32,000 nucleotides of DNA. Source: Candidatus Saccharimonadota bacterium. GTDB lineage: Bacteria > Patescibacteriota > Gracilibacteria > UBA1369 > 2-02-FULL-48-14. A program made the translations under genes and the position numbers. Where the stretch lies: assembly GCA_016699145.1 (NCBI GenBank), contig CP064962.1, positions 120,001-152,000 of the forward strand, given 5' to 3'. Position 1 is the stretch's first letter; the number at the start of each line of letters is the position of its first letter. The notes under the pieces were generated by a model that saw nothing but the letters and a program-made list of their open reading frames with translations, searched no databases and was not told where the DNA came from. Below are positions 1 through 32,000 of this stretch, in pieces.

Positions 1-612
1 ATGCTTTGGGCGGCTTCTATGTTCTCATGGTTCTTCCTTTCCGCTCTTTATCTACAGCTCGTGCTCGGTTACAGTCCGCTCTTTGTGGGACTGGCCTTCC
101 TCCCATGCAACATCATCATGGCCATTTTGTCACTCGGTGTTTCTGCCAAGCTAGTCATTCGTTTCGGGATCCGCCCCACGCTTATGGTCGGACTCGCTTT
201 GATCACAGCAGGACTGGGGTTCTTTGTACTCGCTCCAATGGAAGGAACTTTTGTGATGAACGTGATGCCCAGCATGATCCTCTTTGGCCTCGGAGGAGGA
301 ATTGCCTTCAACCCGCTCTTGCTCGCTGCCATGAACGATGTGAAACAAGAAGACTCCGGCCTCGCCTCGGGAATGATCAACACTTCCTTCATGATGGGTG
401 GAGCGCTTGGACTCGCTATTTTAGCCAGTCTCGCCTCGTCTCGTTCTGCCAGTTTGCTCGCCTCAGGAGCAGAAGAAATGGTGGCCTTACTGGGTGGCTA
501 CCACGCCGCTTTCTTTGCCGGAACTCTCTTTTCTGGACTTGCGCTACTATTGGCCACTCTGCTTAAAATCAAGAAGCCCACTAAGGAGCCTAGCGCTGCG
601 GTACATTTTTAG
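1..612 (+). CDS. MFS-type transporter, C-terminal part (5' end lies outside the window)
   Basis: The ORF is open at the window edge. It has successive hydrophobic helices with Gly-rich motifs (GLGGGIAFNPLL, MMGGALGLAILASLA) typical of drug:H+ antiporter MFS proteins. TAG stop at 610-612. Confidence 0.75.
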   Translation: MLWAASMFSWFFLSALYLQLVLGYSPLFVGLAFLPCNIIMAILSLGVSAKLVIRFGIRPTLMVGLALITAGLGFFVLAPMEGTFVMNVMPSMILFGLGGGIAFNPLLLAAMNDVKQEDSGLASGMINTSFMMGGALGLAILASLASSRSASLLASGAEEMVALLGGYHAAFFAGTLFSGLALLLATLLKIKKPTKEPSAAVHF

Positions 613-744
613 CAGAATGTTTTCAGGTTTTTTGATAAACAAAAAACCCCTCAGAAGAGGAGTATTTGCGTCACCCGCGAGTTACTGTAGCTGAACAGCC
701 CTTGGATATTTTAAGAATAACACAAAGCAGTATAAAATGGCAAC

Positions 745-1263
745 ATGAATAAAGCCCTCCCTCTCCGTTGGTTCAACCGCCCCACCGTGGACGTCGCCCG
801 TGACCTCCTCGGCAAATACCTCGTGCGCCGCTTTCCGGATGGCACTGAGCACGCCTACCGCATCACCGAGACCGAAGCCTACGACGGACCCGAGGACCTC
901 GCGTGCCACGCTTCCAAAGGACGCACGCCCCGCACCGAAGTGATGTTCGGCGAAGCCGGTCACTTTTACGTCTACTTCGTCTACGGCATTCACTGGCTCC
1001 TCAACATCGTCACCGGCCCCACAGATTTCCCATCCGCCGTCCTCATCCGCGGACTCGAAGGCCTTAGCGGCCCCGCCCGCCTCACCAAAGCCCTTCAGAT
1101 CGATAAGAGTTTTTACGGCAAACCAGCCACTCCTAAATCAGATTTGTGGTTTGAAGACCGCGGCGAAAAGGTGGATCAGATCCTCGCAACCCCTCGGATT
1201 GGAGTGGATTATGCGGGGAAAGAATGGGCAAGGAAGGAGTGGAGGTTTGTGATAAAAATTTAA
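745..1263 (+). CDS. mpg: DNA-3-methyladenine glycosylase (MPG/AAG family)
   Basis: 172 aa. The N-terminal pattern (F..PT..VARDLLGK.LVR), ITETEAY..PED.A.HA..GRT.R...MFG..GH.YVY..YG and the RIGV end are characteristic of the MPG family (PF02245). Confidence 0.85.
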   Translation: MNKALPLRWFNRPTVDVARDLLGKYLVRRFPDGTEHAYRITETEAYDGPEDLACHASKGRTPRTEVMFGEAGHFYVYFVYGIHWLLNIVTGPTDFPSAVLIRGLEGLSGPARLTKALQIDKSFYGKPATPKSDLWFEDRGEKVDQILATPRIGVDYAGKEWARKEWRFVIKI

Positions 1264-1294
1264 AAAGGCGGCTACCACTCCGTAACCGCCTTTT
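1263..1294. terminator. Bidirectional rho-independent terminator hairpin between convergent genes
   Basis: AAAAGGCGGcTAC-cactcc-GTAaCCGCCTTTT. A GC-rich stem (GGCGG/CCGCC plus TAC/GTA) is flanked by an A-tract and a T-tract. It sits directly after the mpg stop and after the stop of the minus-strand small ORF. Confidence 0.55.
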
Positions 1295-1306
1295 CGGGCA
1301 GATCAA

Positions 1307-1444
1307 CTACTTTGTGTCACCATTGCCGGATTTCGGCATGCGCTCTACAACGTATTTCTCTGGATTCCCCCTTGCCTTCTCAACTGGTACCAATCTTCCC
1401 GTTAGGGCATTGCGTCCAATAAGGAATGTTTTAGCCGTGCTCAT
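1307..1444 (-). CDS. Small conserved-looking hypothetical protein (45 aa), below the ORF-track size cut-off
   Basis: Manual reverse-strand translation gives MSTAKTFLIGRNALTGRLVPVEKARGNPEKYVVERMPKSGNGDTK. ATG at 1444-1442 is preceded by GAGGT 9 nt upstream; TAG stop at 1309-1307. It ends at the shared terminator hairpin. Confidence 0.45.
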   Translation of the reverse strand: MSTAKTFLIGRNALTGRLVPVEKARGNPEKYVVERMPKSGNGDTK

Positions 1445-1620
1445 AGGTTTCAGACCTCATTTTTGAATCTCGGGCTCGACCAACCTTCGCGAGTCTTCAA
1501 GAGGAGGAAGAACTCGGTGTTTTATCACGGGATAATCGTACCAAAGAGAGCTTAGTTTTGTAAAGAATTTATTACAAAATGCAATAAAAACGAGCTAAAA
1601 TAGATAATTTGTGTGAATAC

Positions 1621-1648
1621 TTGACTTTTAAGTAGATCGAAGTATCAT
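1621..1648 (+). promoter_or_regulatory. Putative sigma70-type promoter of the island-1 cassette
   Basis: TTGACT (1621-1626), a 16-nt spacer, then TATCAT (1643-1648). This lies only 4 nt upstream of ATG 1653, so the transcript would be leaderless or near-leaderless, or the real start is ATG 1677. Confidence 0.35.
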
Positions 1649-1652
1649 GTAG

Positions 1653-2369
1653 ATGAATCGCCTTAACCACTCGCTCATGAAGGATTTTATTACCAAGCTT
1701 CGCAAGTCTGCAGGACTTTCTCAAGAAGAGCTTGCTCAAAAATTAGGGTTTTCGCGACCCACTCTTGTTGCGATAGAGAAGGGTGAAAGAGACGTCACTC
1801 TCAATGAACTCAAACAAATATCGGAAATTTTCGACATTCCGCTTGAGATAATTCTGGATCAGGAAATGGAAGTAACTCAAAAAATAGAGGCGCAAAACTT
1901 TAGTGAAAAAACTTTTATTAAGTTTCAGAATCTTATTCTTCAATGTATTAAATATGGAGCTGATACTGATGGGAAAATTACAAAAACTAAACTGGCAAAA
2001 CTAGTATATCTATGTGATTTTGCGAACTATTACAAAACTTTAAAACCAATTTCTGGATTTGAATACCGTAGATTCGCCAGAGGACCTGTAGCAATTGAAT
2101 TTTTTGATATTATCGATAACGATGAATCTCTTAGTGCTGAGAAAAATGGCACTGCAGTAATGGTCTCTTTAGTGGAACAACCAGATGACACTGTTCTTAA
2201 TAAAGAAGAATTAGAACTTATTAAAGCTGTCTGCAAAAAATGGAAAAAGGCTACCACTCAACAGATTGTAGATTTCACTCATAAACAAATGCCTTGGGCT
2301 ATGTGTAAAGATAGGGAAGTCATTCCGTATCAACTCATCAATAACGAAGCTCCAGAGAATGTTTATTAA
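1653..2369 (+). CDS. XRE-family HTH fused to a Panacea (DUF4065, SocA/GepA-like) domain; putative PanA-type antitoxin/regulator
   Basis: The N-terminus (LRKSAGLSQEELAQKLGFSRPTLVAIEKGERDVTLNELKQISEIF) is a Cro/C1-type HTH. The C-terminus (KTKLAKLVYLCDF...ISGFEYRRFARGPV ... LNKEELELIKAVCKKW...TTQQIVDFTHKQMPW) fits the DUF4065/Panacea pattern. Confidence 0.75.
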   Translation: MNRLNHSLMKDFITKLRKSAGLSQEELAQKLGFSRPTLVAIEKGERDVTLNELKQISEIFDIPLEIILDQEMEVTQKIEAQNFSEKTFIKFQNLILQCIKYGADTDGKITKTKLAKLVYLCDFANYYKTLKPISGFEYRRFARGPVAIEFFDIIDNDESLSAEKNGTAVMVSLVEQPDDTVLNKEELELIKAVCKKWKKATTQQIVDFTHKQMPWAMCKDREVIPYQLINNEAPENVY

Positions 2370-2772
2370 AGATTTATCCTATCAAATTGAATTTTCTTCA
2401 TACTGCGAAAGACATTTCTGTAAAGATTTTCTAAAAAAATATAAAACACGTCAGTGGCTTGAAACGAGGAAAACTATTATAGCTACCTTAGAACGTGCCT
2501 ATGCTTTTCAAAATACTGGGCTAATTGATAATTTAAAATTCTCCCAAGAAGATGGGGTAGGAATCTTCAAACTTGATTTTAGAGTTGCTGGAACAAACTT
2601 TTCTCCAAAAACATCAGGAAATCGGGTGATTTTTTCTCTTTCCATTAATGCGGTAAAAATTAAAGTTTTACTCGTCTACGGTAAGGATCACTGCGATAAA
2701 AAACATTCAGAGACGCAGTGGATATTGGAGCAAATTAAAGCAAATTTCCCTGAATACCGAAAATATTGTTAA
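2359..2772 (+). CDS. Small toxin-like protein (137 aa), translationally coupled to the Panacea-domain gene
   Basis: ATG 2359 overlaps the upstream stop by 11 nt. A helical N-terminus is followed by strand-like GIFKLDFRV...SGNRVIFSL...KIKVLLVYGKDH, a pattern-level resemblance to RelE/ParE-fold toxins. Function is unverified. Confidence 0.5.
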   Translation: MFIKDLSYQIEFSSYCERHFCKDFLKKYKTRQWLETRKTIIATLERAYAFQNTGLIDNLKFSQEDGVGIFKLDFRVAGTNFSPKTSGNRVIFSLSINAVKIKVLLVYGKDHCDKKHSETQWILEQIKANFPEYRKYC

Positions 2773-2805
2773 TTATAGTGTAAATAACTTACCGTCTCCA
2801 TCTAT

Positions 2806-3444
2806 ATGGTAAAAAATCATAAAAGAACATCAACCGATAGTTTTTTTGAAACTCATGTACTAGAGTCGGTCATGGAAAACTTGATACAAAAGGGTTACCC
2901 TCCAGAAACATTATCTACATGTTGGAATCAAGATGGTTATATTTTTGATTTAGCAGTGGTGGATAATACAACCAATGAATTAATAGCTGTAATTGAGACT
3001 CAAATTCAAAACCCTATTATAGCGACCAGCACTAACTTAAGAGATAGTCTGAAAAAATATTCAGAAATAGCTCGACTCAGTAAGGTTATTCTTTTTATTG
3101 TTAGTCTTTCTAATTCAACACTTAAATTTTCTCAATTTGTACCCGATAAAGAAGATAATGAAAAGGGAACTTTCGTACCTATAGATTCACTGCCTTCTTT
3201 TGAGGTTCTTAGAGAGAAAATTTTAGGCATAAAGAGGAAAGAAACTAGAGACCAAATAAGGAACATTTGTAGCCTTTTATTCGTACTGACGCTGCTAGTC
3301 TTATTAGCTGATTTTTTTAATTATATCGAGGTCAGCTTCGAAAGATTAACACTCCTGGGTGCCTTGGCCGTATTTGCGCTAGTCCCCCATGCTAATAAAC
3401 TTAAAATATTGAACATAGAGTTTGAGAGAAAGAAGTCAGAGTAG
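2806..3444 (+). CDS. Membrane-anchored protein with an N-terminal HsdR_N-like (PD-(D/E)xK-fold) domain
   Basis: KGYPPETL...GYIFDLAVVDNTTNELIAVIETQ resembles the type I restriction enzyme R N-terminal domain (D...E-x-K core, here E-T-Q). Two C-terminal hydrophobic helices are present (ICSLLFVLTLLVLLADFF and LTLLGALAVFALV). Same strand, 33 nt after the toxin-like ORF. Confidence 0.55.
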   Translation: MVKNHKRTSTDSFFETHVLESVMENLIQKGYPPETLSTCWNQDGYIFDLAVVDNTTNELIAVIETQIQNPIIATSTNLRDSLKKYSEIARLSKVILFIVSLSNSTLKFSQFVPDKEDNEKGTFVPIDSLPSFEVLREKILGIKRKETRDQIRNICSLLFVLTLLVLLADFFNYIEVSFERLTLLGALAVFALVPHANKLKILNIEFERKKSE

Positions 3445-3504
3445 TTTCAGCTTGCCCCTCCCGTCATCCTTCCCTAAAATAAAACTACCCCTAACTCATC
3501 CCCG

Positions 3505-4479
3505 ATGCTCGACGCTGCTGTCATTGCCTCTCAGATCCCGCATGTTCTGAAAGGCACGAATTTTACGAACCTTGGAACCCGTTACGAAGGAAAAGTGCGA
3601 GACAATTACACTCAGGGCGACAGACGCATCCTCATCACAACCGATCGTCTTTCCGCCTTCGATCGCATCATCGCGCTCATCCCATTCAAGGGGGAAGTGC
3701 TCAATGCCATCACCAAATTCTGGTTTGAAAACACCAAGGACATCTGCCCGAACTACATCGAATCCTACCCAGACCCCAACGTAATCGTGGGCACCGAATG
3801 CAAGCCGCTCATGATCGAGATGATCGTGCGCGGCTACATCACCGGCTCCACCACCACCTCCATCTGGTATAATTACAACGAAAAGGGCATGCGCAACTTT
3901 TGTGGAAACGAACTGCCCGAAGGACTCAAAAAGAACATGCGTTTGCCCATGCCGATCATCACGCCCACGACCAAGGCCGCTCACGGAGCGCACGACGAAA
4001 ACGTGACACCTCAACAAGCCGTTGAAATGGGACTCGTGACCCAAGAGGAATGGGATCAACTCGCGAACTACGCCCTCGGACTCTACGCTCGTGGAGTGGA
4101 AGTGGCCGCTCGACAAGGAGTGATTCTCGTGGACACCAAATACGAATTCGGCCGTATGCCGGATGGAAAGATCGTGGTGATCGATGAGATCCACACGCCA
4201 GACTCCTCCCGTTTCTGGATCGCAGACACCTACGAAGCCAAGATGGCTGCGGGCGAAGAACCCGACAACATCAACAAGGAGTTCCTCCGCCTCTGGCTTT
4301 CCAATCAAGGTTACCGTGGGGAAGGAGAAATGCCCGTGATTCCTCAGGAAATTTTGATCGAAACCGCCCAAAAATACATGCAAGCCTACGAAATGATCAC
4401 TGGACAAAAGTTCGAAGCCACTCCCGGCGACGTTCAAGCTCGTTTGCAACAAAACCTCACTCCTTACTTCATCAAGTAA
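3505..4479 (+). CDS. purC: Phosphoribosylaminoimidazole-succinocarboxamide (SAICAR) synthase, long form
   Basis: 324 aa. GKVRDNY...ILITTDRLSAFD, MIVRGYITGS and ILVDTKYEFG are classical PurC motifs. Confidence 0.9.
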   Translation: MLDAAVIASQIPHVLKGTNFTNLGTRYEGKVRDNYTQGDRRILITTDRLSAFDRIIALIPFKGEVLNAITKFWFENTKDICPNYIESYPDPNVIVGTECKPLMIEMIVRGYITGSTTTSIWYNYNEKGMRNFCGNELPEGLKKNMRLPMPIITPTTKAAHGAHDENVTPQQAVEMGLVTQEEWDQLANYALGLYARGVEVAARQGVILVDTKYEFGRMPDGKIVVIDEIHTPDSSRFWIADTYEAKMAAGEEPDNINKEFLRLWLSNQGYRGEGEMPVIPQEILIETAQKYMQAYEMITGQKFEATPGDVQARLQQNLTPYFIK

Positions 4480-4490
4480 CCCCGAACCCC

Positions 4491-4961
4491 ATGATTGTAC
4501 CCTTTCTCCTCGGTTCCAAAGTCGACCTCGACCACGCGAAGAACATCGCCAAAGTCCTCGATGACTACGGCGTGAAGTATGAAATCTATGTATCCAGCGC
4601 CCACAAGGTGCCCGAAAAGACCCTCGAAATCATCAAGAAGTTCAACGAAAAGAAAGAGACGGTGGTCTGGGTGAACATGGCCGGACGCAGCAACGCGCTC
4701 AGCGGGCTCGTTTCTGCAAACTCTCACTTTCCAGTGCTCGCTTGCCCTCCATTCAAGGATTACGCAGACTATCTCGCGAACATCCATTCCACCTTGCAAA
4801 TGCCCGGTGAAACCCCCGCCATCACCGTAGTGGACCCCAAGAATGCGGCTCAAGCCGTCGTGCGCATCCTCGCGCTCACCGACAAAGACCTCGCGAAGAA
4901 AGTGAAAAATCACATCAAAGTCGTTCAAAATTCCTTTGAAATCAAACCTGTCTCACTGTAG
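4491..4961 (+). CDS. purE: PurE-family AIR carboxylase / N5-CAIR mutase, class-II-like
   Basis: 156 aa. GSKVD...SAHKVP...AGRSNALSGLVSANSHFPVLACPP. SAHK and CPP resemble class II PurE (as in PAICS) rather than the class I SAHRTP motif. Confidence 0.8.
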   Translation: MIVPFLLGSKVDLDHAKNIAKVLDDYGVKYEIYVSSAHKVPEKTLEIIKKFNEKKETVVWVNMAGRSNALSGLVSANSHFPVLACPPFKDYADYLANIHSTLQMPGETPAITVVDPKNAAQAVVRILALTDKDLAKKVKNHIKVVQNSFEIKPVSL

Positions 4962-4975
4962 TCACCTACTCAAAA

Positions 4976-6316
4976 ATGCATAAAACACTCTCTCCGCTCG
5001 ACGGCCGTTACTCAGAAAAAGTCACCGAATTGACCGAAATTTTCTCGGAAGCGGGACTCATTCGCAGCCGCATCGCGGTGGAAGTCGAATGGCTGATCTT
5101 CGTTTGCAACACCCTCAAATTAGAAGGAGCTGGCCATCTTGAAAAATTGGAGGTGGAATCGCTCCGCAAACTTTACATTCAATTCCAGGACGAGTTTGCC
5201 GAAGAAGTGAAGGAACTCGAAAAGACCACCAATCACGACGTGAAAGCCGTGGAATATTTTTTGCAAAAAGCTCTCAAGGTGCTGGGCCGCGAAGACCTCG
5301 TGCCCTTCATCCATTTTGCCTGCACCAGCGAAGACATCAACAACTTGGCCTACGCCCAAATGATGAAAGCGGGACTGAACAGCGTACTCCTCAAGTCCCT
5401 CGAAAAAGTACTCGCCAAACTCAAAGAACTTTCGGAAACCTATCGCAAAGTGCCCATGATGGCGCACACCCACGGCCAGCCCGCAACACCAACCACCGTC
5501 GGAAAAGAATTCAAAAACATCGGCGCGCGTCTCTTCCGCCAATATGAGTTTTTGACCAAGGCCGAATTTTTTGGAAAGATCAACGGCGCAACAGGGAACT
5601 TCAACGCCCACCTCGTGGCTTACCCAAAAGTGGATTGGATTGCCGCCAGCAAACAATTTGTAGAACATCTCGAACTGACCTGGCAGCGTTACACCACCCA
5701 GATAGAACCCCACGACTACATGGCCGAGATTTTCGATGCCATGCGTCGGGTCAACACCGTACTCCTCGATGCCAGCCGCGACCTTTGGTCCTACATCGCC
5801 ATGGGCTATTTCAAACAAAAGGTGATCGAGGGGGAAGTGGGTTCGTCCACCATGCCACACAAAGTGAATCCCATCGACTTTGAAAATGCCGAAGGGAACC
5901 TCGGTCTTGCGAACGCCCTACTCACACATTTCAGCGAAAAACTACCCATCAGCCGCATGCAACGCGATCTGACCGATTCCACCGTGCTCCGCAACATAGG
6001 TCTCGCGTTCGGTTATTCCCTCCTCGCTTACAAGAGCCTGCTCAAAGGCCTCGATAAACTTGAGGTGAACGAGACTAAACTTGCCACCGACCTCGATGCC
6101 AATTGGGCCCTGCTCGCCGAACCCATCCAAACGGTGCTCCGCCGCTACGGCGTTAAGGACGCCTATGAACAACTCAAAGCCCTCACTCGTGGCACCGACG
6201 TGAACCAAGAAACCATCCGCAGCTTCGTGGAAGGCCTCACCATTCCCGAGGATGCAAAAAACCGCTTGCTGGAACTCACTCCAAGCAAGTACATCGGACT
6301 TGCAGCTTTGCTATAA
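4976..6316 (+). CDS. purB: Adenylosuccinate lyase
   Basis: 446 aa. LSPLDGRY start, HFACTSEDINN, and the fumarate-lyase signature GSSTMPHKVNP. Confidence 0.92.
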   Translation: MHKTLSPLDGRYSEKVTELTEIFSEAGLIRSRIAVEVEWLIFVCNTLKLEGAGHLEKLEVESLRKLYIQFQDEFAEEVKELEKTTNHDVKAVEYFLQKALKVLGREDLVPFIHFACTSEDINNLAYAQMMKAGLNSVLLKSLEKVLAKLKELSETYRKVPMMAHTHGQPATPTTVGKEFKNIGARLFRQYEFLTKAEFFGKINGATGNFNAHLVAYPKVDWIAASKQFVEHLELTWQRYTTQIEPHDYMAEIFDAMRRVNTVLLDASRDLWSYIAMGYFKQKVIEGEVGSSTMPHKVNPIDFENAEGNLGLANALLTHFSEKLPISRMQRDLTDSTVLRNIGLAFGYSLLAYKSLLKGLDKLEVNETKLATDLDANWALLAEPIQTVLRRYGVKDAYEQLKALTRGTDVNQETIRSFVEGLTIPEDAKNRLLELTPSKYIGLAALL

Positions 6317-6374
6317 AATATCAGCTTTACTTTTAGAATAACAGTGTTATAATTAAGGATCTAGAATTCTTTAC

Positions 6375-6635
6375 ATGGCTGATTCAACAGGTATAAAACT
6401 AGGCGATACGGTACAAAACGACACAGAAGAAATTGGGAGAGCATTAGGAGTAATAGAAATTCAGAAAGGTGCGATTAGGCAAAAAGATGAGGAGCAAAAA
6501 GCGGCTCGAGCTGCCCATGTTGAGCGAATAAATCAAGTCACAGTTCTTCCAACAGAATTTTCAAATTTCGATGCGTTTAAAGCATATCTTGAAGGAATGA
6601 ACCTCCCCGAGCTTACGCTCGGGGTTTCAGCCTAG
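6375..6635 (+). CDS. Hypothetical protein (86 aa) whose 3' end runs into the IS200-like element
   Basis: Low-GC ORF. The last ~10 codons (NLPELTLGVSA*) are encoded by the terminal hairpin of the IS, so the reading frame is probably truncated or fused by the insertion. Confidence 0.4.
   Translation: MADSTGIKLGDTVQNDTEEIGRALGVIEIQKGAIRQKDEEQKAARAAHVERINQVTVLPTEFSNFDAFKAYLEGMNLPELTLGVSA
6605..6624. repeat. IS200-like end hairpin (right end relative to tnpA)
   Basis: Perfect 8-bp stem CCCCGAGC/GCTCGGGG with a TTAC loop. Confidence 0.8.
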
Positions 6636-7060
6636 TTCAAGCTGCGCTTGGCCCGCATCTTCTTCGCCCTGTTGTTGGATATACTTTCGAATGACCTCCT
6701 CGTTAATCCCAACTGTGGAGGCAAAGTAACCTGCCGACCAAATACTTCTCGTCCCCAGTCCACTTTTCTAAGAAACGGAAACTTTATGTTCAACTCACGA
6801 GCTGTGTTGGCTTTTATTATTCTCACCACCTCTCCCACTGCTATTTGTGGAGGTATGGAAATTAAAATATGTACATGGTCTAAATCCGTGTTTACCTCTT
6901 TCACCACCAGTTCCGGATAGTACTTCGGAATATCCTTCATCACTTCCTGCAGAAAAGCCAACACACCTTCGTTGAATATCTTCCGACGGTATTTGGTCGG
7001 CCAAACTAAGTGATAGTCACAGATGAAAACTGCGTGTGAGCTTTTTCGTAGCTTCTTCAT
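6627..7060 (-). CDS. tnpA: IS200/IS605-family transposase TnpA (Y1/HUH), interrupted by a 1-nt frameshift near 6746-6747
   Basis: The N-terminal frame gives HLVWPTKYRRKIF...DLDHVHILISIPP (HUH motif). After ...KVDWGRE the canonical C-terminus SIWSAGYFASTVGINEEVIRKYIQQQGEEDAGQAQLELG* is found only in the -1 frame (stop at 6629-6627). The track ORF 6632..7060 ends in out-of-frame sequence. Confidence 0.8.
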
Positions 7061-7105
7061 GCCTCCACTTTACACCACCACGAAGATGCGGGCACCCACT
7101 ACATC

Positions 7106-7125
7106 CCTCGGGCTTACGCCCGGGG
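7106..7125. repeat. IS200-like end hairpin (left end relative to tnpA)
   Basis: 8-bp stem CCTCGGGC/GCCCGGGG with one G-T wobble and a TTAC loop. It is a homologue of the 6605-6624 hairpin. Confidence 0.8.
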
Positions 7126-7260
7126 AACTACGTCAGTTGATTAGATGTCGATCGAGGGCTCTTATATTTTAGAGAAGGATACATTTATGCGAATGGAGAG
7201 GAAAAACTGGCTCACGTAGATGCAAAAAGCGGGAAGATTTCCATCTATAACCTTTTAGCA

Positions 7261-8394
7261 TTGGGAGCTAACCAAGCTCAAAAAAAGTTCCTATCGAATC
7301 TAGCAATGATAGCAGGATTGCCCCTATATCAAAGATATGAGGATCATATTATTTACGAAATAGATACTGACCTCTCCCAAAACCTAGAGGACACACTTGC
7401 ATGCATACTTCTTCGCCATCGAACTCAATTTGATGCAGCCGTAGCAGGATGGACGGGAAAAGACAAAAGAGAAGAAGAGGATTTAGCAGAAGTATATCCA
7501 AGCGCAAATGCATTATTACGTAAATTCAACATTCCTAAGGGTGAATTAACTGAAGCACCAAATGGTGATCTGCAAATACCTCCTCTATCTGAAGAAGAAT
7601 TCCAAAAGATCTTTAGATCTAGCACCAGATCCAAAACTGCTCCAATTGTTTTTGCAAAAAAAGTCGCGCGAGGGTACCAACTCAGTCCATTGACAGATAT
7701 GGGGGAGTCTCTATCTCTGAGCGATACCAGGCGCTCCGAATTAATAAAATTGATGAGAAAGAGATTTGAAGAAAGAACAGAAGAGAGCTACAAAGATATG
7801 TTAAACAATCTAGGAATACAGACCTTAGAGGAGGACCTTGAAAAGGACCCTTCACTTAAAGCAGATTTTCTACATTACATCTCGATAGTTTTTGGTCCGA
7901 AAGAGTCACCCATTGCTCCAAACCCACAAGAGCCCTTTACCGTAGCCTTGCTTAGACTGAATGAAAAGGCATTTCTAGAAGAAATCTTCGTGCCAACCAT
8001 AAAATACAAAAGAGGGGAAGGGAAGATGGAATTGCCCTATAAGGGGATAGCATATGAAGAAAAACCATTTGGGGAAAATGGTAGCCTTACTACAGTAAAT
8101 ACTCAAAAAACATGTGGACAATTTACTGGATTGGAAGAATCGGAAAAAATTGAAAATGCTAAAAAAGCTGCTGAAGATGAAAATATAAAAATCAAATATG
8201 CTTTTAAAGAAGATTTCTTGATGTTTAGACTCTTCGTTAAAGCAGTTTCCGATCAAGAAAGAGAAGATTTACGCAGAGCAATTTTCATAAAAGAACTTGA
8301 TTCTAGCATCAGGAGAGGCTCCTATTCCATGTCAAAGGCTTTTGATGATATTAAAGAACTAGGAGCTGTTAACATAAATAGAGGAGTGGTGTAG
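7261..8394 (+). CDS. Hypothetical protein, N-terminal fragment of a large orphan gene split by an IS5-family insertion at 8361/8362
   Basis: Low-GC ORF with a TTG start (first ATG at ~7306). The last 11 codons (GAVNINRGVV*) are encoded by the IS left end. The host reading frame resumes at 9208. Confidence 0.6.
   Translation: MGANQAQKKFLSNLAMIAGLPLYQRYEDHIIYEIDTDLSQNLEDTLACILLRHRTQFDAAVAGWTGKDKREEEDLAEVYPSANALLRKFNIPKGELTEAPNGDLQIPPLSEEEFQKIFRSSTRSKTAPIVFAKKVARGYQLSPLTDMGESLSLSDTRRSELIKLMRKRFEERTEESYKDMLNNLGIQTLEEDLEKDPSLKADFLHYISIVFGPKESPIAPNPQEPFTVALLRLNEKAFLEEIFVPTIKYKRGEGKMELPYKGIAYEEKPFGENGSLTTVNTQKTCGQFTGLEESEKIENAKKAAEDENIKIKYAFKEDFLMFRLFVKAVSDQEREDLRRAIFIKELDSSIRRGSYSMSKAFDDIKELGAVNINRGVV
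8362..8377. repeat. IS5-family left terminal inverted repeat
   Basis: GGAGCTGTTAACATAA is the exact reverse complement of 9190-9205. Confidence 0.9.
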
Positions 8395-8420
8395 AGTGAA
8401 GTTACTCTAACCCTAACGCC

Positions 8421-9198
8421 ATGTACCAGATGCTAACGGATGAACAGTTCAAACTGATCCAGCCTTATTTTCCAAAGCCCAGAAAGCCTGAAAAGATTCC
8501 ACTGAAACGTTGCATGGATGCCATTTGTTATGTACTTAAAACAGGGTGCGCATGGAGACAAATGCCCTACGATTACAGAGAAAAAGAGAATGACTGGCAC
8601 ACGATTTATACAAGATACAAACGGTGGAGCGAATCTGGACTTTTTGGACAAATGCTTAGAGCACTTGAAGTAGCAGATGTACTTCAAGTGCGAATAGCTT
8701 TCCTGGACAGTACAACAAATAGAGCGCACCACAGTGCAGCGGGAGCCATGAAAAAAAGGGGCCACAAGCGTTAGGCCGAAGTAGAGGTGGGTACACTACA
8801 AAAATTCACATGATTGCTGGAGATCCAGATCATGGGATGCACTTTGTTTTAACAGGTGGTGAAGTGAGCGATGTGAAAGTTGGAAAACAAATTTTGAGAG
8901 ATTATTCGTTTCCAAAAACAGTAGATCATTTGGCTATGGACAAAGGTTATTCATGCTACAAAGTTCTGGAGCTGTGCGAAGAAAAAGGCATAACTCAGTC
9001 GTTCCTCCAAAGGCAAAAATGAAATTTCCGTGGGAATACAACAAGAACATTTATGCCTACCGCAACGAGATTGAACGCCTATTTCACCGAATGAAAAATT
9101 ACAGAAGAATTTCAACTCGCTATGACAAATTAGACCTGATGTATGCCTCCTTTATCTCCCTCTGCCTTGTGGCACTTTTACTCAAAGTCTTATGTTAA
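8421..9198 (+). CDS. IS5-family transposase OrfAB: expected programmed -1 frameshift at the A7G run plus a second, unexpected 1-nt frameshift near 8992
   Basis: OrfA: LTDEQFKLIQPYFP...CYVLKTGCAWRQMP...WHTIYTRYKRWSESGLF. The -1 frame after the A7 run reads KKGPQALGRSRGGYTTKIHMIAGD...AMDKGYS...EEKGI. The remainder (NSVVPPKAK...YRNEIERLFHRMKNYRRISTRYDKL) is in yet another frame (track ORFs 8421, 8810 and 8953). Confidence 0.85.
8751..8758 (+). promoter_or_regulatory. Programmed -1 ribosomal frameshift motif (A AAA AAA G) of the IS5-family transposase
   Basis: The A7 run followed by G lies exactly where the OrfA frame and the GRSRGG-containing OrfB frame overlap. Confidence 0.7.
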
Positions 9199-9205
9199 CA
9201 GCTCC
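9190..9205. repeat. IS5-family right terminal inverted repeat
   Basis: TTATGTTAACAGCTCC is the exact reverse complement of 8362-8377. It contains the transposase stop codon. Confidence 0.9.
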
Positions 9206-9207
9206 TA

Positions 9208-9954
9208 AAGCCAGAAGAATTAGAGGAAGTCCTACAATTGGCAGAAGTAGAGATGGAAGCGACTGAAAAAGAAAATCTTGAAGCGGTTTTAAATCAAAAC
9301 GAAAAGCTTAAATTAATCTCTGCTTTAGATGCAATACGCAGGATTAGATTACTAAATCAGCCAGATCGATCAATAAGAGCAATGTCCCTTAGTCGGGATA
9401 TATTGGCTTATATTGAGAAACAGGATCAATCAATTAAAGAGAAGCAAACTAGGTTGGATGCTTTTCAGGTTAGACTTACTGAATACAATCAAAAGTTAGA
9501 ACAGCTCAGCCCCGCTCAACAGAAAGAATTGGGTACTTTAGAGGCGGAAGCCTTAGATTGTGCTATGAGCGAAACGCGTCTAGGGGACGCTTTATTACAG
9601 GAGTTCCGAGGTTCTTCTCCTCACCCAATTTTTGGGTCTGCTAGCTTTCCATACCAATTACTGCACTTTAGTAAGGTTGAATTTCAAGGTTACTTTGTTT
9701 CTCATCCAAACCAAGATTTAACTACTGAACATCTCGAGACTATTGCTCGATGTGAAGCATTGAGAAAAGAAACAATGGATACCCAAGCCTCGATTCAGGA
9801 AAAACTCGTTGAATGGGTGGGGCCAAGACCAAACTCTCCTGATGGAAGTTTGGCAGGAACTATTGAACTTCAAAAAAGAAATGTGGAGTTTGCTTTGGCG
9901 AATAATAGAATCCCAGACTACAAGGATCAGAAAGATTGGAAAATATCATGGTAG
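9208..9954 (+). CDS. Hypothetical protein, C-terminal fragment of the IS-disrupted orphan gene
   Basis: The frame is open from the IS right end (KPEELEEVLQLAEVEMEATEK...), the same frame (1) as 7261..8361. The track ORF starts at internal codon 9238. Coiled-coil-like, with no recognisable domain. Confidence 0.6.
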   Translation, partial: KPEELEEVLQLAEVEMEATEKENLEAVLNQNEKLKLISALDAIRRIRLLNQPDRSIRAMSLSRDILAYIEKQDQSIKEKQTRLDAFQVRLTEYNQKLEQLSPAQQKELGTLEAEALDCAMSETRLGDALLQEFRGSSPHPIFGSASFPYQLLHFSKVEFQGYFVSHPNQDLTTEHLETIARCEALRKETMDTQASIQEKLVEWVGPRPNSPDGSLAGTIELQKRNVEFALANNRIPDYKDQKDWKISW

Positions 9955-10014
9955 TCAAAAGCGCTTGCGGATGCGGCTCATCAAAAGGTACATTGAGTCC
10001 GCTTAACTTTTCCA

Positions 10015-10617
10015 ATGATCCTCTCCGACCACGACATCAAAATTGCCATTCAAAGCGGCCGCATTGCCGTTGAATCGCCGGAAAATGATCATGAAAAAAA
10101 TATTCATGCTTCCAGCATGGATTTACGTTTGGGCAAATGGTTCAAAGTGTATGAGCACAGTAAATTTCCCGTGCTCGATCCCCTCAAAATGGGCAGCTTT
10201 CAAGGACTCACCAAGCTCGTAGAAATCACAAATCCTGAAGAACCCTTCATCGTTCACCCAGGCGACTTTGTGCTCGGCGTAACCATAGAAAAAGTAAAAC
10301 TCGGCGACGACATCGTGGCTCGTGTAGAGGGCCGCAGTTCGCTCGGGCGTCTCGGCATCATCGTACACTCCACGGCCGGCTTCATCGACGCCGGATTTGA
10401 AGGAACCATCACTCTTGAAATCACCAACATCAACCGTATGCCCGTAGCCCTTTACCCAGGCATGCGCGTGTGCCAACTCGCTTTTGAAGAAATGAGCAGT
10501 CCAGCCGACGTCCCTTACAACAAAAAAGCCAGCTCCAAATACCAAGGCCAATCCTTGCCTGAAGAAAGTCGCCTCACCATCGATCCGGAGTTCGACAAAG
10601 TTAAATTGGCCGCCTAA
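10015..10617 (+). CDS. dcd: dCTP deaminase
   Basis: 200 aa. MILSDHDI start, VEGRSSLGRLGIIVH..AGFID.GF.G.ITLEI.N, PYNKK..SKYQGQ. Confidence 0.9.
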   Translation: MILSDHDIKIAIQSGRIAVESPENDHEKNIHASSMDLRLGKWFKVYEHSKFPVLDPLKMGSFQGLTKLVEITNPEEPFIVHPGDFVLGVTIEKVKLGDDIVARVEGRSSLGRLGIIVHSTAGFIDAGFEGTITLEITNINRMPVALYPGMRVCQLAFEEMSSPADVPYNKKASSKYQGQSLPEESRLTIDPEFDKVKLAA

Positions 10618-10620
10618 GCC

Positions 10621-12162
10621 ATGTTCAATCTTCTCCACGACCGCAAAATCCCGTCGCTCATGGCGACTCAGCATCCCGACAATGCCTGTGCACCCTTTTG
10701 GTCGGACACTCCTTTCATAAACACTCACCTGGAAGTGGAAGAAATTTATCAAAGTTTCTTCGGCCTCGGCTGCGACGAGTACATGTGGGATTGGGAAGGC
10801 AAATTCGCCGACGAAGGAATGATCGAACGCCTGTTGACCAACCACTTCGAAGCCTTCAAGCAGGAGCAACTGGGTCGCGATCGCTTCATCACTTTGCGCA
10901 TCCCCAACATTTGGGAAGAAAAAACGTTCAAACTGGCTCGTGCCTACATGAGCGTGCTGTCTGCTGCTGAATTCATGAAATCGCTGAATCTGTATACGCC
11001 ACCCGTTTTCGAGCTCATTTTGCCCATGACCAAGAGCGCGGATCAACTCTTGCATATTCAAAAAACCTTTCAAAAAACAGCCCAACTTCACGAACAAATT
11101 TTCTGCGAAGAAGACTCCAGCGCTTGCAATCGTTTTGGAGAAGATTACATTCACATCATTCCTCTTTTTGAAAGCGTGGATGATTTGGCCAACTGCGCCG
11201 AAGTCCTCACCGAATTTTTACGCCTGCACCGTGAACACTTCAAAAAAGACCCTCCTTATTTACGCGTATTCATCGCTCGCTCAGACCCAGCCCTCAACGC
11301 CGGTTTCGTGCCTGCCGTTTTAGCTTCTCGTTTGGCTTTGCGTGAAATTGCTCGCATGGAAAAAGAAACCGGTATTCCCATGTATCCCATCATCGGCAGC
11401 GGATCTCTTCCATTTCGCGGAGGCATCAATCCTGAAAATTTAGAAAAAGTGCTGCCTCAATATGAAGGAGTACAAACCGTTTCCATTCAATCCGCTTTCC
11501 GTTACGACTATCCTCAAGAGGAAGTAAAAACAGCGCTTCAATACATCCAAAAAACACTCCCAAGCTTAAAAGCGCCCGACTTTGATGATGCCACTTTCGA
11601 AAAACTCAAAACTCTGATGCACTTGTTCAAAGATGTCTATCACCCCACCCTCGAAGCCTTCGCACCCACCATCAACGCCATGGCCAAACACGTGCCAGCT
11701 CGCCGTGAACGTGTGCAGCACGTAGGTCTCTTCGGTTACAATCGAGGAGTAGGAGAGGTGAAATTACCCAGAGCCATTTCCTTCACAGCCGCCTGCTATT
11801 CTTTGGGCGTCCCACCCGAGTTCATTGGAACAGGTCGAGCACTCAAAAAGGCAAAAGCCCAAAATCTTCTCGACCTCTTAGAACAACATTTCTTCACTCT
11901 CCGCTCTGAATTGCACCATGCCGGCAAATACCTGAACATAGAAAACTTAGAGCACTATGCCAAAAGTGAGAGCTGGGCTAAGGAAATTTTAGAAGACGTA
12001 CACCTTTGCCAAGAGATACTAGGCATCGAACTCGGACCTCAAAAGCCCAATCATTTTCTGCACCGCAACCTCACCTCAAGCATTCTTTACAAACAAGAGC
12101 TAGGCCTCGACTTTCAGGAAGATCTTGTAGAAGCCGCCGTGATGCGGAAGAGTCTGGGGTGA
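10621..12162 (+). CDS. ppcA: Phosphoenolpyruvate carboxylase, archaeal type (PepcA)
   Basis: 513 aa. The N-terminus has KIPSLMATQHPDN, the hallmark start of the ~520-aa archaeal-type PEPC. The length also matches. Confidence 0.8.
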   Translation: MFNLLHDRKIPSLMATQHPDNACAPFWSDTPFINTHLEVEEIYQSFFGLGCDEYMWDWEGKFADEGMIERLLTNHFEAFKQEQLGRDRFITLRIPNIWEEKTFKLARAYMSVLSAAEFMKSLNLYTPPVFELILPMTKSADQLLHIQKTFQKTAQLHEQIFCEEDSSACNRFGEDYIHIIPLFESVDDLANCAEVLTEFLRLHREHFKKDPPYLRVFIARSDPALNAGFVPAVLASRLALREIARMEKETGIPMYPIIGSGSLPFRGGINPENLEKVLPQYEGVQTVSIQSAFRYDYPQEEVKTALQYIQKTLPSLKAPDFDDATFEKLKTLMHLFKDVYHPTLEAFAPTINAMAKHVPARRERVQHVGLFGYNRGVGEVKLPRAISFTAACYSLGVPPEFIGTGRALKKAKAQNLLDLLEQHFFTLRSELHHAGKYLNIENLEHYAKSESWAKEILEDVHLCQEILGIELGPQKPNHFLHRNLTSSILYKQELGLDFQEDLVEAAVMRKSLG

Positions 12163-12189
12163 CACTAAACTAGAGGCTATCTCAAACGC

Positions 12190-12717
12190 TTAGAGCTTTT
12201 TACCCGTTCGCTTAGCTCGCTTTGTTTGACCTCGAGTAAGTTTTTTCTTTGGAGCAACAGGAGCCTCGGTGACCTCCTCAACCATTTCCTCCATATCTGA
12301 AAAATCTTCGTCATCTTCAAAATCAATTTCTTCTTCCATAGCAGCTTCCAAAATCTCCAAGATTTTGTCCATCTTCGCATTGAGGGTCTTAAACTGCTCA
12401 TTCGTCATTTTTGGCTCAGAAACAGGGGCAGGAGCAAACCGTGGAGCCTTTGGCTCAAAGCGTCTGGGTTCAAAACCATCTTGATCCTGACGTTTGAAGC
12501 AATCCCTACAGAAAACAGGGCGCCCATTAACAGGTTTAAAAGGCACTTCACAAAAATTGCCACAATCAGAGCAATGGGTAGAAAAAAGAGGCTTACCCGT
12601 TCCATTCCCACCACTAAAATTAGGACGATCTCCATAAGGACGGCTAAAATGACGTTTCCCTCCAGAATTTCGCTCTGAACCAAAGTCGCGATTCTCTTGA
12701 TTGAATTTTCTATACAT
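12190..12717 (-). CDS. CxxC-x17-CxxC zinc-ribbon domain protein with a basic N-terminus and an acidic C-terminal region
   Basis: CSDCGNFCEVPFKPVNGRPVFCRDC has exactly 17 residues between the two CxxC pairs. A Gly/Arg-rich N-terminus is followed by an EEEIDFEDDEDFSDMEEMVEE acidic tract and a Lys-rich tail. Confidence 0.75.
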   Translation of the reverse strand: MYRKFNQENRDFGSERNSGGKRHFSRPYGDRPNFSGGNGTGKPLFSTHCSDCGNFCEVPFKPVNGRPVFCRDCFKRQDQDGFEPRRFEPKAPRFAPAPVSEPKMTNEQFKTLNAKMDKILEILEAAMEEEIDFEDDEDFSDMEEMVEEVTEAPVAPKKKLTRGQTKRAKRTGKKL

Positions 12718-12796
12718 ATAACAAGTTTTTTAAATGACAAGCGTAGAACCATAGACCCTTCCTAGGAGAATGTCCAATAAATAAAAACAGCCCGCT

Positions 12797-14119
12797 CTAA
12801 CTCCCCAAATACGCCTCAATAGCTTTTGCCAGCGTTGCATAAATCGCATCCAATCTTTGGGGATCGCGTGTCAATGTTGTGACGCGGAATCCATAATAGG
12901 GGCTGAAAAAACCGGTCGCCGGAACCACACAAATACCAGTGCTCGCCACAAGATAGTAAACAAAACGTTTATCCAAGGCCATGTCGGGATCAGCCGTCTT
13001 TTCTTCCACAAATTTACGCAGCTCTTCATTGGCGATGGGCAAACTTTGATGGGCCTTCAAAACGCCATCTTCAAAGATGGGCATCATGTAAAAAGCTCCA
13101 TTGGCCGGATTCACTTTAAGTCCTTTCACGGTGCTTAATTTTTCCGTAATCACCCGACTGTTGCGCTCTAACAGTTCATTGTTCTGCTTCAGCCATCCAG
13201 CAAATTCAGGATGATCGTAAACACGTGGCATCACCACCTGTGGCAAGTGCGTAGAACACACCTCCAAAAGGGCACGCCGTTTCACACTGTCCGCATATTT
13301 TTTAAAATCGGCATCCAAGTTTACATTGTGAAATTCCACCCAACCGCTGCGCCCACCGGGCCAAGGCACATCTTTAGAAAGCCCACGCATCACAATCAGC
13401 GGCACACGATTTTTGGCAATTTCCGTGATTTGAGGGAAAACATAAGCATTATAAATCATGCGGAAATAAATCTCATCCGAAAGGATCATGAGCTGATATT
13501 TTTCAGCGAGTTGCACGATTTTTTCCAAAGTTTCCGCACTATAAATCGCACCCGTGGGATTGTTAGGATTGATGATCAAAATACCCGCCACCTCAGGGTG
13601 TTGAACAATTTGATTTTCCATGTCTGCCAAATCAGGCTCCCATCCTTTTTCTGGATCCAACTTGTAAGTGAGCGCCTCTTCCCCCTCAGAAAAAGATTCA
13701 AAAGCCCCATGAGTAGGGTAGGCAGGGCTGGGTTGTAAAATGCGCGCTCCTTTTGGCAGCATTTGGTACATCATCGAAATGGCCGCTCCTAAACCAGAAG
13801 TGATGAGCACATCCTCGTAGTCGAGTTCGCTGTTCGGGGAAAAACGTCGAGAATAATCAGCAATCCATTTGCGAACGGGAATGGCCCCGCGTGAATGAGT
13901 GTAACCAAACACTAAATCACCAGGTTTATCCACTTCTTCTTTGATGAGTTCCTTCATAAAAGTCGGCACCGGCCAACCTTTCGCAATGGGGTCCCCAATA
14001 TTTTCATTTTCAATCTTCAGACTAGGATCCAACTCCGTCAGCCGCTGCACAAAATCCACAATTTCACGAATTTCATAACGGAGCAGATGAGCAGAAGGAT
14101 GAACAAGGCTGTGGCGCAT
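12797..14119 (-). CDS. PLP-dependent aminotransferase, class I/II (alanine/aspartate aminotransferase-like)
   Basis: 440 aa. NPNNPTG, and LSKD..WPGGRSGW containing the PLP-binding lysine region. Confidence 0.8.
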   Translation of the reverse strand: MRHSLVHPSAHLLRYEIREIVDFVQRLTELDPSLKIENENIGDPIAKGWPVPTFMKELIKEEVDKPGDLVFGYTHSRGAIPVRKWIADYSRRFSPNSELDYEDVLITSGLGAAISMMYQMLPKGARILQPSPAYPTHGAFESFSEGEEALTYKLDPEKGWEPDLADMENQIVQHPEVAGILIINPNNPTGAIYSAETLEKIVQLAEKYQLMILSDEIYFRMIYNAYVFPQITEIAKNRVPLIVMRGLSKDVPWPGGRSGWVEFHNVNLDADFKKYADSVKRRALLEVCSTHLPQVVMPRVYDHPEFAGWLKQNNELLERNSRVITEKLSTVKGLKVNPANGAFYMMPIFEDGVLKAHQSLPIANEELRKFVEEKTADPDMALDKRFVYYLVASTGICVVPATGFFSPYYGFRVTTLTRDPQRLDAIYATLAKAIEAYLGS

Positions 14120-14186
14120 GAAGAAAGATTAAGTGGCCTGAAGCTACCATAAAACAGACGGCATCAAAATATCATTTTACTTCAAC

Positions 14187-14215
14187 TTGAAAAAGCATCT
14201 GAAAATGTGATAAAT
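14187..14215 (+). promoter_or_regulatory. Putative promoter for the amidinotransferase-fold gene
   Basis: TTGAAA (14187-14192), a 17-nt spacer, then ATAAAT (14210-14215). It overlaps the GTG 14207 start proposed by the track, which favours ATG 14243 as the true start. Confidence 0.35.
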
Positions 14216-14242
14216 AAGAGCAGTTTTCCTGACCACGCCTTT

Positions 14243-15061
14243 ATGCAAATCTTGCGCTGCACGCCAAAATTCTTCGATGTTTCTTATGTCATCAATCCTT
14301 ATATGGAAGCGGGACTCGGAAACGTGAACCGAGAACGCGCCTTTGAAGAGTGGAACGCTTTGACCCGTATTTACGATGAACTCGGCGTCGACTACAAAGT
14401 AATAGAAGGACAAGAAGCCCTGCCAGACATGGTCTTCACCGCCAACGCCGCCCTAACGTTCAAAGGACTGCGCGGCGAAAACTGCGTTCTCATTTCAAAC
14501 ATGGCCAAGGACGAACGAAAAGGCGAAAGCCCTCACATTGAAAATTGGTTCCGTGAAGAAGGGTATCAAATTCACAAACTGCCTGCTCATTTGAGTTGCA
14601 GTGGAACAGGAGACATTTTATACAATGCCGATCGCAGCTTTTTATGGGGAGGACATGGCTTCCGCACTCAAGTCGAAACCCATCGTGAAGTTGAAAAAAT
14701 CACTGGTCTGGAAGTGAAATCCCTCCGCCTCATCGATCCTTGGTTTTACGATCTGGATACCTGCCTCACGCCGATCACCCCTCAGCTCGCCCTCTGCAAC
14801 CTTATGGCTTTCGACGAAGCTTCTCAAGAACTCATCCGTTCTCACTTCTCAGACCTCATTGAGCTCACCGAAGAAGAAGGCCGCAATTTCACCTGCAATT
14901 CCCACATTTTAGCGGATCAAAAAACCATCATCATGAACGGCCGCAGCCCACGCGTCATCCAAGAATTGGAAGATCGTGGCTTCACCGTCATTGTCAGCCC
15001 CACCGAAGAATTCCTAAAAGCCGGCGGTTCCGTCGCTTGCATGAAGATGTTATTGGTGTGA
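14243..15061 (+). CDS. Amidinotransferase / DDAH / arginine-deiminase-fold (guanidino-group-modifying) enzyme
   Basis: MQILRCTPKFFDVSYVINPYM start, and a C-terminal GGSVACMKM with the catalytic-Cys context typical of the superfamily. The track start (GTG 14207) is possible but less likely. Confidence 0.65.
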   Translation: MQILRCTPKFFDVSYVINPYMEAGLGNVNRERAFEEWNALTRIYDELGVDYKVIEGQEALPDMVFTANAALTFKGLRGENCVLISNMAKDERKGESPHIENWFREEGYQIHKLPAHLSCSGTGDILYNADRSFLWGGHGFRTQVETHREVEKITGLEVKSLRLIDPWFYDLDTCLTPITPQLALCNLMAFDEASQELIRSHFSDLIELTEEEGRNFTCNSHILADQKTIIMNGRSPRVIQELEDRGFTVIVSPTEEFLKAGGSVACMKMLLV

Positions 15062-15069
15062 AGGAAAAC

Positions 15070-15792
15070 TCACTCAGGAGTAACCGTAGCAGCAACATTG
15101 AGGGCTCGGTTTATATTGGCAACCGCATCAAGAATATGTTGACGTTTGGCATTTAAAATCTCTAGCATTGTTTCATCACGATCTTCTCCTAAAAGAGGAA
15201 TTTGAGCTGAATTTATCTCGTTTAGAGCTAACAATAACTGATCTCGAGTTTTTCTCAAAACTTGATCAACATCAACTTTCGATGGCATACCTTCTGGAAG
15301 AACGGACTCCGTATCAACCTGATTATCTACCTTCATTCTAGAAGAGAGAATCCTCCTAGGACGGGCGGTTTTTGCAATCTTTGGCTTAAATCGAAGCTGT
15401 TGAACATCCACACAAAAAGCCAAAAATAACTTCTTAAGTCCATCATCAAAGCCATAAAACTCTGCTAAACGCGTATAGCGAAGGTCTTTATCGGCAAAGT
15501 TCCGCTTAGGACCACGAAAAAACTGACCATACGTTTCCATTAAGTGAATAAAGTTAGGGTAACAGCCCACTTCTTTCTCAACTCGAGGACGACTTTCCCC
15601 CCAATAAGTTCTCACTTCCTTGAGAAGTTGACCTGCAAAAGTCTGAACACTTTCCTCTGTCGAAGGATAAGGGGGGATTTGGAATCCAATCTCTCTCAAT
15701 TGTTCAAGAAAAGATCCATGCCTTTTAAGAAAGGCCTTTACTTCATCGATTTGATCATTGACATTAACATTGTTTTTTAAAATATTTGACAT
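15070..15792 (-). CDS. Hypothetical protein (240 aa), lower-GC single-gene insert
   Basis: Long ORF with a clean ATG and plausible composition. There is a possible HTH-like segment (VEKEVGCYPNFIHLMETYGQ) and a C-terminal helical region. No confident family assignment. Confidence 0.55.
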   Translation of the reverse strand: MSNILKNNVNVNDQIDEVKAFLKRHGSFLEQLREIGFQIPPYPSTEESVQTFAGQLLKEVRTYWGESRPRVEKEVGCYPNFIHLMETYGQFFRGPKRNFADKDLRYTRLAEFYGFDDGLKKLFLAFCVDVQQLRFKPKIAKTARPRRILSSRMKVDNQVDTESVLPEGMPSKVDVDQVLRKTRDQLLLALNEINSAQIPLLGEDRDETMLEILNAKRQHILDAVANINRALNVAATVTPE

Positions 15793-15948
15793 AAAGAACT
15801 AAAATTTAGAATCACCACCCAATCCAGTTGCCCCGGAAGGCAAGGCATCATCCTAATCCAAACCCTAAACTTGTCAAGGCGTTTGCTTTGAAAGCGATTT
15901 TAGCTTAAAAGGAAGCCTGTTATTCTTCTGCAAAAGATAAACAAGTCT

Positions 15949-18900
15949 ATGTACCGTCCTATTGATCCTAAAACGCACCTGCCCGACGTCGAGCACAAAC
16001 ACCTAGAATACTGGAAAGCTGCCAAAATTTTCGAACGCTCTGTTGAGCAAAGAAAAGGATGCGAAAAATACGTCTTCTTTGATGGACCTCCCTTCGCCAA
16101 TGGCTTGCCACACTATGGCCACATCATGGCCAACGCCCTCAAAGACGCCGTAACGCGTTACTTCACCATGCGCGGCTATTACGTCCCTCGCACCAACGGC
16201 TGGGATTGCCACGGACTCCCAGTGGAATACGAAATCGAAAAAGAACTGGGACTTTCAGGACGAAAAGACATTCTCGAAATGGGCGTGGAGCAATTCAACA
16301 CCAAATGTCGCGAATCCGTTTTCCGCTACACCGCTCAGTGGGAAGAACTTTTGAACCGCATCGCTCGCTGGGTGAACATTGACGATTCTTACGCCACCCT
16401 CGATGCCGATTACATGGAATCCATCTGGTGGGTTTTCAAAACCATTTGGGAAAAGGGAATGGTTTATCAGGATTTCAAGTCCATGCACACCTGTCCCCGT
16501 TGCGCGACGCCACTCTCTAATTTTGAAGTGTCGTTGGGTTATAAAGATGTGACCGACCTCACCGTCACCGCACAATTCCAGTCCAAGAAAGACCCCAATC
16601 TTTACTTCCTGGCTTGGACCACCACACCTTGGACTCTGCCCGGGAACGCCGCCCTCGCAGTGGGCCCCGACATCGACTATGTGCGCGTGAACAAAGATGG
16701 AAAATCCTTCATCCTAGCCAAAGCTCTGTTAGAAAAACACTTTGAACTCGACGGCCTCACTATTGAAGAGGAAGTCAAAGGCTCTCAGCTTGTGGGTGAA
16801 ACCTACGAACCGCTTTTCTCTTACTACCAAAATGCCAAACTTCCTGGCATCGAAAATTGCTGGAAGGTGATTGCGGCCGACTTCGTCACCACAGAAGATG
16901 GAACAGGCATCGTGCACATCGCTCCCGGCTACGGAGAAGAGGACCACCTCGTGGGTAAAAAGAGGGCATTGCCGTGATTCAACACGTGAACATGGCCGGG
17001 CTTTTCGAACCTGAAGTCACTGACTTTGCTGGAAAATTTGTAAAAGGCCAGGAGCAAAACATCGCCGCTTGGCTGGAGGAACACAAAAAACTCTTCAAAA
17101 AAGAAAACCATCGTCACAGTTACCCTCATTGCTGGCGCTGCGACACACCACTCCTGAATTTTGCCACCAAAGGCTGGTTCGTGCGCGTGACCGAAATCAA
17201 GGATAAACTCTTGGCAAACAATCAAAAAATCCACTGGCAACCCGACCACATTCAAGAAGGTCGCTTTGGAAAATGGCTCGAAGGTGTGCGGGATTGGAAC
17301 ATTTCACGCAACCGTTTTTGGGGCTGCCCCATCCCAATTTGGGAATGTGAAAGCTGCAAAGCTCAAGACTGCATCGGTTCTGTGGAAGAACTGGGTAAGC
17401 GCAATGGCGGAAAACTGCCTCAGCGAGACGGTCAGCTCGACCTCCACAAACCCTACATCGACGAAGTGACTTTGCCTTGTGAAAAGTGTCCCGGAACCAT
17501 GAAGCGCATTCCTGAAGTGCTCGACTGCTGGTTTGAATCCGGAGCCATGCCTTATGCGCAACTCCACTATCCCTTTGAAAACAAGGAGGAATTCGAAAAA
17601 AACTTCCCAGCCAACTTCATTGCCGAAGGGCTGGATCAAACTCGCGGCTGGTTCTACACCCTACACGTGCTCGCCACTTTGCTCTTCGACAAACCCGCCT
17701 TCCAAAATGTGATTGTGAATGGAATTTTGCTGGCCGCCGACGGAGAAAAACTCTCCAAACGCAAAAAGAATTATCCCGACCCCAGTGGCCTTTTCGAGTC
17801 CAAAGGCGTCGACACCACTCGCATGTTCCTCTACAGCTCCACCGCTCCGCTCGCCGAAGACGTGCGTTTTTCGGAGCAAGCTGTAGAAGATTTGATGAAA
17901 AAATTCACCCTCACTCTCTGGAACACCTACAGTTTCTACGTGACTTATGCGAACATCGACAAGGTGCAGCCCACTCTCATGGAAGGGGAGCCCAAACACA
18001 AACTCGATCAATGGATTCTTTCTCGCCTCAACGGCATTATGGAAGAGACCACAAAAAATATGGAGGAATACAATCTCACCAAAGCCACCCGTCCGCTCAT
18101 CGATTTTGTGGACGAACTTTCCAATTGGTACGTGCGCCGCAGCCGTCGTCGTTTTTGGAAATCCGAAAATGATGGAGACAAAGTCGAGGCCTATCAAACG
18201 CTCTACACGGTGCTGGTGAAATTCAGTCAGCTGCTGGCACCCTTCATGCCCTTCCTTTCTGACGAAATTTATCGCAACTTAACGGGGGCAGAATCCGTGC
18301 ATCTCACCGACTGGCCCACCGTCAACAACGCTCAAATCAAACCGGAACTGGATAAAGAAATCGCGCTGGCTCGTCGCATCGTAAATTTGGGTCATGCCAT
18401 TCGCGGAGCTAAAAAAATCCGCGTGCGTCAACCGCTGGCCAAAGTCACAGTCGGTTTACCCAAATCCATAAACCCCGAGGTGGTGCTGCTCCAAAAAGAG
18501 GTGATTCTCGAAGAACTCAACGTCAAAGATCTTGAAATCCTCAAAGACGCTGGGGAAGTGGCCGAATTTGTAGCCCTGCCCAACGCCAAATTGCTCGGTC
18601 CCAAATACGGCAAAGATGTTCAACGCATCATCCAAGAAGCCAAGGCCGGCAAATTCGAGGTGCTGCCTGACCATTCTGTAAAAGTAGCCGAATTCACTTT
18701 GCTGCCCACTGAAATCGAACTCGCCTTCAAAGGCAAAGAAGGCTTCGACGTGGAATCCGAAGAAGGAACTGTCGTCGCGCTCGACACTCAAGTCACCGAT
18801 GAACTCTATGCCGAAGGCCTCATGCGTGAGGTGGTTCGACTGGTTCAAGACGCCCGCAAGGAAGCCGGTTACGAGGTCAGTGATCGTATCCAACTTCAAC

Positions 18901-19067
18901 TCAAAACCAATGGCAAACTTGAAAGCGCCATCATCACCTGGCAAGACCTCATCAAGACCGAAACCTTGACTGAAGATCTTCAACTCAGCGGAGACATGGA
19001 CTACGACCTCGAAAAAACTTTCGAAATCGACGGATTCTCTGCTACACTTGCGGTGAAGAAACGTTAA
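15949..19067 (+). CDS. ileS: Isoleucyl-tRNA synthetase, type 2, split into two ORFs by a 1-nt frameshift at the A5 run 16957-16961
   Basis: The N-terminal ORF (15949-16977) carries FFDGPPFANGLPHYGH (HIGH region). The C-terminal ORF (from 16974) carries KLSKRKKN (KMSKS), and together they total ~1040 aa. The homologous sequence continues as GKK-EGIAVIQHVNMAG only after shifting -1 at GGT AAA AAG. Confidence 0.9.
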
Positions 19068-19075
19068 TCCACTTT

Positions 19076-19441
19076 ATGAGCATTCTTTATACCCTCATCG
19101 CCAACGGACTCGCCCTCTTTTTCGCAAGCCAAATTTTGGACGGTTTAACTTTTACGGGCGGAATTCCCACTTACCTGATTGTAGCGGCTCTCATCAGCCT
19201 TTTGAATCTCATTCTAAAACCCATTTTAAAAGTCCTTTCTTTCCCTCTTATTTTCTTCACAGGAGGGCTTTTCCTCATCGTCATCAACGCTCTCATTCTC
19301 TATCTGGCGCAATATTTGCTCACCGTTATGGATTTCACCGGCCTTTCCATGAGCGTGGACAAACCCTTGACCTATCTGCTTGCGGCAGCTATCTTTGGCG
19401 TCGCAAATTGGCTCATTCACTGGTTCTTAAAAGACGAATAA
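19076..19441 (+). CDS. DUF360 / phage-holin-family-4-like membrane protein
   Basis: 121 aa with four hydrophobic helices. The LNLILKPILKVLSFPLIFFTGGLFLIVINALIL pattern is typical of PF04020. Confidence 0.6.
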   Translation: MSILYTLIANGLALFFASQILDGLTFTGGIPTYLIVAALISLLNLILKPILKVLSFPLIFFTGGLFLIVINALILYLAQYLLTVMDFTGLSMSVDKPLTYLLAAAIFGVANWLIHWFLKDE

Positions 19442-19660
19442 ATGCAAACCACCATTCTCATCATTCAACAGGTTATCGGCGTACTGCTCATCTTGCTCAT
19501 TTTGATTCAAGAAAAGGGAAGTGGCCTTGGGGAAGCCATTGGAGGAGTAGGAGGCACCTATCAAAGCACCAAACGGGGGGCTGAAAAGGTTTTGTCCCGC
19601 ACCACAGTGCTTTTTTTGTTCATTTTCCTAGGACTTTCACTCACGCTTAACTTCATCTAA
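19442..19660 (+). CDS. secG: Preprotein translocase subunit SecG
   Basis: 72 aa with two TM helices separated by the QEKGSGLGEAIGG Gly-rich loop. Confidence 0.75.
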   Translation: MQTTILIIQQVIGVLLILLILIQEKGSGLGEAIGGVGGTYQSTKRGAEKVLSRTTVLFLFIFLGLSLTLNFI

Positions 19661-21309
19661 TGAATCTCTTCGTACGTACCTTAAAGTCCTTTTCTACAAA
19701 GGAACGATGGGTCGCCGGAGCTTTCCTTCTGGTGTTCGTGGGGACTTTGTTTTCCCTGATTTTTCAAACCCTTCTCGATTTCAATCCTGGGCAAAGCAAA
19801 ACTTATACCGAAGGAATTGTGGGAGAAATCACTCACTTAAACCCTGTTTTTACTGAATTCAGTGAAGCAGATGCAGACATTTCCAGCCTTATTTTTTCAG
19901 GATTGGTCAAATACAATCCTCAAAAGGCCAGTTTTGATGAAGACATGGCCACCCACACCTTGAGTGAGGACAAGCTGACCTACACCTTCACCTTAAAAAA
20001 CAATTTATTTTGGCACGATGGAACGCCCGTCAGTACCGACGATGTTTATTTCACCTTCGCCGAAGTCATTCAGTCCCCTGATTTCAGCAACACTCTGCTC
20101 AAATCCAATTTTGATGGAGTAAAAATTGAAGCAAGCAACAGCCGCACGGTGGCTTTCACTCTCAATTCACCCAATTCTTTCTTCTTCACTTCTCTCACCG
20201 TGGGTCTTTTACCCAAACACCTGCTGGGGGGCATTCCCGTGGCCGATCTAGACGAAGATGAGTTCAACAAATTTCCCATCGGAACCGGTCCTTATAAAGT
20301 GGAAGAAGCCTACACTCTGAACGAAGACGGAAGCAGCACTGTCACCCTCACCGCAAACGAAGACTATTACGGGGACACTGCCTCCTTAAAAAAGATCCGT
20401 TTTGTGGCTTACCCCACCATCACCGACCTCATTGAAAACAGATCAACCTGGCATGGAGCCGCCCGTATCAAAGCCAGCTCACTCGAAGAAATGGATCTAA
20501 CCGACCTCACGCCTTACGAGTACGAACTGCCTCAATACACCGCTCTCTTTTTCAACACCGATGCCCCTTTTCTCACTCGAAACAAAGAACGCCTGGGCCT
20601 CGCCAAAGCCATCGATAAAGAGGCAATCATCACCGCCATTGGAGGGGGCGCACAAATAGACACTCCGCTTTTGGAATTGGATCAAGAAGAATGGATCAAC
20701 AAATGGAATAAAGAAGAAGCCATGGGTGCTCTTTTCGACGCCGGTTGGGAATGGACCGAAGGCGATGAATTCCGAAGCAATGAAGAAGGGACCGTTTTGA
20801 GTCTCAGACTCCTTCGTCGCGATTTTTCCACGACCAATCCACCTCAAGAAGAGGTGACTGAAAAAACAGCAGAACTTATAAAAGAGCAACTCGCAAGCGT
20901 GGGTATCCAGGTTCAAATCGAAGCCTATCCCATGGAAGAACTCAGTCAAAAAATCTTGGCACGAGATTACGACATGCTGCTTTATGGTCAAAGTTTAGGC
21001 TACAACCTCGACACCTTTGCTTATTGGCATTCCAGCCAAGCCACCGAAACTGGATTCAATCTTTCCAATTATCAAAACCCCTCTGCCGACCTGCTCATCG
21101 AAAAAATCCGCGGCAGTTTTGATTCCAGTGAACGCGAAGATCTGCTTAAAAAATTGGCCAGCACCATAGCCGAAGACATTCCCGCTGTTTTCCTTTATAG
21201 CCCAACCTTTTATTACGTAGTGGATTCCAAAGTCACCGGCATAGAATATCGAAAACTCTTGCTTCCCAAAGACCGTTTGGTCAATATAACGGAGTGGGAT
21301 TTTAACTGA
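19660..21309 (+). CDS. ABC transporter substrate-binding protein, family 5 (peptide/nickel type)
   Basis: 549 aa with an N-terminal TM/signal anchor. WHDGTPVSTDDVYFTF and LGLAKAIDKEAII motifs. Its ATG overlaps the secG stop (TAATG). Confidence 0.75.
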   Translation: MNLFVRTLKSFSTKERWVAGAFLLVFVGTLFSLIFQTLLDFNPGQSKTYTEGIVGEITHLNPVFTEFSEADADISSLIFSGLVKYNPQKASFDEDMATHTLSEDKLTYTFTLKNNLFWHDGTPVSTDDVYFTFAEVIQSPDFSNTLLKSNFDGVKIEASNSRTVAFTLNSPNSFFFTSLTVGLLPKHLLGGIPVADLDEDEFNKFPIGTGPYKVEEAYTLNEDGSSTVTLTANEDYYGDTASLKKIRFVAYPTITDLIENRSTWHGAARIKASSLEEMDLTDLTPYEYELPQYTALFFNTDAPFLTRNKERLGLAKAIDKEAIITAIGGGAQIDTPLLELDQEEWINKWNKEEAMGALFDAGWEWTEGDEFRSNEEGTVLSLRLLRRDFSTTNPPQEEVTEKTAELIKEQLASVGIQVQIEAYPMEELSQKILARDYDMLLYGQSLGYNLDTFAYWHSSQATETGFNLSNYQNPSADLLIEKIRGSFDSSEREDLLKKLASTIAEDIPAVFLYSPTFYYVVDSKVTGIEYRKLLLPKDRLVNITEWDFN

Positions 21310-21315
21310 TTGCTT

Positions 21316-21759
21316 ATGAAAGTCATTCTGACCAGTCACATCAAAGGAGTAGGCCAAAAAGGCGAAATCAAAGACGTCTCAGACGGTTACTTTCAAAATT
21401 TCTTGGCTCCTCGCAAACTTGCGGTCATGGCCACTGCTGGGAAAGTGAATTTGGTCACGGCACAAAAAGCCAAAGCCGTAGAAAAATTGGAAAACATGAA
21501 AGAAAGCGCCTTGGCCGTGAAAGCAAAAGTACAGGGCAAAACAGTAGAACTGAAGGGAAAGAGCAGTGAAGGTGAAGAACTGTACGCCGCCCTCCATGCA
21601 AAAGAACTGCGCCTAGCCCTAAAAACCCAACTGGGAGTGGACATTCCTGAAAAGCAAATTGAAATGGAATCCATCAAAAGCACCGGTTCTTACACGCTCA
21701 CTTTGAAGCTCTACAAAGACGTTCAAGTACAAATTCAAGTGCAGGTCCACGCCGCTTAA
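21316..21759 (+). CDS. rplI: 50S ribosomal protein L9
   Basis: MKVILTSHIKGVGQKGEIKDVSDGYFQNFLAPRKLA is the canonical L9 N-terminus. ATG 21316 is preferred over the TTG 21310 of the track. Confidence 0.9.
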   Translation: MKVILTSHIKGVGQKGEIKDVSDGYFQNFLAPRKLAVMATAGKVNLVTAQKAKAVEKLENMKESALAVKAKVQGKTVELKGKSSEGEELYAALHAKELRLALKTQLGVDIPEKQIEMESIKSTGSYTLTLKLYKDVQVQIQVQVHAA

Positions 21760-21769
21760 CCCCTGCTCC

Positions 21770-22192
21770 GTGCTTCTTCCGATTCAAGGAAAAATCCTTG
21801 CCCTCGACCTTGGAACTCGCCGCACCGGCGTGGCCATTAGCGACGTCAAACAAACGGTGGCTTTTGCAAGGCCTGAAATCGAGCATAAAAACACTAAGGA
21901 ACTTTTAGAACAAATTCAAAGACTGGCCACTTCCGAGCCCCTCACTGGCCTCTTACTCGGTCGCCCCACTAAATTGGACGGAGAAGCAACCGAACAAACT
22001 CGCCTTGTTGAAGAAGCTGCTGAAGCACTTCAAACTCTCGGCCTACCTATGGAATTCATGGATGAGCGTCTCAGCACCCAGTTCGCTCAAAACCTACATG
22101 GGTTTCAAACCAAGGAAAGCCACCATGACAGCCGCGCGGCACAAATCTTACTCGAAACCCATCTCTCTTCTTTAAGTTCATTGGGCCAGTAA
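21770..22192 (+). CDS. ruvX: Putative pre-16S rRNA nuclease / Holliday-junction-resolvase-like YqgF
   Basis: ILALDLGTRRTGVAISD N-terminal motif, ~140 aa, GTG start. Confidence 0.8.
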   Translation: MLLPIQGKILALDLGTRRTGVAISDVKQTVAFARPEIEHKNTKELLEQIQRLATSEPLTGLLLGRPTKLDGEATEQTRLVEEAAEALQTLGLPMEFMDERLSTQFAQNLHGFQTKESHHDSRAAQILLETHLSSLSSLGQ

Positions 22193-23356
22193 AGCCTCCA
22201 CTCCGGGCAGCATTTTTCCTTCCAAAAATTCCAGCATGGCTCCTCCGCCGGTAGAAATATGGGTGAATTTTTCGATAGGCACTCCAAAGTGGGTGAGGGC
22301 ATCGATGGTGTCTCCGCCGCCAATCACTTTCACAGCTGGGAGTTCAGCCAGAGCCTCCGCCAATTCGCGAGTTCCCGCCGCAAAAGACTCCACCTCGTAA
22401 AGCCCCATGGGACCATTCCACAAAACAGTGGCTACGCTCGCAAGTGCATCCGCAAACGCAGCTCGGGTTTGAGTGCCCAAATCCAAAATCTTTTGCCCCG
22501 CAGGTACGGCATTCACAGCCACTTCTTGAGTGGGAAGTCCCGGAGTGATGTCCGCAGCCACCACCACATCCGTAGGCAGCAGCACTGTTTTGCCTGCCGC
22601 AGTTGCCAAAAAGCGTTTAGCGACTTCCACTTTTTCCACTTCACACAAAGAAGTCCCAATGGAGTAGCCCTGCGCCAATAAAAAAGTATTCGCCAAAGCT
22701 CCTCCAATCACAAAAACATCGGCAATGTCCAAAAACTTTTCCAAAATCCCAATTTTAGTGTCGATCTTTGCACCTCCAACCACCAAAGCCACCGGTTTTT
22801 TAGGGTGCTCCAAAATGCCACTCAAAACATCCACTTCTTTTTGGACCAAAAAGCCCGCGTACGAAGGGAGATATTTGGTGACCCCCACGGTACTGGCATG
22901 GGCCCGATGCACGGTGCCAAACGCATCACTCACATAAAGGTCTTTTCCTTCTGCGAGCGCGGCCGCAAAAGCTGCATCGTTCGCCTCTTCTTCGGGATGG
23001 AACCTCAAATTTTCCAAGAGCAAAACCGTGCCAAAAGGGACTGCCGAAATGGCAGTCAAAACCTCAGGACCAATGCAATCGTTCAATTTCAAAACGGGCT
23101 TACCAAGCAATTTAGAAAGTTCAAAACCCACCGCATCCAAACGAAGTTCCTCCATCACTTGCCCCTTGGGGCGGCCCAAATGAGAACACAGCACCACTTT
23201 GGCGCCTTTTTCAAGGAGGAATTGAATCGTGGGCAGGCTTTCCACCAAGCGAGTCTTGTCCTGAACCTCTCCATTTTTAAGGGGAACATTGAAATCTGCG
23301 CGAAGTAAAATCGTCTTTTCATCCACCGAAGTTTGGGCAAGGGTACGAAGCTGCAT
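22178..23356 (-). CDS. pgk: Phosphoglycerate kinase
   Basis: 392 aa. RADFNVP, SHLGRPKG, and the GGGDT...STGGGA C-terminal motifs. Its 3' end overlaps ruvX by 15 nt (convergent). Confidence 0.93.
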   Translation of the reverse strand: MQLRTLAQTSVDEKTILLRADFNVPLKNGEVQDKTRLVESLPTIQFLLEKGAKVVLCSHLGRPKGQVMEELRLDAVGFELSKLLGKPVLKLNDCIGPEVLTAISAVPFGTVLLLENLRFHPEEEANDAAFAAALAEGKDLYVSDAFGTVHRAHASTVGVTKYLPSYAGFLVQKEVDVLSGILEHPKKPVALVVGGAKIDTKIGILEKFLDIADVFVIGGALANTFLLAQGYSIGTSLCEVEKVEVAKRFLATAAGKTVLLPTDVVVAADITPGLPTQEVAVNAVPAGQKILDLGTQTRAAFADALASVATVLWNGPMGLYEVESFAAGTRELAEALAELPAVKVIGGGDTIDALTHFGVPIEKFTHISTGGGAMLEFLEGKMLPGVEALLAQ

Positions 23357-23415
23357 AAAAAAGATTAAATCACCTTCATTTTAAGGTAACCCAAGGAATA
23401 AGAAAAAAGAAATGC

Positions 23416-23444
23416 GTGACAAAGCTTGAAAAAAATGGTAGAAT
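23416..23444 (+). promoter_or_regulatory. Putative promoter giving a leaderless mRNA for ORF 23451
   Basis: GTGACA (23416-23421), a 17-nt spacer ending in TGG, then TAGAAT (23439-23444). The ATG at 23451 begins 7 nt after the -10 hexamer, and there is no Shine-Dalgarno sequence. Confidence 0.4.
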
Positions 23445-23450
23445 CCTAAG

Positions 23451-23720
23451 ATGGCCTTCAAGAACCTAAAAATAGACCTACTCAGCGGCACGGGAACCGC
23501 TTTAATCCTCGTGCTTGCCATTGGAGTGACCTACGAACTCTACATTTACGGGATTGAAAACATGGTTTACACCAACAATTACACCACTTCAGTCCTCCTT
23601 TCCGATACTCTAGCCACAGGCACAGGGGTCGCACCGCTCGCTCTTGCCGGGCTCAACTGGTTCATCTGCAAATCTGCCATTAAAAAGTGGCGAAAATTCA
23701 TCCGAAAAATTTTAGATTAG
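23451..23720 (+). CDS. Small membrane protein (89 aa), hypothetical
   Basis: Two hydrophobic segments (GTALILVLAIGV and VAPLALAGLNWFI) and a basic tail. Confidence 0.5.
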   Translation: MAFKNLKIDLLSGTGTALILVLAIGVTYELYIYGIENMVYTNNYTTSVLLSDTLATGTGVAPLALAGLNWFICKSAIKKWRKFIRKILD

Positions 23721-23727
23721 AGGCCCT

Positions 23728-24123
23728 CTAGCGCATTTTTTGAGCCATCTCCGTTGCCACAAAGGCCGCCTCATACCCCTTAGAAATTCGATCCAAGGCT
23801 TTTTGTTTTTCATCCACCATCAGAACTTCAAAAACAATCGGTACCCCTGTTTTCAGCATCACTTCCATGATGCCCTGACTGCACATCTGGCAAACGACCT
23901 CATAATGTTCGGTGTCGCCTTCAATGACGCAGCCCAGCGCAACCACGCAGTCGAATGCCTCCTTCTCAAGCTGATTTTGAATCATGAGGGGGATTTCCAC
24001 CGCTCCCGGCACCTCGAGCACCTTAGCTTCGATATTCTGTTCCGCAAAGCCACGCAGGCATTCTTTCACCAAAGCCTGAGTCACGTCCTCATTGAATCGA
24101 GAATAAACAATCAAAGCATTCAT
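23728..24123 (-). CDS. ribH: 6,7-dimethyl-8-ribityllumazine synthase (short form)
   Basis: VLEVPGAVEIPL...DCVVALGCVIEGDTEHYEVV...GVPIVFEVL matches the RibH core. Its start overlaps the ribE stop as ATGA. Confidence 0.8.
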   Translation of the reverse strand: MNALIVYSRFNEDVTQALVKECLRGFAEQNIEAKVLEVPGAVEIPLMIQNQLEKEAFDCVVALGCVIEGDTEHYEVVCQMCSQGIMEVMLKTGVPIVFEVLMVDEKQKALDRISKGYEAAFVATEMAQKMR

Positions 24124-24704
24124 GTGCGAAACGTTAAAAGGCGATCAAGATAGCGAGCAATCAGATCCACTTCAAGGTTCACGTTGTCGCCCGCCTTCAA
24201 AAGCCCCAAATTCGTCTGCTTCAAAGTTTCGGGAATCAGAGCCATACGAACAAGGTCTGCTTCCACGTCCGCTACAGTCAAACTCACTCCATTGACCACC
24301 AAAGACCCTTTCACGGCTATGAAACGCAAAAGTTCTTCAGGAATTTGGAGCTCAAAATGAGCTCCGGCCTTTTTTACGATACCCATCGCATCCACATGCC
24401 CGCTCATCCATTGTCCACCCAAAGGAGTTTGCAAGGTGAGAGCCGCCTCCAAATGGACCTTTTGCCCCACTTTGAAGCCTCCAAGCGTAGTTTTGCACAA
24501 AGTTTCCTCAACCGCTGTGACTTTGAAGTTTTTTTGAGCAGAATTATAGTATTCAACAGTTAAACACACTCCATCCACGGCAATGCTGGCGCCTTTTTTA
24601 AAGTGCTTGGTCGGCAAACTGCTATGGATGAGCATTTCCAAATTCTTATCTGATGGAGTGCATTTCACAATTTTGCCCAAGTTTTGAACAAGTCCGGTGA
24701 ACAT
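24120..24704 (-). CDS. ribE: Riboflavin synthase alpha chain
   Basis: MFTGLVQNLGKIV start and two lumazine-binding repeats (GASIAVDGVCLTV and GSLVVNGVSLTV). Confidence 0.88.
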   Translation of the reverse strand: MFTGLVQNLGKIVKCTPSDKNLEMLIHSSLPTKHFKKGASIAVDGVCLTVEYYNSAQKNFKVTAVEETLCKTTLGGFKVGQKVHLEAALTLQTPLGGQWMSGHVDAMGIVKKAGAHFELQIPEELLRFIAVKGSLVVNGVSLTVADVEADLVRMALIPETLKQTNLGLLKAGDNVNLEVDLIARYLDRLLTFRT

Positions 24705-24809
24705 TTTGAATTTGTCAGGAAAAGTTAATGCGTTTTTAATGAAAATTTCAGGATTCTATTCAGGTCGCTGGTCTAAAAAAGAAAGGCTTATTCATTAACC
24801 CTTATTTTT

Positions 24810-25202
24810 ATGAAAAGCATCAATCGAGTAACCTTCCTTGGTTACATAGTAGCAGACCCCGAGGTTAAAACCACCAAAAATAAAAAACGGGTCTCTTCTT
24901 TTGTGATCGCGACCAACAACGAATGGTTCGACAGTGAAGGAGAACTCAAAAAAAGCGTGGATTTTCACCGTGTAGTGGCCTGGGATCACTTGGCTGAACT
25001 CAGTGGAAAGCACCTGCGCAAAGGGTCTCCTATTTTCTTAGAAGGACGTTTGACCAATCGTTCTTACGAAGGAAAGGATAAAATCACTCACTACATCACA
25101 GAAGTAGTGGCCAACACCATCACCATTTTACAGTGGCAAAAAGAACGAGTTCACACCGAAGAGCTCAGTAACCAAGAAGAAAAAGAGTTGGCGCTGGCCT
25201 AA
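24810..25202 (+). CDS. ssb: Single-stranded DNA-binding protein
   Basis: MKSINRVTFLGYIVADPEV...F.IATN, an OB-fold pattern, and an acidic C-terminal tail. Confidence 0.85.
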   Translation: MKSINRVTFLGYIVADPEVKTTKNKKRVSSFVIATNNEWFDSEGELKKSVDFHRVVAWDHLAELSGKHLRKGSPIFLEGRLTNRSYEGKDKITHYITEVVANTITILQWQKERVHTEELSNQEEKELALA

Positions 25203-25244
25203 AAAAAGCTGGTCTTTTTCTGAGGCAGCCTCTAGGCTGAAGAT

Positions 25245-26132
25245 ATGAAAATCAGTGTCGTCATCCCCACCTATAATAGATTAAAAAAGCTGAAAATTTG
25301 TTTGCAGCATTTGGAAAAGCAAAGCCTCAACAAAGCTCAGTATGACATTTGGGTGGTGGATGACGGCAGCACAGACGAAACCAAAACTTTTTTAAAAAGC
25401 TGGATCAAAAAAGACCGTTACGCTTTATTTCAAAAAAACCAAGGGCAGGGAGTGGCGCGCAACGCCGCTTTAAAAAAACTCAAAGGAGAAATCACGCTCT
25501 TCATTGGTGATGACATTTATGTACAAAAGGATTTTCTTAAAAAGCATTATGAATTTCACGAGTTTCATCCAGAGCTTCAAGAAGCTTGTCTGGGCCTCAC
25601 CGAATGGGACCCGAACGAAGAAGTCACTCCTTTCATGCATTGGATGACCCATGGAGGTTATCAATTCGCTTACGACAAACTTAAAGAAAATCAAAAGGCA
25701 AGTTTTTGGCACTTTTACACTTCCAATTTGTCTTTAAAAACCGCTCTTTTAAAAAAGCAAAATTTCAACCCTAGCTTCAAAGGTTACGGCTGGGAAGACA
25801 TCGAAATCGCTTATCGTCTTGAAAAAGAGGAAGGCATGTCCCTCCGTTTTACCCCTGCCGCCTTGGCTCACCACAGCCACCCCTTAAACGAAAACGACCT
25901 AAAAAGAAAAATGGAAAGTTTAGCAAAAAATGGAGCTGTTTTTGAAAAACTGCAACCCACGATTCGAGTCTTGCCACGTGGTTTTAAAAAACTAGCTTTT
26001 CATCTCATCGGGAGTCGTGCTTCGCTTTGGATTTTGAAGTTTTTTAAAAAAATCAGCCGCAAAGCACAAAACGGATATTGGTACGCTCTTTCAAAACGCT
26101 ATTTTCTCGAAGCCAGCTCCTTGCTAAAATAA
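25245..26132 (+). CDS. Family 2 glycosyltransferase
   Basis: ISVVIPTYNR...VVDDGSTDET...FIGDD; the GT-A DxD context is typical of GT2. Confidence 0.8.
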   Translation: MKISVVIPTYNRLKKLKICLQHLEKQSLNKAQYDIWVVDDGSTDETKTFLKSWIKKDRYALFQKNQGQGVARNAALKKLKGEITLFIGDDIYVQKDFLKKHYEFHEFHPELQEACLGLTEWDPNEEVTPFMHWMTHGGYQFAYDKLKENQKASFWHFYTSNLSLKTALLKKQNFNPSFKGYGWEDIEIAYRLEKEEGMSLRFTPAALAHHSHPLNENDLKRKMESLAKNGAVFEKLQPTIRVLPRGFKKLAFHLIGSRASLWILKFFKKISRKAQNGYWYALSKRYFLEASSLLK

Positions 26133-26147
26133 AACCACTCCCACGCC

Positions 26148-27551
26148 ATGCACAAAAAACTTTTTTGCTCGATTTTAATCCTCAGCTTGCTGCTGCTCAC
26201 CAGCGGCTGTGAGCGCAAAGGTCAAAGCACTCAAAACGGAGATCTGCCTCCAGTAACTTTGACATTTTACGGCCTCTTCGACAATGAAAGCGTGATGGAG
26301 CCCTTCATTCAAAGCTATCAAAGCGCCCATCCAAATGTGACCATCTTATATAAAAAATTCACCGATCCCGAAGCCTACATGAACCTGATCGTAAACGAGC
26401 TGGCCGAAGGGGAAGGACCCGACATTTTCATGCTGAGCAACACCGCCTTCCCTCAGCATTATAAAAAACTCACACCCGCACCCGAGAGCTTGGTGAGTGT
26501 GGAAAATTTCAAGAGCAGTTTTGTGGACATCGCCGCCAAAGACCTCATCATTCCGAATGAGGAAGGCCTGGAGCAAATTTGGGGCATGCCACTTTACATC
26601 GACACCTTGGCGCTCTACTACAACGACTCTCATTTCGAAGATGTTTTGCCCGCACAAGGGGAGCCCTCTACCACCTGGGAAGGTCTAAAAAATGACGTGG
26701 CTCTGCTGAATAAACAGGATCAAAGTTTTGAACGGTTCGCTCGTTCAGGCATCGCCTTGGGCCGTGGAGACAATATTTTAAGAGCCTTCGATGTGCTCGC
26801 CCTAATGATGCTTCAACACAAAACAAGTTTCTACACCGGTGATTACACGAAAGTGCTGTTTGGGAACGATCCGAACGCCCTCGCCGCTCTAGAGCTCTAC
26901 ACCAGCTTTGGACTGCCCAGTCAAAAGAACTACAGTTGGAACAAATACCTTGCAGATGCCGAAAGTCCCGAGCAAGAACTCAGCACCTTTGCCCGAGGAA
27001 AAGTCTCGATGATTTTTGCTTATTCCTATGCCTATGAAGACTTGATCAACGAAGTGAATCGCCTCACTCAAGAAGGGGAGGAAACCATGAATTGGCAAGA
27101 CATCAAAATCGCTCCGGCACCTCAAGTGAATGACCCCGAAACATCAGCGGAAAGTCGCATCGCTTACGCCAATTATTTTGTACCCGTGGTGGGAAGAACC
27201 AGTCCAAATTCAGAAGTGGCTTGGGACTTTTTACTGAGCATGAGCTCCACGGATTTGCTCAGAACTTACAACCAAAACACTCACAGGCCCAGCGCCTTAC
27301 GCAGCCTCATCAATGAACAAATGCAAGATCCCATTTATGGCGTTTTCGCCTCTCAAGTGGGCTTCGCAACCGATCTAACCATGAGTGATGCCAAAGCTTA
27401 CGAGACCCTGTTTTTAGGAGCCATCACTGACGTTCTAGAAACCGCCCGCGGCCAAGAAGTGCTGCTCAAACTTTCTAAAGACATTCAAGCACTAATCCCA
27501 TCCAGTGGAATCAAACCCACCTACGTGGCTCCACCCACTCCTGAGGAGTAA
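26148..27551 (+). CDS. Extracellular solute-binding lipoprotein (ABC sugar-type SBP)
   Basis: Signal peptide with lipobox LLTSGC. LTFYGLF...YKKF...GEGPDIFML fits the pattern of family-1 SBPs. Confidence 0.65.
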   Translation: MHKKLFCSILILSLLLLTSGCERKGQSTQNGDLPPVTLTFYGLFDNESVMEPFIQSYQSAHPNVTILYKKFTDPEAYMNLIVNELAEGEGPDIFMLSNTAFPQHYKKLTPAPESLVSVENFKSSFVDIAAKDLIIPNEEGLEQIWGMPLYIDTLALYYNDSHFEDVLPAQGEPSTTWEGLKNDVALLNKQDQSFERFARSGIALGRGDNILRAFDVLALMMLQHKTSFYTGDYTKVLFGNDPNALAALELYTSFGLPSQKNYSWNKYLADAESPEQELSTFARGKVSMIFAYSYAYEDLINEVNRLTQEGEETMNWQDIKIAPAPQVNDPETSAESRIAYANYFVPVVGRTSPNSEVAWDFLLSMSSTDLLRTYNQNTHRPSALRSLINEQMQDPIYGVFASQVGFATDLTMSDAKAYETLFLGAITDVLETARGQEVLLKLSKDIQALIPSSGIKPTYVAPPTPEE

Positions 27552-28869
27552 AGGGAGCTCCCTCTGCTTCAAAGCATTTTTATTCACACTTCCCTTCCAA
27601 ACGGCTTGTCTCATTTACGAAACAGCCTGGGGAAGAGGGTTCTTCAACCCTTACACCAGCATTTCTTTCAGCATTTCAGAAGCATTTTTATTGCTCGCTT
27701 CTCTTTTTTTCTTGTTGGAAAATAGGAATAAAGCCTTTCAAGTAGGGGAGAAAAGCATTTTTTGGACGCTACTCTTTGCTTTGACTTGCGCCAGTTTTTC
27801 ACTGCTCCTCAGCCCGCATTCCGATTCCCTCTTAAAATTCTTTTTGAGCGCCGGTTTATTGGAACTGCTGCTCATCTATTTTTTGATCGTGAACAAAGTA
27901 ATCAAGGTCAACACGATTTTTCGTATTTTAACGATAAGTCTGAGTCTTCAAGCAGTTTTAGCCCTTCTGCAATTCTTTCTGGGTCACAGTATGGGATTGA
28001 ATTTTTTAGGGGAGCCAGTGCTCAGTAGCGCAACCGCTCACTTGGCAAAAATAAATTTCTCCACTTGGGAATTTTTCCGTTCCTACGGTACCTTTGCTCA
28101 CCCCAACATTTTAGGGGGATTTTTAGCCCTCAGCATTTTGGGCACACTCCTTTATCCGCCCAAATCTCAAAAAATAACTGTGTTGCTTTTGGGACTACAA
28201 ATCCTAGGCCTCATCACCAGTTTTTCAAGATCCGCTCTTTTCAGTCTCACACTCGCTCTCTTTTTTTTGGGCTACCGTGCCGTTCCTTTTCTCAAAGAGA
28301 AACGTCATCGCATCTTCACTTATTCGGCCTTCTTTTTAATCGCTTTAGAAGTGGGCATACTGTTGATTCATTCTCCTTTGCTTTCCGACAACGCCTGGTA
28401 CGAACGAATGGAAGGTTTCAAACGAGCCGCAGAGCTTTTTTACGCTCATCCTCTTGGAGTGGGGTGGAGCCTTGAAACTCTCTTTTTAGATGAAAATTCA
28501 ATACAAGAATGGATGCCATGGGACTACCAACCCACCCACAATATTTTGCTGCTTCTATTGGTAGAGATAGGGGTTCTGGGCCTCTTTGCCTTCTTACTTC
28601 TACTTTTCAAGCTCACGCAAAAATTGTTCAAACAAAAAAACAATTTAGGAACAAAACACGAAACAAGTAAAAAGAATTTCTTCCTTTCCATGGGGCTGCT
28701 CATGTTTTGTACGGGGCTCTTGGATCATTATTGGCTCACATCCGAATCCAGCCGCTTTTTAGCCATGACAGTTCTGGCTTCCATTTCACGTTTTTTATTA
28801 GACCCGCTGCCCATCAAAGCCCTCAAGTCCCCAAAAAAGTTGAAGCCCAATCTGGAAAACCCAAAATGA
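27505..28869 (+). CDS. O-antigen ligase / Wzy_C-like polytopic membrane protein (start uncertain)
   Basis: About 10 TM helices. ITSFSRSALFSLTLALFFL and the HPLGVGW / HNILL motifs are typical of the O-antigen ligase family. Only GTG 27505 (47-nt overlap with the SBP) preserves the first TM helix. Confidence 0.6.
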   Translation: MESNPPTWLHPLLRSKGSSLCFKAFLFTLPFQTACLIYETAWGRGFFNPYTSISFSISEAFLLLASLFFLLENRNKAFQVGEKSIFWTLLFALTCASFSLLLSPHSDSLLKFFLSAGLLELLLIYFLIVNKVIKVNTIFRILTISLSLQAVLALLQFFLGHSMGLNFLGEPVLSSATAHLAKINFSTWEFFRSYGTFAHPNILGGFLALSILGTLLYPPKSQKITVLLLGLQILGLITSFSRSALFSLTLALFFLGYRAVPFLKEKRHRIFTYSAFFLIALEVGILLIHSPLLSDNAWYERMEGFKRAAELFYAHPLGVGWSLETLFLDENSIQEWMPWDYQPTHNILLLLLVEIGVLGLFAFLLLLFKLTQKLFKQKNNLGTKHETSKKNFFLSMGLLMFCTGLLDHYWLTSESSRFLAMTVLASISRFLLDPLPIKALKSPKKLKPNLENPK

Positions 28870-29761
28870 AATCCTTCGCCTCCAAGGGCTTTTTCCCTTC
28901 CAATTGCAAGCGAGTGAGTTTCAAATCTCCCTTTTGAGTTCCCACATAAAAGGCAAAATCACGATAGCTCAGCTCGCCCGGTTGAAGGGATAAAGTGGAA
29001 CTTTTTTCCAAACCCAAAAACTTAAGCCTCTGCCCTTGATGAGTGGTCCAAAGTCCCGGCCACGGAGTGTAAGCGCGAAACTGACGCAGCAGGGTTTCAG
29101 CATCTTTATGAAAGTCCACAGAGGCATCTTCCTTTTTTATTTTGGAGCTATACGTCGCTGCGGCTGGATCTTGTTCCTCAAAAACCAAACGTTCTTTCAA
29201 TTGGAGCAAATCCTCAGGAATGCGCTCCGCCGCCAAAGACCCGAGCGCATCGAACAAATCTTCACTGTTCATGGTGGCCTCAATATCAAAAGGGTGCTTA
29301 AAAGCGACAGGACCTTCATCCATTTTTTCAGTCATCTTCATGAGCGAAAGACCCGTTTGTTTCTGCCCATCCAAAAGAGCCGCTTGTATGGGAGCTGCTC
29401 CACGGTATAAAGGCAACAAAGATGCATGTACGTTCAAAGGAGCCAAGCGAGGAAGCTCAAGCCAATCGCTCGATAAAATTTGACCATAGGCAAAAGTGAG
29501 CAAAAAATCCGGCGGATCTTTTTTTAGAAAATCCAAAAGTTCTTTAGCTTCCGAAAGCCGAGGCATTTGATGAACCAAAATGCCCTCCGTTTCCGCCACA
29601 AGCTTCGTTTCAGGAGCCGTCAAAAGCTGTCCTCTCCCTGCAGGCTTATCAGGCTGACAAAAAAGACCCATGATTTCAAAACGCTTATCCTTCAATAAAG
29701 CACGAAACAAAGGCAAACTGATGGGACTGCTGGAAAAGAAAAGAAGACGAAGAGGATTCAT
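28823..29761 (-). CDS. fmt: Methionyl-tRNA formyltransferase
   Basis: MNPLRLLFFSSSPISLPLF..L, HASLLPLYRGAAPIQAAL and a C-terminal beta-barrel domain. ATG 29761 is preferred; the 23 codons upstream in the track ORF look non-homologous. Confidence 0.88.
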   Translation of the reverse strand: MNPLRLLFFSSSPISLPLFRALLKDKRFEIMGLFCQPDKPAGRGQLLTAPETKLVAETEGILVHQMPRLSEAKELLDFLKKDPPDFLLTFAYGQILSSDWLELPRLAPLNVHASLLPLYRGAAPIQAALLDGQKQTGLSLMKMTEKMDEGPVAFKHPFDIEATMNSEDLFDALGSLAAERIPEDLLQLKERLVFEEQDPAAATYSSKIKKEDASVDFHKDAETLLRQFRAYTPWPGLWTTHQGQRLKFLGLEKSSTLSLQPGELSYRDFAFYVGTQKGDLKLTRLQLEGKKPLEAKDFILGFPDWASTFLGT

Positions 29762-29806
29762 AAGGTTGCAGGGGAAGCGAAGCAATTGTAACATGAAGAC
29801 ACGTCT

Positions 29807-30220
29807 ATGAACGAAGAGAAAAAAAAACATCCTTACCTCATCATTCCGCAGTATCGAACGCTGCTTTATTTTGGCTTTGGCACAGCTTTAGCCTGGGGAG
29901 CCTGGCTTTTAGTCCTCTACAAATTGGACCCTTTTTTGAGTCCCAGTCTCTCTTTATCGCTTTTTTTCATCACCACCTTCATAGCACTTTCAGGAACTTT
30001 CAGCATCGTGCTGACTCTTTTAAAAAAATGGAAAAACAAAGATCAAATTTACTTCAAACACATCATGATTTCCTTACGCCAAGGAGTCTTGCTCAGCATT
30101 TGCACGGTGCTTTGTCTGGGTTTACTCATGCTCGGTTTTTTAAGAATTTGGAACGGCCTGCTTTTGGTCGCTCTCATCATGCTCATTGAATTTTACTTCA
30201 GCGGAAAAGACGAGCTCTAA
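29807..30220 (+). CDS. Hypothetical integral membrane protein (137 aa, ~4 TM)
   Basis: Hydrophobic helices throughout. Divergent from fmt, and its stop overlaps the lepB 3' end. Confidence 0.5.
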   Translation: MNEEKKKHPYLIIPQYRTLLYFGFGTALAWGAWLLVLYKLDPFLSPSLSLSLFFITTFIALSGTFSIVLTLLKKWKNKDQIYFKHIMISLRQGVLLSICTVLCLGLLMLGFLRIWNGLLLVALIMLIEFYFSGKDEL

Positions 30221-30879
30221 TCCAAATCACTCACCCAACGAAAGTGCGTGAAAGGGAAGAGTACCAATTTCACCTCTCCTTCAATGAACGATTCATCCAA
30301 GTAAGGGGAGCTGTTTTCAGAGCAACCCAGTTGCTGAAAACAACGGCGCGAATCACTACTTTTGATGCGATTGTCTCCCATCACAAAATAACTGTCTTCA
30401 GGAACTTCATAGGTTTCGGCACTGGAGCGATGAGGATGGGTGTTTCCAGTGTTTTCGGCATTCAAATAAGGCTCATCCCATTCAATAAAACGCCCTTCTT
30501 CATTTTTCAAATAAACCAACCCATTCTTGACCAGAATAGTATCCCCGGGCAGACCTATCACTCGCTTGATATAATATTCCCCTTTTTCAGAGTAAGGAGC
30601 TTGAAAAACAATCACATCGCCTCGCTCAAGCTCGGTCGGGGACCAGCCAAAAAGGTCCCAAACAGGGAAGCGTGAAACCAAAATAAATTCTCCATCTCCG
30701 TTGTAACATTCTCCATTGAAAGAGTTGAAAGTGTCACACATCGAAGGCCCATGAATCCGAAAAGGAGCAAATATAAAATTTTGTATGAATAGCACCAGCA
30801 CGACCACGATCACAATGTCCAATCCTATGTCCAAAAAAAAACGCGCGAATTTAAAATCTTTAGTCGTTTTTTCTTGCAT
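30217..30879 (-). CDS. lepB: Signal peptidase I
   Basis: N-terminal TM, GPSMCDTF (catalytic Ser box), YIKRVIGLPGD and GDNRIKSSDSR boxes. Confidence 0.9.
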   Translation of the reverse strand: MQEKTTKDFKFARFFLDIGLDIVIVVVLVLFIQNFIFAPFRIHGPSMCDTFNSFNGECYNGDGEFILVSRFPVWDLFGWSPTELERGDVIVFQAPYSEKGEYYIKRVIGLPGDTILVKNGLVYLKNEEGRFIEWDEPYLNAENTGNTHPHRSSAETYEVPEDSYFVMGDNRIKSSDSRRCFQQLGCSENSSPYLDESFIEGEVKLVLFPFTHFRWVSDLD

Positions 30880-30928
30880 AAGGGTGTAAAATACAAAGGA
30901 AGTCTAGCAAGAAAATATTCCCTCCACA

Positions 30929-31501
30929 ATGAAAACAGTGCTCGATCGATTCCTCTTTGGAAGTCTCCTGGATGAAGGAGAAAAAATCGTTTATGTCGCC
31001 CATATCCATCCCTTCATTGTCTATCCAATTTTATTCAAATCCACTTTTTTTGGACTCCTGATCCCTGCTCTAGGGTATTGGATTTTCCCGATGATGCCCG
31101 CCGTCTGGCTGGCCTGGGTTATTTTAGGAGGAATGATTTGTTTTTATCGGCTCACCCAATGGTACATGGATGCGTGGATCGTCACCAATATGTCGGTCAT
31201 CAACTTTGAATGGAACTCGCCCTTCAGCAAATCCACCAATCGCATCGAATTCGGAACCATAGAAACCACCACCAGTGAAATTCATGGATTTTGGGGAACG
31301 CTCTTTCGTTTTGGCAATCTGCAAATCGACAACGTAGCTTCCAATCCTATCGTTTTAAAAAACGTAGCCTTGCCCCAAAAAGTGGAGCGCATCATCATGG
31401 AAAATCAAAGCAAATTCGTCCACCACCAAGCCGTACGGGATCACGGTCAATTGAAAGAATTGCTCACAACTCTGTTGCGTTCGAACATAAAAAACGGTTA
31501 A
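30929..31501 (+). CDS. Membrane protein with a bacterial PH (bPH/DUF304, YdbT-like) domain
   Basis: Two TM helices are followed by a WIVTNMSVINFEW...IEFGTIETTTSEIHGFWGTLFRFGNLQI pattern, typical of bPH_2. Confidence 0.45.
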   Translation: MKTVLDRFLFGSLLDEGEKIVYVAHIHPFIVYPILFKSTFFGLLIPALGYWIFPMMPAVWLAWVILGGMICFYRLTQWYMDAWIVTNMSVINFEWNSPFSKSTNRIEFGTIETTTSEIHGFWGTLFRFGNLQIDNVASNPIVLKNVALPQKVERIIMENQSKFVHHQAVRDHGQLKELLTTLLRSNIKNG

Positions 31502-31525
31502 ATGCAGCTGAATTAAAGAGCTCTT

Positions 31526-32000
31526 ATGGATCTTGAAGTGATCATCGGATTAGAAATTCACGCAGAGATGAACACTCGCACCAAAATGTTTTGCGCCTGC
31601 AGCAATGATAATTTTGGCAAAGAGCCCAACACCAACGTTTGTCCCATTTGCATGGGTTTCCCGGGCATGCTGCCTGTGGCCAATGTCGAAAGCATTAAAA
31701 AAGGAGCCATCGCGGCGATGGCTCTCAATTGCGAAATTAAAAAACATTCCAAATTCGATCGAAAAAACTACTTTTACCCCGATCTACCATCAGGTTTTCA
31801 AATTTCTCAGTACGACGAGCCCGTTTCTGAAAACGGCCATATCGAAATCCTTGTAGAAGGGAAGAAAAAACGCATCGGCATCCGCCGTTTGCACCTTGAA
31901 AACGATGCTGGAAAATTGACCCACAGCACTCAAGGCACCTTGCTCGATTTCAACCGAGCGGGGAAGCCTCTCATGGAAATCGTCTCAGAGCCGGATCTGC
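31526..32000 (+). CDS. gatB: Asp-tRNA(Asn)/Glu-tRNA(Gln) amidotransferase subunit B, N-terminal part (runs off the window)
   Basis: Absent from the ORF track because it has no stop. Manual translation gives [27 protein letters not shown]...[14 protein letters not shown]...[21 protein letters not shown]...[10 protein letters not shown], the canonical GatB sequence. Confidence 0.9.

Follow-up and report, generated by a model that had tools for sequence, protein, structure and literature searches.

The window, by which we mean the whole 32-kb stretch of DNA analysed here, contains a low-GC island of about 1.9 kb between mpg and purC (positions 1545–3450). The GC content of the island is about 33–34% and that of its flanks about 47–53%; values of 0.32–0.34 over positions 1800–3300 compare with 0.51–0.63 in mpg and 0.51–0.56 in purC, and the bin from 2001 to 3000 is the lowest in GC of the whole window. 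Pfam matches identify both flanking genes (mpg, PF02245, 3e-54; purC, PF01259, 7e-67) and, together with the GC profile, bear out the island recognized between them in a preliminary description. The arrangement of three co-oriented genes given there also agrees with the coordinates of the open reading frames: genes 1 and 2 overlap by 11 nt (2359–2369), and a gap of 33 nt (2773–2805) separates gene 2 from gene 3. The GC contents are 0.344 for the gene 1-gene 2 module and 0.340 for gene 3. The island is interpreted below as a composite of a PanAT cassette and gene 3. To its left, a terminator-like hairpin with a 14-bp stem at the end of mpg (1262–1295) marks host sequence. The flanks of the island yielded neither direct repeats nor att-like sites. 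A metagenome scan with Mpg, intended for an empty-site comparison, returned only relatives of at most 64% identity (top match 62%), and neither purC nor any of genes 1, 2 and 3 was found near them; as no Mpg relative offered a comparable site, the insertion boundaries could not be fixed by comparison. A 45-aa open reading frame on the minus strand (1307–1444) was considered as a component of the module and rejected, being not kept near other copies. Rfam families and tRNAs were searched for and none was present in the window.

Gene 1 (panA, 1677–2369, plus strand) encodes a putative autorepressor and antitoxin of 230 aa. Its N-terminal part matches PF01381 (HTH_3, 4.7e-15), and residues 114–215 of a 238-aa form match PF13274 (SocA_Panacea; 64.9 bits, gathering cut-off 25.7, E 1.6e-17), which substantiates the fusion of an HTH to a DUF4065/Panacea domain proposed earlier. 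The longer form would begin at an in-frame ATG at 1653 and would carry eight extra residues that are not conserved. In homologues the alignment starts at residue 1 of the 230-aa form, and this exact sequence is deposited as NCBI QQR55076.1 ('DUF4065 domain-containing protein'), so the start codon is likely the ATG at 1677 and not that at 1653. The ATG that the promoter had been described as abutting is then probably not the start codon, since both the homologues and the public annotation use the downstream ATG.

Gene 2 (panT, 2359–2772, plus strand) encodes a toxin candidate of 137 aa that matched no Pfam, NCBIfam or PADLOC model. When 46 members of its family were compared with the Pfam toxin families (RelE/ParE/HigB/YoeB/YafQ), none matched at E ≤ 1, a PDB profile search returned nothing relevant, and an hhalign comparison with E. 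coli RelE was non-significant (probability 0.3). Homologues numbered 138 at roughly 60–82% identity, and the sole sequence match was to phage family phrog_5869 (E 1e-4), which has no assigned function. The AF2 model (pLDDT 92.6, pTM 0.87) predicts a beta-alpha-alpha unit, then an antiparallel sheet and, at the C-terminus, a helix. Its top 45 Foldseek matches in the PDB are RelE, HigB, HigB2, PfiT, YoeB, YafQ, ParE or Cami1, the last a RelE-family ribosome-bound effector; the best match is 1wmi_A (E 2.4e-4, probability 1.00, target-normalised TM 0.76), and the E-values linking gene 2 to RelE are modest (2e-4 to 1e-2). The confident model and these matches are in line with the first impression of a RelE/ParE-like protein without a nameable motif. 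In an alignment of 57 family members, K22, K26, D57, K71, D73, K84, N88, R89, K109, K114 and E118 are conserved. As H111 is not kept in the Saccharibacteria branch, the catalytic set is uncertain, and no His/Tyr acid-base pair is conserved across the whole family. The motifs SGNRVIF and VYGKDH of gene 2 align by eye with SGYRLVY and SVGKRE of RelE, the first motif being paired by hhalign as well, and the correspondence of K71, R89, K109, K114 and E118 with RelE K52, R61 and K80/R81 holds at the level of motif alignment only.

By the predicted fold, an mRNase and a gyrase poison of the ParE type cannot be told apart. Gene 2 would, in an otherwise unchanged PanAT module, be such a poison of DNA gyrase and not an mRNA interferase if its likeness to ParE were the decisive one: the RelE fold is common to ParE, ParE structures are present in the Foldseek list (6xrw, E 3–4e-2), CDD found ParE domains among PanT toxins (PMC8832971), and the lack of a family-wide His/Tyr acid-base pair is compatible with this function. 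However, RelE, HigB, HigB2 and YoeB stand well above ParE in the Foldseek ranking, the conserved Lys/Arg residues lie at motif positions like those of RelE, and the majority of the validated PanTs are reported to act by inhibiting translation or by disrupting membranes, so that we regard a gyrase poison as unlikely. Gene 2 is a probable translation-inhibiting RelE-like toxin, as judged from its model. The toxins of the RelBE, HigBA and YoeB-YefM systems are ribosome-dependent mRNA endonucleases, and the cassette resembles these systems in the predicted fold of gene 2, in conserved basic residues on the sheet, in its bicistronic operon and in a predicted autoregulation. It differs from them in that gene 2 has no detectable sequence-profile similarity to their toxins, is longer (137 aa against 85–120 aa) and is predicted to have one strand more and two helices at its C-terminus, and in that the antitoxin is a Panacea protein and not RelB, HigA or YefM. 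In a more far-reaching reading, gene 2 would found a branch of the RelE/HigB fold that is orphan in sequence and confined to CPR, with additional secondary-structure elements and the conserved polar residues listed above as its own set; its target or chemistry may then differ from canonical A-site mRNA cleavage, and the unusually well-conserved pair might have been recruited by episymbiotic CPR bacteria, for instance for phage defence or for dormancy on or off the host. Separately, the gene 3 family, a membrane-anchored HsdR_N-like domain with a conserved C-terminal beta-hairpin, could represent a nuclease or sensor at the membrane that acts as a single gene and is new to description. We hold this extension to be rather improbable.

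Upstream of panA, the inverted repeat TTGTAA-N8-TTACAA lies exactly at 1558–1577, and its arms extend to 8 nt (TTTTGTAA-N8-TTACAAAA, 1556–1579). This distal operator-like repeat occurs only once in the window, the number expected by chance being 0.02. Its TTACAAA half starts 49 nt ahead of the –35 hexamer; of 32 non-redundant orthologous loci, 15 have the distal motif 49–50 nt from the –35, as against a maximum of 1 in 200 shuffles; the left half of the repeat is TGTCAA in most orthologous loci. When upstream regions were aligned on the start codon, a proximal element adjoining the –35 became apparent, with the consensus (T)GTAAAA-N4-5-TTGACA in orthologous loci. The copy in the window (TTTGTGTGAATAC, 1608–1620) is degenerate and fits this consensus in part only, and as an operator-like element it is weakly supported. 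The sequence TTGACT-N16-TATCAT (1621–1648, plus strand) is the best promoter-like site on the plus strand (score 10/12) and is taken as the sigma-70-type promoter of the panAT operon. As the count of promoter-like sites in the region is not above that of shuffled sequences, the support for this promoter comes from orthology and not from the scan: in most orthologous loci an equivalent TTGACw-N16-18-TAnnnT ends 22–32 nt before the conserved start codon, the distance being 28 nt in the window. The inverted repeat and the promoter, proposed before as a possible autoregulatory region, thus match conserved candidate cis-elements.

Among 44 other CPR species-representative genomes, about 40 have a full-length homologue of gene 1 directly upstream of gene 2. 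The hosts belong to Peregrinibacteria/Gracilibacteria and, more distantly, to Saccharibacteria. Exactly the same 11-nt overlap, ATGTTTATTAA, is shared by 29 other loci (30 with that of the window), and overlaps of 11–32 nt occur in 11 loci of the Saccharibacteria type. The identities of genes 1 and 2 drop in parallel, from 83/80% to about 36/30%. The immediate neighbours of the pair change from lineage to lineage, most of them being housekeeping genes (SecA, DnaK, DnaB, TilS, IlvD, PPDK, UvrD/AddA-like), no recurring neighbour family being found beside it among the loci compared, and in most loci carrying the pair the module is lower in GC than its flanks. These variable genomic positions together with a module GC below that of the flanks suggest that the pair is mobile and not inherited vertically as a housekeeping function. 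In some loci the neighbours are R-M genes, a Zeta toxin, an MNT-like gene or a second PanA, and in one relative the gene directly following the pair is a type I R-M hsdR, which likewise has HSDR_N at its N-terminus. An association with defence islands as a general rule was considered for the pair and rejected, as its neighbours are mostly housekeeping genes.

The same conservation could be read as that of a domesticated regulatory or sensor pair, or of a type VI SocAB-like system with PanA handing the toxin over to a protease rather than sequestering it, and not of an addiction-type TA. Conservation of the pair across CPR lineages is unusually strong (60–83% identity among Peregrinibacteria-type genomes), gene 1 has a weak match to the SocA equivalog model (NF047745, 3.9e-5), and a sensory role of Panacea has been proposed by Ernits et al. 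(PMC10440598). However, the match to NF047745 reaches 23.4 bits against a cut-off of 190, gene 2 lacks similarity to SocB and is predicted to be RelE-like and not of the SocB fold, and the PanATs that were tested are reported to form direct complexes. Besides the signs of mobility, which speak against a domesticated role, degenerate or rearranged copies of the pair exist (a fragment at L045, inversions at L041 and L046, and a truncation at L030), and both variants of this reading appear very unlikely to us.

Gene 3 (2806–3444, plus strand) encodes a predicted membrane-anchored protein of 212 aa with an HsdR_N-like PD-(D/E)xK fold. Its AF2 model (pLDDT 81.9) has an alpha-beta-beta-beta-alpha-beta core, Foldseek matches include Hjc, BpuSI, 3ijm, SPARDA and RecU (probability up to 1.00, E ~1e-3), and two hydrophobic segments are present at about 150–175 and 180–195, all of which supports the HsdR_N-like fold with two C-terminal TM helices suggested in the preliminary description. 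The protein itself has no Pfam match at E ≤ 1, PF13588 and PF04313 included, so that its assignment to the HsdR_N family is carried by its relatives. After a word-indexed search gene 3 had been taken for an ORFan, a view overturned by an exhaustive HMMER search, which retrieved 184 relatives at E ≤ 1e-3, mostly of about 205–225 aa; among 40 relatives, 13 match PF13588 (best 2.9e-7), 10 PDDEXK_9 and 4 PF04313. Similarity to the HsdR_N and PD-(D/E)xK proteins (PF13588, PF04313; Hjc, BpuSI) covers the N-terminal 130 residues, with D48 and E64 kept in the core. Gene 3 differs from them in standing alone, with no helicase or methylase partner, in having two TM helices at its C-terminal end and a tail conserved in the family (PFAxKLKILGxEFER), and in the replacement of the motif lysine by Gln66, which leaves the window protein without the complete D...(D/E)xK motif; position 66 is Lys in 30 of the 40 relatives and Gln in 1 of 40 (here only).

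In a tblastn search of 51 loci carrying gene 2 (44 species loci and 7 further contigs) no homologue of gene 3 was found, and five gene 3 relatives that were examined are solitary, in unrelated contexts and without PanA or gene 2. As gene 3 homologues are absent from the loci of the pair and its relatives are solitary, the tripartite TA or abortive-infection module that had been offered as one interpretation is not supported; and a search of gene neighbourhoods, which upholds the co-occurrence of genes 1 and 2, never places gene 3 beside the pair in these loci, an outcome that the preliminary description had itself named as refuting. No terminator-like site was seen between genes 2 and 3, and gene 3 may be co-transcribed with the pair at this locus. 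Three-component TAs such as paaR-paaA-parE or toxin-antitoxin-chaperone systems likewise have three co-oriented small genes, a RelE/ParE-fold toxin and an HTH protein, but their third gene is conserved and functionally linked, whereas gene 3 is beside the pair only in this genome. That the membrane-tethered nuclease-fold protein should be the effector or sensor of a three-component module, as the co-orientation, the 33-nt spacing, the shared GC of 0.34, the lack of a terminator-like site between genes 2 and 3, the one relative with hsdR after the pair and the accessory third genes of some PanAT loci (PMC8832971) might suggest, is very improbable, given the absence of gene 3 from all other loci searched, its solitary relatives, the unconserved neighbours of the pair, the loss of the motif lysine and the rarity of accessory third genes, which are not general to toxicity or neutralisation (Kurata et al., PMC8832971). 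On the comparison of neighbourhoods, gene 3 is an independent single-gene passenger and not a conserved TA part.

We therefore favour, with good though not full confidence, an island core that is a self-contained, horizontally mobile, autoregulated bicistronic type II PanAT cassette with a RelE/HigB-fold toxin, gene 3 being a passenger. The promoter at 1621–1648 would drive panA and panT, and the 11-nt overlap, a feature of the architecture itself, would couple their translation so that antitoxin and toxin are made together. The Xre-type HTH of PanA most likely binds the conserved TGT(A/C)AA...TT(T/G)ACA repeats, which flank and overlap the –35 hexamer, and would thereby repress its own operon. 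The Panacea domain, the sole other folded part of PanA, most likely binds and neutralises PanT, as suggested by published PanAT work. Once freed by the loss or inactivation of PanA, PanT would most likely cleave mRNA on the ribosome and so bring growth to a halt, a step proposed from its predicted RelE/HigB-type fold and from the conserved Lys/Arg at motif positions resembling those of RelE. Gene 3, with its PD-(D/E)xK/HsdR_N-like domain predicted to be tethered to the membrane by two helices, would stand apart from this circuit within the same low-GC patch.

The PanA and PanT of a pair associate in a complex and act as a type II TA, and an HTH is present in 343 PanAs (PMC8832971). A standalone Panacea domain neutralises its toxin directly, and in the HTH-containing PanA of B. 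fungorum the HTH-Panacea alone failed to neutralise its toxin (PMC10440598). Among the published PanT clusters, T14 (Kurata 2022, PMC8832971) is HigB-2-like by HHpred, is paired with HTH-PanA and is marked 'notest'; its entries include WP_015641600.1 and WP_129619247.1, and Ca. Saccharimonas aalborgensis is among its members, as is a TM7 genome whose overlap is –11. The cassette resembles PanAT systems and T14, to which it is likened by description and not by sequence, in an antitoxin with PF13274 and an N-terminal HTH, in the antitoxin-first order with a short overlap, in a toxin of predicted RelE/HigB-2-like fold and in its occurrence in CPR. It differs in a toxin family without a Pfam model, the recovered members of which come mostly from Peregrinibacteria/Gracilibacteria MAGs. 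No Peregrinibacteria, Gracilibacteria or Patescibacteria occur among the entries listed in the part of the Kurata 2022 dataset considered, an exact look-up of the Saccharibacteria relatives gave no WP accessions, and the gene 2 family is possibly equivalent to T14. The earlier suggestion of a new PanT toxin family holds insofar as no Pfam model covers it and is overstated insofar as HTH-PanA with HigB-2/RelE-like toxins are already listed as T14.

The understanding of TA systems is left unchanged by the cassette, as HTH-PanA with HigB-like toxins had already been predicted. The main practical gain is one of annotation: the start codon is corrected, the toxin is given a predicted fold and gene 3 is split from the module, its family being possibly worth a separate look. 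To our knowledge, very few accessory modules of this kind have been characterised in small CPR genomes. The conserved layout of promoter and repeats and the invariant 11-nt overlap provide a clean, directly testable model of autoregulation and translational coupling, and the cassette defines a toxin family that was missed by every curated profile searched. As a predicted PanAT cassette that moves among ultra-small CPR bacteria, it widens the PanAT repertoire to include Peregrinibacteria and Gracilibacteria.

Between mpg (PF02245) and purC (PF01259), three ORFs are encoded on the plus strand: gene 1 (1653 or 1677-2369, with two candidate ATGs), gene 2 (2359-2772, 137 aa) and gene 3 (2806-3444, 212 aa), with an 11-nt overlap between genes 1 and 2 and a 33-nt gap between genes 2 and 3, in agreement with the preliminary description. 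The low-GC island reported there is equally evident, as GC is 0.32-0.34 across 1800-3300 versus about 0.47-0.53 in the flanks and the minimum of the whole window falls inside the island. Convergent with mpg lies a 45-aa ORF (MSTAKTFLIGRNALTGRLVPVEKARGNPEKYVVERMPKSGNGDTK, 1307-1444, minus strand), with a strong terminator-like hairpin (1262-1295, 14-bp stem) right behind it; a family match and conservation beside other PanAT copies were looked for and not found, and this ORF could be a genuine small gene of the host. A second variable region, just downstream of the purC-purB genes, comprises an IS200-like Y1 transposase (6632-7060, minus strand; PF01797, 2.7e-22) and two ORFs (377 and 238 aa, 7261-9954) that have no Pfam match, and forms a second lower-GC stretch (0.39-0.42).

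The gene 1 product, the candidate antitoxin PanA, matches HTH_3 (4.7e-15) and SocA_Panacea (PF13274; 1.6e-17, 64.9 bits, cut-off 25.7), in agreement with its earlier reading as an HTH-Panacea protein. Because its homologues of 230-231 aa align from MKDFI... and its 230-aa product is identical to the public entry QQR55076.1 ('DUF4065 domain-containing protein', Candidatus Peregrinibacteria genome), gene 1 most likely starts at ATG 1677, 28 nt past the -10 hexamer, rather than at ATG 1653. The promoter, described as abutting the ATG, does adjoin ATG 1653, which is probably not the start.

Searches of Pfam, NCBIfam and PADLOC gave no match to gene 2, the candidate toxin gene panT, no toxin family was found when 46 family members were scanned one by one at E<=1, and a profile search of PDB sequences gave nothing relevant. 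Nearly all of its close homologues (n=138, about 137 aa, roughly 60-82% identity) belong to Peregrinibacteria, Peribacteria or Gracilibacteria, and more remote relatives (30-41% identity) are held by Saccharibacteria. With the family alignment as input, AlphaFold gave a confident model (pLDDT 92.6, pTM 0.87) that shows a strand, two helices, four strands and C-terminal helices, and its top 45 Foldseek matches in the PDB are RelE, HigB, HigB2, PfiT, YoeB, YafQ, ParE and the RelE-family effector Cami1, with RelE and HigB ranked well above ParE and archaeal RelE 1wmi_A first (E 2.4e-4, TM 0.76 normalised to target). A predicted RelE/HigB-type fold is therefore supported, as had been suspected from a RelE/ParE-like strand pattern without a nameable motif. 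Among 57 family members, including those from Saccharibacteria, conserved polar residues are K22, K26, D57, K71, D73, K84, N88, R89, K109, K114 and E118. By eye, FKLDFR...SGNRVIF...VYGKDH parallels YKIKLR...SGYRLVY...SVGKRE of RelE, and hhalign against RelE paired the SGNR/SGYR segment non-significantly (probability 0.3). We infer an mRNase chemistry for gene 2.

In three homologue neighbourhoods, an HTH-Panacea gene precedes gene 2 with an overlap identical to that of the window, and the pair is followed by a type I R-M operon, by nothing, or by a convergent Mur ligase gene. When one genome per species was scanned for gene 2, 44 loci were obtained, and in about 40 of them tblastn placed a full-length homologue of gene 1 directly upstream; one further locus (L045) holds a gene 2 fragment only, and another (L048) a mere C-terminal trace of gene 1. 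The 11-nt overlap ATGTTTATTAA is kept in 29 other loci, Saccharibacteria-type loci overlap by 11-32 nt, a lone locus has a 5-nt gap instead, and in two loci (L041 and L046) panA is inverted and divergent from the toxin gene, the overlapping arrangement being found everywhere else. Identities of genes 1 and 2 fall in parallel across loci, and module GC is lower than flank GC in most of them. The direct neighbours vary widely and are for the most part housekeeping genes (amino-acid kinase, UvrD/AddA-like helicase, SecA, TilS, IlvD, PPDK, DnaK, DnaB, UbiA, racemase), with an occasional Zeta toxin, DUF2779, DUF2130 or second PanA, and no neighbour family recurring across lineages was found. The conserved pairing and overlap, the co-declining identities, the unconserved neighbours and the low module GC argue that genes 1 and 2 constitute an autonomous, mobile two-gene cassette. 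At a Peregrinibacteria locus (L030, GW2011_GWC2_39_14), where the gene 2 copy ends prematurely, the orthologous pair is followed directly (6545-7601) by a second, different HTH-Panacea gene, whose 240-aa product is 29% identical to that of gene 1. It overlaps an ORF of 116 aa that lacks a Pfam match and has a RelE-like C-terminal pattern, so that two PanAT modules stand in tandem.

PanAT systems were defined by Kurata et al. (2022; PMC8832971), who report HTH domains in 343 PanAs, the antitoxin gene first in most pairs, partner toxins including ParE, MqsR, Doc and toxSAS, and accessory third genes in small fractions of genomes only. Their Dataset S1 describes a PanT cluster, T14, as HigB-2/YoeB/ParE/RelE-like by HHpred; the partner of T14 is HTH-PanA in Ca. 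Saccharimonas aalborgensis, a TM7 genome (overlap -11), Cryosericum, Flexibacter and Pedobacter and, in methanogens, a PanA that has no N-terminal domain, and the T14 entries there are all marked 'notest'. The window cassette fits this known kind, gene 2 and T14 being compared by description only, and the proposal of a new PanT toxin family was overstated, as a pairing of HTH-PanA with a HigB-2-like toxin was already listed. Ernits et al. (2023, PMC10440598) report direct neutralisation by standalone Panacea and, for multidomain PanAs, neutralisation by the extra domains, and they propose that Panacea has a sensory role.

A tripartite module including gene 3 had also been proposed, and as no terminator was found between genes 2 and 3, gene 3 may be co-transcribed with gene 2 in the window. 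A homologue of gene 3 was searched for in the loci carrying the pair and is absent from all. A word-indexed search returned only gene 3 itself, and an exhaustive HMMER search at E<=1e-3 gave 184 relatives, most of them full-length (about 205-225 aa). The five relatives whose neighbourhoods were examined are solitary in unrelated contexts (beside HATPase_c/DUF4325, VapBC and transposases, AAA_13, or ribosomal genes); the closest relative (44% identity) lies on a contig of 31% GC. Judged from these distributions, gene 3 is probably a passenger of a shared low-GC patch, not a third component. In the closest metagenomic relative (82% identity; contig of P0002, JGI 3300075153, also L001), the pair is immediately upstream of a complete type I R-M operon, hsdR-hsdM-hsdS, and the HsdR N-terminus is HSDR_N, the domain type of gene 3, which may be coincidence or hint at recombination there.

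The assignment of gene 3 as an HsdR_N-like protein with two TM helices proved right at the level of fold and family. In the alignment, GYP...D48...D53...E64-x-K66 is followed by two hydrophobic helices and, at the C-terminus, by a conserved PFAxKLKILGxEFER; among 40 relatives, Pfam detected HSDR_N_2 in 13 (best 2.9e-7), PDDEXK_9 in 10 and HSDR_N in 4, and NCBI names one relative HsdR N-terminal domain-containing protein. The window protein itself falls below every Pfam threshold and has Gln66 in place of the motif lysine. Its AF2 model (pLDDT 81.9) shows an alpha-beta-beta-beta-alpha-beta core and a long helix that continues into TM1, and the chain ends, past TM2, in a beta-hairpin; Foldseek retrieved Hjc resolvases, the BpuSI nuclease domain, REase-like 3ijm, SPARDA and RecU (E about 1e-3). 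The tail after TM2, the predicted hairpin, is almost invariant in the family (P194, K198, K200, E205, E207, R208), and no counterpart of it is known. In a few longer relatives (368-550 aa), the shared part is limited to the N-terminal domain.

Upstream of gene 1, the inverted repeat TTGTAA-N8-TTACAA (1558-1577) is exact, with arms extending to 8 nt at 1556-1579, and occurs once in the window (0.02 matches expected by chance). TTGACT-N16-TATCAT (1621-1648) is the best promoter-like site on the plus strand, and promoter-like sites in the region are not more numerous than in shuffles. When orthologous loci were aligned over the 170 nt that precede the conserved start codon, most showed TTGACw-N16-18-TAnnnT with its end 22-32 nt ahead of the ATG. 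The alignment also brought out two further elements, a proximal element (T)GTAAAA-N4-5 directly abutting the -35 and a distal element TGT(C/A)AA-N7-8-TTACAAAA, of which the repeat at 1558-1577 is the window's copy. In 15/32 non-redundant loci, including the window, the -35 is preceded at exactly 49-50 nt by the start of the distal TTACAAA; in the control, no distance rose above 1 in 200 shuffles. Distal TGTCAA...TTTACA and proximal TGTAAA...TTGACA are mirror images separated by about four helical turns; the proximal element, degenerate in the window, takes the -35 hexamer as half-site. This layout is that expected of Xre-type autorepressor operators, and both are putative sites. An inverted repeat over the -10, for example GATTAGAAT-N8-ATTCTAATC, is likewise present in many loci and might serve as a third operator or form a hairpin in the 5' leader; it is strong, starting in the -10 hexamer, in L026, L028, L033, L034, L036, L043, L044 and L005 and weak in the window (ATCATGTAGATGAA).

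Thus the three domain or fold calls and the regulatory elements of the preliminary description held, the tripartite arrangement did not, and the novelty of the toxin family was overstated. The main value of the cassette lies in a well-defined, CPR-restricted PanT family of predicted RelE fold with a conserved regulatory layout, and the small membrane-tethered HsdR_N-like family of gene 3 merits a separate look.
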